63,378 nt of DNA from Bdellovibrionota bacterium (lineage in GTDB: Bacteria > Bdellovibrionota_C > UBA2361 > OMII01), in the NCBI GenBank assembly GCA_044337105.1, contig JBIIOE010000006.1, positions 1-63,378 on the forward strand, in the 5' to 3' direction. The notes beneath the pieces were generated by a model that saw nothing but the letters and a program-made list of their open reading frames with translations, made no database searches and had not been told where the DNA came from. Made by a program: the position numbers and the translations under genes. Of this stretch, positions 1 to 63,378 are shown piece by piece; the first letter of the stretch is position 1; every line of letters starts with the position of its first letter.

Positions 1-2
1 TT

Positions 3-44
3 TTTCGGGTACGTTCACGTTTACGTGCACGAGCACGTTCACGT
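3..44 (-). repeat. ACGT-hexamer-rich repeat, inverted copy of 63295-63336
   Basis: Reverse complement ACGTGAACGTGCTCGTGCACGTAAACGTGAACGTACCCGAAA matches 63295-63336 at 41/42 nt. Confidence 0.9.
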
Positions 45-248
45 GGAAAGGCGCGATTTATAGGTCAAACAAGGGCTTACGCTGTCTCCAAGCTCGCTAT
101 CACCCACTCTAAAACGCGATGAGCCTTTTAAATGATAGGCAACCGAGACACCGGTTATTCCCCCACCGATCACAAGCACATCAACACTCAAATTCGTGCT
201 GATACTCGGAAAGGCAGGGTACTCTCTCATCTGCCAAAAAGACTGCAT
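39..248 (-). pseudogene. Truncated FAD-dependent oxidoreductase (DAO-like N-terminus only)
   Basis: MQSFW...DVLVIGGGITGVSVAYHL Rossmann FAD motif. Similarity ends after about 42 aa and the stop lies in the terminal repeat. Start abuts the SDR stop (TAAATG). Confidence 0.7.
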
Positions 249-1292
249 TTACGAACGAGCTCCGGCTATCCGTGTGTCGTGTCGTGTCTCGCTGATCATA
301 GCTCGCACCAGGGAGGCCAGCGCGACGCCACCACCTACAATCATGAGACCTGATACGACAGGATGGAGCGAGGCTTGCGTATACACACTGCTTTCCATGG
401 CAGCCCTCACTTCACCTCCGCGCTCGCGAAAATCCTGGCTGGCATGCTCGAGAGTGCTCGGCGCTCCCGCGCGCGCAGGACGACCGGAGTGCTGCATACG
501 GACCGCTGTGCGTTCATAAATGTAGTCTCGCAGGCGCGGCACGTATCGACCTGCCATAGACATGAGCTTCGAAAACCCACCAACGACGATTTCGGCACGA
601 GGCACCTCTGCACAACGAAGAATTGCTCGTGCCACCACATCCGGAGAGTACATGGGTTTGGGATTGGTAGGCGCGTCCTCGAAGTAGCTCTTTGCATGTT
701 GAGGATATGGAGTATCCACACTACCAGGCTTAATCAGAGTAACCGATACCGGTACGCGAGCTACTGCGACTTCCATCCGCAGCGCATCTGTGAAGGACTT
801 CACAGCACTCTTGGTTGCCGAGTACATACCCTGCAAGGGAATCGCCGTATCGGAAGCCACGCTACCCATGTTGATAATCGCACCTCCTCGCGTACGAAGA
901 TGTCGGAGGGCTGTCAGGGATCCGTACACAACTCCCCAGAAATTGGTTTCGAACAGCTTCCTGAAATCCTCGACCGGAACCTCCTCGAGCTTGCCATAAA
1001 TACTTACGCCGGCATTGTTCACCCACGTGTCGAAGCCACCGAACTCCTCCTCTGCAACGCTGCTTATTCGCTCTACATCGCCTTCATGGCTCACGTCTGC
1101 TTCTATGTGCACAGCCTCGCCACCATGTTGACGTATCTCTTCTTGTAAGCGTGCTAAACTCTCTTCGCTTCGGCTTGCCAAAACGAGACGTGCTCCTCGG
1201 CGAGCGGCCATTCGAGCTGTAGCGAGTCCGATTCCACTCGACGCGCCCGTTATTACTATGACCTGCTCGCTAATCGGTTTTAACTTTCTCAC
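249..1292 (-). CDS. SDR family oxidoreductase with C-terminal hydrophobic segment
   Basis: TGASSGIG, NNAG and YSATK (YxxxK) motifs. Confidence 0.92.
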   Translation of the reverse strand: MRKLKPISEQVIVITGASSGIGLATARMAARRGARLVLASRSEESLARLQEEIRQHGGEAVHIEADVSHEGDVERISSVAEEEFGGFDTWVNNAGVSIYGKLEEVPVEDFRKLFETNFWGVVYGSLTALRHLRTRGGAIINMGSVASDTAIPLQGMYSATKSAVKSFTDALRMEVAVARVPVSVTLIKPGSVDTPYPQHAKSYFEDAPTNPKPMYSPDVVARAILRCAEVPRAEIVVGGFSKLMSMAGRYVPRLRDYIYERTAVRMQHSGRPARAGAPSTLEHASQDFRERGGEVRAAMESSVYTQASLHPVVSGLMIVGGGVALASLVRAMISETRHDTRIAGARS

Positions 1293-1684
1293 CTCAGTTC
1301 GCTCCTTTTCGATACCACAAATATGATTTCGGCTTGGAATACTGTGTGTCTCAGTGGATCGAAATGACTCGCCTCACATCCAACTCGCTGATCCGTAAAG
1401 AATGGTAGAGGCAGACGCAATCATTCTTGGGTCTCTCACACGATATGGAAGCGCAACCGCACTGATGCGCACCTTCCTCGATGCTACAGGAAGCCTACTT
1501 TCATCGGAGCACTTTCTTCGATCAGCATCTTACTCGCGGCTTTTCGTCCTTTTCGCTAACAGCACGAAATAGCTGCGCCTACGCAGGGAGAGATGCAAGA
1601 GAGATACAGCAAAGCCCTTCGGCCTTTTCAGTGGGCATATGCGCGTGATATGATGACATAAACGTCTACTATCGCTGGCTAATT

Positions 1685-1704
1685 ACGTGAACGTGCTCGT
1701 GCGC
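1685..1704 (+). repeat. Partial copy of the ACGT-hexamer repeat
   Basis: ACGTGAACGTGCTCGTGCGC is identical to 63295-63314. Confidence 0.75.
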
Positions 1705-1771
1705 ATGAATCTATGTTGCGCAAAACGCCGCCGACCGTTCAGCCTCGAAAGAACAATACTGCCTCCCGTAG

Positions 1772-3175
1772 CTAATATGCATTCCGGTTGCGAAACCCAT
1801 TGAACAAAGTCAGACACAATATCTTGATGTCAAGGAAGAGCGACCAGTTCTCTATGTAGTACAGATCGTACTCAATGCGCTTGTCGATTGAGGTATCTCC
1901 TCGCCATCCGTGCACCTGTGCCCATCCCGTCATGCCCGCTGGAACCTTGTGTCTCAACATGTAACGGGGTATGCGGCGGCGGAACTCCTTGATGAAGACC
2001 GGTCGTTCCGGTCGTGGGCCGACTATCGACATGTCGCCGCAAAGAACGTTAATCAGCTGCGGTAGCTCGTCTAAGCTCGTAGAGCGAAGGATCCGCCCCA
2101 GAAGCGTTACCCTTTCATCGCCGGGCTTTGTCCACCCCGGCCCACTCGCTTCAGCGTCGACCTGCATAGTGCGGAACTTGATGATCTCGAATCGCGTGCC
2201 ATCGAAGCTCACGCGCTCCTGCTTGTAAAAAACGGGACCTTTGGAGTTGAGCTTCACCAGTATAGCTATCAGAACCATGAGCGGCGAAAGCACCACCAAC
2301 AGAACAGTCGCGAGAGCGAGGTCGAGTGCACGCTTCGTAAAAAGATTGATACCATCGAGAGGACACCCCTGTAAGCTGATAACTGGCAAGCCCTCGAACT
2401 CCTCGATCGCGCCACCGATACTCGCAAACTGGTAAAGATCCGGGATAACTTTGATGTCGACTATCGAATCCTTGAGCTGCTCCATGATTTCGGGAAGCAG
2501 GTGATGATCCTCGAGCGGCAGCGTGACGAGGATCTGATCAATATCGGTGCGCTCGAGGAACTCACCGAGAGCAGAGTAACTCCCTACGATGGGCAAGCCA
2601 CCGACCCCTCGCTTTTCGTCGCCTTCCTTGGACAAGCAACCCAACAGCTGAATACCGAGCTCCTGATGCAGGCGAAGACGACTAACGATATCGGATGCGA
2701 CCTGTCCGGCACCTACAACAAGCATATACCGCAGATTGTAACCCTTACGCCGAAGCTCTCGTAGGAGAAAACGCAAAACCGAACGCTGGCACACCGTCAA
2801 AAAAGTCGCCAACGCCCAAAAGTAGACGAATACCAATCGCGAGAATTGAACGCTCTTTTCCCTGAAAAGATAGGTCAAGGAAATCAGCAGTAGAATCGAC
2901 AAGGCGTTAGCGTTCACGAGCACCCACAGTTCGCGGGTCCTTCGAACGCCTCTCATAGGCCTATAGAGCCCCATCCTTCTAAATACGAACGCCCATATCA
3001 GCCAGATGAAGACCAACATCGACGAGTAGTAGCTGAACTCAGGAACTCCCTTTTCGACAGGAATCAGATCCGTCATGAAGCGCAACCAGTACGCGATGAC
3101 CCACGCCGCCGATACAACTGTGAGATCGGCAATCATGAAGAGGTACTCGAATAATTGCCGTTTCTGTTTCAGCAT
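1772..3175 (-). CDS. wcaJ: Undecaprenyl-phosphate hexose phosphotransferase (WcaJ/WbaP family)
   Basis: N-terminal TM helices, Rossmann-like middle domain, KFRTM, SLDELPQL, VGPRPE, GMTGWAQV, DLYYIENWS. Confidence 0.9.
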   Translation of the reverse strand: MLKQKRQLFEYLFMIADLTVVSAAWVIAYWLRFMTDLIPVEKGVPEFSYYSSMLVFIWLIWAFVFRRMGLYRPMRGVRRTRELWVLVNANALSILLLISLTYLFREKSVQFSRLVFVYFWALATFLTVCQRSVLRFLLRELRRKGYNLRYMLVVGAGQVASDIVSRLRLHQELGIQLLGCLSKEGDEKRGVGGLPIVGSYSALGEFLERTDIDQILVTLPLEDHHLLPEIMEQLKDSIVDIKVIPDLYQFASIGGAIEEFEGLPVISLQGCPLDGINLFTKRALDLALATVLLVVLSPLMVLIAILVKLNSKGPVFYKQERVSFDGTRFEIIKFRTMQVDAEASGPGWTKPGDERVTLLGRILRSTSLDELPQLINVLCGDMSIVGPRPERPVFIKEFRRRIPRYMLRHKVPAGMTGWAQVHGWRGDTSIDKRIEYDLYYIENWSLFLDIKILCLTLFNGFRNRNAY

Positions 3176-4401
3176 GAGACCTCTCGCTTGGGCACCAGAC
3201 GCTCCACTCTCATCGACCCCTCGGATAAGGTTGGCCCTTGTCCCGGATAAATACCGATCCGTGTGGCAAAGTCATGCCAGGATTCGAAAAAGTTCGAATA
3301 CGAAAAACGGGCCGCTTGCCGTCGCGCTACCGTTGGATCGAACCTGTGCTCCTCACGGCAAAAAATGCGCACAGCATCCTCGAGGGCCGACGGATCTCCA
3401 TAGCCCCTCTTTGAAATGAATACACCGCACTCCTCTCTAGGTACAAGATTCGAACGTACCCAAGGCCGAAATCCTGCTACGGAATCCCGCAATCCGCCGG
3501 CATCCACACCTATGACTGGTCGCCCTGAGGCCATACACTCCACAGGCACTATCCCGAAATCTTCGATACCCGGAAAGATCAACGCCCGACACCGCTTGTA
3601 CGACTCCCACAGAAAAGCATCACTAGCATGTCCCAGGAATCGAACAGAGGGGCCGGCCTCCTTCTTCAGCTTTTCGAGCTCAGAACCACCGCCGACTATC
3701 CATAAAGGAAGATTCATCGCAGAGAATGCCCTTACTGCCACCTCAATTCTCTTGTATGGCACAAGAGCTCCAGCACAAAGGAAGAAGGGCTCCGCATATT
3801 GTCGAAAGATAGCTTCTTCGTCAGGCAAGAGAAACCACGAGGTTTCACTAGGAAGTCGCACTGGTGGCGCAATTACCTCCGCACCCCTCCCGTAAAAACG
3901 ACGTATTCGAGCCGCGACGAAAGTACTAATCGCCACGAAGTGAGTAACTCGCGAGGCGCCGCGAGTGTCCCACCTTCTGAGCAACCTCAATATCGGTTGT
4001 GCTACATAGTGAGACAAGCCACGGAAGTAGTACGGTGCTTGGTCCCAGATATACCGCATAGGTGTGAAACAATAGCAGACGTGCGGCACTCCTTTGGGAA
4101 TCTTTACATTTTTTGCTGCAGCATGGCTAAGCGAAATCACCAAGTCGTATCCCGAGAGGTTCAATGACGCCGCCGCAAGCGGATACAGAGGCAGGAAGGA
4201 GCGATAGCGTTTGGCAATACCAGGAATCTTGTCGAGGATAGAGGTCCCGCGAACTCTCGCATCTATCTGAGGTGAAGTCGTCCCAGGCAGATGCACCAGG
4301 GTGAATATGTCCGCGTGAGGGTATAGACATAGAAAAGCCTCCAGGCACCGCTCTCCACCCCTCATTCCAGTCAACCAATCATGTACGAGCGCAACTTTCA
4401 T
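3169..4401 (-). CDS. Glycosyltransferase family 4 (WbaZ-like mannosyltransferase type)
   Basis: MKVALVHDWLTGMRGGE, TPMRYIWD, EDFGIVPVE. Confidence 0.9.
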   Translation of the reverse strand: MKVALVHDWLTGMRGGERCLEAFLCLYPHADIFTLVHLPGTTSPQIDARVRGTSILDKIPGIAKRYRSFLPLYPLAAASLNLSGYDLVISLSHAAAKNVKIPKGVPHVCYCFTPMRYIWDQAPYYFRGLSHYVAQPILRLLRRWDTRGASRVTHFVAISTFVAARIRRFYGRGAEVIAPPVRLPSETSWFLLPDEEAIFRQYAEPFFLCAGALVPYKRIEVAVRAFSAMNLPLWIVGGGSELEKLKKEAGPSVRFLGHASDAFLWESYKRCRALIFPGIEDFGIVPVECMASGRPVIGVDAGGLRDSVAGFRPWVRSNLVPREECGVFISKRGYGDPSALEDAVRIFCREEHRFDPTVARRQAARFSYSNFFESWHDFATRIGIYPGQGPTLSEGSMRVERLVPKREVSC

Positions 4402-5567
4402 GCGATCCTCTTAGGCGCAAGCACCCCTTTGTATACGTCGAGGACTCTCGCGGCTGTGCGAGCACAGGAGTATACCTCCAGATGCTTGAAAGGAATGACT
4501 CGTTGACTAGCGACACCTCTGGATATGCCCTGCGCCATAGCTGCGGCTAGAGCTGGAACAGAAAAGTCTTTCGCGACCACATCAGACTCGGTGACCAATT
4601 CCTGCAATGCAGGCACCGGCCGACACACCACTGGAGTGCCGCACGCCTGCGCTTCGAGCGCTGGTAAACAGAACCCCTCCAAGAAGGAGGGCACAACTAA
4701 GGCTGTAGCTTTACGATACAACGCCGCGAGTTCGTCGCGAGAGACCGGGCCGGCGATGTGCACACCTTCGGTCCCACTAATTCGAGCAAGAAGCTCCGAA
4801 CTATTGAGAATCTCCTCTGTTCCGTATCCCGCTAGAATCAATCGGGGACAGCGCGACCCCATCTCGGACCATGTGTCGACGGCCCGGTAGGAGCGATAGG
4901 CTTCAATCAGATCCAGAAGTCCCTTGTGCGGCTTCAAAGTGGAGAAGACCGCGAGGAAGAACGGGGTCAATTCGCCGTAACGACGTCCGGCATGAGAATT
5001 GAGTGGCCCTTCTCCAAGAAAGGAGGGCACACCGTTGGGAACGCATATGACCTTGGATTCCTCGACACCACATAGGTCCAACACTGCGTGCCGAGTTTGC
5101 TGGCTAACTGCAATTACCTTGTCTGCTCGTCTCACGGCGGATCGTATGAGCGGCCGAGCAACCCATGGGTAATAGAATTTCTCCGGATGGTGGATGTGAA
5201 TTAGGTCATGAATCGTAACTACTGTTGGTATCGAGATTCCAAAAGGCAGGGTGTAGTGCGGCGCGTGAAACACGTCGAACTTCGATACGTTCAATCGCCG
5301 TCCCATGAATAACATCTCGTCGATGGAGTAAGTGCCCGCATCCTCCACGAGCCAGCGTACATCGGACGAGTAATCTACACGCTCCTGTGCTCCTGGTCGG
5401 GCTATCAGAGTCACCTCTGCACCGCCAACCTCCAGAAGACCACGAACCAGATTGTCAATGTATACCCCTATCCCACCATCTCCGAGCTTACGCCCATCGA
5501 TAACGATACGAAGCGGCACTGCCTTATCCTGGCGAGGGGCGGCTAATTCGCTACCTTGCGGTTCCAC
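4398..5567 (-). CDS. Glycosyltransferase family 4
   Basis: GGIGVY, VTIHDLI, PHKG, PSFLEGFCLPALEA (EX7E). Confidence 0.9.
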   Translation of the reverse strand: MEPQGSELAAPRQDKAVPLRIVIDGRKLGDGGIGVYIDNLVRGLLEVGGAEVTLIARPGAQERVDYSSDVRWLVEDAGTYSIDEMLFMGRRLNVSKFDVFHAPHYTLPFGISIPTVVTIHDLIHIHHPEKFYYPWVARPLIRSAVRRADKVIAVSQQTRHAVLDLCGVEESKVICVPNGVPSFLGEGPLNSHAGRRYGELTPFFLAVFSTLKPHKGLLDLIEAYRSYRAVDTWSEMGSRCPRLILAGYGTEEILNSSELLARISGTEGVHIAGPVSRDELAALYRKATALVVPSFLEGFCLPALEAQACGTPVVCRPVPALQELVTESDVVAKDFSVPALAAAMAQGISRGVASQRVIPFKHLEVYSCARTAARVLDVYKGVLAPKRIA

Positions 5568-6532
5568 TGTGAACTACTGTCCGCCTCTAAACCGGAGAAG
5601 ATCCTCCGAACCACATAAGTCTTTTTGCTTTGAGATTCATAGTAAGTTCTGGCTAAAACCTCAGCAAGGAGACCAAAGACCAAGAACTGCAATCCGATTA
5701 TCACGAGCATCACGCCCAGAGCCAACATAGGCCGGTTGCCCATTGGTGTGTGCATGAATAATCGTTGATAGGTGAGCACAGCCAATATGAGCCCGCCGAG
5801 GAGACTCGAACCGATCCCCACGAGCCCAAAAAGGTGAATCGGTCGCTTCGAATATCCCAAGAGGAATTTGACCGTTATCAGATCCAGAATTACGCGAATA
5901 GTTCGCGAAATTCCGTATTTCGATTTCCCGTACTTACGCTCGCGGTGATTAACCGGCACTTCGACGATACGAGCGCCCATCTCATTGGCAAGAGCTGGAA
6001 TGAAGCGGTGCATCTCACCGTACAGACGGAGCCCGCGCGCTATCTCTCCTGTCATGACCTTCAATGTGCACCCATAGTCGTGAAGAGCGACGTTGGTGGC
6101 TTGGCTGATGATGCGATTAGCGATCATGCTCGGAAGGCGTCGGCTCAAGAATTTATCTCTACGCGCTTTGCGCCAACCAGCTACGAGGTCGTATCCCTCT
6201 TCGAGTTTTGCAACCATTTGAGGAATCTCAGCAGGGTCGTTCTGGAGATCTCCGTCGAGCGCGACAACTATGTCGTAGCGAGTGTGATCGAAGCCGGCAG
6301 CCATGGCAGCCGTTTGGCCGAAGTTACGTCGAAGCTGAATGAGCCTGAAGTGGGGATCCTGTGCCGCGCAGTGAACAAGTCGCTCTACTGTCGCATCGCG
6401 AGAACCGTCGTCGACGTAGATCACCTCGTACGGCCGCCCCATCTTCTCCAGAACAGAGGTAATCTCGCAGAACCCCTCCGCGACATTCTCCTCTTCGTTG
6501 TACACTGGAATAACTACCGATATGCCCTGCAT
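5543..6532 (-). CDS. Glycosyltransferase family 2 (ArnC/DPM1-like polyprenol-phosphate GT)
   Basis: VVIPVYNEE, VDDGSRD, RNFGQ, DGDLQNDP, two C-terminal TM helices. Confidence 0.92.
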   Translation of the reverse strand: MQGISVVIPVYNEEENVAEGFCEITSVLEKMGRPYEVIYVDDGSRDATVERLVHCAAQDPHFRLIQLRRNFGQTAAMAAGFDHTRYDIVVALDGDLQNDPAEIPQMVAKLEEGYDLVAGWRKARRDKFLSRRLPSMIANRIISQATNVALHDYGCTLKVMTGEIARGLRLYGEMHRFIPALANEMGARIVEVPVNHRERKYGKSKYGISRTIRVILDLITVKFLLGYSKRPIHLFGLVGIGSSLLGGLILAVLTYQRLFMHTPMGNRPMLALGVMLVIIGLQFLVFGLLAEVLARTYYESQSKKTYVVRRIFSGLEADSSSQWNRKVAN

Positions 6533-6924
6533 ATCCCCTCACCGATACAAACAATGCCGGCGAAGTCTATCATAGCCTTGCAGCCAAACCCAGCGCCGCC
6601 AGCCTCGAGGCAGCTCATCTCGCCCCGAATCACACTTGCAACCACTTGAAATAACTCAAATAACAGGCAGCGAGCCGCCACAGAAAATACCTCTGAGAGA
6701 GGTAAAGCTCGCACCTAGAGCGCACGGCCACAGTGCGTCGATTGGTGTCGTATATGCCTCAATTGATTACTCATTTCGTCAAGATTCATACGCTATGAGT
6801 CAACCATGCTGGGCTCAACTCGCGCTTCAAGGGACCCTTGGGTTCTGCGTACTTTTGTCGGGCTAAGCACTTCGGCCCCCGTTACAACTGCAAACACTTC
6901 AATGGAGGGCGCCTTAGTTTCCCC

Positions 6925-7416
6925 TTATATAACGACCTCTTTGCCCAATTTCCTTCTGAGTACTGCTATCTGGCCCGAGTGCATGATTTCATGGCTCCCA
7001 ATCATCAGAAATATAGAGCCGATGGTAGGCGCGTACGAACGCATCGCTTCGGGGCCCGGAGCATCGAACTGCTCTTCCGAGAACTGAGTCAGTAAACTTC
7101 GAGTAGCCTCGCGCACTCGCATCATCAAAGCCAGGTACCCTTCCTTCGAGAGAAACTGTTCGGAAGCGTTATCATTCGCCGCCTCCTTGGAATGATGCTC
7201 GGCGAATCGAGGAGGCAACTGTGGAGCTACACCTGCGCGCACACCCTCAATCATCGTACACTCTGAATGCAAGAGATGCCCGAGCTGCCACGCTATATGG
7301 TGGGCACCTGGCACTGGACGAACGAGAAGTTCCTCGTCAGAAAGATCCCTCAAGTACGTAGTTGTAACGAAGCGAGCCGTGTCCAACATCTGAATAATTA
7401 CGTCGTGAGCTCTCAT
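6925..7416 (-). CDS. DinB/YfiT family protein
   Basis: HIAWQLGHL and HEIMHSGQI...RRKLG metal-binding His pattern. Start reassigned to ATG 7416, which has a GGAG RBS. Confidence 0.85.
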   Translation of the reverse strand: MRAHDVIIQMLDTARFVTTTYLRDLSDEELLVRPVPGAHHIAWQLGHLLHSECTMIEGVRAGVAPQLPPRFAEHHSKEAANDNASEQFLSKEGYLALMMRVREATRSLLTQFSEEQFDAPGPEAMRSYAPTIGSIFLMIGSHEIMHSGQIAVLRRKLGKEVVI

Positions 7417-7430
7417 AGATACTCCATAAA

Positions 7431-7841
7431 TCACACCAGGCGTTTCCTCTGATCCTCGCTCAAAAGAGCGCATTCCGAAACCCGTCCGAATACACGATAT
7501 CGCACGAGAGCGACACAGCCGTACACCCAATCGCGAACGAAGCGTGGCACCAACCTCAACACTTGCAGCCACGAATACGGCGCTGGCAGCGTCTTCAAGA
7601 CGAAGAGCACCGCATCGCTCCGCCTATATATTTTTGTTCCGTCATAAACCAATACAGTGCTGGCTTGGTCTCCTCGTATGTCGAACTGATCGAGCAGCTT
7701 GTGAGCAAGCTCAGAACGATTAGAGGTAAAATAGAGCGCTGCGCGCGTGTCTCTGTTCAGCACCCATACTACCCAGCGATTGCACATAGCGCATTCGCCG
7801 TCGAAAAGAACTAACGGATTGGGTATCTCTGCGAGGGTCAT
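7431..7841 (-). CDS. DCC1-like thiol-disulfide oxidoreductase (DUF393)
   Basis: LFDGECAMCN (DxxCxxC), RSDA, PRFVRDWVY...RYRVFG. Confidence 0.9.
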   Translation of the reverse strand: MTLAEIPNPLVLFDGECAMCNRWVVWVLNRDTRAALYFTSNRSELAHKLLDQFDIRGDQASTVLVYDGTKIYRRSDAVLFVLKTLPAPYSWLQVLRLVPRFVRDWVYGCVALVRYRVFGRVSECALLSEDQRKRLV

Positions 7842-7907
7842 GCGTATACGATACCGCTTATTCGATACAATCGGCTAGTCACACTTAGCGACTATCCCTG
7901 CTGGAGA

Positions 7908-9083
7908 TTACGCTGATTGTGCCGTTCTCGAAGAAATCAGAGATCTCTTCCTCTCTACTAAATCCACCAAGAGCTGCTCGTAACGCTCGACGATGGCGTC
8001 CCATGAGTACCGGTCTTGGGCTCTCTTTCGCGCACGTTCTCCATACTCAGCAGCGAGCTCTGGATTAGCCAAAAGCTCCTCAAGCCTCGCAGCTAGTGCG
8101 ACAAAATCGTTCTTTGGGAAACTCACTCCCGCATCCGCTATGACTTCGAGATTCTCTGGGGTTCCGTTCACTACGACGCAGTTCCCATAAGACATCGACT
8201 CAATCAGGGCGGGATGAGTCCCTCCAACTTCGGTAGCCTGTACGTACAGGTAACAGTTACTTTGAAGCTCCTCGTAAGCCGCGCCGAACTGAAAGCCTGT
8301 AAACACCACTTTGGCAGACGCGGCCGCACGCAAGCGTGCTTTGTACTCCGTGGCATACGGAGCATCACCTACTATGACGAGTGGCTTATCGGTGCGGAGG
8401 CGATTGTATGCTTCAATGACACCTAGAGCATTGTTCTCGGGCTCAAGACGACTGACGTAGAGAATATATTCCCCTGAACGAAGGCCGAACTGCTCCAGGA
8501 CAGCTCCCGCTGGCCTCTCAACGGGATGAACGCCGTACGGAATCACCTCCGATGCGCATCCGTAGGTGTCGCGATAATACTCAGCTATAACTTCGGCATC
8601 AGAAACGAGCCTAGTCGCGAGCACAACCGAGCAACGCTCCCCAAGCAGATACCACAACTTGCCGAACGCATTCCATTTGGCTCGATTGCGCTCGATACCA
8701 TCAACATTTATCAAAAGAGGAATTCTCTTGAGTAACAGTATAGGAGCGAGCGGGCTGTTTGCGGCGTTACACAACAGCGCAGCGTCACACCTCTGAAAGA
8801 GCATATCGATGAAAGACGAAAGCGCATGCAGGGGCGTCTCTAAGTATTTGTGAAAGATAGTAGGGGTCTCACGCCGTTGAACATTCAGATGAGGGGCTCG
8901 AGCGCCCCACCGTTCCCATATTTTACAGCGGCCATACACCGTTACCGTGTGACCGCGTTGCGCCAGACGAGTCGAGAGCTGCTCGGCAAAGGTCTCGAAA
9001 CCGCCGTACCGAGCAGGAATTCCGCGCGTCCCTAAAAGCGCTATGCGCAAAGATCTATGTGAACTCACCTGTGACTCCCGCAT
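7908..9083 (-). CDS. Glycosyltransferase family 4 with DUF1972-type N-terminus
   Basis: GTRGIPARYGGFETFAE, NVDGIE...KW, RLEPENN, GGTHPALIE. Confidence 0.9.
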   Translation of the reverse strand: MRESQVSSHRSLRIALLGTRGIPARYGGFETFAEQLSTRLAQRGHTVTVYGRCKIWERWGARAPHLNVQRRETPTIFHKYLETPLHALSSFIDMLFQRCDAALLCNAANSPLAPILLLKRIPLLINVDGIERNRAKWNAFGKLWYLLGERCSVVLATRLVSDAEVIAEYYRDTYGCASEVIPYGVHPVERPAGAVLEQFGLRSGEYILYVSRLEPENNALGVIEAYNRLRTDKPLVIVGDAPYATEYKARLRAAASAKVVFTGFQFGAAYEELQSNCYLYVQATEVGGTHPALIESMSYGNCVVVNGTPENLEVIADAGVSFPKNDFVALAARLEELLANPELAAEYGERARKRAQDRYSWDAIVERYEQLLVDLVERKRSLISSRTAQSA

Positions 9084-9167
9084 GATGACCAGGAAAGATT
9101 TGATAGAGGGTGTTTTTGTTACGCGCTCTTAGTACACCGTGACGCAGGGAAACGAAACCCTTCAGCT

Positions 9168-9357
9168 CTAGGGAAGCGGGGCAAACCCCCTCCCTGCTGC
9201 AAAAGCGGATCTTGGGTTGCTCTTCAATTTTCGCGACATGGAAAAATCCTCAGTGGATCGCAGAGGATACACCTGCGGTTTTTCCACATCGCGAAAATCA
9301 AATATCAACCCAACCTCCACTTTCTCGCTACGGGTAGGTTTCGCCTCGATTCCCCAG
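9168..9357 (+). mobile_element. Full-length 190-bp palindromic MITE-like element (CTAG-ended family)
   Basis: Imperfect terminal inverted repeats CTAGGGAAGCGGGGCAAACC / GGTTTCGCCTCGATTCCCCAG. Nested stems TTGGGTTG/CAACCCAA and TTTTCGCGA/TCGCGAAAA. Near-identical inverted copy at 38803-38961. Confidence 0.8.
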
Positions 9358-9472
9358 GAAGCGAGGCTTGGTCCAAACGGTCACGAAATTGCCCCTTTTC
9401 GAAAACACCTCCTAACAGATACACTCTAGATACAGACCTACCTCAAAGCCGTAGTGGATTCGGAAGTTCTCC

Positions 9473-10993
9473 GTGCAGAACGAGGTTCTTCCGAATCGTC
9501 TACCGAGTGATAGAGGCTTGAACGGGTCAACCGCACAGAGTTACGTCCGCAATACAGTAACCATCGGCCCTTCCGGAGCCGCATGGCCATTTGCACCTCA
9601 CAAACAGACCGGAACGTTCTTCTTCGAATACTGCCCAACTTCTCACACCGTCGTATGGAGCTCTGGAAATTCTCAGGAAGTCCTCGGAATTTCAGAAGCT
9701 GCAGGGGTATCGCATGGCGCTATCTTTCTGGCACATATCCACCCTTCCGACCGTTTTCGCATCGAGTCCCTGCTCGAAAGGGCACTGCGAGGAGACTTCC
9801 CGTACGTAGCCACATATCGTTGGATCAGGCCGGACAACTCCGAAATTCGCCACCTTCACATGCGCGCTGTGCTGGAGCCAGATGGCTCTGTTTTTCGCGG
9901 AATGGCTCTCGATCTCTCGTCCGAGGTAATCGGCATTAGGACCGATCCTGACCTAACCGCCACCGTTGGCGATCCGTTCAATATGCTCGGCATCGACGGC
10001 GTTGCACTCGATCTCGAATTCAAACTTCGCGGTATCTTTGCTCACCGTCAAGTATTCTCCCTGAGCTTCGGACTTCCCGATCCACGCACAGAGCGCATGC
10101 TAATCGGGCAGAGCCTACCCGAGTGTTTTTCGAGCACACCCTCACAAGAGTATGTGTATCGTGTTTTAGAGCAAGCGTTGGAGCTTTGCGGACAGGAAGT
10201 AATAGTGGAGTGGCCGAACTTTAGGGCCTCTGTACGAGCGCTCCTGAGAGATGGAGTCCCCTCAGGTATAGCCATTGCGTTGTTTGACGTTACGTACGAA
10301 CAGGAGATCGCCCGGGAGAACAAAGCTCTTATTGTGCGGCTGAATCAGCTGACTGCTTCGCCTGAGCACTCCTCGGAACTTGCGAATCTGTCTCAGGAGA
10401 TAGTGGGATACGCCGCACTCATCCGACGATACGCGAATGACAATCCAGTGCTACAAGACAGCGTGGATGCACTTATGTCAGCAGCACGCGCGCTGGGCGA
10501 ACGTACTCGTACACTCGTTACCTTGCACACCACTGCTGCCGATGATAATCAACCTGAAGATGCAGGCATCACATCGGCGATGTCTTCCGCTGACACACTG
10601 TCCGTAGCAGAGCGTGCGCGAATACTCTTCGCGTCGGCCTCACGCGCTTCGAAGGCATCTTTGCCAGCCCTACTGAGTCAAGAAGATCTCACTACTATCG
10701 CCTGCCTTCTGGACGAATACGAAATACGATCCAAACTCACCAGTAACGAATTCGTACGGATCGTCATCTTAGATGTCCCCAGTCGTGACTTTCGAACCGC
10801 TGCCCTAATTAGAACACTCAAGAGATTCTTCCCTGCTCTGCACATAGTTTGCTTGGTTCCTGGAACTGCAACCAGTTTCTCGGATCTACAGCGATCGGGC
10901 GCGCTGCTCGTACTACCAAAGCCAGTGACCTCTCACGAACTACACCGAGTGTTGAAAGGCTTACTTGAAATATCCGGAAACGACGCGGCGTAA
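9473..10993 (+). CDS. PAS-domain protein with degenerate HisKA-like helix and C-terminal receiver-like domain
   Basis: PAS_3 pattern (WS...LG...IHPSD...YRWIRPD), coiled coil, ELANLSQEIVGYAALI, receiver-like VILDV...LPKP. No ATPase G-boxes. Confidence 0.75.
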   Translation: MQNEVLPNRLPSDRGLNGSTAQSYVRNTVTIGPSGAAWPFAPHKQTGTFFFEYCPTSHTVVWSSGNSQEVLGISEAAGVSHGAIFLAHIHPSDRFRIESLLERALRGDFPYVATYRWIRPDNSEIRHLHMRAVLEPDGSVFRGMALDLSSEVIGIRTDPDLTATVGDPFNMLGIDGVALDLEFKLRGIFAHRQVFSLSFGLPDPRTERMLIGQSLPECFSSTPSQEYVYRVLEQALELCGQEVIVEWPNFRASVRALLRDGVPSGIAIALFDVTYEQEIARENKALIVRLNQLTASPEHSSELANLSQEIVGYAALIRRYANDNPVLQDSVDALMSAARALGERTRTLVTLHTTAADDNQPEDAGITSAMSSADTLSVAERARILFASASRASKASLPALLSQEDLTTIACLLDEYEIRSKLTSNEFVRIVILDVPSRDFRTAALIRTLKRFFPALHIVCLVPGTATSFSDLQRSGALLVLPKPVTSHELHRVLKGLLEISGNDAA

Positions 10994-10999
10994 GTCGCG

Positions 11000-12484
11000 T
11001 TAGGCGAATCGCCACGACGAGCTGCTCTTGGAATCCAGCACATCCACCCCGTATTCATTCAGAGTTTTGCGAATTTCGTCCGAGCGCGCGAAGTTTTTCA
11101 CAGCACGGACCTCTGTCCTCTCCTTGATCAGCGCATTCACGGAATCCGGAGTCATGGGCTCCCTACCAGCCACGCGACCTGCGATTCTCAAGCCCTCGCG
11201 CTGAACCTTCTCCAACCCATCAAAAAACAGCCCCAGAACGTTACCGAGATCCTTGAGTAGCCTGACACGGCATTGCAGGTCCGGTGTAATCTCCGCACCT
11301 TTGTCCAGGTGAGCCACGATACGCGAGCGCTCCTGCTCAAGAGCAACAAGCGCTTCCGGCGAGTTGAAGTCATTGTCCATAGCCGCCTCGAACTGCTCGA
11401 TTAGCGCCTCGCACTCTGGAATGGCGTGATACGCACCAAGCGCATCAGAGCTACCGACGCGCTCGAAGAGGCGGTGAAAATCGAGAAGCGCATTCAGGTT
11501 GTCACGAAACAACTTATCGCTGACATCGATAGCAGAGCGATAGTGAAGCCGCGCTACTACGAATCGAAACGGGGCGCTGCCATACAACCCCACCCCATCT
11601 ACGAAGCGGATAAAGTTGTTCAAAGACTTGGACATCTTTTGCCCATTGATATTGAGCAGCCCACCGTGCATCCAAAACCGTGCGAATGTCCCGCCTGAGT
11701 ACGCCTCAGATTGAGCGATCTCGTTTTCATGATGAGGAAATTTGAGATCCAACCCTCCGCCGTGAATATCGATCGTATCGCCTAATGTTTCGTGAATCAT
11801 CACGGAACACTCTATGTGCCAACCGGGACGTCCGATTCCCCACGGCGATGGTTGTGCCAACGACGTTCGATCGTCGGCTTTCCACAGAGCGAAGTCCAAC
11901 GGCGAGTGCTTGTGCTTGTCGAGTTCCTTACGCACACTCTCGAACAGCATGCTCGTATTCTGATTGGAGAGCTTTCCGTAGTCCTCTTTCTTGGCGACGT
12001 CGAAGTAGACACTTCCGTCCGAAGTAGCATAGGCAAAGCCTTTCTCAATCAACTTCTGAGTGAACGTGATACACTCGGGAACGAATTCAGTGACGCGAGT
12101 CAGCTTGGTTACTGGCAGGACGTGCAGAAGATCTGCACAACGGTAGAACTCGTCGGTAAAGCGACGCGTCATAGCGATAGGATCCTCGCCACTAGAGAGC
12201 TCCTTGTCGATGATCTTATCGTCGATGTCGGTAACGTTCTGTACGAAATTCACCTTCAAGCGGCGATACTCGAGATACCGACGCACTATGTCAAAACGAG
12301 TCGCATTCAAGCCATGACCGATGTGCGAATGGTCTTGCGGCGTGAGTCCGCACACGTACATCTTCACTTCTGGCCCCACATCCGCCGAGTCGAGCGGCTC
12401 GAAAACCCTCTTTTCACCGGAGAGGGTATCGTATATCGAGATCTTTCGTGGACTTACTTTGTATTCGTGCTTACTAAACATCAT
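11000..12484 (-). CDS. cysS: Cysteine--tRNA ligase
   Basis: [37 protein letters not shown]. Confidence 0.97.
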
Positions 12485-12573
12485 ACGCGAGACGGAACCT
12501 TCTTCATGCTTTACGAAGGAGACTATACCACAAAGCGCGATGTGCCTGGTACTGGAGGCTTTACCTCGGTCTC

Positions 12574-13356
12574 TTAGCGCACGGCCGCCTCGGGCAATGG
12601 GTTCTTATTCCGGAGCAATTCCTTGGGTATGGTGACCGTTACGCCTCGTGTGAGAGGGGTAGTAGGGCCAACCTTACGAGCAGTATGCAGCCTGGAGGCT
12701 TGTGCGCGCTTACCCGTATACCAATCCGCCAGCACAGCCAAAGTCTCGCCCGAAAAAGTCACCGTATGAATATACGAGCCGTTGGGAAGCCTCTTGAAGT
12801 GCGCATAGCGAATATGCGGAAGGGGCCTCATGCTGGCCCGAGCGGTGGCAATCTCTGGTTCTTGCTCGAGGTGCCCTACTATTCGCTCCTCGAGATTAGC
12901 CGAGACGTCGCCGGATCCAGAGGCGCTCTTATCTGACAAGGAGAAAGCATTCGTTGCTAACACGTTCCGATCTTCAGAGGAAATCTCCTCTGGTCCGACC
13001 GTGAACCAGTCGCCACTTTTTCGCTTAAAGGAGTAAACCTCCCCCTCTTCAGGGTAATACAGCTGGATCTCGGGCTTTTTGAAGATTCCCTTCGTTACGC
13101 CGATAGCGCTAGGTTGCCCTCGCCGATCAACGAACTCACGCATGGCGTCGCTGGCTTTCACTTCGTCTTCGAGCAACCGATTTGCAGGAAGGTACGGATT
13201 ATCCGAGGCTAACAGCACCGGACCGCGGCCATTGAGTCGCTGAAGAAGTGGTCCACCACCAACCACCCCACCGACACAACCGAGCATCAAAAGCGCACTG
13301 CCGCAGCCTGCGATGGCGAGCTTGAAAGGGGTAGAGATCGGACGCTTGCAAGGCAT
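12574..13356 (-). CDS. Putative lipoprotein with C-terminal LysM domain
   Basis: Lipobox LMLGC and C-terminal HTV..GETLAVLADWYTG...L..G..V.IP. Confidence 0.7.
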   Translation of the reverse strand: MPCKRPISTPFKLAIAGCGSALLMLGCVGGVVGGGPLLQRLNGRGPVLLASDNPYLPANRLLEDEVKASDAMREFVDRRGQPSAIGVTKGIFKKPEIQLYYPEEGEVYSFKRKSGDWFTVGPEEISSEDRNVLATNAFSLSDKSASGSGDVSANLEERIVGHLEQEPEIATARASMRPLPHIRYAHFKRLPNGSYIHTVTFSGETLAVLADWYTGKRAQASRLHTARKVGPTTPLTRGVTVTIPKELLRNKNPLPEAAVR

Positions 13357-13456
13357 ATGAGTAGTGTTTGCTATGCGCGTGGCTCGAACTCGAACGAATT
13401 GAGATCGAACATAGTTCTTCTGTTGTCTAACACGGCTCCGGCTTAGACAGAAGAGC

Positions 13457-13491
13457 CTTTCGCTACAGGGAGGGGATCTCCTCGTTCTCTA
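13457..13491 (-). repeat. Degenerate end of the CTAG MITE family
   Basis: CTTTCGCTACAGGGAGGGGATCTCCTCGTTCTCTA resembles the reverse complement of the element's left end and overlaps the TAG stop of the 13489-14073 gene. Confidence 0.5.
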
Positions 13492-14073
13492 CAGACCTTG
13501 CCGAGAGATCTGTGCAAACGCTTTGTGGCCGCAGAGAGGTCGCGATAGGACTCCTCTAACCGCCTCGAGGAACTCTTTCAGTGCGACGACGTTATCGGCT
13601 TCGGATTGAGCCAAAGAGTCGAGGGACGTGCGAATCTCTATGACGCGCGCGTCTGTTTTCAGCGACACAAGAGCCTGATTTGGTCCTGAGGCTGGGCCGA
13701 AGGTGAATGCCGCGCCGCCTTCACTCTCCTCTATTACCTCCCGAGCCTTCTCTGCAATCAGCTCGCTCCGATCGGCGGAGATGCGGGCTATCCCTTGCTC
13801 TTTCGGCTGGGGCTTTCCTCGTACGTTCGAACCGCACTCTATGAAAACCCCGCTCGGAACACTTCTGTACTGCTCAAACTCCACAGTTCCGCTGGTTTCC
13901 TGACTGAGGTACAGCTGGTACGAAACAGCTGGGCCTTCTTCACCTACTCCCCACAAGAGGCCACCCGCGCACGCATTGAGCGCAAGCGCTAAGACTGGCA
14001 ACACTAGCAGAGGAGAAACCAGCCTCTTCGAAAAAGTAGTGTACTCAGCCCCTGCTCGAGTTCGATGAATCAT
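13489..14073 (-). CDS. Hypothetical lipoprotein
   Basis: Hydrophobic stretch followed by LNAC lipobox. Collinear with the ABC-F gene. Confidence 0.65.
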   Translation of the reverse strand: MIHRTRAGAEYTTFSKRLVSPLLVLPVLALALNACAGGLLWGVGEEGPAVSYQLYLSQETSGTVEFEQYRSVPSGVFIECGSNVRGKPQPKEQGIARISADRSELIAEKAREVIEESEGGAAFTFGPASGPNQALVSLKTDARVIEIRTSLDSLAQSEADNVVALKEFLEAVRGVLSRPLCGHKAFAQISRQGL

Positions 14074-14092
14074 ACGGTGCTCACTCTTAAGC

Positions 14093-15946
14093 TTACTTTA
14101 CCGGAGAAGTATCCAACTTGCCCTCGAACTCCTTTTCGATCGACGTGGCGCGCTCACTGGCAGACTCCCATGAAGCCATCACGGCATCAAGTTCACGTTT
14201 GAGATCGGCGAGCTCGTGCGTAGTAGAACGAATCAGTGCGGCGTTCCCCTTTTCGGATACATCAGCCAGCCGCGCCGAGGAGGTGGAGATCTGTGCCTCC
14301 AAGGATGTTATCCGCTCCTCACATCGCTCGATCTCTTTCCTGATAGGTGTGAGCAATCGCGACCGCTCTTGCAGGAGCTCGGCCTTCTCTTTTTTGACAT
14401 CCTTCCCGCCACCTTTGTTCTTTTTATTCTTACGGACGGAAGCGCTCGGATCGACCCCTTGTTCCTCGTCCCATCCTACACTTTCAAGGAACTCCTCGTA
14501 GGTTCCCTCGAACACGAAGGGAGCATCACCTTGGAATACGACCAGGCGGGTTGCCAAGCGCCGAAGGATTTCCTCACTGTGAGTAACGATGAAAACTGCG
14601 CCTTCAAATTGCTCGAGAGCATCAGTCAAGGCGTCGACGGACTCCACATCGAGATGGTTGGTGGGCTCGTCGAGCAAGAGCATATTGGAAGGGGTTGCGA
14701 GGATCTTTCCGAGCACGACACGACTTCGCTCTCCCCCCGAGAGCACACTGATTTTTTTGAGCGCATCATCGCCCTCGAACATCATGCAACCGCAAATTGC
14801 GCGGACTGCCGTTCTCGATAGCTTGGTGTTCGTGAGGTGAATCTCTGTTTCGATGGTATTAGTGAGATCCAGCGTAGTCGTATTCGTCTGCGCAAAGAAG
14901 GATGCTCGCGTGTTGGGGCTGATTACTATCTCGCCACCCACTGGCTGCAAATCTCCTGCCAGGAGTTTCAGCAGCGTTGACTTGCCCCGCCCGTTCTTAC
15001 CGATGACCGCGATACGGTCCTTCTTTCCCACTGCAATGCTGAGATCATCTATCAACGGACGGTCCATGCTTGAAAAGCCGAATGAGAGTCCCTTGATCTC
15101 CAAGGGAAATCGCCCAGGAAAATCGGAATACACGAACGAGAAGTCGAGCGTTGCCTCCTCCGAAAGCTCCCCGAGCCGCTCTATCTTTTCGAGCGCCTTC
15201 ACACGCGATTGAACGACGGTTGCCTTGCTTGCCTTGGCACGGAAGCGATTTATGAACGCCTCCATCCTCTTAATCTCTTTCTCACGACTCTGCCGGGTCT
15301 TCTCGTAGATCTCCTCGTCCTCGGCTATGCGAGCGAACAATTTATCTGAGTTTCCCTCGAGTTTACGGATGCCAGAGCGATAGATCAGCGCGCTGTGAGA
15401 GCTTACAAAATCGCAAAATGCTCGATCATGCGAGATGACGATCATCTCGCCGGGCCACGAGCGCAAGTATCGCTCAAGCCAACGAAGCGAAACGATGTCG
15501 AGATAGTTGGTCGGCTCATCGAGCAGCAGGAGATTAGGCTCCGAGAGAATAAGCTTCGCCAAGTTGATGCGGATCTGGAATCCTCCAGAGAGAGCGGTGG
15601 GCGAAAGCTCCAGCTCTGCTGGTGTGAACCCCAACCCTTCGAGCACTATCTCTGCCTTGTAGCGCTCGCTGTCAGGATCCGACAAAGCTGTGCACGCCTC
15701 CTCAATTACCGTTGGAGCAGAGAACGATATGTGTTGCTTCAGATACCCGATTCGATACCCACGTGGTGTGCTAACATCTCCACTATCTGGGCTCTCGTCT
15801 CCTGCGATGATCTTGAGTAGCGTGGATTTTCCGGAGCCGTTTCGGCCGAACAGGGCCACTCGCTCGCCTGGAGCAACTGTCAGGGTCGCGTCCGAAAAGA
15901 GCGCGCGCTCTCCAAAATGCTTCTCTAAACTATTAACCTGTAACAT
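14093..15946 (-). CDS. ABC-F family ATPase
   Basis: Two ABC domains (GRNGSGKST, GKNGRGKST, LSGG, LLLDEPTN), no TM segments, C-terminal coiled coil. Confidence 0.95.
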   Translation of the reverse strand: MLQVNSLEKHFGERALFSDATLTVAPGERVALFGRNGSGKSTLLKIIAGDESPDSGDVSTPRGYRIGYLKQHISFSAPTVIEEACTALSDPDSERYKAEIVLEGLGFTPAELELSPTALSGGFQIRINLAKLILSEPNLLLLDEPTNYLDIVSLRWLERYLRSWPGEMIVISHDRAFCDFVSSHSALIYRSGIRKLEGNSDKLFARIAEDEEIYEKTRQSREKEIKRMEAFINRFRAKASKATVVQSRVKALEKIERLGELSEEATLDFSFVYSDFPGRFPLEIKGLSFGFSSMDRPLIDDLSIAVGKKDRIAVIGKNGRGKSTLLKLLAGDLQPVGGEIVISPNTRASFFAQTNTTTLDLTNTIETEIHLTNTKLSRTAVRAICGCMMFEGDDALKKISVLSGGERSRVVLGKILATPSNMLLLDEPTNHLDVESVDALTDALEQFEGAVFIVTHSEEILRRLATRLVVFQGDAPFVFEGTYEEFLESVGWDEEQGVDPSASVRKNKKNKGGGKDVKKEKAELLQERSRLLTPIRKEIERCEERITSLEAQISTSSARLADVSEKGNAALIRSTTHELADLKRELDAVMASWESASERATSIEKEFEGKLDTSPVK

Positions 15947-16056
15947 CGCAACATCCGTAAGATCTTCCTTTTGTTCGGCTGTATGGATACCCGATCGCAG
16001 CGAAAAAGGAAAAGGCGCCGCGTTTTTTGTAAGCTTTAGGCTCCTAGCAAAACCCG

Positions 16057-16083
16057 CTAGGGAAGCGAGGCACCCTCCCCGGT
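16057..16083 (+). repeat. End motif of the CTAG MITE family, overlapping the ligase 3' end
   Basis: CTAGGGAAGCGAGGCACCCTCCCC. Its CTA is the ligase TAG stop. Confidence 0.65.
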
Positions 16084-17697
16084 CGTTGCTCCTACCAACG
16101 CCTTGAGCGTCTCTAGGGTATCAGCTTCCGCTGCTGGTTTGTCGCGCCGCCACCGAGCAATACGGGGAAAGCGGACAGCTATGCCCGATTTGTGGCGCGA
16201 AGATGCTTGAATGCCTTCGAAAGCTATTTCAAAGACCAGCGAGGCTTCCACCGTGCGTACCGGACCGAACTTCTCTCGCGTGTGACTTTTTACGAAGGCA
16301 TCAACCTGCCGTATCTCGGCGTCCGTCAGGCCGGAATACGCTTTGGCAAACGGCACCAAGGCGTCGCCGTCCCACACACCGAACGTGTAATCAGTAAAGA
16401 GATCGGCGCGGCGACCGTGGCCCTTGTGGGCGTACATCAAAACACCATCGACCGTGAACGGCTCAACCTTCCATTTCCACCAAGCTCCACGCCGTCGACC
16501 GACACCATAAGGAGAACCACGACGCTTGATCATCACTCCTTCTGCAAGCATCTCTCGCGAGCGAGTACGCTGCTCTTCAAGCTCACTCCACGAGGAGAAC
16601 TCAATTACGGGCGACACAAGAAGGCGAGGTTTTTCAGAACTGAAACCAGCGACAACCTCACGCAGGAGCGCTCTACGCTCCCGAAAAGAGCTCTGCCGGA
16701 GGTCTGACCCCTGAAACTCCAACACGTCGTACGCAATGAAAACCACCGGGATCTCCAACATCAATTTCGGCGAAACTCGGCGCCTGTTGAGGCGCTGCTG
16801 AAGGAGCCCGAATGTTGCAGGCCCCTTTCCGTCCCAGGCGAGCACCTCACCATCGAGCACAGTACCGTCTGGCAGCTTCTCTCCAAGCTCGCCTAACTCA
16901 GGAAAACTTTCTGTGATCAGCTCTTCGCCTCGCGACCACACGGCGCTCCGACCAGCTCTGACGACAATCTGTGCGCGAATCCCATCCCACTTCCACTCTG
17001 CGGACCAATCGCTAGGCGACCCCAAGTCATCGAGCGGCATATCGAGGGGATAAGCCAAGAAAAAGGGATAGGGCGTCATAGACACCTTCCCCTCAGCTCC
17101 ATCCAGCTTAACATCAGAGAGATTAGCCCAGGAGAAGGCGCCGGGTTGGTCGAATCCCATCAGCCTGTGGGCAACGGTCCCTTCGTCTCCACCAACCACC
17201 GCGGCCACAGCTTTGCACACTATCCCGCGCGATACTCCGATACGTAGACCGCCAGTCATGAGCTTGTTGAACACGAGGCACTGAGAGGCCGTCATGCGTT
17301 TCCACATAGCTTCAATCGTTGTCTTGCGAGTCTCTACCGGAGCGCCTTTGATCGATCGCAAGAGGTCAACCCACTCCCGAAGGGACTCCCTTTTACTCTC
17401 GCCGTCTGTAGTGGTAGCGCCTTTTGTTACGAGAAGAGCGGTCGTCTCCGCCAGATCACCCACTACATGATACGACTCCTCCAGTAACCACAGCGGAACA
17501 CCGGCACATTCCGCAGCCCACTCGCGAATCTCACGAGAACTGACAGCGCGCTCCAATTTGCCGCCTCGTAAAATATGCACAGCCCAACCAACATCAGCCT
17601 CGTCTGCGGTCGAGAGATACTGCGTAACAAGCTCAACCTTTCGCAAGGTTTTCGTGGTGTCACCGAGTTCATGATACAACGCGACGAAGCTCATCAT
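16057..17697 (-). CDS. ATP-dependent DNA ligase (ligase-associated damage-response cluster type)
   Basis: YHVVGDLAET, EWKWDGIRAQ (adenylated Lys), LDGE, EGVMIK, WWKWK, VRFPRI. Confidence 0.95.
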   Translation of the reverse strand: MMSFVALYHELGDTTKTLRKVELVTQYLSTADEADVGWAVHILRGGKLERAVSSREIREWAAECAGVPLWLLEESYHVVGDLAETTALLVTKGATTTDGESKRESLREWVDLLRSIKGAPVETRKTTIEAMWKRMTASQCLVFNKLMTGGLRIGVSRGIVCKAVAAVVGGDEGTVAHRLMGFDQPGAFSWANLSDVKLDGAEGKVSMTPYPFFLAYPLDMPLDDLGSPSDWSAEWKWDGIRAQIVVRAGRSAVWSRGEELITESFPELGELGEKLPDGTVLDGEVLAWDGKGPATFGLLQQRLNRRRVSPKLMLEIPVVFIAYDVLEFQGSDLRQSSFRERRALLREVVAGFSSEKPRLLVSPVIEFSSWSELEEQRTRSREMLAEGVMIKRRGSPYGVGRRRGAWWKWKVEPFTVDGVLMYAHKGHGRRADLFTDYTFGVWDGDALVPFAKAYSGLTDAEIRQVDAFVKSHTREKFGPVRTVEASLVFEIAFEGIQASSRHKSGIAVRFPRIARWRRDKPAAEADTLETLKALVGATTGEGASLP

Positions 17698-18692
17698 TCG
17701 TGCCCCTCGTGATCTGCGCCGTAATCAGTTTTTAATTCGTCTGCCGCTATGCCAAGCGAGCAGAGCCAACGTGCGAAGTGCGCGGTATACCCATGAGTCA
17801 GCAGCACTCGCTCTGCCTGAGTAGCCCGAACGGCCTCGTTGAGGCTCGCAAAATCGGCGTGGTCCGAGAGCACAAAGCCCTTTTCAACACCACGTCGTCG
17901 ACGGATCCCACGGATCGCCATCCACCCCGAGACGACCCCCACCTCATGTTGACCGAAGCGTCGTAGCCAGGGTGAATCGATGACAGCTGGTGGCGCAATC
18001 ACCAGAGCACCCTGAGCTTTTGTCTCGCCAGTTGCACACTGAATACCTGCCGGCGTTAGCCCTAGCACCTCATTGATCGCCCACACTGATGGATGAACGA
18101 ACACCGGCCCTATGGAGAGATCGAGGTGTTTTATGACCCTCTGAGCCTTACCCAACGAATACGCGCACAGGATCGAGCTGATGCCTTTTTCGCGGTTGCC
18201 TCGCCACCACGAGTGGATATCTGCAAATACATGCTCTTGAGGCTGCCAGCGGAATACCGGTAGACCGAAGGTACATTCCGAGATGAAGACGTTACAACGC
18301 ACAGGCTCGAAAGGAGCGCTTACGCCATCAGATTCGAGCTTGTAATCTCCGCTGAAGACCCACCGCTCACCATTACGCTCCACCAGTATCTGTGCAGAGC
18401 CCGGAACATGCCCAGCAGGATGGAACGAAAACGAGATGCCGTTGATGGTACGAACAGCTCCGTACTCAACGCCCTCTACTTGCTCCGGTCGCGTTCCCAA
18501 ACGGGTATGAAGGAGTGGCACACTGGTGTGATGAGTCAGGTAATGAGTACTGCCGGGGCGAGCGTGGTCTGCATGTGCGTGCGTAACGAGCGCTCGAGCT
18601 ACAGGACGCCATGGATCGAGATAGACGTCAGCATCGCGGCAGTAAAGCCCGGTAGCGGTCAACTCGAGCAAGGAAGAAGACATACCGTTCAT
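17694..18692 (-). CDS. Ligase-associated DNA damage response exonuclease (MBL/beta-CASP fold)
   Basis: GLYC...DPWRPV..A.VTHAHADH, AGHVPGSAQ, SGDYK, ECTFGLP, YSLGKAQR, LSDHADF. Confidence 0.92.
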   Translation of the reverse strand: MNGMSSSLLELTATGLYCRDADVYLDPWRPVARALVTHAHADHARPGSTHYLTHHTSVPLLHTRLGTRPEQVEGVEYGAVRTINGISFSFHPAGHVPGSAQILVERNGERWVFSGDYKLESDGVSAPFEPVRCNVFISECTFGLPVFRWQPQEHVFADIHSWWRGNREKGISSILCAYSLGKAQRVIKHLDLSIGPVFVHPSVWAINEVLGLTPAGIQCATGETKAQGALVIAPPAVIDSPWLRRFGQHEVGVVSGWMAIRGIRRRRGVEKGFVLSDHADFASLNEAVRATQAERVLLTHGYTAHFARWLCSLGIAADELKTDYGADHEGHE

Positions 18693-18823
18693 AAACGATT
18701 GAGCTTACACGCAGCCCGACCCTGCGATGACCTGTGAAATCTAGAGCGAGCTGATGTATTTACTATACACCCAAAAGCCGCATATGGTATAAATACAATA
18801 ATAATGAGTATTGAAGAAGCCCT

Positions 18824-19000
18824 GTGGCCAAGCGCACTCACACTAATTCTCTAGCAGGCTTTAAGTCTCACCTTCCAGTCAAGATCTGCCCGGTCTGCGA
18901 TAGGCCCTTCTCGTGGCGCAAGCGCTGGCGACTTACCTGGGAGCGGGTGGTGTACTGCAGCGATCGCTGTCGACGAGGCTCGCGAACGACCCAATCATGA
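18824..19000 (+). CDS. DUF2256 family zinc-finger-like small protein (below the ORF-track length cut-off)
   Basis: Translated by hand as [61 protein letters not shown] overlaps the photolyase ATG (ATGA). Confidence 0.88.
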
Positions 19001-20532
19001 AACCTACTCTACGTTTGATACTTGGCGATCAGCTCAACATCGAGCACTCGTGGTTTACGAAGCCAGCGAGAGAAGCTGTTTTTCTTATGATGGAGGCGCG
19101 GGAGGAAGCCACCTACGCCAAACACCACATTCAAAAGATCGTCGCTTTCTTCGCTGCGATGCGGGAATTTGCAGCAGAGCTCCAACGCAGGGGCTTCGAG
19201 GTAATCTACCGAGCCCTGGACGACAAAGGCAATCTTCACTCACTATCAGGCAACATCGAACAGCTCGTGCAATCGGGAGCATACGGTGCATTCGAATATC
19301 AACTACCGGACGAGTACAGAGTGGATCAGGCACTCTCGAGCCTCGCTTCACGATTATCTGTACCGACCCGTGTGGTGGATACCGAACACTTTCTGACAGA
19401 GCGAGAGGCTCTACCACGGATGTTCCCTGGCCGGAAACGTTACGTGATGGAGTACTTCTACCGCGAGGTTCGCAAACGGTACGACATCCTCCTGGAAGAT
19501 GGCGAGCCGATCGGGGGCAAATGGAACTACGATGCTGAAAATCGGAATCGACTTCCCGACTCGGTCGTACCGCCCGCACCGCTGACATTCGGACGAGATG
19601 TGAGCGAGATCGTCGAGATGCTCGATCGCGAGGGAGTACCCGCTCTCGGCACACTGAACCCGACGAACTTTTCATGGCCCGTCACACGCCAAGAAGCGCT
19701 CCAGGCTTTAGAGTATTTCTGCATCCACTGCCTTCTACACTTCGGCACATACCAGGACGCGATGCACACTGAGCATCGCTTCCTCTTTCACTCACGTCTT
19801 TCGTTCAGCATGAACGTCAAACTCCTCTCACCCCTCGAGATCGTGCACCGCGCTATCATGGAGTGGCAGAAGCGTCAAAACGAGATAACGATCTCGCAAA
19901 TCGAAGGATTCGTGCGCCAGATCGCAGGATGGCGAGAGTTTATGCGAGCCATCTATTGGTCGCACATGCCGGAGTACAAAGAGCTCAACTTCTTCGAGCA
20001 TACACGCCCCTTACCAGGCTATTTTTGGAATGCAAAAACCAAGATGAACTGCGTTAAGCACGCTGTTCAGCAGTCGCTCGAGGATGCCTATGCGCATCAT
20101 ATTCAGCGCCTGATGGTGACGGGCAATTTCACGCTGCTGGCAGGCATCGATCCCGCTCAGGTCGATGAGTGGTATCTCGGAATATACGCTGACGCCCTCG
20201 AATGGGTTCAATTACCGAACACCCATGGCATGAGCCAATTCGCAGATGGCGGAATCGTAGCCACAAAGCCCTATGTTTCCGGCGGCAACTACATCAGCAA
20301 GATGTCCAACTACTGCTCAGGGTGCTACTACAATCAAAAGATTCGCACCGGAGAGAAGGCATGCCCCTTTAATAGCCTTTATTGGGATTTTATGCGTCGC
20401 AATCGTGCTCGATTGGAGAAGAATCCGCGGATAGGTATGGCATATCGGACATTCGACAAATTAACCCCTTCGGATAAAGCGGCTATTGAGAAGCAAGCTG
20501 CTCATTACCTCAAGAACATCGAAGAACTATAA
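18997..20532 (+). CDS. FeS-BCP cryptochrome/(6-4) photolyase (Agrobacterium PhrB / Rhodobacter CryB family)
   Basis: [32 protein letters not shown], and four Cys (MNC, YCSGC, ACPF) for the 4Fe-4S cluster. Start reassigned to ATG 18997. Confidence 0.93.
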
Positions 20533-20537
20533 CCAGT

Positions 20538-21914
20538 ATGACTACCTACGACCGTTCACTACACATCTTCCGGCGCGATCTGCGCTTACACGACAACAGC
20601 GCGTTGAATGCGGCGTTGAGTTCCTCGAAGGAGGTCGTGCTGTGTTTCATCTTCAACGATGCCCAGGTGAAAGAGCATCGCTACCGCTCTGCGAACGGCC
20701 TCGCCTTCATGATCGAAAGCCTCGAGGAGCTTGATAAAGAGGTCACGTCGAAGGGCGGCAAGCTACTCTTTCTCCACGGCGAGCCTCAGACTGTTGTCTC
20801 TCGCCTGATCGCCGACCTCGGCATAGATGCGGTTTTCGTCAACAAGGACTACACACCCTTTAGTCGATCGCGTGATAAAGCCCTTGGCGATCTGTGCAAA
20901 AGCAAGGGCATCCCTTTCCACGCCCACACGGACCTACTCTTGGTGGATCCCGAGACCTTCGGAAAGGACGACGGGAAGCCCTATACTGTCTTTACCCCGT
21001 TCTTCAAAAAGGCCTCCAAGCTGACCGTGGCAGCACCAACTAGTGCGCAGGGAAAATTCGCTTCGAAGGCGTATCAAGGAGTAGTTGCGCCACGCGAATT
21101 CTGGCCATCATCGTCCGCGCCACAGCGACTCAGCTCTGGGGGTCGCTGCCACGCGCTGGCGATCCTCGATGCTATCGGGTTATTCAAGCAATACGAAGAG
21201 GAGCGAAATATCCCGGCGCTACGAGGCACAACCATCCTCGCTCCGCACAATAAATTCGGGACTGTGTCGGTTCGAGAGGTCTATCACATCATTGCATCGG
21301 CCCTCGGTGCAGGACATTCCTTGATACGCGAGGTATACTGGCGGGATTTCTTCACGCACATCGCGTGGCATTTCCCACATGTTTTCGGCCATGCATTCAA
21401 TCGCGTCTATGATCGGTTGCGCTGGAACGAGAGTGAAGAGGACTTCGATCGGTGGTGTTCGGGACAAACGGGCTTTCCTATTGTAGATGCGGGCATGCGC
21501 GAGCTTGTTACCACCGGATTCATGCATAATCGTGTGCGCATGATCGTCGCATCGTTTCTCGTCAAAGATCTTCACATCAGTTGGCAGCGGGGCGAGGAAT
21601 TCTTTGCCCGACATCTGACCGATTATGATCCGTGCGTCAACAATGGAAGTTGGCAATGGGCTGCTTCCACCGGATGCGACGCACAACCCTACTTCCGGAT
21701 CTTCAACCCCTGGCTACAACAGAAGCGATTCGACCCAGACTGCGCATATGTCAAAAAGTGGATTCCTGAGCTAAAGGACGTTCGAAACTCAATGCTCCAC
21801 ACCCTTTTCGAGGAGGATTTATTCCGTCCTTCTCATTACCCTCCTCCGATGGTTGAGCACGCCAGACAAAAGATCACTGCCGAAGAGATGTTTAGAAGTT
21901 GTCTTGAACGCTGA
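20538..21914 (+). CDS. phr: Class I/III CPD photolyase (deoxyribodipyrimidine photo-lyase)
   Basis: FRRDLRLHDN, WRDFF, GQTGFPIVDAGMREL, MHNRVRM, NNGSWQW, RIFNP. Confidence 0.95.
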   Translation: MTTYDRSLHIFRRDLRLHDNSALNAALSSSKEVVLCFIFNDAQVKEHRYRSANGLAFMIESLEELDKEVTSKGGKLLFLHGEPQTVVSRLIADLGIDAVFVNKDYTPFSRSRDKALGDLCKSKGIPFHAHTDLLLVDPETFGKDDGKPYTVFTPFFKKASKLTVAAPTSAQGKFASKAYQGVVAPREFWPSSSAPQRLSSGGRCHALAILDAIGLFKQYEEERNIPALRGTTILAPHNKFGTVSVREVYHIIASALGAGHSLIREVYWRDFFTHIAWHFPHVFGHAFNRVYDRLRWNESEEDFDRWCSGQTGFPIVDAGMRELVTTGFMHNRVRMIVASFLVKDLHISWQRGEEFFARHLTDYDPCVNNGSWQWAASTGCDAQPYFRIFNPWLQQKRFDPDCAYVKKWIPELKDVRNSMLHTLFEEDLFRPSHYPPPMVEHARQKITAEEMFRSCLER

Positions 21915-21926
21915 CGAGGAATTCTC

Positions 21927-22376
21927 GTGACGATTCGGAGACCTCTGCATAACGAAGAGCCGATCCCGGCAGGGATACCGGAGAGCGAACTCGTATTCGA
22001 GACGGCTCGATCCGGAGGTCCGGGTGGGCAGAACGTCAACAAGGTTGAGACGAAGGTGCGAGTTGTGTTCGATTACTGTAGTTCGAACGTGCTGTCGTGG
22101 AAGCAAAAATCGACACTTGCTCGCGACCCGAACATCATTCGCAGCTGCAACCCACACGGCCACATAGTGGTGACGAGCCAGCAGTACCGCTCTCAAGCTA
22201 TGAACAGAGCTGCTGCCGTGAAAAAACTCATGAGCCTGCTACGGGCGGCCCTCGAGCCGAAGATTGAGCGCGTCAAGACAAAGACCCCTCGGGCAAGCAA
22301 ACAGACGAGGCGACAAGGCAAGTCTCATCGAGCTCACACCAAAGCCTTACGCAGATCTCCAGGGAAAGAGGATTAA
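21927..22376 (+). CDS. arfB: Alternative ribosome-rescue peptidyl-tRNA hydrolase
   Basis: RSGGPGGQNVNKV, RSQ..N and a basic C-terminal tail. Confidence 0.92.
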   Translation: MTIRRPLHNEEPIPAGIPESELVFETARSGGPGGQNVNKVETKVRVVFDYCSSNVLSWKQKSTLARDPNIIRSCNPHGHIVVTSQQYRSQAMNRAAAVKKLMSLLRAALEPKIERVKTKTPRASKQTRRQGKSHRAHTKALRRSPGKED

Positions 22377-22383
22377 CAGTCGG

Positions 22384-22431
22384 CTAAGAAGGCGCGGCAA
22401 GCCCCTCACTGCTGCAAAAGCGGACTTGGGT
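22384..22431 (+). repeat. Partial left arm of the CTAG MITE family
   Basis: CTAAGAAGGCGCGGCAAGCCCCTCACTGCTGCAAAAGCGGACTTGGGT aligns with the first ~50 nt of the 9168 element. Confidence 0.7.
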
Positions 22432-22434
22432 CAC

Positions 22435-24150
22435 TCACCGTTTAGGAACTCGCACCATCGGTGACAACACCCCACCAGCCGCCGATACCTGACAACTTTG
22501 CACCTTCTTTGTTCGCTTAACGTTGAAGATGAAAGCCCCGTCCCTCAACGTAGTGTAGCGGCCGACCTGTTTTCCCGAGCAACTAAGCGACACAAGACGC
22601 TCCCCGAGACCCAGACCACCTGCATCAAATGCATTTCCGAATAGCGTGATGGCCTTCTTCTTGAGCACTCTACGCAAGGTAAGCCTGGACACGACAGCAC
22701 CTCCCGTTCCTCCTGGGGTATTAGTTGGCTGAGGTCGTACGCCACCCGAGGGGCGAGGGGTTGGCGTCGCCGTGGGCGCATTTGCTGCGGGAGTTGGCGT
22801 CGGTGTTGGCGCACCAACAAGGGCCTGTATCGCCGCCGCCCCATCGACCCTTCCACCGGTCGAGACCTTCTCTCGCATGCCCGCCCGCAAAATGCTTGTG
22901 CCAAGGATAACGTCACGTATGTCTGTGTTAGAGCGGTTGGTATCGAGCGACTTGAGCAGCGCTGCTAACCCAGTAACATGGGGGGCCGCCATCGAGGTCC
23001 CATTCATCACATCGTACTGGTTCCCGGGCACCGTGCTCAGGATACCATCCCCTGGGGCGCCCACATCTACAGACTCGAGTCCGTAGTTGGAAAAAGACGC
23101 CAGTATGTCTCCTCCGGTGCTGGCAGCAACTGCTATCACGTTACTTTTGGCGGAGCTCGCCGGATACACCGGCGCCTTATCATTATCCGTACCATCGTTG
23201 CCCGCCGCGGCTACTACCAATACGTCGCGATCAAGAGCGTACTGAATCGCGTCTTCCATAATTTGACTCAAGGTAGGGCTTCCAAGCGAAAGATTGATAA
23301 CTGAAGCCCCACGGTCTACGGCATAGATGATTCCTGCTGCGATGTCCGTTGAGGCGCCCCGCCCTGAGGTATTCAACACTCGAACAGGCAAGATCCCTAC
23401 CCTCCAGTTAACACCAACAACCCCGAGCTGATTGTTACCACGCGCCCCTATGATCCCCGCACAGTGTGTGCCGTGCCCATTTTCGTCCATAGGGTCCGCA
23501 TCTTGCTCGACGAAATCGTATCCGCGAACATCATCGATATAGCCATTCGCATCGTCATCGATACCGTTGTTTGCAACCTCTCTCGAATTGATCTTGATAT
23601 TGCCTTCGAGATCATCATGAGTGTAGTCCACCCCCGAATCTAGAACTGCGGCGACAACCTCAGAGCTTCCTGTGGTGAAGTCCCACGCAAGCGGAAGGCG
23701 CATCTTTGTAAGGCCGTAGAGGCTCGTATACCGAGGGTCGTTAGGAACTTGAGCCATACTAAAAATCCAGTTCGGCTCGCACCTCAAGGCCTTGTCAGGA
23801 TTAGCTTTCAGAATCGCATCGCATGCGAGAGCGATCGCCGCTTCATTTGCCGTCACTGGCGATGTCGACTGTGATGACCATTCCGCCGGTAGCCCAACGG
23901 CGGCGATACCTCCTCGACGACGGTCTGCTCGAAGACCGAATCCTTTCGGCATACGAAGAGGCTTAGCAGACACAGCCTGCTGGTAGAGCACCTCACTCAA
24001 AGGCACCCGAATAGGAGCTACCGCGATCTCTCTTCCCGGCATGACTAACTTCCCTGGAGAAGCCTCTGCGCATAGGACCGGAAGCAAGAGCGCTGCCGGC
24101 ATCAACGAGATCGCACCGACAATATTTCTTAACGCCCCTCCACCCCGCAT
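22435..24150 (-). CDS. Secreted S8 (subtilisin-like) serine peptidase with PT-rich linker and basic C-terminal domain
   Basis: LDSGVD, HGTHCAG and GTSMAAPHV catalytic triad, signal peptide, PTPTP linker. Confidence 0.93.
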   Translation of the reverse strand: MRGGGALRNIVGAISLMPAALLLPVLCAEASPGKLVMPGREIAVAPIRVPLSEVLYQQAVSAKPLRMPKGFGLRADRRRGGIAAVGLPAEWSSQSTSPVTANEAAIALACDAILKANPDKALRCEPNWIFSMAQVPNDPRYTSLYGLTKMRLPLAWDFTTGSSEVVAAVLDSGVDYTHDDLEGNIKINSREVANNGIDDDANGYIDDVRGYDFVEQDADPMDENGHGTHCAGIIGARGNNQLGVVGVNWRVGILPVRVLNTSGRGASTDIAAGIIYAVDRGASVINLSLGSPTLSQIMEDAIQYALDRDVLVVAAAGNDGTDNDKAPVYPASSAKSNVIAVAASTGGDILASFSNYGLESVDVGAPGDGILSTVPGNQYDVMNGTSMAAPHVTGLAALLKSLDTNRSNTDIRDVILGTSILRAGMREKVSTGGRVDGAAAIQALVGAPTPTPTPAANAPTATPTPRPSGGVRPQPTNTPGGTGGAVVSRLTLRRVLKKKAITLFGNAFDAGGLGLGERLVSLSCSGKQVGRYTTLRDGAFIFNVKRTKKVQSCQVSAAGGVLSPMVRVPKR

Positions 24151-24358
24151 ATCTCAACGACTTCCCCTCCGGCGTCCTAGCCGGTGTTCAAGCTCGAAAA
24201 CCCAATCAAATAGGTGAATCGGCCTACGAGCTGCAAGGCATGAGCCTGCGAGGCGTTTTGCGGTCACGGTAGGCCCCTCCGATCGCATTGAGCTATCGCC
24301 CAACTGCGGTGCATAGTACATTCAGACTTCAGCGTTACTCACGAAAATACAGGTACTT

Positions 24359-24832
24359 ATGACACATAATCTCTTTTCCACCATTAAAGCGTTCTTCAGA
24401 GGCGAGGCCTCCGAAACTCCCGTGAGTCTGTTGGTCGATCGACATGGGAATCTCCTTAGCAAGGAGCTTGCTGCTGTGTTTACGGCCCTCATGGTCGAGA
24501 TGTCTTTGAGCGACCAGTCACTTCAAGAGAAAGAGGTTCACGAAATCGTCTCTATCCTTCAGAGCGAGCTGGCACTGTCGGAAAAAGCTGCGGAAGATGT
24601 GTTTTCAGCAACGCTCGAGGGAAGAGGGCAGCCCGAACATATTGTTCCCAAGCTGAGCCTGATCGCGTTAACGCTCAACGACGATCAAAAGGAGCACCTC
24701 TTACGTTTGGCACTCGCCGTGGCGCGCGCCGACGACCACATCACGGATGGAGAAAACATCATTCTCGACAATCTTTGCAAGCAGCTCCATATCTCCGACG
24801 AACTCGCGCAGACGATCCGTGCTCGAGGATGA
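24359..24832 (+). CDS. TerB family protein
   Basis: Two hD(x)5E motifs (LSDQSLQEKE, ADDHITDGE), all-helical. Confidence 0.8.
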   Translation: MTHNLFSTIKAFFRGEASETPVSLLVDRHGNLLSKELAAVFTALMVEMSLSDQSLQEKEVHEIVSILQSELALSEKAAEDVFSATLEGRGQPEHIVPKLSLIALTLNDDQKEHLLRLALAVARADDHITDGENIILDNLCKQLHISDELAQTIRARG

Positions 24833-25324
24833 CTACGATACCGGGTGGCGTCGACGCCATTCGATTATCTCAACCGCCGCAAGCGCAGCTTCGATGCCCT
24901 TGTTCTTGTCGTTGTCTGCACATCGATCTTGCGCGTGTTCGATCTTGTCGACAGGTAGGATCTCGTTGATGATCGGAACGTCTCGTTCGAACATCACCCG
25001 CTCAAGACCACTTAAGGCCAAGTCCTTGACCATGTCGAAGTGGTAGGTGTCACCCCTCACAATGATCCCGAAAACTATCAGCGCCTCGATATCCGGCTTT
25101 GCCTGATGCAAACGTCTCGCAGCCAACGGAATTTCTAAGCATCCTGGCACCACATGTACCTCTACAGGAGCGCAACCGGCCTGCTCTAGAATGGGTAGGC
25201 ACCTACGCACCATGGAATCCGAAAGCTCGCGGTACCACTTCGACATGATAATGGCGATCTTCGCATTCGGCGTACGAGCAACATCAGCGGTGGAATAAGA
25301 GGTTTGAGCCATGGAAGATCTCAC
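24833..25324 (-). CDS. ribH: 6,7-dimethyl-8-ribityllumazine synthase
   Basis: VPGCLEIP, GIIVRGDTYHFD, NKGIEAA. The start may be the downstream ATG (MAQT). Confidence 0.9.
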   Translation of the reverse strand: MRSSMAQTSYSTADVARTPNAKIAIIMSKWYRELSDSMVRRCLPILEQAGCAPVEVHVVPGCLEIPLAARRLHQAKPDIEALIVFGIIVRGDTYHFDMVKDLALSGLERVMFERDVPIINEILPVDKIEHAQDRCADNDKNKGIEAALAAVEIIEWRRRHPVS

Positions 25325-25413
25325 ATAGAGGTATGGAAAAAGCGGAAAAGCGTATCATCTCCAGTCGACAAGACCCATCTCTACACTACCCATGCCCTGA
25401 ATTCAAATAAGAG

Positions 25414-26451
25414 CTACTCTTCAAACAAGCACACAACGTCGCATATCCGCTCCGCCGCATTTCGAAGCTCCCCCCTCGAAAGGCTTTCATGATCCGTATG
25501 AGCCTCCTGGATACTACCAGGCCCGAACAGCATGACACGCTCGTAGTTTCCGACGTAGAGGCTACAATCCGAGGCAAACTTCACCTCGATACTTTCTTGT
25601 CGGAATCCCTCCGGCACATACAGGTCTATGCCGTGAGTGGGGGGTGATTTGAAAGTCCACGCCGCCTCCTTGAGCGTATCATTCAGGAATCGTTCGAGCA
25701 GCTCGGAAGAATCCCGTATGCGCACACAGAGGTCACACGAAGCAAAGGGGGCCTGAATGTTGGCTGCGAGCCCTCCCCGAATCATCCCGACATTTACGCT
25801 GAGACCTGCAGGCTGATTAGCGAGGAGGCGCTGAAGCTCGTCGATTAATTTGTGGATCGCGGAGTTGTCAGTACCGAGCGACGAGTGCGCGCTCTCTCCC
25901 TGCGTCGAGATCTCCAGATCCGTACTGCCCCAGGAGTGTCGCACAAAACAGCCGCCTGTCGGTTCTCCGTTCAAGATATACTGCGTAGGTGGTAACTCCA
26001 GGAGCGTTCGCGCTCCTATCGCATCGGTTTCCTCTCCCACCACAAACGCACAGCGATAGTCGGACACTCCGCGGGCTATGGCCATCTCAAGCCCCCACAG
26101 TTGAGCTACTATCTGTCCCTTGGCGTCGCACGCGCCTCGCCCGACGATGGATTCCTCTGTCCAAGTAGCTGCCGGACCTCCTGGCACGACATCCATGTGG
26201 CTGGATAGCGTCAATACCGGAGTGCCCCTCTCCATAAGGATATTCCAGCGGCCTTCGCCGACAGGCTGTCGCCACACCCGTGCGTCAGGGAACCTGAGTT
26301 CCAAGTGCTTCTCGAGAGCCTCGGCCACCTCTCCTTCGCTGCCAGTAACGGATGGAATAGCGATGAGGTCCAGCAGCGCCTGCTCCCAATAATGAAGAGA
26401 GAGGTCTTTGCCGGTTATCGCATCATCGTTGCCGGATGGGGGCGAGCGCAT
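25414..26451 (-). CDS. M20/M25/M40 metallo-hydrolase (ArgE/DapE-like)
   Basis: SHMDVVP, GRGACDAKG, GEE, GEPT, AHSS, FGPG..AHTDHE. Confidence 0.9.
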   Translation of the reverse strand: MRSPPSGNDDAITGKDLSLHYWEQALLDLIAIPSVTGSEGEVAEALEKHLELRFPDARVWRQPVGEGRWNILMERGTPVLTLSSHMDVVPGGPAATWTEESIVGRGACDAKGQIVAQLWGLEMAIARGVSDYRCAFVVGEETDAIGARTLLELPPTQYILNGEPTGGCFVRHSWGSTDLEISTQGESAHSSLGTDNSAIHKLIDELQRLLANQPAGLSVNVGMIRGGLAANIQAPFASCDLCVRIRDSSELLERFLNDTLKEAAWTFKSPPTHGIDLYVPEGFRQESIEVKFASDCSLYVGNYERVMLFGPGSIQEAHTDHESLSRGELRNAAERICDVVCLFEE

Positions 26452-26551
26452 GACGACAGGCTACCACAAGCTTCGGCAGTAGCCTCGCTAAATCACCCAG
26501 GAGTCGCTCTTTTGCGATGGTTTCTGATTCCTTGTCTAAGCCCAGCCTCAT

Positions 26552-27313
26552 TCATTCTTGAGGAACTTCATGTGGCGACCGAATACGAATAACTTTCGCT
26601 GGCACACCAACCGCGACGGCATCGTCGGGAATATCGTCCTTAACGAGCGAATGCGCGCCTATAATGGCCCGCTTACCGATACGCACACCGTCAAGCACCG
26701 TTACACGGGCACCAAGCCATGCATGGGCACCTATAGTTACGCCACCTTTTATATCCATAGGTCGCGCGATAAGCGGCTCGTCAGCGGTCCCCTCCGTGTG
26801 GTTGCCCGGGCCAATGTAGCAATAGGCCCCCATCAGAACACTTTCACCGATCTCGATCCGGGAATTAGTGGCCACACGGCAATACGAGCCGATATTGCAA
26901 CCTGGCTCGAGGGTAATCGTCCCATGTTTCGCCGCAATGGTAGTGAGCCGCCCAATACTGACCCGATCTCCTATGTCGATACGACCACCCGCTCCCCGAA
27001 CGTCGAGCGCTGCATTGTCATCTATCAGAACGCCAGCACCGAGCGATATTTGACGAGGTATACGTAACAGCACCCCGCGCCCTATCGCCGGCCTCTTACC
27101 ACACCGAGAGAACAGGGGAGGATAGGCGATACTACGCGCTGCCAATCCCAGCAGTCCGGGCGTATTGGCCAAGAGAAGCTGCGCTAGCTCATAGGCTGCG
27201 AAATGTACGATGGAAGCCTCACCTACTGCGAGCTCGCGATATGTAGAGAGCCCTGACCGTTTGACGTCAGACAGCTCCCTCTGCTGCGGGGTCATCGCTG
27301 GAGCGACAGTCAT
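26552..27313 (-). CDS. Hexapeptide-repeat (LbH) acyltransferase
   Basis: IG-repeat hexads, GVTIG..AWLG, VGVPAKVIR. Confidence 0.9.
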   Translation of the reverse strand: MTVAPAMTPQQRELSDVKRSGLSTYRELAVGEASIVHFAAYELAQLLLANTPGLLGLAARSIAYPPLFSRCGKRPAIGRGVLLRIPRQISLGAGVLIDDNAALDVRGAGGRIDIGDRVSIGRLTTIAAKHGTITLEPGCNIGSYCRVATNSRIEIGESVLMGAYCYIGPGNHTEGTADEPLIARPMDIKGGVTIGAHAWLGARVTVLDGVRIGKRAIIGAHSLVKDDIPDDAVAVGVPAKVIRIRSPHEVPQE

Positions 27314-27385
27314 GCCACGAAAGGATTACGACGAAGAGGAAAGCCTACCCCTCTCATGCGTCGAACATGAGAAGCTGTACAAAAA

Positions 27386-27468
27386 TACCGGAGAAGGGAC
27401 TTGAACCCCCACACCCTCGCGAGTAGCGGATTTTGAATCCGCCGCGTCTACCATTCCGCCACTCCGGC
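27386..27468 (-). tRNA. tRNA-Leu (anticodon CAA), CCA not encoded
   Basis: Reverse complement GCCGGAGTGGCGGAATGGTAGACGCGGCGGATTCAAAATCCGC...GGTTCAAGTCCCTTCTCCGGTA forms a cloverleaf with a long variable arm. Confidence 0.96.
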
Positions 27469-27510
27469 ACAGATGGATGCCCTTACTCTTAAACGGATTT
27501 GGTCAACAAT

Positions 27511-28332
27511 TCAAGCATCCAAACCCTGATAGCAGGCACGATCTGCTGTTAAAGCAGCCTTGTCACCCTCCACAACCTCCCGAATACGCCCCTCCACCAT
27601 CTCTACCAGCGTTTCCGGAGAATGCTCCGATGGCTCGATAAGTGGCAAGAAGGTGAGATCAATCGATGATCCAACCACTACCGGAAAGAGATTGTGACGC
27701 AAGAGCTCCCAGTTACCTCTAATCGCTATGGGCTGGATCACTGCACTCGGCATCGTTCGAAGGAGGGCCTGAAGACCAGTTGCCTTAAACTTTTTCATCT
27801 TGCCGTCTCGAGCCCTGGTTCCCTCCGGGAAGATACATGCCACCTGCTTGACACGCTCCTTGTAGCTACCAAAATTCTCTATAGCGAGGATCGCCTTCTT
27901 AGCATCCTTGCGATCAATCAGAACCGAGCCCAGCCGCCGTAGCGCAAACGAGATACTCGGTATCCAACGCCCGAGCTCCTTCTTGGCGATAAAACCCAGT
28001 TCACGGTGACGGCACAGCCACATGATCATCGGAATGTCGTACATACTCTGATGATTAGCTACTACGATCACCGGTCGGTCCACAGGCCAGGACGGAGCGC
28101 CGCGAAAGGCGAATGACGCACCACCGAACAACCTGATGTTCCAGATGATACCCAAATTCATGAGATCCAGTGCTCGCTTCTGCATCCTCGGGCTAACCAG
28201 GGCAGCCAGCATCTGCGCGACGTGAAAAACCAAAAGCAGGCCGAAAAAAACGATGAGAAAAATGGGCGTCATCGACCAACTAAGCACACGTCGACACCCA
28301 ACACACGTATTATCCATCAAGGACTCCGTCAC
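27511..28332 (-). CDS. Lysophospholipid acyltransferase (PlsC family)
   Basis: NHQSMYD (HX4D), AKKEL, FPEGTR. Confidence 0.9.
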   Translation of the reverse strand: MTESLMDNTCVGCRRVLSWSMTPIFLIVFFGLLLVFHVAQMLAALVSPRMQKRALDLMNLGIIWNIRLFGGASFAFRGAPSWPVDRPVIVVANHQSMYDIPMIMWLCRHRELGFIAKKELGRWIPSISFALRRLGSVLIDRKDAKKAILAIENFGSYKERVKQVACIFPEGTRARDGKMKKFKATGLQALLRTMPSAVIQPIAIRGNWELLRHNLFPVVVGSSIDLTFLPLIEPSEHSPETLVEMVEGRIREVVEGDKAALTADRACYQGLDA

Positions 28333-28885
28333 CCGAATCCATAAGCACCCTCTCCTGCATGTTTACTGCGTGCTGCAATTTCACTTTGAGATGCGCCGGC
28401 ACCGACGAATCGCTCTCTAACAAGGAGCGAATCAATGTCGAGTTGAGATACGCGCGCTTGTCGGCCGTCTCGAGCGTGGTCATGTGCAGATGCCGAACAG
28501 TGTCCAATGCGATCACCGCTCTTATCGTAAGGATCGGTGTATCATCGTCGCTACCAGCGGCGAGCACGCGCTCAGCGATTCGCCGAACATCGCCGTCCTG
28601 AAGCTCCACGAGCATACGAGCATCCCGAAGGGCACTCCACACAGCCCCACGCAGATGATGAAGCTCACAGATTCCACCCTCATCCAGAGCCAGTAACGAG
28701 ATCCGAGCTATGCGAGGATTGTATCGAACTCCCTCTTCTCGCTCTAAACCCACCTCGACATTACCACCCAGAGCCGCAACACGTTCGTAATCGCCTGCGA
28801 CAACCGAAACAGCTGAGCTACCGAAGAGCTTTAGAACGGCTCCTCGCAGAGCTGGGGCTTCGATGACCAAGAGAGACGGCTCCAT
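28310..28885 (-). CDS. Hypothetical protein, possibly a degenerate (p)ppGpp-hydrolase-like HD fold
   Basis: Motif order resembles the RelA/SpoT HD domain, but there is no HD dyad. Confidence 0.6.
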   Translation of the reverse strand: MEPSLLVIEAPALRGAVLKLFGSSAVSVVAGDYERVAALGGNVEVGLEREEGVRYNPRIARISLLALDEGGICELHHLRGAVWSALRDARMLVELQDGDVRRIAERVLAAGSDDDTPILTIRAVIALDTVRHLHMTTLETADKRAYLNSTLIRSLLESDSSVPAHLKVKLQHAVNMQERVLMDSGDGVLDG

Positions 28886-29089
28886 GCATGCTCCTGGAGG
28901 ATGAGGGGAATCATCTCCGCATCAACCTCTACTACTCATTAGTGTCGAAGTTTTGGAACATTCGGGGGTATTTATCAAGGGCCGTGTATTTAGTTTCCTC
29001 CCGGACCTCGCAGTACCTGGTCAAGGTATCGAGAGCGGGATACTATGGAACAAGAAACTCGCTTGCCGCTTCCTGTAAAGTAGGTGTGT

Positions 29090-30061
29090 ATGGACAGAGT
29101 ATCGATAGCTGGCCTAGGGAGGCGAGGCGAACCCCCTCCCTGCTGCGAAAGCGGATATTGCCTTGCTTGCCTTGCATCCCTAGCGTTAGTCTGCATTTTT
29201 CTTCTGAGTGGTACAGGTTATTCCATGGTAGCCAATGCGGATGACTACATATCTCCCGAGCTCGTCAAGGTCACTACCCCGAAGTATACTGCCTCCCTCG
29301 ATCTCTTCCGGCCCCGCTTCGGTACGTACGAATACACGGTAAGTTGGGAAGGAATCCCAGCGGCCTCCTGCTCACTTACGTTCAAACAGGAAACGGACTA
29401 CTACATCGTCGAGACGGCTGCCCGCACCTACAGCGGCGTGGATCTGCTTTACAAGTTACGGTACAACGCGGTCGGAATTCTTGCGAAAGACGACCTGACA
29501 TCGATCAAGTTGATGATTGATCACCGCGAGAATTCCCGACACAAGCACGTGACGATCGACTTTCTACCGGAAGCTGGGCGTATATCCGCCGTGCGAGGGA
29601 GAGGCGACGACGATCCACACAAAGCAACCGTTTCTTTTGTGCCGCACAATTTCACACTCGATCCAATCGGAGCAGCCTTCATAGCCCGAGCTCTTCCGTG
29701 GAAGACTGGGGAAACAAAAACCTTTGATGTATTCAACGGAAAGAGTCGCTACTATATTCAGTTGACCGCTGTACGACGTGAAACGATCCGTCACAATGGA
29801 GAGGATAAAAAAGTCATCGTCATAACTCCACAGGTGCGTAATTTGACAACAGCGAAGCCTGTTTCGAAACTCCGTGAGGCTTTCATTTACGTTACTGACG
29901 ATCCTCAGCGCGAGGTCTTGAAGATCGTCAGCTCTGTCTTCATTGGCAGCGTGACGACCTCTCTCGAATCCTTTACTCCACTCGCTGCTGAAACCAACAC
30001 GCCTGCCCGAGCCGCTCAGGCCGCCCCTTCCGGTGACGCTGCGGCAAGCGCACCTCTGTAA
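29090..30061 (+). CDS. DUF3108 family exported protein, with a MITE-interrupted signal peptide
   Basis: YTVSWEGIPAA, TLDPIGAAF..R, FDVFNGK.Y, IYVTDD..R..LKI pattern. ATG 29090 has an AGGT RBS. Confidence 0.75.
   Translation: MDRVSIAGLGRRGEPPPCCESGYCLACLASLALVCIFLLSGTGYSMVANADDYISPELVKVTTPKYTASLDLFRPRFGTYEYTVSWEGIPAASCSLTFKQETDYYIVETAARTYSGVDLLYKLRYNAVGILAKDDLTSIKLMIDHRENSRHKHVTIDFLPEAGRISAVRGRGDDDPHKATVSFVPHNFTLDPIGAAFIARALPWKTGETKTFDVFNGKSRYYIQLTAVRRETIRHNGEDKKVIVITPQVRNLTTAKPVSKLREAFIYVTDDPQREVLKIVSSVFIGSVTTSLESFTPLAAETNTPARAAQAAPSGDAAASAPL
29114..29183 (+). mobile_element. 70-bp miniature CTAG element inserted in frame in a CDS
   Basis: CTAGGGAGGCGAGGCGA...TTGCCTTGCATCCCTAG inverted ends, CTAG at both 29114 and 29180. 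Shares CCCCCTCCCTGCTGC.AAAGCGGAT with the 9168 element. Confidence 0.85.
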
Positions 30062-30900
30062 GAAGCCCATCGTTGAATCCCGACGGAAGTTGCCTTCTTT
30101 AATTGCGTGGAGAGGCCGCCGACAACACCAACATGAGCATAAGGGAAGGCGTCGCTGCACGAGCGGCCGGAGACGCCAGTCGGATAAGACGCCACAGAAC
30201 CGGAAGAAGAGCCCTGTTTGGTTCTAGCAATCTTACCCTTAAACACATCGCCTTGGTCACGCTCAGTGCATATATCTTCTTCCTTGTCCGGGAACCCTTC
30301 CGCTAACCGAAACATCCCCGCAATCGCTCGAACTACGTCATTCGGTTGCTCAACGAGGCCATGCTGAGATAACAGAGCTTCCTGACTGATACGCCTTTGG
30401 CCATCGCGAGTAATTGTCTGATCCCTGTGTCGGTCCGTAGAGTCATGTATCAGCGATGAACATGTAAACACCACGTCACCAGCTTCTTCGTAATTCGGAA
30501 GATCGTCATTATAGGCCAGGTAAACCTGGTAACCACACGAGGGGTAGCTCTTCATGGACAGCAATCTTGCATTTATCTCCGCGACAAGAGCCTCAAGTTT
30601 TTCCTGCGTCTGACCAGGCTGGACATTTTTTAGAGTTAACTGGAACTCAAACGTGCTGTGGGGGCCCGGCCGCGCCGTAAGCGTTCCGTTAGTAAGTTCG
30701 AAGAGCTGCTCAAAAGGCACCTCTGGGAGAGCGTTGCTCGCTGCTGCTAGCGTGCTGTTAGGCGCCCCTTGCAAGTCAGGGTACGCCGTAGCAAGCAAGC
30801 TCGCTACTGTAGGGTTCTGCGTCAAAAGCTCACCTAGCTTACCAGGCTCTGCCTGGATTGCTTGCAATAAGGCTCCTGTGTCTACTGCCTGCTGTCCCAT
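30016..30900 (-). CDS. Hypothetical protein
   Basis: 294-aa ORF with strong GAGG RBS. 3' end overlaps the convergent DUF3108 gene by 46 nt. Confidence 0.65.
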   Translation of the reverse strand: MGQQAVDTGALLQAIQAEPGKLGELLTQNPTVASLLATAYPDLQGAPNSTLAAASNALPEVPFEQLFELTNGTLTARPGPHSTFEFQLTLKNVQPGQTQEKLEALVAEINARLLSMKSYPSCGYQVYLAYNDDLPNYEEAGDVVFTCSSLIHDSTDRHRDQTITRDGQRRISQEALLSQHGLVEQPNDVVRAIAGMFRLAEGFPDKEEDICTERDQGDVFKGKIARTKQGSSSGSVASYPTGVSGRSCSDAFPYAHVGVVGGLSTQLKKATSVGIQRWASYRGALAAASPEGAA

Positions 30901-31155
30901 CTGTTATTCCTCACCCTCTAACGCCTGAAAAAATCTCCGAGCAATCGCTTCCTTCTCTTCCGCAGTGTAATCGTCAGTTGAAAGAAGGTAGGCGATCCTA
31001 CGTTGGATCTCTGCAATCAATGCCTCTTTTTCAGGGTCAATTTCGTTTTCCATAGCTCTGAGATGTGAGGATACAGGGTTTATGACCTCTAATCAAAAGA
31101 TCCGCGTATACAGTTGTCCGAAGCTGTCGGTTTGGAGTGGCAAATGGGCACTTAC

Positions 31156-31183
31156 CTGGGGAAACAAGGCAAAACCTCCCCGC
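31156..31183 (+). repeat. Degenerate left end of the CTAG MITE family
   Basis: CTGGGGAAACAAGGCAAAACCTCCCCGC. Confidence 0.45.
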
Positions 31184-31609
31184 AACTCACCATTATCCAT
31201 TTTGAACCTCACTCATCGGCTCCTAGGCGATTGATATGTGGCCGCCTGCAACCAATCTAGTACCCACAAAAATGCAATCGATCTTCTAAGAGCCGAGAAG
31301 GCAAGCGCGGCTGCAGTAGGTAGCTGCTGAATAGAGCGGGCGACCTCTACCGCTTGGTGGTTCAAAGGCAACATTTCCGAACTCCATGCGACTTTTTGTA
31401 GGCGCAGCCTTTCGATACTATGCTGTTCGCAAGGGTGCGTAATGGAGAGGGATGGTAGAAGTGGAGCTCTTGCAGGCTTTGAAACTGCTTTATTTCCGGG
31501 TTCTTTCGAGTACTATCTCTTCCCTTCTCGAAAGCTCGACATCTCTATGAAGAGCTTTATGAGAAAGAGTGATCCATTAATCAGTAGTGCGAGCGCAATT
31601 CGATAAGAA

Positions 31610-33301
31610 GTGAATACCATAGAAGTGCAAAAACATCGCAGCGAGAAGTCAAGCAGCGAGGTCTCTAATCCGCTCGCTGCAGTTACGGTAGCTCTCCAGT
31701 CCCTCAGAGAGTCGTATCTTCAGCCTTTCCGAGAGTTGGAGAGTTTTACTAATTCATTCAGATTTAACACCCTGCAAACGGATACCCGTGCAGTGAAGCC
31801 CGATGGTGTTATTCGTGCTTATTTGACGATAGCGAAGCGCGAGGGACGCGAGCCTACAATTGCCGAGCTCTGCTCTCTTTACAACGGTCGGTATCGGACT
31901 AATTTCCAGAAGCGCGCGGTGCGTGATTGTGTGAGGCTTATTAATGCGAAGGCGCCAGAGGGGATGCGGCGTATCGTGCTTGCGCGCGAGACGACATCTC
32001 AAGTTCACGATGTAGCAGTTATTGATTCGCTGATTAAGATACTCTCGCGAGGGGAGTTTGCGAGCTCGCGGAAGATACTAAAAGAGTTACGCCAGGATCA
32101 TCCGAAGTGTAAGATAACCCCGAGCGGTCTTAAGAAATACTTAAAGAGGCTTCGCCGCGCAGGGATCGATATAAAGCTCAAAATCGGCGAATTGACCGAA
32201 GATATCGTTCGAGAGACTTTTCGTGCGCTTGCCCAGAAGCATGGGAAAACCCCCTCGATCGGACAGCTCTGTGCACGGTTGCAAAAGGAGCATGGCGTTT
32301 CGACCAACCGATATGCCGCGGCAAAGATGTTGGAGAAGGTTCGTAACAGGCAGCCAGAGGACGAACGTTCACAATGGTTAGCTAGTCGCTCACGCAAGGC
32401 GTACGATCACGAGCTGAGAAACGCCTACCGCGAGGTGAGACGCAAGCTCAAAGAGCAACAGATTGGTCGTAGGCCCGCTGTCTCTGAGATTATTGATGTC
32501 CTCGCAGCGAGAAATCCAAGTCGTATTCCGAGTCAGGCCAGCGTGGTGACCGCGTTCGAGCGCCTCAATGAGAGTCGCAAGCAGCAAGGAAAGCCTAAGT
32601 TCCGATTCGTCCGACAGGTTTTTCCGCATCTAGATCGCATCGAATCTGCTTCGAATATCCTGAGAGAGAGAGGAGGGAGGGCGCCGACCATCCCAGAGAT
32701 CTGCCGCTACTTGAAATCTTTGCAAAAGGAAGGCGAGCGAAAGCTCTCGGAATCTCAAGTGTCAAAGGGACTTCGTACACTACGACGTTCGCGTCGAGAG
32801 TGGCCAGTTGCTTTGTTCTCTGAGCGCCGGAGGACGAACGTGTACAACGAAGATATCCTATCCCAGCACTCTGCGTTGCTGGCTCTTCATGGACGTAATC
32901 CAACGCGACTAGAGCTTTGGGAGGCTGTTCGCAGAGCGAATCCGGAGAGCAAGATATCTTTAGCAGGTTTTGATTACCGAATTAAGAGTCTTAGGAGGGC
33001 TGGCCATACCCTTGGTTTTAAGGGCTCGCCTAAGCTCTCGGCTGAAGAGCGTCGTGCAGCGCGGGAAAAGGCGCGCGTAGAAAAGCGCAAAGAGTGGGCG
33101 CACACTATCGTCTCGCAAGTGCTTTCTAAGCGTTATTCAGATGCCCCACCTAAATACATTCAGGAGAAGCGCGGGTTCTTCATCGACTGCGTGAGTATCG
33201 CTCTCGAAGAGAGAATGGAGTTTGCGGATGGGGTCCGCGAGATGCAGGAGTTACTACGAGTTCAGGAGCTCTACAAGAATAAAGGCGCAGCCCGGATGTA
33301 G
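31610..33301 (+). CDS. Basic protein with about six tandem HTH-like repeats, putative DNA-binding protein
   Basis: Recurrent helix-G-x(2)-P-[TS]-xx-[EQ]-[LI] units spaced about 65-80 aa apart, very R/K-rich. Confidence 0.7.
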   Translation: MNTIEVQKHRSEKSSSEVSNPLAAVTVALQSLRESYLQPFRELESFTNSFRFNTLQTDTRAVKPDGVIRAYLTIAKREGREPTIAELCSLYNGRYRTNFQKRAVRDCVRLINAKAPEGMRRIVLARETTSQVHDVAVIDSLIKILSRGEFASSRKILKELRQDHPKCKITPSGLKKYLKRLRRAGIDIKLKIGELTEDIVRETFRALAQKHGKTPSIGQLCARLQKEHGVSTNRYAAAKMLEKVRNRQPEDERSQWLASRSRKAYDHELRNAYREVRRKLKEQQIGRRPAVSEIIDVLAARNPSRIPSQASVVTAFERLNESRKQQGKPKFRFVRQVFPHLDRIESASNILRERGGRAPTIPEICRYLKSLQKEGERKLSESQVSKGLRTLRRSRREWPVALFSERRRTNVYNEDILSQHSALLALHGRNPTRLELWEAVRRANPESKISLAGFDYRIKSLRRAGHTLGFKGSPKLSAEERRAAREKARVEKRKEWAHTIVSQVLSKRYSDAPPKYIQEKRGFFIDCVSIALEERMEFADGVREMQELLRVQELYKNKGAARM

Positions 33302-33518
33302 GAGTTGCGTCAGTTCCGTTCCCGACTAGGCGACTTGCCGCGGCTTGTACCAACCTCTCACATGAGGTTACCAGGCCTCTACGAGAGTAACGTTCGGCTG
33401 AGTTCAGGGCTAGAGACATTCTCTTTCGCAACCTACCTCGGTAAGTGACGCAGAGCTTATCGCGTGGGGCGAGATCGAGGCGGATGCTTCGATCGCTCAT
33501 CAGGACGAGCCGCAAACC

Positions 33519-33890
33519 GTGATTGGTCACGCCAATGGAATGCACGAACTCGCGAGCCCAGGCTTTAAGCAGGGGCAGTCAGTCATTCATACCAAGATCG
33601 GTACCCGCGTCGGCCTCTCCGTGCAAATGCTGGGCTTACCTGATAAAGCAGTAGTCTACGAAGTATCGACCCGCGTGACTCATCCACTCATGACTAATTC
33701 CGAGACCAAGGAGACCAGTACGCAGGGTGCGTGCGAGAGTCCGATGAACATCGGATATACGCGCTATCCCAGTTGGCAATTCGAAGAGACGTGGGAGCTC
33801 ATTGGGGGAGATTGGAAGATCGAGATTCTCTACAAAGGAAAGGTTCTCGTCGCGAAGGATTTCCAGATCGAGGTCGAACGGCTGCCGTAG
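33519..33890 (+). CDS. DUF3859-like protein (start uncertain, possibly N-terminally incomplete)
   Basis: GTRVG...THP...IGY...WELIGGDWKIEILYKGKVL..K.F pattern. Confidence 0.6.
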   Translation: MIGHANGMHELASPGFKQGQSVIHTKIGTRVGLSVQMLGLPDKAVVYEVSTRVTHPLMTNSETKETSTQGACESPMNIGYTRYPSWQFEETWELIGGDWKIEILYKGKVLVAKDFQIEVERLP

Positions 33891-33970
33891 CAAGGTCTTG
33901 CGAATGAATCAAGCGCCGATCACCAGCCCACGCAATTCATACTACCATGCTGCAGCTGTCCGCAGTTCCG

Positions 33971-34033
33971 TAAGGAATCAAGGCAGAACCCCTCGCTGCT
34001 ACGAAAGAGGAGGTTTTACCTCGCTTGCCTAAG
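33971..34033 (+). repeat. Degenerate short copy of the CTAG MITE family
   Basis: TAAGGAATCAAGGCAGAACCCCTCGCTGCTACGAAAG...TTTTACCTCGCTTGCCTAAG has both ends recognisable and a size similar to the 29114 copy. Confidence 0.55.
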
Positions 34034-34042
34034 AGGAAACGC

Positions 34043-35551
34043 TTAGTTACCGCCTGGCTTCCTCGCATAAGTGCGGGTTTTAAACTGAACCACCTTCCCT
34101 TTAAGCCCCTCGTACTTGTGGTCAAATTCGACAGATTCAAGCACCTCAAATCCGACACGCCGGAGAGCTGCCTCCATCTCAGACGGAGTATACAACGCTA
34201 TGAAGCGAGAAATTGGCGTTCCATACTCAGTCGAGATCGACAGACTCTCTCCTGTGCCCGACCGATAGTGAGCATAAAAGATTCCGCCCGGTTCGAGCGT
34301 CTCGAAGGCCTTGCGGAGCACTGCATCGAGTGAAGCTCGCGGTACATGCTGAAGTGAGGAGTTGTGAATCGCAAGGGCAGCAGAGTTGGGAGGTAAATCG
34401 ACCGAGGTGAAGTCGCCTGCCACGAATGTTTGTTCGGGCGACCGCTGTCGTGCAATGGCAAGGAATTTCTCCGAGACATCCACTCCAACATATTCAAAGC
34501 CCCGCGCACTCCAGTACGGAACATCTCTACCTGGACCACATCCGAAGTCTACGACCCTGCCCGAGTGCGAAGCTTTCATACGCTTGACGAGAGAGTCGTA
34601 TTGACCGTGTTCCGCAGCTCCGAATTCAAAGGTTTTGGCGTCGTAAATCTCGGCGATACCGTCGTAGGTGGCTGCAAGATCTCTGGCGATCTGCTGCGGG
34701 CTCTGCTCCGAAGAGCGAAGCGTTAGATCGTTACCGAAGATCTCGACATTAAAAGCAGCATCTTTGAGAACTACCACGCCATATGTATTCGCCGGAGTGC
34801 CATCGTTGCGGAAGTTTTCACTCAAAGACTGTAAGGCGAGATGAGAAGTGCCGAACCTGTCCTGGGTGAGATAGTTCCAGTGCGTGTGTCCGCTCAAAAC
34901 TGCCACGACCTTACCGGACTTTGCGAGCAGCTCTTGAACCTCTTCGCGATTCTCCGTCAGCGCACATTGCGGATACTTCTCAAACCACACGTTGCCGCGC
35001 AAATCTTGGTCGCTGAGCGGATGATGACAGCAGACGAGAACGTGCCGATCTGCTCGCTCGAGCTCGTTACGAAGCCATCGGAGTTGCTCTTTGTCGATAA
35101 AAATTCCGCTTCCACTCTTGTGTTCAGCTGAGTCGACTTTGTGTGAGAACCTGCTGTGCAGCATGATTACACGATGGTCGCCAATATCCTGGGCAAAGTA
35201 AGGGCGATCTAGTCCAAGTGTGGCGGCCAAAGCCTGCTCTGCAACCGACATTACCGGGTGATTCCCGATGCAATGTAGGCTCGGTACCCGTAGAGAGTCG
35301 AATTGCCGCAAGACTCTCTGGAAATTCGCCTGATCAACGGCTGCTCGCGAAGATTCCGGAACCCGAGCTCCGGCATGCTCGATGAGATCACCTAAGCACA
35401 GCACACCCTGAATATCCGACCGTAACGAGGCCTCTTTGAGAACTCCATCCAGAAGCCCGGAAGCAGCATCCGTGAGCTTGCGACCAGAGCAGACCCCTTC
35501 TGCCGCACTACCTGCATGAACGTCTGTAAAAGCCATCAAAGTCGTGACCAT
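34043..35551 (-). CDS. Calcineurin-like metallophosphoesterase fused to a class I SAM methyltransferase
   Basis: TDVH, GDLIE, GNH, HHP, GHTH in the N-half. VDFGCGPGRD, GVDVS and LEPGG in the C-half. AGGAGG RBS. Confidence 0.85.
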   Translation of the reverse strand: MVTTLMAFTDVHAGSAAEGVCSGRKLTDAASGLLDGVLKEASLRSDIQGVLCLGDLIEHAGARVPESSRAAVDQANFQRVLRQFDSLRVPSLHCIGNHPVMSVAEQALAATLGLDRPYFAQDIGDHRVIMLHSRFSHKVDSAEHKSGSGIFIDKEQLRWLRNELERADRHVLVCCHHPLSDQDLRGNVWFEKYPQCALTENREEVQELLAKSGKVVAVLSGHTHWNYLTQDRFGTSHLALQSLSENFRNDGTPANTYGVVVLKDAAFNVEIFGNDLTLRSSEQSPQQIARDLAATYDGIAEIYDAKTFEFGAAEHGQYDSLVKRMKASHSGRVVDFGCGPGRDVPYWSARGFEYVGVDVSEKFLAIARQRSPEQTFVAGDFTSVDLPPNSAALAIHNSSLQHVPRASLDAVLRKAFETLEPGGIFYAHYRSGTGESLSISTEYGTPISRFIALYTPSEMEAALRRVGFEVLESVEFDHKYEGLKGKVVQFKTRTYARKPGGN

Positions 35552-35960
35552 GTATCCTCCTAGGCATCGATTCCGAGCGCCTCATGTATCTAATCAAGGC
35601 AACTCGCACATTTACGAACACCGTTTCATTAGACTGAGCGTACACCCCTCCACCTCGCTAATCAACCATAGCGAGCTAATTTTTAAAATTATATCGGGTA
35701 GAAATATACAGGGGCCGAGCCTCGTCTCTATCTGAAGCTCCCGCAATCGCGTAATTTCAACGGAGAACGCTATCGATTCGCGGATGCGAATCAAAACAAC
35801 AACCTCTAGCGATGTTCGGCAAAAGCCTTGCCAGTTTTACTGGCACGGACTTTTGCATATCACTATAGACAGCCCAGGGGCGGGAATTACCGCCAAGGGT
35901 CGTTCCTCTATCCAGAGGCAATGTTCTGAGCAAGTGTACAGATACACCGCTCAGGTAACC

Positions 35961-37211
35961 TCAATGTGAGAAGCGATTTGCAAGGGAAACGAATGCCTGG
36001 ACAGGCGCAAAGGAACGGATGCATTTCGTGAATGCATCCGGGGTCGCTCGACCACGGAGAAGCGTAGCGGCAATGAACGCCGTCAACCCCCAGGGCGATA
36101 CGGTCTCCGCCCACCCACAGCTCGTGATCCGACTCGGAGACACGTCACCTGTAAGCACTGCAACCAGCTTCTCTCCCTCCCGCAGAGCGAAACAATGCTC
36201 TTCGCGCGTGACGAAGTTTTCGGGAAGAGCCGTCTCGGCGTTCTCTCTCACAAGGGCTCGAGCCACAAACCCTCGTGCCAGTTTACGCTCAGCTTCAGAG
36301 CCTACGGTCACTATTTCGAGACCACGTGCGATTGAAGGGAGCCCTTGCGCATCGTCGTTCACGAAGTGGTGAAACGCTTCTACTGCGCGAGCGACCTTCT
36401 CCTGAGACTGCGTGGACAATGCTTGTTCGATTTGGGCCGCGGCGTTAGCTTCTACCTCTCTATACAGGCGCTCCCCCGCCGCGAGAGGATACAAAACTAC
36501 ACTACGCCCATCCCCTCGATATGGAACCTTGCGTAGGTAGCCCTTCTGCTCGAGCTGCCTCACCGCCGACGACAATGAATTACTCACGAGCGAGAGCGCA
36601 GAGGCAAGCTCTCCAACCTGTGGAGATACCGGCGAGAGCACAACCTCTGCCAATATCTGCCATACGGTACTAGAAAGCGAAGTACCGAACATTGACTCCG
36701 AGAGAAACCCACAGGCTCTGGTTAGACGACGTTGTTCGACACGAAATATCGGCTCACTCGCACGATAGATCGAAGGCGCCGAGCCCATACCATCGGCGAT
36801 ACTCTTGAATAACCACACGACACGTTGTTCCTCTGCCGGGATCAGGTGCGTGACCATCGCTCGATAACTCTCGTTGGCGACCTCGTCGGAGCGCGCTACG
36901 ACGGCACTTCCCGAATCAGTTATTATCAACCTCTTTCTGCGGGCGTGCCCCACCTCAGGCATGACAGCCAAGAGCCCCCTCTTCGAGAGATCCTGAACGA
37001 GACGGGAGACGAACCCTTGGGTCAGATTTAAGACTGTAGCGAGCTCGCCAATACCCAGATCAGGTCTTGCCTGCAATTCAATCAAGAGGTGACTCTCCGC
37101 AAGACTGAGGTCGGTCTCTCGAGAACGACCGACGAAGCGGTTGCGCTGCTGAGTCCTGCGGATAAGGCGATGAATAGCTACTGGTAGTTTCATGGGTGTG
37201 CGCTCGAGCAA
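35961..37211 (-). CDS. Tandem (double) MarR-family regulator with additional helical and GNAT-like regions
   Basis: Two wHTH units (GELATVLNLTQGFVSRLVQDLSKRGLL...RRK..ITDSG; GELASALSL...LEQKGYL...DGRSV). Confidence 0.8.
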   Translation of the reverse strand: MLERTPMKLPVAIHRLIRRTQQRNRFVGRSRETDLSLAESHLLIELQARPDLGIGELATVLNLTQGFVSRLVQDLSKRGLLAVMPEVGHARRKRLIITDSGSAVVARSDEVANESYRAMVTHLIPAEEQRVVWLFKSIADGMGSAPSIYRASEPIFRVEQRRLTRACGFLSESMFGTSLSSTVWQILAEVVLSPVSPQVGELASALSLVSNSLSSAVRQLEQKGYLRKVPYRGDGRSVVLYPLAAGERLYREVEANAAAQIEQALSTQSQEKVARAVEAFHHFVNDDAQGLPSIARGLEIVTVGSEAERKLARGFVARALVRENAETALPENFVTREEHCFALREGEKLVAVLTGDVSPSRITSCGWAETVSPWGLTAFIAATLLRGRATPDAFTKCIRSFAPVQAFVSLANRFSH

Positions 37212-37289
37212 CCCTACCGCATCTTTGAAGGACTTGGCCAGGACACATCGCGGTGCGTCAGCAGCCGCATCAATAGAACCATGCGAGAG

Positions 37290-38783
37290 CTAAACCACCT
37301 CATTCAGGTGATTGAGCGATTCCTCGAGCGTTCCGACGAAATCGTCACTACTCAGCCGCCAAAGATCGAACGTAGGCCGTTGTTGGCTCATGGTTATAGA
37401 TCTATTTCCGAAATCGAACGAAACCTCGAGCTTCCCCTGATGATGAGATAGCCTCACCTCAGGCTCTCCGCCCCGAAGCTGTTCCGCTACTGCTCTTGCT
37501 CTCCCTTCCACCCTCAGATCAGAGATTATCTCCGCATCCAGCACCCTTTCTATTTCCAACGGTGTGGAGATCCACCTCTCAGAATTCGGCATAGCTTCGA
37601 GTTCGAGATACACCTCGTGCTTCGAATTTTCGATCGGCTCGACGTGCCGACTAGCGAGATCTCGCACTAAAATCTCCAACTGTCCTTCGACTGTGATACC
37701 GGTTCGTCGCCAACCGTGCCGCTCGTGCGATTTGATCGAGGCATTTGCGTTGGGCCCGACTCGAACCGTGGCAACCAGCGTATCACACCCTTCGACAAGC
37801 GCAGTGTGCTCCATGACTTCATCGAGAAGATCACACGCATTGGTTCCTGCCCGCGCGAAGCGAAACCTATGCTCCCGTTTCACCGCAACGCTTCGCGCAA
37901 AGCCAACACCACCGTCGCTTTCCGCAGCCGAAAACTCCCCTTCCTTCAGCATTTCAGGAAGACCCTTTATCGGCAGGAGATCTTCAGTTGGCTTAGGCAA
38001 AAACATGAAGTAGCCCACGATGTCCTGCTGACTCTGGAGCAAGAAGACTCGTGAGCCTACAGATCGAAGTAATCGTTCCGCCTCTTCATCTGTCATTGTT
38101 CGTCCAAAACCCTCTTGAGGTTTACCGAGGGTTGGATCGATCAACAGGCTCGAATCGATCTCCTTGAGAGTGTCGATCAACATGAGGGGTAGCCCGGAGA
38201 AATCAGTGTTGAACTCGATAAGACTGAGTTCAAGTTCCCGACAACGGCTGGGAAGCTGGCTGAACATCAACTTGTCGCAGAGTTCTTGGTGAATCTTCCA
38301 GACGTCACTGATGAAATGCTCGATCGTGATCTCCCGTTGTATCAGCGCGTGCTTCGCGGCCCGAACTCCCTCTAGCTTTCCATTGATCTCTAAAGACAGA
38401 TCTTCGCTCATCGCACGCCACCTGTTGTTGGTCAGATCCTGGCCGAGCTGTCGCACATGCGCTTCCAAACGATCGAGCGGTAACTTTGTGTCGAGTAAAT
38501 AGAAACCTCCTTCTGCAGAAACAAATGCAGGTAAGAGTCGGTTTACAGGCAGGTACTCATCACCGCTACAATGCTTTATCTTTCGCAGCTCCTCCGCGAG
38601 CAATACGATCTCGGCCCCGAGAAGCCGTACCTGAGAGCACACGCCGGAGAGTGCCGCCATCGAATTCTCCGAGGATAGAGGCGGATAGCGGAGCTGACAG
38701 ACCTCGCCTCCCGTGGACAGGGGCATGGCTGACTCGCTATGGCAACTGTCGCGAGAGCGATCGTCACTGTGCGTTTTCGTCAT
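37290..38783 (-). CDS. Hypothetical protein with central GNAT acetyltransferase-like domain
   Basis: IVGYF...SVAVKREHR...LLDEV...N..SIKSHERHGW GNAT motifs A/B. Confidence 0.65.
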   Translation of the reverse strand: MTKTHSDDRSRDSCHSESAMPLSTGGEVCQLRYPPLSSENSMAALSGVCSQVRLLGAEIVLLAEELRKIKHCSGDEYLPVNRLLPAFVSAEGGFYLLDTKLPLDRLEAHVRQLGQDLTNNRWRAMSEDLSLEINGKLEGVRAAKHALIQREITIEHFISDVWKIHQELCDKLMFSQLPSRCRELELSLIEFNTDFSGLPLMLIDTLKEIDSSLLIDPTLGKPQEGFGRTMTDEEAERLLRSVGSRVFLLQSQQDIVGYFMFLPKPTEDLLPIKGLPEMLKEGEFSAAESDGGVGFARSVAVKREHRFRFARAGTNACDLLDEVMEHTALVEGCDTLVATVRVGPNANASIKSHERHGWRRTGITVEGQLEILVRDLASRHVEPIENSKHEVYLELEAMPNSERWISTPLEIERVLDAEIISDLRVEGRARAVAEQLRGGEPEVRLSHHQGKLEVSFDFGNRSITMSQQRPTFDLWRLSSDDFVGTLEESLNHLNEVV

Positions 38784-38802
38784 ACATCATCCTCTAAGCG
38801 TC

Positions 38803-38961
38803 GCGAGAAAGTGGAGGTTGGGTTGATATTCGATTTTCGCGATGTGGAAAAACCGCAGGTGTATCCTCTGCGATACACTGAGGATTTTTCCATGTCGCGA
38901 AAGTCGGAGAGCAACCCAAGATCCGCTTTCGCAGCAGGGAGGGGTTTTGCCGAGCTTCCCT
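38803..38961 (-). mobile_element. Near full-length inverted copy of the CTAG MITE
   Basis: Reverse complement of about 9170-9328, including the central hairpin GGAAAAATCCTCAGTG.ATCGCAGAGGATACACCTGCGGTTTTTCC. Confidence 0.85.
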
Positions 38962-39089
38962 GACGTATTATGACGCTATGGACGCCTGCAGCTCACTAAC
39001 GACGCGAGGTCTCGAAATAAAGGTAATTGAAGGGACGTAGTTTCAAGCCTTTAAGTTCGTAGTGGCCTCGAATTGGAGGCCATTAAATG

Positions 39090-39560
39090 AGCAGACCTTC
39101 GAGTGACGCTACGGGGCAGACGATTGCAGTTTCCCGCGATTATTCATCGTTTCACTGATGCAACGATATTGATGGAGACGCGCTGGCTCAGGTCGCAGGA
39201 CTCAATAGAACTGGTCTCAGGAGCCTGACCTCAAGGTCCTGCCTAAACCGTGCAAAGGTTGGATAGTGAGTGACGCCTCTTTACCCGGTTTCAACGCGGG
39301 GAAAGTTTTGAAGCCAGACAAAGAGCCGCTCTGATTTCCGGGCTCTCCGGTACCGGGTGCCCGGTATAGGGGTTACCCACGAAACGAGTACAAGAGCGGC
39401 CTGAGCACCCAGGTTCAAATCACCAGTGCGGCGATGGTGAGGCGAAATGAACCGCTAGTTTCTGCAACTAAGCCCACCAGCCTCAAGTCTATTCGGGAAC
39501 TGGATACACTTCCAGCAACTCAACATTAGGCATGTTGAACCTCACTCATTGACGGGAGGG
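39090..39560 (-). ncRNA. Candidate large structured non-coding RNA (family not recognised, boundaries approximate)
   Basis: No ORF of 60 aa or more. Many nested helices, several of which extend through G-U pairs on the minus strand only. Confidence 0.4.
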
Positions 39561-39713
39561 AGTTACGAGCGACGATACCTCTTTATAGAAAACGGCCCCC
39601 CCACGAGAACTTCAGAGCCTATCGAGTATCGGAAAAACGAACACTGGTCGCTGCAAAATCTCCATCAGATGTAATTGCTAGCGAGCAAGATCGATTACAA
39701 GAGAAAGAGACAT

Positions 39714-39758
39714 AAAAAAGCAGCCCGGTTTAAACCTCCTCTCAAAACCGAGCTGCTT
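39714..39758 (-). terminator. Rho-independent terminator of the 39794-40654 gene
   Basis: Minus strand AAGCAGCTCGGTTT...AAACCGGGCTGCTTTTTT. Confidence 0.8.
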
Positions 39759-39793
39759 GTATTGGATGTTCTTTGAAAGATCACCCAACAGGA

Positions 39794-40654
39794 TCAAGTC
39801 AATTCTTCAGCGACCTCAAGTTCGCTGTCGTCTTGCCTCGTAGCATTGAGCCGGAAAATGGCGTCAATGTACGGTGCAAAGAACCACAGACAGAAAACGT
39901 TTTTGATTTCAAAAACGACTTTTCTGTCCCGATCGACGACTTGAATTGAACCTCCGCCGAGGAGGACGAGCATTTCGAGTATGTCTTTGTACTCAAAGCT
40001 TGCGCTCCGGCCGGAGATTGATTCCAAAATCTCGCTCCGTCCCACGTTCTTTTTATCGATCACCTTACCGGCGATCCTCCTCCTGCAGACCATGAATGCG
40101 TACGGGAGGCCAAGGACGAAGAGCCCGACCGAGAGAAGCGTGCCTAAAATCTCCCACTGCCCTTGGTTGGCTCTTGGCTCGAAGGCCTTGAACCAGTCAA
40201 ACACGGGGCCGATAATCGGCAGGCCGAGCTTCAAATGACTCAACATGGCCAGGCTGAGTATCAAACTCAGCACGATAGCGGTGTAGAGTCCTTTGTAAAA
40301 GTCGATGTCGAAGGCGTACATCAATACGCCTAACAATATTACTAGGGTAAACATCCAACCACTCTGGATCTCCGTGATCCAGCCCCATGTCAGGAGGCGC
40401 CCCATAAGGAACCCCACCGGCACAAAGGGCCACAGCTTTATCAGGTCGTGGTGAGAGGTCAGGAAGACCTCCGAGCCATCCCTGCTTATCCGGTTGCGCA
40501 CCGGATAAAAGGGCAGCTGTAGAACCCACGCAACTGCCCACAACAGGCCCGAGAGCCTTTTGGGGACCTGCGCAACCAAGGCTTGTTTTGCCCTTTTTGG
40601 CTCCTTGGTTTTTGGCACCTCCACATGTTCACCACCTTCTTTGTTCGTCTCCAT
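39794..40654 (-). CDS. Hypothetical multi-pass membrane protein with C-terminal bPH-like beta domain
   Basis: Four to five hydrophobic helices, GAGG RBS, own terminator. Confidence 0.75.
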   Translation of the reverse strand: METNKEGGEHVEVPKTKEPKRAKQALVAQVPKRLSGLLWAVAWVLQLPFYPVRNRISRDGSEVFLTSHHDLIKLWPFVPVGFLMGRLLTWGWITEIQSGWMFTLVILLGVLMYAFDIDFYKGLYTAIVLSLILSLAMLSHLKLGLPIIGPVFDWFKAFEPRANQGQWEILGTLLSVGLFVLGLPYAFMVCRRRIAGKVIDKKNVGRSEILESISGRSASFEYKDILEMLVLLGGGSIQVVDRDRKVVFEIKNVFCLWFFAPYIDAIFRLNATRQDDSELEVAEELT

Positions 40655-41282
40655 CTGCTTGATTCCTCTTTCTAAGAGCAGCTAAATTCCAACCAACAGC
40701 GACAACACGTCGCTGCTTGAGTACCTTCGGGCACTCTCTGCAGTTTCCGTGATCGGTGTAAAACCTTGCTACACAGGCTGCTTCTCGTGAGCCTGGATAT
40801 GAGATCGCAAGTTCAAGAGAAGCAGTGTGCTCTTCCTCTACTCAGATGTAATTGTCGAAACACAACGCAGATAGGCTACCGACCAACCGACTAGGCAATT
40901 CGATACTGTGCGCGTTGTCTAGTGTAGCTGCTCTACTCTCGCTAACGAAGTGTCGCGTAGAAGAATGTGGGAGACTAAGATCGACTAGACCCGACAGCTG
41001 CCGATACATTGCTACATAGTAGCCCAGGATAGCTTGGAAATGACGTAGCCTGCATCTGCACCAAGGACGGTATGGCTATAGTGATGTGCAAAAATCCGCC
41101 CCAGTAAAACTGCCAAGGCTTTTGCTTCCATCACTATAGGTTGTTGTTGTGATTCGCACCCGCGAATCGATAGCTTGCTCGAGAGGATTGAGGGTTTATG
41201 ACCTCTCATCAAACGGTCTGCTTATGTAGCTGCCTGAAGCTGTAAGTTTGGGATGGGAAATGGGCCCTCACCGACGAAAATA

Positions 41283-41416
41283 AGGTAAACACCCTCCCTG
41301 GTGCGAAAGCGGATCTTGGATTGCTCTCCGATTTTAGCGATGTGAAAAGAATCGAATATCGACCCAACCCCCCTTTCTCGCTAGTGGCGGGCTTCCCCTC
41401 GCTTCCCTAGGGAAGC
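41283..41416 (+). mobile_element. Internally deleted copy of the CTAG MITE, followed by the start of another end motif
   Basis: Both arms present (CCCTCCCTGGTGCGAAAGCGGATCTTGG...; ...CCCAACCCCCCTTTCTCGCTA...CCTCGCTTCCCTAG-GGAAGC). Central hairpin missing. Confidence 0.8.
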
Positions 41417-41454
41417 AATCACTCGCTCTCACGAAGAGCATTTTCCGCAGCCTG

Positions 41455-42858
41455 TTAACGTAGCCCAGCTAACGCTGACGACAACGATGATTGCTGCTGC
41501 TGCAAGCGCCCCATTAGAGACTCGAGCCGAGCGAAACGAGCTTTCATATCCTCCGCCTGCTTCGCTATCGCCCTCTCGGCATCAGCTATTCGAGTGTTGA
41601 GGTCGGTGATAAGAGTCTTGTTTCCGTTGAGGGTGACGTCTATCAATCCGTTGAATCGGGTATAGATGTCGATCGTCCCGCCTGTTAGCGAGGTAGTGTC
41701 GGCGAATTGCGTCAGGATAGAGCTCACACTAGACGGTTCTGCGGACACCGCAGCTTGAAATTTCGTGCTGTCGAATTTCAAACTTCCGTCACGTTCGGTC
41801 GTAATTCCGATGTCTGGGAAGATTCGAATGGTCGAGCCTCCGGTCGCCACCGCACCCGATAGCGCAGTTCGAAGGGCATTAAGGGCGTTGTCGTCAGTGC
41901 GGGTGCTGGCCAGGGGCCCGAAGACGTTCTTTACCTCTGTTCCCGACTCGTCTCGCGCAATCTGGTTGTTCTCTCCTAGGAACTTGACGATCTCATTGTA
42001 GGAATCAACGAATTCCTGGACTTTTGAGCCCGTTGTGGTGGGATCCTCTGCAACCTTCACCGTGGCACTTCCAGTAGATACCAGACTCAGAGTCACTCCG
42101 GGCAGAACATCCGCCACACTGTTGGTAGGGCGAGTCAGAGTTCCAAGACCGGAAATGGTCAGGCTTGCATTCACAGCCGCACTCTCTGAGTACGCCGTTA
42201 AATTCGTGAGAGACGCTCCTAGAGCCGTTCGAGAGATGGTCCCCTTCTCCGTTCCCTCGTAGTTTGAGGAGATCAAGATTTTGTACGAGGGGCTGGCCGA
42301 TGTTCCAACGTTGACAAGCGAAGCTTCGGATTTCGAACTTTTGAGGTTAAAAGCGTTTACGAAATCACCGACCGAGTAGGCCCCGTCGGTTATCACGATA
42401 TTCACGGTCTCTGTGTTCGTGCCGGTACCAACAGTGAAGGTGACGGTGCGGTCAGCTTCGGTTTCGAGCCCAGTCAAGCTGCCCTGCAGTGCTTGCTCAG
42501 CAGAGCTGAAGGTCTGGTCGAACGTATAGATGTGGTTCTTAGCTAGGGTGTTGACGGTTACGTCGTAGCTGCCGTTTGCGGCACCGTTGGTTGCAGTGGC
42601 GGTTACTACCGACTCCTTACTGCTGGTACCCGTCTTGGACACGCCTCCACCATTCAGAGTGGAGAAGCCTCTCAAGAGCGATTTAAGGCTCTCGAGCTTC
42701 TTGTTCAGGTCCTCCATCGCGGAGTTGGTTTCCTGTAACTCGGAAACCTTCTTCTGAGACGGTTTTACCTTCGTCTGCCGAGCGGCATCGCTCGTGGCCT
42801 CAATCAGACCCGCGGTATCGATTCCAGATGCTATTCCGGAGAAATTGATGACAGACAT
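41455..42858 (-). CDS. fliD: Flagellar filament capping protein
   Basis: FSGIASGIDT N-terminus, TNSV.DV.PGVTL.L, FVDSYN, C-terminal ...ARFARLESLMGRLQQQ. Confidence 0.92.
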   Translation of the reverse strand: MSVINFSGIASGIDTAGLIEATSDAARQTKVKPSQKKVSELQETNSAMEDLNKKLESLKSLLRGFSTLNGGGVSKTGTSSKESVVTATATNGAANGSYDVTVNTLAKNHIYTFDQTFSSAEQALQGSLTGLETEADRTVTFTVGTGTNTETVNIVITDGAYSVGDFVNAFNLKSSKSEASLVNVGTSASPSYKILISSNYEGTEKGTISRTALGASLTNLTAYSESAAVNASLTISGLGTLTRPTNSVADVLPGVTLSLVSTGSATVKVAEDPTTTGSKVQEFVDSYNEIVKFLGENNQIARDESGTEVKNVFGPLASTRTDDNALNALRTALSGAVATGGSTIRIFPDIGITTERDGSLKFDSTKFQAAVSAEPSSVSSILTQFADTTSLTGGTIDIYTRFNGLIDVTLNGNKTLITDLNTRIADAERAIAKQAEDMKARFARLESLMGRLQQQQSSLSSALAGLR

Positions 42859-42896
42859 GGGCGTTCCTACTCAGGTAACCAAACGGCAGTTTCTGC

Positions 42897-44228
42897 CTAG
42901 CGCTTACGAGTACGGCTCACCTTTCGCGGAGATTTTTTCCTCTTTGAAGGCTGCACGATGCCGTACAGCCAAGCTTGCAAGATCGGGTCCAACACCGGAC
43001 AGATCGACTTCAAGGACTCTCCGACACCTGAGCTCCGAGATCCTCTCACACGCTTTACGATAAAACCCAGCGCGTCAGGATTGAGGCTCCAGACCCCTTT
43101 GCAGACGATGTTCGAGACAGAGACCTCTCGAGCTCCCAATGCTCTGACGACTACATGAGCCGCCAGCAGCGCATGTGCGCCTCGAATGCTCTCACTCATG
43201 AACAGCTCAACGATCGCAGACAAGTCGACTCCAGGGCCCTGAAGCATGATAGCTAGCGCTTTGGTTGGTTGTTCGGCAGTCGAAGACTCGAGCCAACGAC
43301 CGACAGCCGCATGAACACTTGCGTCGAGAGCGTTCGAATCGAGTAGCATCAGGAATTCGTCGCCACTGAGATACTCTGGCAGCTCCGATAGCGCGCGCTC
43401 CAGTGGCCTCGAGGATCCGCGCGCATTGCCGCACGCTTCCAGAAAACTCTCTAGAACAACCAATTCATGCGGGCTCGTGGAGGTCGCAGTGGCGCGCCAC
43501 GCTACCGCCTTTGAGGCAGATGCATATGAATCCACCGAGAGCGTTGGCCAAGAGTGCCGGGAAATCGGTTCTTCGGTAGGCTGAGGAGCCGTTGATGCAG
43601 GCGCTAGCGAGTCCTCCTTTCTTTGCAGTGCACGGTCAAGCGCTTTCGTCATGAAGCTGATTCGGGAGGAGGTCATGGTCCGCTTTCGAAAGAGAGTGGA
43701 CATATCGAGCTCAATGAGCTGCTCGAGCGTAAACGACTCTTCGAATGGCGCTCGTGGCCACTGCGGATCCCAAAAACTTCCCAACGACCGAAAGCGTAGA
43801 TCTTCGAAATCAGGATGGCCTTTGAGCCCCTGCAACCGCTCACGAAAGTCTATTTCCACCTGAACACTGCTGAGGATCTCTTCAGAGTGCTCGGGCAACG
43901 CCGGATCGTCTGCAGTCTCTCGGACCTGTGGTGAAACGGGGGGAGGAGGACAAAACAACTCACCGGAATCTCCCTTACTGAGCGCCTCTAACAGCGTTAC
44001 AAGCAGGGACTCCTGCTCCTTGTTCAACCACTTGAGCTTGGCGATCTTCCGCGTGCCCAATTCAACCAGCTTTTCGAAGGTGAACTCTCCCAAGATCCCC
44101 AGCGAGACCGGTGCCGAGCCGATAAACCTACCCACCTGTAGTGTTTTCAGAAAGTTGAAGCGTGGAGAGGCTGAAAAATGTTGCAACGCCTCGCTCAACT
44201 CCACTAGTGTGGTCTGCCCCTGACTCAT
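42897..44228 (-). CDS. Hypothetical protein with two RNAP alpha-CTD/HhH-like repeats
   Basis: FTFEKLVELGTRKIAKLKWL... and FTLEQLIELDMSTLFRKRTM... units, basic tail. Confidence 0.6.
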   Translation of the reverse strand: MSQGQTTLVELSEALQHFSASPRFNFLKTLQVGRFIGSAPVSLGILGEFTFEKLVELGTRKIAKLKWLNKEQESLLVTLLEALSKGDSGELFCPPPPVSPQVRETADDPALPEHSEEILSSVQVEIDFRERLQGLKGHPDFEDLRFRSLGSFWDPQWPRAPFEESFTLEQLIELDMSTLFRKRTMTSSRISFMTKALDRALQRKEDSLAPASTAPQPTEEPISRHSWPTLSVDSYASASKAVAWRATATSTSPHELVVLESFLEACGNARGSSRPLERALSELPEYLSGDEFLMLLDSNALDASVHAAVGRWLESSTAEQPTKALAIMLQGPGVDLSAIVELFMSESIRGAHALLAAHVVVRALGAREVSVSNIVCKGVWSLNPDALGFIVKRVRGSRSSGVGESLKSICPVLDPILQAWLYGIVQPSKRKKSPRKVSRTRKR

Positions 44229-44328
44229 GAGATAACACTCCCTACGTAGCCTCGCTTCGTTAGGATGCGAGGGGAGGTGTGGTGTGTTTCACCTTCGCAC
44301 CGTTCTCTTCTTGGACAGGAGATACTCT

Positions 44329-45708
44329 ATGAGCGTCAAGATACAGTTTCTGGGGGCTGCTGGAACCGTGACAGGTTCCAAATATCTCGTTTCTAGCCCG
44401 CAGTGCCGCATACTAGTAGACTGTGGCATGTTTCAGGGGGAGCGTTCCTGGCGCGAGAAGAACTGGGCCGCGCCCCCGTTCGACCTTTCAAGTGTTGATG
44501 CTGTGCTTTTGACCCACGCACATCTCGACCACGTAGGCATGCTGCCGCGCTACTTCAAGCTCGGCCTCCGCGCGCCGGTGTACTGCTCCAAGGCAACGGC
44601 AGATCTTACTCGGCTCATTCTACTCGACAGCGCGAGACTACAAGAAGAGGAGGCTTTGTTTCGTGCCGAGAAGGGCAGGTCGCGACACCAGCCGCCGCTT
44701 CCTCTGTACACGGAAGCGGATGCACAGGGCGCCCTCGAGCTGCTGCGACCGATCGACATCAACACTCCGGTAGTCCCACATCAAGGAGTTGAAGCAACGT
44801 GGCGTCTGATGGGGCACATCCTCGGAGCATGCTCTATCTCACTCACGATAGAGGACCGACGAATCGTTTTCTCCGGAGATGTCGGTCGCTACCACGTTCC
44901 TATCTTGGTCGATCCTCAGCCTGTCGAACTCGGTGACCTCTTATTGATAGAGTCGACGTATGGCGACCGGCTTCACGCCTCAGAGTCCCCAGATGTCGCT
45001 TTAGGGCAGATCATCAATCGAACTATAGCTCGTAAAGGGATGGTCATCATCCCGAGTTTTGCGCTGGGTCGCACGCAGACACTTCTTTACTACCTACGCG
45101 AACTGAAGAGCCGGCACGAGATTCCAGACATACCCGTCATTATCGACAGTCCGATGGCTAGCGATGCGACAGCCATATATCAACGCCACACGAACGAATA
45201 CGACGAAGCATCTCTTGGACTCATGCGAAACGGGGCGCAACCCTTTGGGGTTTCTAAAATGTTCTTCACCCGAGATAGGAACGACTCTAAAAAGCTCAAT
45301 TCGATATTCGAACCCATGATACTCATCTCTGCGAGCGGAATGCTTACCGGGGGACGTATACTTCATCATTTGAAGAACAGGATCTCGAACGAGCGAAACA
45401 CCCTCCTTTTCGTTGGCTTTCAGCCGCCAGGGTCTCGCGGTGACTGGATAAAACGCGGGGGTGGTACCGTCAAACTGCTGGGTGAGGAGGTTGCTATACG
45501 AGCGGAGATCGCTGAGATGAGTGGGCTTAGCGCCCACGGAGACAGGGACGAGTTACTCAGATGGTGCCGCTCGTGCACTGGAAAACCCAACAAGGTTGCC
45601 GTGGTTCACGGCGAGCCCGGTTCGGCACAAAAATTTCGCACATCCCTCGAGGAACAACTGGGATGGACTGTCGGAATTCCCGCGTATCTCGATACGTGGG
45701 AGATTTAA
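44329..45708 (+). CDS. MBL-fold beta-CASP ribonuclease (CPSF73/Ysh1-like)
   Basis: LGAAGTVTGS, THAHLDH, GHILG, FSGD, ESTYG, SGMLTGGR, LSAHGD, VHGE. Start reassigned to ATG 44329 (AGGAG RBS). Confidence 0.93.
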   Translation: MSVKIQFLGAAGTVTGSKYLVSSPQCRILVDCGMFQGERSWREKNWAAPPFDLSSVDAVLLTHAHLDHVGMLPRYFKLGLRAPVYCSKATADLTRLILLDSARLQEEEALFRAEKGRSRHQPPLPLYTEADAQGALELLRPIDINTPVVPHQGVEATWRLMGHILGACSISLTIEDRRIVFSGDVGRYHVPILVDPQPVELGDLLLIESTYGDRLHASESPDVALGQIINRTIARKGMVIIPSFALGRTQTLLYYLRELKSRHEIPDIPVIIDSPMASDATAIYQRHTNEYDEASLGLMRNGAQPFGVSKMFFTRDRNDSKKLNSIFEPMILISASGMLTGGRILHHLKNRISNERNTLLFVGFQPPGSRGDWIKRGGGTVKLLGEEVAIRAEIAEMSGLSAHGDRDELLRWCRSCTGKPNKVAVVHGEPGSAQKFRTSLEEQLGWTVGIPAYLDTWEI

Positions 45709-45806
45709 CAAGCGTTGGAAAACCTCTTTCTGCTGGGGAATCCAAACAGAGAGGGGCGCGAGGGGACACCAACTACAATCCCCTCGCTTCCTTGGAACCG
45801 AGAGCT

Positions 45807-46433
45807 TTAGCGGGTGCTCTCGGTACCCATCTGACGCTGCTGATGAGTTTCACCCACCTGCCCAACCCCACTACGCATAGAGGTTGCAGCAGTTTCGATA
45901 CCTATGGACTCTGATACCTGCCGAGCTCGATCGAGGTGCTGCTCAAGGGTAGGAAGGGTATTTTTAGCATACTCTTTTACCTCTTCGTCCTTTGCTGACT
46001 TGGCCTGCTGACGATAGTTCTCGACATCCCTCTGATGCTCCTTCACCGTCTGCCTCATGTACTCCTTGTCGAACTCCTCTCCCGACAGTTTCTGAAGTCT
46101 GTCGATAATGCTGCGATCAGATCGAGACACATCAGATGGCAGCGAGACGTTCTTGTTCGACGCAATCTGCTGAAGCTTGTCGACCGCCTGGGTGTGCTCG
46201 TCTTTAATCTCTCGGGCTAGATCTTTTACCGACTCACTACGTGCCTTTTGTTCGGCCAGATCGCTCAATTGTTTTTCAGCCATGGAACTGCGCGCCGCAT
46301 CCATGACAAAGCTCTTATCTTGCCCGCTGAGATTACCACGGGTCTGTGGATCTGCCGCAAAAGCAGATGAAGTCGTTGCTACACAAGCTAAGGCAAGGAA
46401 AGTTGTTACGTAACTCATTTTTTGACAGTTCAT
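45807..46433 (-). CDS. DUF4142 domain exported protein
   Basis: Signal peptide, D..F...AA...E...A, FDKEYM..V.EH, TLPTLEQHL. Confidence 0.88.
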   Translation of the reverse strand: MNCQKMSYVTTFLALACVATTSSAFAADPQTRGNLSGQDKSFVMDAARSSMAEKQLSDLAEQKARSESVKDLAREIKDEHTQAVDKLQQIASNKNVSLPSDVSRSDRSIIDRLQKLSGEEFDKEYMRQTVKEHQRDVENYRQQAKSAKDEEVKEYAKNTLPTLEQHLDRARQVSESIGIETAATSMRSGVGQVGETHQQRQMGTESTR

Positions 46434-46817
46434 AGGAATATTCTCCTCTTTGTTTAGGAAGGCGAAAGTCTAAAGAAGATAACGCATACCTCTACATGAC
46501 TAGGCGCAGCGCTTCGCGTCACATCAAAGTTCCCGATAAACAGGGGCATGCGCGCTGTTGGAGGGGAATCCGGCATCATATACTTAGAGCGCGTAACAAA
46601 AATCTCCTCTGCTGCGGCCAGCTGCAAGCTCGCGGGGCTGCGTCTTCGGCTCAAAATGTGCTCATCGTGCCACAGAGGGCACGTCTCCGCGCCTTTTGAG
46701 CCTGCATCCTTGCCCCTCGACCTTTCGCGTGGCCTCGCGACGAGGATATTTTTGTTACGCGCTCTTAAAAGACTTAGGCGTTTGACGGGCCGAAGCGTTA
46801 TACTGGGAAGAGAGGGC

Positions 46818-48611
46818 ATGTCGAATCCACCAACAAGTCATGCGCCGCCGCTGAATCGCGGTCATGTCGACGCAGGCCATGACCCGCGCGGCGCTCCAAC
46901 CTGCGACCCGCCGCAACACGCTGCTGAAACGACGATTCATGTCGTCGATTCCCCGGTTGCTGTTCTTCCCTCTCAAACTCCTCCCCCACCATTGAAGCCC
47001 CCTAATATAATCGACGAAATAACCAGTTCTCTTCCGCCGGGAATTGAATTGCACCGCGCGTATCGGTTTCAACCTCCCTCGTTGAAACGAGATAAGTTGG
47101 AGCTTGCTGTTCTCAAGGTTCACACTCCCGAGCATCTTGAAGCGAAGCTCGCGGATTGGCGTCGCTCGATCGAAGAGGAATTCCCGGAATTCACCGTCCT
47201 GGTGCGGCGCGTGCAGGTCGACCAGAATCTCCAAAGCAACCTTCGTAACCGGTTCCGAAGCTCCCCTCTACTTACCGACGTAGCCCTACCGGAGCTCGAT
47301 ACCATGCTCAACTTGCTCTGCGGTTGTCCGCCTGCACCGCGCGCCAAACCACGCCCTACACGTCCGAAGCGGGTAAATCTGCGTCACAAACACATGGTCG
47401 CTATCGATAGCTGCGGCACCGTCGACAGGGAGGACCTAGTCTTCGGAGAGGTGTTATCAGACGGACTCCTGCAACTATCAGTGGCGTTTGTTGATGTGAC
47501 CGACTACGTTTCGTTAGGAGGCGACGTCGACAGATACGCCCTTCGAGTGGGTAGTCCAGTGTGGGGGAGAAGTCGCGTCATTTCTCCTCTTGGTCCCTCT
47601 CTTCGGTGCGGACCCGGGTCCTTCAAAGAAGGGGAGGCACGTGCTGCATGGGTGATAGAGAGTGTAATCTCACCCACCGAGAGTAGGCCGCTCCTCAGCT
47701 CCACATTGAAACGGGCTTGGGTAGTGAACCACGCAAACCTTGACCCTGCGGCACCGGTTGAAGCGTCCCCCCTCACACCACTTGGACGGAACTTGGCAGC
47801 CCTGGCTGAGATTACGCATATTCTCGAGAACAAGCGCTTCTCCTCACGCACGCCCATCCGCATCGATGGAGAGGGGCTCCTTTCGCGCGTGGTGGCTCAG
47901 TGCATGATCCGCGCTAAGCACTTCTTAGGACAGTACGCGGATACGGTGGCGAAGATTCCCGCTATCTTCAGGATTCACCAGTTTCCCTCCGAGGAAACAA
48001 TCATGGATTACATCAACAAGCTCCACGAAATCGGTATACCGGCATCTCTTACCGACTTTGGGCCCGAGTTCTTCTCCGGTGGAATCCTGCGAGCACTAGA
48101 GGAAAAGAGCCATCCTAGTGCCCGGATTCTATCCAATTCTCTGCTGGATGCGTTCATGCTACGCAGCCAGTATTCCACTCGGAATGTCGGGCACTACGGA
48201 CTGGGACTCGATGCATACCTCGAGATCAAGCCACGCGATGCAACTGGCCTCGCCAATCAGCTTCAGCTGGACGCCTACTGCTCCGGCAAGGAACTCCTGG
48301 ACGACGCGGAGATGTCTCGCCGCGCAGACACGCTAAATCAAAAGAGGTGGGACCGAGATATCCGACAATACAAGATTCGCTTCCTTGAGGACCTTACTGA
48401 TCACCTCTCCCATGTGGGCAATGTCTTCTTGGGAACGATCAAGAATAAAAGCAACCGATACCTCTATTGCGAAGTTCAAGGATTTTACAAATGGGGAGTA
48501 CTCAAGGAGCCCATAAAAGAACACCTTCTAGAAGGAGACTTAGTACCGCTACGACTGGAAGGGTTCGACATCGAGCAGATGCGATACGTTTTTTCCTTGT
48601 TCAGAGCATGA
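46818..48611 (+). CDS. RNB-domain (RNase II/R-like) protein with S1-like C-terminus and altered catalytic motifs
   Basis: RVNLR...AIDSCGTVDREDL, VDVTDYV, IFRIH, RSQYS...GHYGLGLDAY. Start reassigned to ATG 46818. Confidence 0.75.
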   Translation: MSNPPTSHAPPLNRGHVDAGHDPRGAPTCDPPQHAAETTIHVVDSPVAVLPSQTPPPPLKPPNIIDEITSSLPPGIELHRAYRFQPPSLKRDKLELAVLKVHTPEHLEAKLADWRRSIEEEFPEFTVLVRRVQVDQNLQSNLRNRFRSSPLLTDVALPELDTMLNLLCGCPPAPRAKPRPTRPKRVNLRHKHMVAIDSCGTVDREDLVFGEVLSDGLLQLSVAFVDVTDYVSLGGDVDRYALRVGSPVWGRSRVISPLGPSLRCGPGSFKEGEARAAWVIESVISPTESRPLLSSTLKRAWVVNHANLDPAAPVEASPLTPLGRNLAALAEITHILENKRFSSRTPIRIDGEGLLSRVVAQCMIRAKHFLGQYADTVAKIPAIFRIHQFPSEETIMDYINKLHEIGIPASLTDFGPEFFSGGILRALEEKSHPSARILSNSLLDAFMLRSQYSTRNVGHYGLGLDAYLEIKPRDATGLANQLQLDAYCSGKELLDDAEMSRRADTLNQKRWDRDIRQYKIRFLEDLTDHLSHVGNVFLGTIKNKSNRYLYCEVQGFYKWGVLKEPIKEHLLEGDLVPLRLEGFDIEQMRYVFSLFRA

Positions 48612-48799
48612 CTCTCTTCGACTAACAGGCCGCGGGAACGTCCGACTAGCCAGCTTGAGACATGTGACCATTTGCTCACTGCTTACTAACACAAGCTCAA
48701 ACGAGCGAGCTTTTGCTGCTATCCGGACTTGCAACCTGCCACAGCTAAGGGGCATTCTAGGGAATACAACATCACCGTCTCGCAATATCAAAGGAAACC

Positions 48800-50320
48800 G
48801 TGAGACTACCGACACTGACTTTATCGAGCATGATTCATCTCGCGTGTGCGACGACACTGCTCTTATTTTCACACGCAGCTTTCGCTCACCCAACTCATGA
48901 CAAAAAGCCCCGCAATATCATACTGGTCATAGGCGATGGATTTGGCCCACAGCAATTGGGCTTGGCGGAACTCTACGCTCTCAAGACCAGAGACAAAAAG
49001 GCTGAGCCTCTCTCTCGCTTCGTGAGAAGTGCGGTCATCGGCACGCACATTCCGTCCGCCGAAGGAACGCTCGTGAACGATTCGGCATGCTCAGCGACTC
49101 AAATGGCGAGCGCTTGTGTGTGCAAGCCTCGGCAGATTGGGCTGGATGCCAAGGGGCTTCCGTGTGGCTCGATACTCCACGAGGCCAAAAAGCGCTTAAT
49201 GAGGGTCGGACTCGTCTCGGATACACAGATCACGCATGCAACGCCCGCAGCATTCTATGCACAGGTCGACGAGCGCAACTCCGAACAACGCATCGCAGAG
49301 CAGCTCCTCGAGAGTGGGCTCGATCTAGCTCTGTCAGGCGGGCGAGCTTTTTTCTTACCTGCAAATTCTTCGTGTCGTACCGCTGATTGCCTAGACGGGA
49401 ATGAGAGCTACGGAGAACGCTCCGACAATCAAAATCTCATCGAGGCGGCTCGTTCCAAGGGATTCGTCTTAGCTCAGAGTGCCCATGAGCTCGATAAAGC
49501 GAGCTCCACACCATTGCTAGGTTTGTTTGCTCCGCACTTCATGAACGATGCTTTCAAAGAGGGGCAGGACGGACAACCCAGCCTAGCAGGAATGACCGCA
49601 AAGGCCCTCTCACTTCTCGATAATCCGCATGGGTTCATCCTCATGGTTGAGGCAGGTCAGATAGATCTTGCAGCTCACCATAACGATGCGGGGTGGGTAT
49701 TAGCGGAGCTGCTCAGACTGAGTGCGACACTCGACGTCATCCAGACTTTCACGCAAAGCCGCGACGACACTCTGCTTGTCCTCACGGGTGACCATGAAAC
49801 GGGCGGTATGGGTTTCAGCTACTATTACCCCACCAATACTCCGCCGGCCCACGGCTTGTCTCCTTCACCACGCAGAAGCGGAGATTCTGACTTTGTCTCA
49901 GCGCACAACCTCGATATCCTTCGAAAGCAGAGCGCCCCTGTACGCACGGCGGTGGAAGCCTTTATGAAACTGAGAGATAGTCAGAGAACAGCACAGAGAC
50001 TGCAGGAGGTAGCTCACTCTACCGCGAATCTCTCCCTCAATTCAGAGATCGCCTCCTGGCTCGCACCTGCGTTAAACGGTGAGGCACAATCACGCAGTAT
50101 ATTTGACGCACTGATCACTCCCTTTTACCCTCGAACGTCTGGCCCTACGGCCCTCCTTGGCCGCGCTCTAGGATCTCAACTCGGTATTGTGTGGGGCACT
50201 GGCACACATACCTCCACTCCCATTTTCGTATTCTCTCATGGACCTCGAAGCGCATCGTTTCAAGGTGTGTTTGAGACGCATGAACTTGGCCAGCGACTCA
50301 AGATACTCCTGGAGAAGTGA
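48800..50320 (+). CDS. Alkaline phosphatase (PhoA family)
   Basis: NIILVIGDG, DSA catalytic Ser, THATPAAF, EAGQID..AH.ND, DHETGG, HT, signal peptide. Confidence 0.9.
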   Translation: MRLPTLTLSSMIHLACATTLLLFSHAAFAHPTHDKKPRNIILVIGDGFGPQQLGLAELYALKTRDKKAEPLSRFVRSAVIGTHIPSAEGTLVNDSACSATQMASACVCKPRQIGLDAKGLPCGSILHEAKKRLMRVGLVSDTQITHATPAAFYAQVDERNSEQRIAEQLLESGLDLALSGGRAFFLPANSSCRTADCLDGNESYGERSDNQNLIEAARSKGFVLAQSAHELDKASSTPLLGLFAPHFMNDAFKEGQDGQPSLAGMTAKALSLLDNPHGFILMVEAGQIDLAAHHNDAGWVLAELLRLSATLDVIQTFTQSRDDTLLVLTGDHETGGMGFSYYYPTNTPPAHGLSPSPRRSGDSDFVSAHNLDILRKQSAPVRTAVEAFMKLRDSQRTAQRLQEVAHSTANLSLNSEIASWLAPALNGEAQSRSIFDALITPFYPRTSGPTALLGRALGSQLGIVWGTGTHTSTPIFVFSHGPRSASFQGVFETHELGQRLKILLEK

Positions 50321-51237
50321 TCGGCAACATGAGCTTTTTTCTTCTGACACTGATAGCGCCTGCGATGTGGGCGTTCGCCAACCACGTGGACAAGTTTATC
50401 GTCAGTCGATACTTCAATAACGCCAGCCTTGGCGCGATGATGGTGTTCTCCGCGCTGATCGGCGTTGTAGTTTTTCCCGTCGCTTTTGTATTTCAAGATG
50501 ACGCTGTTACAATCGGAGCGCTCGCTGCGTGCATCATTATCCTAAACGGCTGCCTCTACCTTGTTGGGGTACAGTTGTATCTGATGGCACTCCGTATAAG
50601 CGACGCCTCAACAGCGGTTCCTATACTTCAGCTGACTCCCGTCATCGCTTTCATTTTTGCGTATCTCGTGTTGGGAGAGACGATCTCGAGAAATCAGATG
50701 CTCGGAGGGGCGTTGGTCATCTTGGGCGCAGTTATTATCTCTTTTGAGAGGGGCGAGGGTGGCTTTAGATGTCGAGGCGATGTTCTCGGACTCTTGTCCT
50801 TGTCGTCCCTTCTTTTCGCGGTGCAGTACCTCCTTTTCAAGGTTTTCGCGATCCACACAAACTTTTGGACTACTATGCTCTGGGAAAGCGTGGGCTTTAT
50901 CTGCTTCGGCATGTTCCTGCTCATCTTTATCAAGCCCTATCGGCGTGACTTTTTCGCCGTATTCGCAAGGCGAGGTTGGGCCACGGGCGTTAACCTTGCA
51001 GGAGAGGTTTGCAACATCACGGGGAAGATAGTTTTCAACTATGTCTCTTTGCTCATGCCAATGACATTGGCATGGATAGGTGTAGGGTTTCAGCCCATCT
51101 TCATCTTGGTCTATAGCGTCATCTTGACACTATTTTTCCCCCGCATCTGTGAAGAGAATGTTCTGGGCGGACACCTTGTTCAGAAAGTTGCGTCGGTGGG
51201 AATCATGCTTGTAGGCGCATGCATTCTTAACCTCTAA
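50317..51237 (+). CDS. EamA/DMT family transporter
   Basis: About 10 TM helices, duplicated half, LGE motif. Confidence 0.85.
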   Translation: MIGNMSFFLLTLIAPAMWAFANHVDKFIVSRYFNNASLGAMMVFSALIGVVVFPVAFVFQDDAVTIGALAACIIILNGCLYLVGVQLYLMALRISDASTAVPILQLTPVIAFIFAYLVLGETISRNQMLGGALVILGAVIISFERGEGGFRCRGDVLGLLSLSSLLFAVQYLLFKVFAIHTNFWTTMLWESVGFICFGMFLLIFIKPYRRDFFAVFARRGWATGVNLAGEVCNITGKIVFNYVSLLMPMTLAWIGVGFQPIFILVYSVILTLFFPRICEENVLGGHLVQKVASVGIMLVGACILNL

Positions 51238-54205
51238 GCCGCTTGCTAAGTGCTTCTGTGCGAACGAACCGCTGGCGCGACCGACGGACTCGCCCTCTTT
51301 CGGGATCGGAGATTTCTAATACTAACGCATACATACCAGGCCTCCTGAATATCCGCCCTGGTATCATCATCGAGAACTTTGCTCGACTGTCGGGCGCAAC
51401 AAGTGGAATGGTCACATGCGTCCCCGATGCTACACGTTCAACCTTGATAGAGAGCGCGGTTGATCTCTCACGCTGCGTCATCGCGGGATCTATCCGCCCT
51501 GTCACCCAAACGCCCTCTCCCCGCGAGATCCGACACGGCCTTCCTACTCCTTGACATGCCGCTCTGCCGCGCGTTCGTACGATTAATGTCGGTCTGCGTA
51601 CTGTTACGTAAGGGTCTACTTCCGGCGTGGGGGTACGCGTGACTAGTGGCGTAGGACTAGGCGTAGGCGACGCAACCTCTCCTACGACTACCGTTGCCTC
51701 GGCGCTCTTTGAAGCACCGAGCTTGTCCTCTACCGTAAGAACTACCTTGTACACTCCTGGCGTTTGATACACATGCTCGACCCGCTCACCGACCCCTTTG
51801 ACTCCATCCCCGAAATCCCAAGAGTGTGCCAGTAACGACCTCTCCGGATCCGAGGAACTAGAGCCATCAAAGCGCGCCACGCGATTAATAATCGGCGATC
51901 GGGGATCGACCCTAATCACGGCGCTTGGGACAAGGTTCTCGTAGAGGGCTTTGTACTCGGCGGGCTCCGTGGTGACCTCGAAGCTTCGCTGTGCTTCACG
52001 TACTCCATCGCTCCAACCTATGAAGCTTCGGTCCGCATGTATGGGAGCTGCAATAAGCGTGCGTCGAGAGCCAACTATCGGATGTGCGATATGCGGGGCG
52101 AGTACCTCTATCTGTTCCTCTGCGTATGCTATCTTCGCGCCGACTGGCTCGCTCGTAAATGACTGCGCACTCCTTTGGGGAAAGATCTCACGACAGATTT
52201 GATCCGCCTGCCCCTCGCCTGCGGAGGCCGACAGACACACCTCATACCAGGTATTGTCTGCATGCTCCTCCGCTACGAAACTACCTCGCGCGCCCGTGAC
52301 CTCTCTCTCCAGGTGCGTGTGATCGTTATGGTGTTGAATGATAGCCCATGACAGGCTCACCTCCGGATTACTACTCTGGTCCTTGAAGGAGGCCCTTCCA
52401 GAAAACTCGATGGTATCCCCTATCTTGTACGTGAACCCTTCAGACGGAGCATCGATGTGGGCCTTCGGCGGTGTCACGCCGGTTCGAATCGTCACACGTC
52501 GACTCGAAGAGGCAAAGGGAGCGCTATTTTCTTTGACCGTAAGAGTGGCTGTAAAAGTCCCTACCTTCTCGTAAACGTGAAGAGGATGCTTCTCCGTCGA
52601 TGTGCCCCCATCTCCGAAATCCCACAGATATGCGAGCTCTTGTCCATCAGGATCATACGTGCCATCGCTTCGGAAGGTTACCGCCAAAGGGATCGAACCT
52701 GCCTCTGGAGAGGCTGATATCGAAACCTTAGGTGGCACATTGGCATCTCCGATGAAGCGAAAACGACGTAGCTGGCTGCTGCGCGTTTTGAGATCCAGAT
52801 ACAGCGCATACATGTTCGTATCTGGTCCTGCCTGTAGATCCACCACACCCAGACCAGACCCTACTTCCTTGGCGAAATCATGGACTGTAGCCTTGCCCAC
52901 CTCATCAAAGGTGAGGAATCGCACCCAGCGTAGCGCATAGTCTGCTATGAAGAGGCTGCCTCTATACCGCGATGGATAGGCCGTGCCTTTGTACACTGCA
53001 ACTCCGGTGATTGAGCCACCTTGATCCTGTCCATCGATGTATTCGTGAGCATAGCTAAACACCGGGCTGCGTACCGCACCTTCGCCCTGTTGATACAACG
53101 GCCTGCACAGGTCTCTTGTACGCGAGAAGTTTGCGTAGGAACGATTGATGAGGCTCGCCGTCTCACCGCTCTCCCCAACGCCTGCAAGCGGCGATACGCC
53201 CCCCTCATAGCAAGGCCACCCGAAGTTCGCCCCCTTACCGGCATTCACCTCCTCCCAACTACTTGAGCCTACATCTCCCGAATATACCTGCCCCGTATCG
53301 CGATCCAGCGTTATGCGAAATGGGTTTCGCATGCCGTATGCCCATACACGCGACCGATTAGCCTGCGGCTGCGCCGGGTCGAAGTAAGGATTCCCCGGGA
53401 GACCCGCTCCTGTGTCGGGGTGTATGCGTAGAATTTTACCTGCTAAAGAGTTGAGCATCTGCGCGCGAAGGGCCGGGCGATTGGTCCCGTCGTAACTCGA
53501 TCCATCCCCTAACGACACGTACAGAGACTTATCCTTACCGAATATCAGAGTACCTGCCGAATGTGATTTTGCATCGGCCGGCAGACAGTCCTCGACTGGC
53601 TCGCCATCTATACCGAGTCCGGTCATGCACGATGCCGGTTCCGGGATGATCCCCGAGTTTTTGTCGAATGGCGCCGCGACCCACTCTGACAAGCTATTCT
53701 TTCCGAGGATGATCTCGGTGGAGCCTGGCAGCGCCTCGTTATAATCCTTCGAAGCATCAGCAACGATTCGAATCAGCCGAATCACTCGTGGCTCAGACGA
53801 ATCAGGGATCCGATCAGGGGGGTCGTACACGTACAACATGTAGACGAAAGGGCGTGTAGGAAAGTCCGGATCGACGGCGAGCCCGAGAAGGCCTCGATCC
53901 GTATTTCGATTCGTCATCGCGGAGATGTCGGCAAACGGGACAGGCAGTAATGTGCCGTTCTGGGCAACTCGAACGATGCCATCTTTCAATGCGATAAAGA
54001 CCTTGTTGTCCGGAGCAAACGCTATCGTTGTCGCGATCGGAAGCCTTTCAAGGACGATATCTTCTACGAATTTGTCCGGCGTAGTGAACTCGGATTGCGC
54101 TCGCGCTTCGAAACTGCACACGAGCAAGATCATGAAAATTACTCGTGCCAGCAGAACGCCCGAGATTGCTTTTGCTCTTTTGTTCGGTTGGAAACTATAC
54201 GTCAT
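51227..54205 (-). CDS. PQQ-dependent glucose/sorbosone dehydrogenase family protein with two PKD domains
   Basis: DRGLLGLAVDP, GKILRI, YGMRNPFR, DVG...WEE, NFGWP, two WDFGDG PKD motifs, PT linker. Confidence 0.9.
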   Translation of the reverse strand: MTYSFQPNKRAKAISGVLLARVIFMILLVCSFEARAQSEFTTPDKFVEDIVLERLPIATTIAFAPDNKVFIALKDGIVRVAQNGTLLPVPFADISAMTNRNTDRGLLGLAVDPDFPTRPFVYMLYVYDPPDRIPDSSEPRVIRLIRIVADASKDYNEALPGSTEIILGKNSLSEWVAAPFDKNSGIIPEPASCMTGLGIDGEPVEDCLPADAKSHSAGTLIFGKDKSLYVSLGDGSSYDGTNRPALRAQMLNSLAGKILRIHPDTGAGLPGNPYFDPAQPQANRSRVWAYGMRNPFRITLDRDTGQVYSGDVGSSSWEEVNAGKGANFGWPCYEGGVSPLAGVGESGETASLINRSYANFSRTRDLCRPLYQQGEGAVRSPVFSYAHEYIDGQDQGGSITGVAVYKGTAYPSRYRGSLFIADYALRWVRFLTFDEVGKATVHDFAKEVGSGLGVVDLQAGPDTNMYALYLDLKTRSSQLRRFRFIGDANVPPKVSISASPEAGSIPLAVTFRSDGTYDPDGQELAYLWDFGDGGTSTEKHPLHVYEKVGTFTATLTVKENSAPFASSSRRVTIRTGVTPPKAHIDAPSEGFTYKIGDTIEFSGRASFKDQSSNPEVSLSWAIIQHHNDHTHLEREVTGARGSFVAEEHADNTWYEVCLSASAGEGQADQICREIFPQRSAQSFTSEPVGAKIAYAEEQIEVLAPHIAHPIVGSRRTLIAAPIHADRSFIGWSDGVREAQRSFEVTTEPAEYKALYENLVPSAVIRVDPRSPIINRVARFDGSSSSDPERSLLAHSWDFGDGVKGVGERVEHVYQTPGVYKVVLTVEDKLGASKSAEATVVVGEVASPTPSPTPLVTRTPTPEVDPYVTVRRPTLIVRTRGRAACQGVGRPCRISRGEGVWVTGRIDPAMTQRERSTALSIKVERVASGTHVTIPLVAPDSRAKFSMMIPGRIFRRPGMYALVLEISDPERGRVRRSRQRFVRTEALSKRLRG

Positions 54206-54449
54206 ATCGCGCTACTCACTGGGTCGAGGCAATTCGCTCATGTGCTTGAGCGTTGCTGCGGATAGTAGCGCACGCAGAAGTAGTTAAAGCTGCGCTCGGT
54301 CACACACTTGAAACAGAGGCTCCTCGTGGAATCGAGTGGGGGTATCCAGGACAGAAATAACGCATGTCCTTGTCTCGGCCTATACACAACACCTTGTCAC
54401 ACGCACAGCCGGAAGACGCTGGTGTAAGAAGGGAAAGCCTCGCCGACGC

Positions 54450-56708
54450 TTATCGATAACCGGAAAAAACAAGCTTCTCGTCTTCGAGTCCGATAATAAC
54501 TTTACCGCCGTGCTTCAGGGCACCAAAGAGAATCTCATCGGCCAGTGGATCTTTGATCTCTCGTTGAATCAGTCGTCCCATCGGTCGCGCTCCGTAGACT
54601 GCGTCAAATCCCTTCCTCGCCAACCACTCTTGAGCATCGCGACTGACATCGAAGGTTATCTTGCGAGCTGCAAGCTGCCCTTCGAGTTCGCGTATGAATT
54701 TCCCGACGATTTGAACGATAACCTCCATGGGAAGCGAATTGAAGAATATCGTTTCGTCCAATCGGTTGCGGAACTCCGGCTTAAAGAGGGTCTTAATCGC
54801 AGAGTCGCGAAAGTTATTCGGCTGCGCGTTACCAAAGCCCAGGGCGCCTGCCTTTTCTGAGCCTGCGTTGGTGGTGAATATAACTATGACATTTCTGAAA
54901 TCCGCCTTGCGGCCCTGGGAGTCAGTAATCGCGGCATCATCCATTATCTGCAAGAAGATGTTGAAGACATCCGGATGAGCCTTCTCAATCTCGTCGAAAA
55001 GAATCACTGCATATGGATTTTTTCTGACCAGATCGACAAGCAACCCGCCTTCTTCGTAGCCGACATAGCCTGGCGGAGCGCCTGTAAATCGAGAGACGAG
55101 GTGCTTGTCATGATACTCGCTCATGTCGAAGCGATGAAAATGAACGCCTAACTCTTGAGCAAGGACACGCGCTACCTCGGTCTTACCTACACCCGTAGGA
55201 CCAGCGAAGAGGAAGCTCCCTATGGGCTTGGCTTCAGACTGAAGACTCGCGCGGCTACGTTTGATAGCTCTCGCTATCGACTCCACCGCCTTCTCCTGAC
55301 CGAAGACCCGTCGCTTGATATTCGCTTCGAGATTTCTCAAGACCTCCTCGTCAGAGCTACTAACGCTCTTCACAGGAACCCGTGCTATCGCCGAAACGAC
55401 TTTTTCGATCTGATCCTCTCCGATCACTTTGCGACGTCTACCACCCGAGGCCAGAGAGTTGGCAGCCCCGGCCTCGTCGATGACGTCGATCGCTTTGTCA
55501 GGCAAAAATCGCTCGTTAATGTGCTTCGCCGAGAGCTCCGCTGCCGCACGTAATGCCTTAGCGGAGAAAGTCGTCTTGTGGAACTGCTCGAAACGGCTCT
55601 TGAGCCCCTCCAAAATCTGAACAGTTTCGTCGACCGTCGGCTCGGGAAGATCCACAGTAGAGAATCTGCGACTAAGAGCACGGTCTTTCTCGATACTCTT
55701 CTTGAAATCCGCGTGGGTAGTGCTCCCCATGCATCGAATCTCACCTGATGCCAACGCAGGCTTCAGGAGATTTGCCGCGTCGAGAGACCCCGTACCGGTT
55801 GCTCCCGCTCCAACTATCGTGTGCAGTTCATCAATAAACAGAATCGACTTCGGTCGGTGTTTGAGCTCGGTCAAAACGCGCCGAACTCTATCCTCGAATT
55901 CTCCGCGAAACTTCGTTCCTGCCACTAGGCTTCCCATGTTCAGCAGGAACACATCGGCGCCTTTAAGGTGCTCGGGAACATCCCCGGACACGATCTTGGC
56001 TGCAACTGCGTTGGCCATAGCGGTCTTACCGACGCCGGGCTCTCCCAAAAACAATGGGTTGTTCTTCTGTCGCCGGCACAAAATTTTGATTGTGCGCTCG
56101 AGCTCACTTTCACGGCCGATCACAGGGTCAAGCTTGCCTGCCTTCGCGGCGCTCGTGAGGTTCTCTGTGAACTGTTCGAGAGCAGACCTTCCCCTGCGCT
56201 CGGTAGTTATCTCCTCCTCACCGTCTTCCTCGGAATCGGGAAGAAGTTCGTCGTCACCCCCAGATAGTTTGGATATTCCATGAGCTAGAAAATTGAGGAC
56301 GTCGAGACGGGTGACGCCTTGCTTGGCAAGGTAGTACACAGCATGCGAGTCCTCCTCCGAGAACAGAGCAACCAATACCTCTGCTGGAGTAATCACATCT
56401 TTTTGAGCCGAACGCATATGCATGATCGCTCGCTGAAGGACTCGCTGAACGGCAGGGGTCTGAGCTGGCTCAGCAGCAACGGCCTTGGAGCCTTTGACGG
56501 GAACAACCTCGACGTGCTTATCGAAGAACGTTTCGAGATCCTTCCGAAGCTGTGTGATATCGGCTCCAGTATGCTGCAGCAGCTCACTTATCTGCTCATC
56601 GAAGGTGAGGGCATACAAAAGATGCTCCAAACAAAAAAATGCGTGACGCCGTGACGACGCCTCTCTAAAGGCAGCCTCAAGAGTCAATCCGAGCTCCGTG
56701 CTGAACAT
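54450..56708 (-). CDS. clpA: ATP-dependent Clp protease ATP-binding subunit ClpA
   Basis: Two AAA+ modules (GEPGVGKT, GPTGVGKT) without an M-domain. TAATG coupling to clpS places the start at 56708. Confidence 0.95.
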   Translation of the reverse strand: MFSTELGLTLEAAFREASSRRHAFFCLEHLLYALTFDEQISELLQHTGADITQLRKDLETFFDKHVEVVPVKGSKAVAAEPAQTPAVQRVLQRAIMHMRSAQKDVITPAEVLVALFSEEDSHAVYYLAKQGVTRLDVLNFLAHGISKLSGGDDELLPDSEEDGEEEITTERRGRSALEQFTENLTSAAKAGKLDPVIGRESELERTIKILCRRQKNNPLFLGEPGVGKTAMANAVAAKIVSGDVPEHLKGADVFLLNMGSLVAGTKFRGEFEDRVRRVLTELKHRPKSILFIDELHTIVGAGATGTGSLDAANLLKPALASGEIRCMGSTTHADFKKSIEKDRALSRRFSTVDLPEPTVDETVQILEGLKSRFEQFHKTTFSAKALRAAAELSAKHINERFLPDKAIDVIDEAGAANSLASGGRRRKVIGEDQIEKVVSAIARVPVKSVSSSDEEVLRNLEANIKRRVFGQEKAVESIARAIKRSRASLQSEAKPIGSFLFAGPTGVGKTEVARVLAQELGVHFHRFDMSEYHDKHLVSRFTGAPPGYVGYEEGGLLVDLVRKNPYAVILFDEIEKAHPDVFNIFLQIMDDAAITDSQGRKADFRNVIVIFTTNAGSEKAGALGFGNAQPNNFRDSAIKTLFKPEFRNRLDETIFFNSLPMEVIVQIVGKFIRELEGQLAARKITFDVSRDAQEWLARKGFDAVYGARPMGRLIQREIKDPLADEILFGALKHGGKVIIGLEDEKLVFSGYR

Positions 56709-57022
56709 TACGCCTCCTCCATCACGCATCTGAGCGGAAATCCTTCAGTCCGCGCTCTCTGGTGAACTATCTCGATCTTAGCTTCTGCAATCTGTTTGGA
56801 GAATACTCCAGCAATCCCTCTCCCGTTTTTATGCACTTGGAGCATGATCTGGACCGCCTCGGATGGTGATTTCATAAAGAGGGTCTCGAGGATGTGAACC
56901 ACGAATTCCATCGTCGTATAGTCATCGTTCAGGAGTAGCACCTTGTACTGCTTCGGCGTTTTAGTCCGAATCGCCTCATGAGTAGCAACATCTGACTCAT
57001 GCTCTGAACGACGCTTTGTCAT
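56708..57022 (-). CDS. clpS: Clp protease adaptor ClpS
   Basis: YKVLLLNDDYTTMEFVV, MLQVH, FPLRC. Confidence 0.97.
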   Translation of the reverse strand: MTKRRSEHESDVATHEAIRTKTPKQYKVLLLNDDYTTMEFVVHILETLFMKSPSEAVQIMLQVHKNGRGIAGVFSKQIAEAKIEIVHQRARTEGFPLRCVMEEA

Positions 57023-57477
57023 AGTTTTCAGTCAACCAAAAACATTTACGCTTATCCGATCCACGCCGGCGGTGCGCTCCGTGCGCAACTCACAATCATT
57101 GAACCTCGTCGATATGCATGCTCACAAGCCCCACTGACACCGCAGAGTGCTTATAACGAAGTTATGCCAGGCCCGATCTTCTGCGAGTCTCGCGCTTGAG
57201 CCTACTCCCTATAAGAGCACAAAACCGCCCCACGGGATGTAAAGAGTTTGTTGAGCCAGTAGTTATAAGGATATGGAGACCAACTCGGCTAGAAGAGAGG
57301 GCCTCTTCACGTATAGTGCTGTACATGTGGTGCGTTAGACCGGTTTTGAAAGCTTCTCGCAGGTGCTTGAACTCGATAGTGCTTTGATCAAAAGAAGCTC
57401 TCGCGAAGTCGAGTTCGCGCCTGCTCTGGCCCACCCAACGTCCGGCCGCAGAGTGGAGTCCTTCCAGAATGCGCAGA

Positions 57478-57516
57478 GGCCGCATGGGGAAGCGATGCTC
57501 CCCATGCGGCCCCTAC
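57478..57516 (-). repeat. Perfect 13-bp GC hairpin, GTAG-type REP-like element or terminator downstream of the sulfatase
   Basis: GGCCGCATGGGGA-8nt-TCCCCATGCGGCC followed by CCTAC (GTAG on the minus strand), no U-tract. Confidence 0.55.
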
Positions 57517-57535
57517 ACACCTATATGTGATTCCT

Positions 57536-59086
57536 CTAGGTGCCGGTTCCCGGCGACGCTGTGACGGCTTCCATCACACGCTCCAGATTGAAACTGCCGG
57601 GCTTCTGTCGCGGTGGAAACTCACGGAAGCTTTGAAGCCACCTGCCGACATAGGATGCTGCCGGAGCGATGGCAAACATGTGCTCGAGGTACCACCGTTG
57701 GTAATCCATTCCGATGTCAGCAGCTAACTCGAACGGATCCATACGAAGATTAGTCACCATCGGCGCGCGCAAAACCTCGAAAGGCTCCTGCCAAACATGC
57801 ATACCGTGGGCATTCTGACGCAGGAAGGTAACCTTCCAGTTTTCGTAACGTAAGGCCGCTACTTGACCATCATCGGTCCAGTAGATGAAGTCCTTACGTG
57901 GCCACGAGCCCTCTCCCTTCAAAGCAGGCATGAGGTTGTATCCATCAAGATGCACCTTGTAGGTAGCCCCTCCGACCTTACGCCCCTTGAGCAGATCCTC
58001 CTTAGCGGATGCATCTCCAGCGGCTGCGAGAAGGGTCGTCATCATATCTTCATGAGCCCCGATCTCATTCACAATGGTGCCGGGCTTGATGACTCCAGGC
58101 CAGCGGATCGCGCACGGAACACGGTATCCACCCTCCCACTGGGTATTCTTCTCACCGCGGAACATCGTCGTGCCGCCATCGGGCCAAGTAAACGCCTCTG
58201 CTCCATTGTCTGTGGAGTACATCACGATAGTGTTCTCGTCCAAGCCAAGCTCCTTGAGCTTAGAGAGGATCTCTCCCACTTGACGATCGTGCTCGACCAT
58301 TCCGTCGGCGTAGATTCCGAGACCGGTCTTTCCAGCTACTCCCTCCTTGAGGTGGGTAAAGATGTGCATCTTGGTCGAGTTCCACCACAGGAAGAAAGGT
58401 TTGTCTTCCTTCGCTGCTCGTTCCATGAAGTCGACAGCTTTTGCATTCACCTCTTCGTCAAAGGTCTCCATGCGCTTACGACTGAGAGGTCCGGTGTCTT
58501 GAATACGGCCATCTGCAAAGCTGTGGATTACGCCACGAGGTCCGAAGTTTTTCTTGAACTCAGGAGTCCTGGGGTAGTCTGGATGCTCAGGCTCCTCCTC
58601 AGCGTTGAGGTGATAGAGATTTCCGAAGAACTCGTCGAACCCATGCGCCGTTGGGAGCATCTCGTCTCGATCTCCGAGGTGGTTCTTGCCGAACTGTCCC
58701 GTCATATAACCTTGCGCCTTGAGCAGGGTAGCGATCGTCGGGTCCTCTTTCTTCATGCCTTCGGGGGCACCGGGCAGACCTACCTTCGTGAGCCCAGTTC
58801 GCATCGGTGACTGTCCAGTGATAAAAGCTGCTCTTCCTGCGGTGCAGCTTTGCTGACCATACCAATCGGTAAAAAGCGCTCCGTCCTTGGCGATGCTGTC
58901 GATGTTCGGGGTTTTATACCCCATCATGCCCATATTGTAGGCGCTTACATTAAAACCGCCGATGTCGTCGCCCCAGATGACCAAGATGTTTGGTTTCTTC
59001 TTGGCAGCTTGAGCATGACACTCCAAGGCTCCCACCACCTGCACCAACAGGCTCACACTGAATAGCAATCCGAAAATGCTTCGCAT
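57536..59086 (-). CDS. Exported Cys-type arylsulfatase
   Basis: KPNILVIWGDD, SCTAGRAAFITG, GKNHLG, TDNG, GEK...EGGYRVP. Start reassigned to ATG 59086. Confidence 0.93.
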   Translation of the reverse strand: MRSIFGLLFSVSLLVQVVGALECHAQAAKKKPNILVIWGDDIGGFNVSAYNMGMMGYKTPNIDSIAKDGALFTDWYGQQSCTAGRAAFITGQSPMRTGLTKVGLPGAPEGMKKEDPTIATLLKAQGYMTGQFGKNHLGDRDEMLPTAHGFDEFFGNLYHLNAEEEPEHPDYPRTPEFKKNFGPRGVIHSFADGRIQDTGPLSRKRMETFDEEVNAKAVDFMERAAKEDKPFFLWWNSTKMHIFTHLKEGVAGKTGLGIYADGMVEHDRQVGEILSKLKELGLDENTIVMYSTDNGAEAFTWPDGGTTMFRGEKNTQWEGGYRVPCAIRWPGVIKPGTIVNEIGAHEDMMTTLLAAAGDASAKEDLLKGRKVGGATYKVHLDGYNLMPALKGEGSWPRKDFIYWTDDGQVAALRYENWKVTFLRQNAHGMHVWQEPFEVLRAPMVTNLRMDPFELAADIGMDYQRWYLEHMFAIAPAASYVGRWLQSFREFPPRQKPGSFNLERVMEAVTASPGTGT

Positions 59087-59335
59087 CAACGCTCTCTCTC
59101 CATCCTTTACATACACCGTGGTCGATACTGTCCGATAAAAGCAGCTAGAGTTCAAGAACCTTGCTAGGAGGGGAGGGCAAAACAATACCGCGTTTGACTC
59201 GCTTGGCTCCCCAGACTACTTCTCTTTGCTTTGCCTCTCACGGCCGTGCTAAAGCTGCCTGCTGCAACCCGCAAGGAGTAGCGTATTGAGGCTACATCAG
59301 CTTCTCTATCACTCTGAATCAATCGGGAAAGGAGT

Positions 59336-60094
59336 ATGATTGTGCGAAACTTCCTGCTTACCGTAGCTGCCCTGGTCACTGTAACCCTTCACTCATCTCA
59401 TGCTGATGATTGGAATTATGTCATCGCGCCCTATGGGCTCCTTCCCAACATCTCGGGCAATGCCTCGCTCGGACGGATCGACAACGCCGACGTAGACCTC
59501 GACGCAGGAGACGTGCTCCAGTCGCTCGAATTGGGTGCGATGTTGCAACTCGAAGCCCGCCACACAAAGAGTAACGTGGGAGTCATTCTCAATTATGCGT
59601 TCATGGATCTCGGAAAAGACGCAACCGGCCCACTCGGCTTTACTGACTTCGATGCAGACGTCTTTCAAGGAATGCTAGAAGGCTTCTATTCATACCGCAC
59701 ACACTTGGAGTCGAGCACCCTCGACCTGTATGCAGGAGCACGCTGGTGGGACATCAACCTCGACGCAACCGCCACTACACCGCTGGGAAGCCGCCGCTTC
59801 AGCCGAGACAAGGACTGGGTCGACCCGGTAATCGGCGCACGCTGGGCACCCTCAATCGCTGATTCGTGGAGACTGCTCATTCAGGGTGACGTAGGCGGAT
59901 TTGGAGCAGCCTCCAGCTTCTCGTGGTGTACGCAGGTAGGCGTCTTGTGGGATGCTTCGGAGACTGTCTCTGTCGCCTTGCTGTACAAAGCGATCTCGGT
60001 CGATTACGAGGATGGTGTGCGAGGCACCAAGAGCTTCTTTGAGTACGACACTATCACCCAAGGTCCGCTACTCGGACTGGTATTTAGATTGTAG
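59336..60094 (+). CDS. Putative outer-membrane beta-barrel protein
   Basis: Signal peptide, alternating strands, WVDPVIGAR, C-terminal GPLLGLVFRL. Confidence 0.75.
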   Translation: MIVRNFLLTVAALVTVTLHSSHADDWNYVIAPYGLLPNISGNASLGRIDNADVDLDAGDVLQSLELGAMLQLEARHTKSNVGVILNYAFMDLGKDATGPLGFTDFDADVFQGMLEGFYSYRTHLESSTLDLYAGARWWDINLDATATTPLGSRRFSRDKDWVDPVIGARWAPSIADSWRLLIQGDVGGFGAASSFSWCTQVGVLWDASETVSVALLYKAISVDYEDGVRGTKSFFEYDTITQGPLLGLVFRL

Positions 60095-60098
60095 CTCT

Positions 60099-61148
60099 AT
60101 GCTGCGAGCCCCCTCTTATATCCTTCAGCTAACGCGAAGCGCCCTTCTCGCTATGATTCTTGCAGTTTCGATGCCGTGCACTGCCGAACCGCACGCTTCA
60201 AAAAAAGCACCCAAAGGTATGCTGTGGATCGCGGGCGGCACCTTCATCATGGGCAGCCAGGACGACAGCAGCCGCAGGAATGAAGGTCCCCCTCATAAGG
60301 TGATCATCGATGGATTCTTCATCGACGAGGCGCCCGTCACGAACTCTCAGTTCGAAGCTTTCGTAAAAGTCACGAAATACGTAACAACAGCGGAGCGCGC
60401 ACCTTCATGGGAGGAGTTGAAGAAACAGCTCCCCCCGGACGCGGAAAAGCCTGACGAGAGGATTTTAGTTGCCGGTTCGATGGTATTTACCCCCTCTACG
60501 GGCCCCGTCGATCGCGCAGACATGAGCAATTTTTGGCGCTGGCAGCCTGGAGCGAACTGGCGGCACCCCGAAGGGCCGGATAGCTCGATCCGTGAACGCA
60601 TGAACCACCCTGTGGTTCACGTGTCGTGGTACGACGCGCAAGCCTACGCCTCGTGGGCGGGCAAACGACTGCCGACCGAAGCCGAATGGGAGTTCGCCTC
60701 TCGCGGTGGACTCGAGAACAAAAAGTATCCGTGGGGCAACGAGTTCAAGCCACATGGAAAGTTCATGGCCAATACGTGGCAGGGAGATTTTCCCTATAAA
60801 AACTCAGTCGAAGACGGATTTGTCGGCACGGCCCCCGTCAAGTCGTTTCCTCCAAACGGATACGGTCTCTACGACATGGCTGGTAACGTCTGGCAGTGGT
60901 GCAACGATTGGTATCGTCCAGACACCTATACTCAGCGAGTAAAGGAGCCATCCTGCCACAACCCCTCTGGTCCTACAGAGAGCTGGAGCCCTTTGAATCC
61001 TTTCCAACAAGAGCGCGTCACCAAAGGCGGCTCGTTCCTGTGTCATGTAAGCTACTGCGAAAGCTACAGACCCTCCGCTCGTAGGGGAACACCCCCAGAT
61101 ACCGGGATGTCACACATCGGTTTTCGCTGCGTGAAAGACGCAAAGTAG
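60099..61148 (+). CDS. Formylglycine-generating enzyme (FGE/SUMF1 family)
   Basis: HPVVHVSW, RLPTEAEWE, DMAGNVWQW, GGSFLCHVSYCESYR (CxxxxC), GFRC. Start reassigned to ATG 60099. Confidence 0.92.
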   Translation: MLRAPSYILQLTRSALLAMILAVSMPCTAEPHASKKAPKGMLWIAGGTFIMGSQDDSSRRNEGPPHKVIIDGFFIDEAPVTNSQFEAFVKVTKYVTTAERAPSWEELKKQLPPDAEKPDERILVAGSMVFTPSTGPVDRADMSNFWRWQPGANWRHPEGPDSSIRERMNHPVVHVSWYDAQAYASWAGKRLPTEAEWEFASRGGLENKKYPWGNEFKPHGKFMANTWQGDFPYKNSVEDGFVGTAPVKSFPPNGYGLYDMAGNVWQWCNDWYRPDTYTQRVKEPSCHNPSGPTESWSPLNPFQQERVTKGGSFLCHVSYCESYRPSARRGTPPDTGMSHIGFRCVKDAK

Positions 61149-61238
61149 GTACTTTTCCACTGAACATCTTGTCTTCGCTCAGTCACATCACTTAGATTAA
61201 GTGCGTCTTTCATTCCAAATTTACCAAAGGAATCTACC

Positions 61239-61934
61239 ATGAAAAAATCCTACGGATCGCTTCTCTTGTGTACCCTCGTTCTTTGCGGAAGTGCAGAGAG
61301 TTGGGCTGGCCCGCTGCGCGATGCTGCCGAGGCGGTCGGCGGCGCTGTCAATTACGTGGGCGAGACAGTAGGTGACACTGCATCGGCCGTCGGAGGAACG
61401 ATCAAGGATACTGCTGAAACTATCACCGGCAACAACGACCCGCTTCAGACGAAGAGAGATATAGACGCTGTCGCTTTGAAGACCGTCAACACGATAACTT
61501 CGCAGAGCAAAGATGCCCTAGAGCTCTTCGAGAAGAGTTACGGCTACGCCGTATTCGATTCACGCAAGGCATCGATCCTGATTACCACGGGCAAGGGCAT
61601 CGGAGTGGCAGTACGTAAGGACAACGGAGCACGAACCTATATGCACGTGGCGTCCGCTGGCGTAAACGTCGGTGCAGGGATTCAATTCTATCAAGGATTG
61701 TTTCTTTTCGAAAACAAGGCAGCCTTCGACGCCTTCGTGAACAACGGCTGGCAAGCAGACGCGACCGCCGGAGCTACTTTGGGCAAAACCTCACTGGAGG
61801 CACAAGCTAAGTTCACGAACGGGATGGCGTACTATCAGATCTCGGACACAGGAATCATGCTGGACGCTAATTTGACTGGAACTAAGTATTGGAAGAGCGA
61901 GGAACTCAACAAGGCCGCTCAAGTCGCGCACTAA
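61239..61934 (+). CDS. YSC84/SYLF-related exported protein
   Basis: GYAVF, G.G..G.A, G.GAGIQ, LF, W...A.A pattern, AAGGA RBS, signal peptide. Confidence 0.75.
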   Translation: MKKSYGSLLLCTLVLCGSAESWAGPLRDAAEAVGGAVNYVGETVGDTASAVGGTIKDTAETITGNNDPLQTKRDIDAVALKTVNTITSQSKDALELFEKSYGYAVFDSRKASILITTGKGIGVAVRKDNGARTYMHVASAGVNVGAGIQFYQGLFLFENKAAFDAFVNNGWQADATAGATLGKTSLEAQAKFTNGMAYYQISDTGIMLDANLTGTKYWKSEELNKAAQVAH

Positions 61935-61942
61935 AAAGTAGT

Positions 61943-61983
61943 CCAAAAAGGTCATCATCGTGTCGCGACGATGACCTTTTTGG
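61943..61983. terminator. Bidirectional-type Rho-independent terminator
   Basis: Perfect 14-bp inverted repeat CCAAAAAGGTCATC / GATGACCTTTTTGG. Confidence 0.75.
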
Positions 61984-62009
61984 TTGGGCGAATCTTCTTG
62001 CTACACACA

Positions 62010-62666
62010 ATGGTGATTGAGCGATTCCCTGAGGTAACAGACGCAGACGAGCATGGACTTCTCGCTTTTGGAGGAGACCTCGACCTCGAATCACTGATAC
62101 TCGCTTATTCCAGCGGCATCTTCCCCTGGCCGTACGACGAAAATACCTTGGCATGGTTCGCTCCGCCGCAGCGCGCAGTGATCCTTCTCGACGAATTTCA
62201 CGTCGCTTCTCGCTTGGCCCGCAGGCTCAAGCAGCACCCTTTCGAGCTCAAGATGGACACGAATTTTCGTGAAGTCATGACGAAGTGCGCTGAACTCAAA
62301 AATCGTGGGACTCAATCGGGCACGTGGATCACGCAGGGACTCATAGAGGCGTACTGCACGCTGTTCGATGCAGGGTTTTGCCACAGCTTCGAAGCGTACA
62401 AGGATGGCGTACTCGTAGGGGGCCTGTATGGGGTCCAGCTCGGCTCGTATTTTGCTGCAGAATCAAGTTTCTTTCGCGTCACGAGCGCGTCCAAAGCGGC
62501 GATGTGCCACGCCGCCGACTATCTTCGACGTTCTGGAATTACCTGGTTCGACTGTCAAGTGCTGACACCGTTCTCTGAAAGCTTCGGAGCACGAGAGCTA
62601 TCACGAGCCGAATTCATGACTATGCTCGATGACACTCTGATGCGATCACTCTCACCCGAGAGTTAA
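62010..62666 (+). CDS. aat: Leucyl/phenylalanyl-tRNA--protein transferase
   Basis: GLLAFGGDL, AY..GIFPW, GTWIT, HSFE, LVGGLYGV, ASK, DCQ. Start reassigned to ATG 62010. Confidence 0.95.
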   Translation: MVIERFPEVTDADEHGLLAFGGDLDLESLILAYSSGIFPWPYDENTLAWFAPPQRAVILLDEFHVASRLARRLKQHPFELKMDTNFREVMTKCAELKNRGTQSGTWITQGLIEAYCTLFDAGFCHSFEAYKDGVLVGGLYGVQLGSYFAAESSFFRVTSASKAAMCHAADYLRRSGITWFDCQVLTPFSESFGARELSRAEFMTMLDDTLMRSLSPES

Positions 62667-62715
62667 CGACGGGGCTAGAGCGCACCCAAGCCCCGCCACA
62701 CACGTGCCTTTGCTT

Positions 62716-63141
62716 CTACTGAATGCCGCCCCAATCCTGGCTCACCAGATGACACCTCACGATGTCGAGGAACTCATGGAGCCGCTCGGGCTTCTGATAC
62801 GTTGGTATCGGCGAGAGGTAGCGCTTGATGCGCTGTATGTCCACCTCCTGCAAGCCGGTCATCGCCACCACCGGGGTGTCAGGGTACACCCAAGCGAGCT
62901 CATGAACGGTCTTGACCCCCACTTCGAATGAGGTGACGTATTCATCCGCCTTCGTCTCATCGGTTGTAAAGGGCATGTGTAGATCGCACACAATCAAGTC
63001 CGGAGCTTCTATAGTGCTAAGAAGCCCAAAAGCTGAATCCGGGCAATCAGAGTCGTATACCTCAAGCCCTTCGGCCTCGAGGAGATATCTAACAGTTTCA
63101 CGAAAATCTTCGTTGTCGTCGATGAATAGAACGGTTTTCAT
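62716..63141 (-). CDS. Single-domain response regulator receiver
   Basis: FIDD, CDLHMP, MTG, QKP. AAGGAGG RBS before ATG 63141. Confidence 0.88.
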   Translation of the reverse strand: MKTVLFIDDNEDFRETVRYLLEAEGLEVYDSDCPDSAFGLLSTIEAPDLIVCDLHMPFTTDETKADEYVTSFEVGVKTVHELAWVYPDTPVVAMTGLQEVDIQRIKRYLSPIPTYQKPERLHEFLDIVRCHLVSQDWGGIQ

Positions 63142-63294
63142 GGCCTCCTTGCCTGCTAACCCGTTCACTGCAACTTCTGCGAATGGAAGGGCGTCTTGCC
63201 CTGTTTATTATACTTCGGCATTGGAGCCTTACTCCTTGAGCACGAAGAAAAGGGTCTTCGTGAAATCGAGTGGGTAGGGCTCGGTGTTATCCCG

Positions 63295-63336
63295 ACGTGA
63301 ACGTGCTCGTGCGCGTAAACGTGAACGTACCCGAAA
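63295..63336 (+). repeat. ACGT-hexamer-rich repeat, inverted copy of 3-44
   Basis: ACGTGAACGTGCTCGTGCGCGTAAACGTGAACGTACCCGAAA. Confidence 0.9.
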
Positions 63337-63378
63337 CAGGCATCATGCGGGCTGAAGGCATAGCTTGGAAAGCATGGG

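What the first reader, a model, noticed from the sequence alone, without database searches (positions are those of the whole stretch)
29114..29183. Miniature element inserted in frame inside a signal peptide, with target duplication
Seen: CTAG at 29114-29117 and 29180-29183 flanks a short two-ended MITE copy. Removing it with one CTAG deletes exactly 66 nt (22 codons, LGRRGEPPPCCESGYCLACLAS) and restores MDRVSIAGLALVCIFLLSGTGYSMVANA-DD, a typical Sec signal peptide ending in A-N-A. With the insert the ORF remains open, and the element's CLACLASLA end rebuilds a hydrophobic core. Established: in-frame palindromic inserts in proteins are known from Rickettsia RPEs. Inference: direct evidence of mobility and CTAG targeting, and of repeat-derived peptide recruitment (four new Cys) in an export signal. 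Precise excision could act as a switch.
Basis: partly seen in the sequence, partly recalled or inferred. Interest (0 to 1): 0.75.

Follow-up and report, generated by a model that had tools for sequence, protein, structure and literature searches.

The report
Mobile repeat inserted inside a signal peptide
A 62-base copy of a small mobile repeat landed in frame inside the export signal of a lake bacterium's secreted protein; the gene stays intact, and this is a clean new example of a phenomenon already known from Rickettsia and other bacteria.

Summary
CTAG at 29114-29117 and 29180-29183 flanks a 62-bp element. It is a short derivative (53-bp form plus a 9-bp tandem duplication) of a 182-bp, nearly palindromic MITE. 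The MITE has 252 loci in this Bdellovibrionota MAG and occurs in 24 of 34 other genomes of the genus searched.

Flanks are YTAR at 126 of 270 ends, against 0.58% of genome tetranucleotides. They are direct duplications, as for IS5.

All 17 same-genus orthologues whose N-termini I read, plus one named MAG, lack the 22 residues. The two closest show a clean 66-nt gap, with the ATG and upstream AGGTG conserved. No canonical start lies between the element and the hydrophobic core, so the element must be translated for export.

Only one of six orientation/phase settings of the consensus is stop-free. It is used here and by two further verified in-frame inserts: a lipoprotein signal peptide and the only ilvD gene.

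The mature protein shows dN/dS about 0.04-0.05 and no rate acceleration. The insertion allele is identical in an independent sample. No empty allele was seen, so a switch by excision has no support.

Verdict: a real, tolerated in-frame MITE insertion and a new member of a known kind, of moderate interest.

The parts
29090..30061 (+). DUF3108-family precursor gene (323 codons plus stop) that reads through the element
   Evidence: ORF. Pfam PF11306 DUF3108, E 8e-29, residues 81-292. The ATG at 29090 aligns with the start of the two closest orthologues.
29082..29086 (+). AGGTG, a Shine-Dalgarno-like motif 3 nt before the ATG; its function is inferred
   Evidence: Sequence. The block (A/G)AG(T/C)AGGT(G/A)T is conserved before the start in G015, G021 and L060.
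29090..29239 (+). Signal peptide including the insert (50 codons). Predicted cleavage is after A-N-A, before the conserved mature N-terminus DDYISPELVK.
   Evidence: The 5 orthologue leaders scored are 27-28 residues and end A-K-A or A-N-A before DDYISP; each of the other 12 read also ends in A before DDYI. No SignalP was available, so the call is by inspection and hydropathy only.
29114..29117 (.). Left copy of the target-site duplication, CTAG
   Evidence: Relatives carry a single xTAG here: CATAG, TATAG, CGTAG.
29118..29179 (+). 62-bp short-form MITE. The 5' inverted repeat starts at 29118 and the 3' inverted repeat ends at 29179. It sits in the one orientation and phase that has no stop.
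   Evidence: nhmmer hit C64:29118-29167, model positions 1-50. Two-ended call with CTAG/CTAG flanks. Alignment with three other short copies. As RNA it folds into a hairpin of -33.3 kcal/mol, z -2.59.
29158..29175 (+). 9-bp tandem duplication (two units of TTGCCTTGC) inside the 3' inverted repeat. It adds 3 codons.
   Evidence: Sequence.
29180..29183 (.). Right copy of the target-site duplication, CTAG
   Evidence: The 66-nt gap in G015 and G021 covers the element plus one CTAG.
9172..9353 (+). Full-length 182-bp copy of the same family elsewhere in the window
   Evidence: nhmmer, model positions 1-182, E 7e-58. Sequence.
38796..38959 (-). Copy of the family truncated at its 3' end (model positions 1-164)
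33974..34028 (+). 55-bp short-form copy, flanks GTAA/CTAA
41276..41406 (+). 131-bp internally deleted copy

Best explanation
A non-autonomous DNA transposon (MITE) inserted at a CTAG inside codons 9-10 of a DUF3108 precursor gene. The copy is the short form of a genus-wide 182-bp palindromic family and duplicates a 4-bp YTAR target, as IS5-type transposases do.

The CTAG was read as CTA-G (Leu plus G), and the element sits in its only stop-free orientation. Element plus duplication is 66 nt. The gene therefore stayed open, and the ribosome now translates 22 extra residues between the short N-terminal region and the hydrophobic core of the Sec signal peptide.

The core (LALVCIFLL), the A-N-A cleavage site and the mature protein are untouched. 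The element's last codons (CLACLAS) lengthen the core. The leader is removed on export, so the insert is probably nearly neutral and was simply tolerated.

Shown: the insertion, the duplication, the empty site in relatives, the family, the obligatory read-through, and continued constraint on the mature protein.
Inferred: that the 50-residue leader still directs export and is cleaved, and that the transposase is of the IS5 type and acts in trans. No parent element was found.
For: Family and ends:
- 252 loci, of which 45 are two-ended copies of 170-195 bp.
- Outer flanks are YTAR at 126 of 270 ends, against 0.58% of genome tetranucleotides.
- Among copies with a non-palindromic YTAR on the left and a YTAR on the right, 9 are direct, 0 inverted and 2 other. 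The 4 bp are therefore a duplication, not part of the inverted repeat.
- The IS5 duplication motif 5'-YTAR-3' is in print (PMC5009759, passages of sections 16-17).

Empty site:
- 17 of 17 same-genus orthologue N-termini that I read lack the 22 residues, as does L060.
- The DNA alignment shows a clean 66-nt gap in G015 and G021, with the ATG and upstream motif conserved.

Read-through:
- There is no in-frame ATG, GTG or TTG between the element and the core. The next one is the M of SMVANA.

Permissive setting:
- Only 1 of 6 orientation/phase settings of the consensus has no stop.
- It is used here, in a lipoprotein leader (89+4 nt) and in ilvD (182+4 nt, TSD CTAA).

Constraint:
- The mature part is 273 codons in all four close orthologues, with dN/dS 0.041-0.046.
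- dN to the outgroup L032 is 0.108 for G000 and 0.104 for L060.

Not an assembly artefact:
- A contig of a second sample (X3, record 10) bridges 28990-29628 with 0 differences.

Hydropathy:
- The best 10-residue window scores 3.02 with the insert and 3.06 without it.
Against: - Export was not tested and no signal-peptide predictor was available.
- The leader is 50 residues, against 27-28 in the 5 relatives whose leaders I scored.
- By my reading of the sequence, the stretch before the core now has zero net charge, with a Glu four residues before the hydrophobic run. It also holds three consecutive Pro.
- The hydrophobic run grows from about 12 to about 16 residues. From recall, that can favour a signal-anchor over a cleaved leader.
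- An RNA hairpin of -33.3 kcal/mol begins about 20 nt after the ATG and could lower translation.
- The dN/dS figure averages over a long period (dS is saturated at 1.7-2.4), most of which may precede the insertion.
- No autonomous element with these ends was found: 5 PF01609 hits in G000 and 12 in five relatives, none with the end motif, and 0 PF13546 hits.
- Only 21 of 96 two-ended copies keep identical flanks.
Confidence: 0.78

Rival explanations
1. The insertion is real, but it cripples the leader. The protein is then poorly exported, left membrane-anchored or not made, and the gene is on its way to loss.
For: - The leader is 50 residues, against 27-28 in the 5 relatives whose leaders I scored.
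- By my reading, acidic and Pro residues lie just before the core, and the net charge before the core is zero.
- A stable hairpin lies close to the start codon.
- The insertion has not been dated, so dN/dS cannot speak for the time since it happened.
Against: - The ORF is intact over 323 codons, and the mature part is exactly 273 codons, as in three relatives.
- There is no excess non-synonymous change in this lineage: dN 0.108 against 0.104 to the same outgroup.
- The copy differs from the other short copies at several positions and carries its own 9-bp duplication. It is therefore not brand new, yet the frame has stayed open.
- The core and cleavage site are unchanged.
- A second leader in the genome tolerates the same kind of insert.
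Confidence: 0.13
2. The element is a reversible switch. Precise excision and re-insertion toggle the leader between a long and a short form, and thereby the protein's export or level.
For: - Intact identical CTAG repeats flank the element.
- Elements that target YTAR have been reported to excise precisely in Xanthomonas oryzae (bioRxiv 10.1101/2023.04.27.538605, passages of the Results and Discussion).
Against: - Both forms are in frame, so nothing is turned off by the frame.
- No joint skipping the element appears in the contigs of 4 of 4 runs, and the filled allele is identical in X1 and X3. Contigs drop rare variants, so this is weak evidence.
- No transposase with matching ends was found in the assembly.
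- The copy has diverged and carries a duplication in one inverted repeat, which should hamper recognition by a transposase.
Confidence: 0.04
3. Translation starts downstream of the element, so the element is only 5' leader RNA and the open frame across it is chance.
For: - One in three insertions of any length keeps the frame by chance.
- In another copy (C188) the open frame across the element is indeed only apparent, and the true GTG start lies downstream.
Against: - The only in-frame canonical start after the element is the ATG at 29225. It lies after the whole hydrophobic core and would give a protein with no leader.
- All 17 orthologues read have a leader of normal length, and the ATG at 29090 with its upstream motif aligns with theirs.
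Confidence: 0.03
4. The repeat is not a DDE-transposon derivative. It is a REP/REPIN-like palindrome moved by a tyrosine (Y1, RAYT-type) transposase.
For: - The whole 182-bp unit is nearly palindromic: 140 of 182 positions equal its reverse complement.
- One ORF with a weak Y1_Tnp match (25.6 bits) lies between two end-like motifs 2.8 kb apart on C11.
Against: - The filled sites show a direct 4-bp duplication where relatives show a single copy of the site. From recall, Y1 transposases make no duplication.
- The two motifs near the Y1 gene are 0.8-1 kb from it, with other genes in between.
Confidence: 0.04

Closest known systems
Rickettsia palindromic elements (RPEs)
   Same: - Short palindromic repeats that sit in frame inside unrelated protein genes.
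- They encode a conserved peptide and leave the host ORF open (PMC10969869 section 4.2, passages; table and section 15 of PMC3184786, passages).
- Here the same peptide, beginning L-G-(K/R)-R-G, appears in three genes.
   Different: - Different phylum and a free-living lake bacterium.
- This family has clear terminal inverted repeats and a 4-bp YTAR duplication.
- Most of its 252 loci were not shown to be in genes: 3 are verified in-frame inserts.
- No sequence comparison with RPEs was possible, because none was on hand.
IS5-type insertion sequences and the MITEs derived from them
   Same: - 4-bp target duplication with the motif YTAR (PMC5009759, passages; here).
- Ends beginning GGAAG. The likeness to the IS5 ends is recalled, not tested.
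   Different: - No transposase gene lies inside the element.
- No parent element with these ends was found in this assembly or in five relatives.
- The unit is palindromic along its whole length, not only at its tips.
Other bacterial MITEs fused in frame to genes (Coxiella QMITE2, ERIC, BOX, Anabaena MITEs)
   Same: In-frame insertion in the middle or at an end of annotated ORFs, adding residues (PMC5896051 Discussion, passages; PMC10969869).
   Different: I found no printed case placed inside a signal peptide. 'Signal' occurs 0 times in the main text of both PMC10969869 and PMC5896051, and searches gave none. Only the listings of those searches, plus passages of PMC3119063 and PMC5771137, were read.
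Naturally extended signal peptides (e.g. the N-terminal extension of some autotransporter leaders; recalled, not checked here)
   Same: A long N-terminal stretch precedes an otherwise ordinary positive/hydrophobic/cleavage-site leader.
   Different: Those extensions are conserved and thought to be functional. This one is a lineage-specific piece of a transposon, absent from all 18 relatives read (17 same-genus orthologues plus L060).

Membership tests
MITE (miniature inverted-repeat transposable element) | Short, with no room for a transposase gene | tested here: met
   The full form is 182 bp and the window copy 62 bp.
MITE (miniature inverted-repeat transposable element) | Terminal inverted repeats | tested here: met
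   The two ends are reverse complements over about 17 nt and more. The window copy folds end to end.
MITE (miniature inverted-repeat transposable element) | Target-site duplication, shown by filled versus empty sites | tested here: met
   - DUF3108: two CTAG here, one xTAG in G015, G021 and L060.
- ilvD: two CTAA here, one 4-mer in five relatives.
- Direct versus inverted flank test: 9 to 0.
MITE (miniature inverted-repeat transposable element) | Many dispersed copies | tested here: met
   252 loci in G000. Matches in 24 of 34 other genomes of the genus.
IS5-family derivative | 4-bp duplication of a YTAR target | tested here: met
   126 of 270 flanks are YTAR, against 0.58% of the genome background. 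The motif for IS5 is in PMC5009759.
IS5-family derivative | Inverted repeats shared with an autonomous element that encodes an IS5-type DDE transposase | tested here: inconclusive
   None of 5 PF01609 loci in G000 or 12 in five relatives has the 17-nt end motif in a position to bound the gene, at up to 4 mismatches. These are fragmented MAGs, in which repeats often fail to assemble.
Rickettsia palindromic element family | Sequence relatedness to RPE families of Rickettsia | not tested
The likeness is functional only.
Sec (type I) signal peptide | Positive N-region, hydrophobic core, small residues at -3 and -1 before the cleavage site | tested here: inconclusive
   The core and A-N-A are present and conserved. 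With the insert, the N-region is 23 residues with zero net charge (my count). No predictor or experiment was available.
Rfam RNA families | Match to a curated RNA family at its gathering score | tested here: not met
   The only match in the window is a tRNA at 27386-27468.

The most novel reading that the evidence does not exclude
This MITE family is pre-adapted to survive inside Leu-rich N-terminal leaders.
- Several of its common sizes plus the 4-bp duplication are multiples of three: 182, 89, 62 and 53 bp.
- It has one fully open frame, which needs a YTA Leu codon followed by a purine. That is the Leu-Ala type of dipeptide typical of signal-peptide cores.
- Its last codons encode Arg plus a hydrophobic run (R-F-C-L-A-S-L), which rebuilds a positive-then-hydrophobic leader when it splits one.

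If so, the family would be a recurrent, genus-wide source of signal-peptide remodelling in these bacteria, and occasionally of new start codons. It would not just be an occasional passenger.
Probability: 0.15. Interest if true: 0.55.

Novelty: new member of a known kind. Interest (0 to 1): 0.35.

Why it matters
- It is a clean natural case with filled and empty sites. It shows that a signal peptide can absorb 22 transposon-encoded residues (31 in a second case) while the gene stays under constraint.
- That is useful as a natural test of how tolerant Sec and lipoprotein leaders are.
- It also warns annotators: gene callers may place the start after such an element and so lose the leader.
- It documents a repeat family in uncultured freshwater Bdellovibrionota that the one literature search made did not find described.
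- The family behaves like the Rickettsia RPEs, but has clear IS5-like hallmarks. This links 'selfish DNA inside proteins' to an ordinary cut-and-paste mechanism.
- It does not open a new kind of biology.

Tried and rejected
- **Parent transposon.** PF01609 in G000 gave 5 hits, none bounded by the end motif. The IS5/DUF4096 fragment on C72 lacks the motif. PF13546 gave 0 hits. PF01609 in G048, G011, G015, G021 and G019 gave 12 hits, none with the motif in place. End pairs 841-2833 bp apart hold ordinary genes: a 399-aa protein without a Pfam hit, an H-NOX/histidine kinase pair, a response regulator, and a weak Y1_Tnp.
- **Empty allele in the population.** No joint across the element appears in the contigs of X1, X3, X4 and X5. 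Only contigs were laid, no raw reads.
- **Empty-junction string.** I did not search for it, because it is a joined sequence.
- **Metagenome scan with the protein.** 66 pattern matches, 0 relatives.
- **Exact look-up of the protein in the public collection.** It is not there with either start. The look-up with the downstream start could not be made.
- **Further in-frame candidates.** C188 was rejected: the orthologue's leader matches a GTG start after the element. Three open frames in G011 contain the MITE peptide. In two (on C60 and C9) the element lies upstream of the true start. The third (C54) has it at the gene's 3' end. Most of the 71 long open frames across copies look non-coding on inspection. 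I did not test them one by one.
- **Tat leader.** R-R is present, but the following residues (G-E-P) do not fit the motif as I recall it.
- **Lipoprotein box in the DUF3108 leader.** None fits, and one orthologue has no Cys.
- **Hydrophobic-span figure.** The figure merges two separate stretches in the insert-bearing forms and should be ignored.
- The comparison was then made by reference.

Full report
**1. The observation**

One search shows CTAG at 29114-29117 and again at 29180-29183, with 62 nt between them. The only long ORF on that stretch (29084/29090..30061, + strand) reads straight through. Its product is a DUF3108 protein (PF11306, E 8e-29).

Element plus one CTAG is 66 nt, or 22 codons.

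The element is not a chance palindrome:
- A 27-nt piece finds a second copy in the window, where 0 are expected in 100 shuffles.
- A 101-nt stretch around it (29100-29200) gives 42 matches in the genome at E<=0.001.
- blastn-short gives 82 hits.

**2. What the element is**

Long copies define a 182-bp unit. Its consensus equals its own reverse complement at 140 of 182 positions, so the whole unit is a hairpin and not only its tips.

Merging the nhmmer hits of a full-length model and an end model gives 252 distinct loci, 21,275 bp in all. Of 96 copies for which both ends could be placed, 45 are 170-195 bp, and about 30 are short forms of 43-65 bp.

The four bases outside the ends are CTAG (64), TTAG (31), CTAA (25) or TTAA (6). 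That is 126 of 270 ends, while YTAR makes up 0.58% of the genome's tetranucleotides.

CTAG is its own reverse complement and cannot say whether the four bases are a duplication or part of the inverted repeat. The non-palindromic cases can: 9 are direct, 0 inverted and 2 other.

Only 21 of 96 copies keep identical flanks (14 of the 45 long ones). Many of the others differ by one base, so much of the family is old.

A 4-bp duplication of YTAR is the printed hallmark of IS5 (PMC5009759, passages of sections 16-17).

The window copy is a short form. Aligned by reference with three other short copies, it is 9 nt longer in the 3' inverted repeat. The sequence shows this as a tandem repeat of a 9-mer at 29158-29166 and 29167-29175. 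As RNA it folds end to end at -33.3 kcal/mol, z -2.59, with 3 of 200 shuffles folding as well. No Rfam family matches any copy in the window.

**3. Is it an insertion into the gene?**

The protein has a match in 39 of 41 genomes searched, counting G000, and in 23 of 24 others of the genus. I read the N-termini of 17 of the 19 orthologue loci fetched. My pattern missed L040 and L046.

All 17 have an ordinary short hydrophobic leader (27-28 residues in the 5 I scored), then A-x-A or a similar small-residue site, then the conserved mature N-terminus DDYI(S/A/P)P. None has the 22 residues. A named Bdellovibrionota lake MAG (L060, 85% identity in the best tblastn segment; 87% over the mature part) also lacks them.

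The nucleotide alignment with the two closest relatives (G015 81%, G021 79%) has a single clean 66-nt gap, exactly the element plus one CTAG. The ATG and the AGGT-containing block before it stay aligned. The site reads CATAG, TATAG and CGTAG in the three relatives, which is one xTAG where G000 has two CTAG.

Orthologues do not carry the segment. There is also no in-frame ATG, GTG or TTG between the element and the hydrophobic core. The next start is the ATG at 29225, inside S-M-V-A-N-A, and it would give a protein with no leader.

The contig is not a misassembly. A contig of another sample (X3, record 10) covers 28990-29628 with no difference, and X4 record 19 covers 29107-29332.

**4. Why the gene survived**

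I translated the consensus with its duplication in both orientations and all three phases. Only one setting is free of stops: forward orientation, with the target read as YTA-R (Leu, then a codon starting with a purine). It gives L-G-K-R-G-K-T-P-P-C-C-E-S-G-S-W ... A-T-G-R-F-C-L-A-S-L. One phase (xxY-TAR) cannot occur inside a gene, so this is one of four possible settings.

The DUF3108 insert uses it. A screen of all 252 loci for open frames of 150 codons or more across the element gave 71 frames. On inspection most looked non-coding. I followed up four.

- **ilvD, verified.** A full-length copy (182+4 = 186 nt, 62 codons, duplication CTAA) sits inside the only ILVD_EDD gene of the assembly, C215:4444-6168. 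It splits the Pfam N-domain at position 253. In ten other genomes the two halves are contiguous. G015 matches at 94% and 88% identity. Five of these were aligned at the site and show one 4-mer. The gene was matched in only 9 of 15 genus genomes searched, so it may be dispensable.
- **Lipoprotein leader, verified.** An 89-bp copy (89+4 = 93 nt, flanks CTGG/TTGG) sits in a lipoprotein-type leader on C133. It reads M-L-R-A-L-Q-C-V-L-[31 residues]-A-M-G-L-L-L-S-G-C. The only clear orthologue (G015, 39% identity) has R-A-L-Q followed by the same 12 residues up to the Cys, without a gap. Here the element's R-S-R-F-C-F-A-S-L tail supplies the positive charge and half of the new core.
- **C188, rejected.** The orthologue's leader fits a GTG start after the element.
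- **C2 metalloprotease, unresolved.** The start codon may lie inside the element.

All three verified inserts use the single open setting, which is what a filter by selection predicts. Two of the three are in leaders. With n=3, and the first being the seed, this is only a hint. It fits two simple ideas. Leaders are cut off and tolerate change. Leu followed by Ala or Gly is common in their cores, which offers the required in-phase target.

**5. Is the DUF3108 gene still working?**

Evidence that it is:
- The mature part is 273 codons in G000, L060, G015 and G021.
- dN/dS is 0.041-0.046, with dS saturated.
- dN to G015 is 0.108 for G000 and 0.104 for L060, so there is no acceleration in this lineage.
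- The best 10-residue hydropathy window is unchanged, at 3.02 against 3.06.
- The cleavage site is untouched.

Evidence against, or open:
- The leader is 50 residues.
- By my count, the 23 residues before the core have zero net charge, with Glu and three Pro close to the core.
- The hairpin begins about 20 nt after the ATG.
- I had no predictor and no expression data.

I therefore put export with cleavage as likely but unproven.

**6. Mobility and the 'switch'**

The family is in 24 of 34 other genomes of the genus, so it is old and genus-wide. I found no parent element. These are fragmented MAGs, so this says little.

No empty-site joint appeared in the contigs of four runs, and contigs hide rare variants. 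Precise excision of YTAR-targeting elements is reported in Xanthomonas (bioRxiv 10.1101/2023.04.27.538605, passages), so the idea is not absurd. But both forms are in frame, the copy has a damaged inverted repeat, and nothing here supports it.

**7. What is known**

The 2024 review says in-frame fusions by intragenic MITEs are 'not unusual' and describes the RPEs of Rickettsia (PMC10969869, section 4.2, passages). Delihas 2011 lists repeats fused inside protein genes (PMC3184786, section 15, passages). Coxiella QMITE2 sits in frame in some ORFs (PMC5896051, Discussion, passages).

I found no printed case inside a signal peptide in searches. I read listings only, plus passages of PMC3119063 and PMC5771137. 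One search gave no MITE paper for Bdellovibrio-like bacteria: one unrelated preprint, seen as a listing only. These searches cover open-access text only.

**8. Verdict**

This is a real, well-documented in-frame MITE insertion in a signal peptide. It belongs to an IS5-like, RPE-like repeat family that the one search made did not find described. It is a new member of a known kind, and the mechanism is ordinary transposition followed by selection for the one open setting. Interest is moderate.

Noticed in passing
G000:C215:5276-5457 (locus L023/L063), outside the window: A full-length 182-bp copy plus CTAA duplication (62 codons) lies in frame inside the only ilvD/edd-family gene of the assembly. 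It splits the Pfam N-domain. Ten other genomes have the two halves contiguous.
   Followed up: yes
G000:C133:2809-2897 (locus L071 1010-1098, minus strand): An 89-bp copy lies in frame (31 codons with its flank) inside a lipoprotein-type signal peptide. The element's Arg-plus-hydrophobic tail rebuilds the core before the L-S-G-C box. The G015 orthologue aligns without the insert.
   Followed up: yes
G000:C2:17120-17208 (locus L072): An 89-bp copy lies directly before the signal-peptide core of a zinc metalloprotease (HEIGH motif). The first in-frame ATG close to the core lies inside the element, so the element may supply the start codon. Orthologue N-termini differ too much to decide.
   Followed up: partly
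G000: C206:2615-2800, C215:23930-24116, C38:14579-14764, C30:12553-12738 and about 20 more: A second repeat family of about 186 bp has copies 96-99% identical, which suggests recent activity. Its ends are different (TA-flanked, GAACTGGTCTC...), but it shares a 42-nt central core with the first family. Several contigs end inside it. In two loci its end abuts a signal-peptide core.
   Followed up: partly
G000:C65:2552-2798 and G000:C133:6924-7161: Two copies of the family lie head to tail and share one CTAG-like junction, as if the duplicated target of one copy was hit again.
   Followed up: no
window 9172-9353, 33974-34028, 38796-38959, 41276-41406: The window holds four more copies of the family: one full-length, one 55-bp short form, one truncated and one 131-bp form.
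   Followed up: partly
genome-wide flanks: Decayed flanks are mostly CCAG (14), CTGG (9) and CTCG (7). These look like single changes of the central TA of CTAG.
   Followed up: no
window 27386-27468 (-): A tRNA gene lies 1.6 kb upstream of the DUF3108 gene, next to a PlsC-like acyltransferase ORF (27511-28332, minus strand). The acyltransferase motif was recognised by eye only.
   Followed up: no
G000:C11:11137-12135 (locus L053 1038-2036, minus strand): A 332-aa ORF has a weak IS200-like Y1 transposase match (25.6 bits). It lies between two end-like motifs of the MITE, 2.8 kb apart, with other genes in between.
   Followed up: partly
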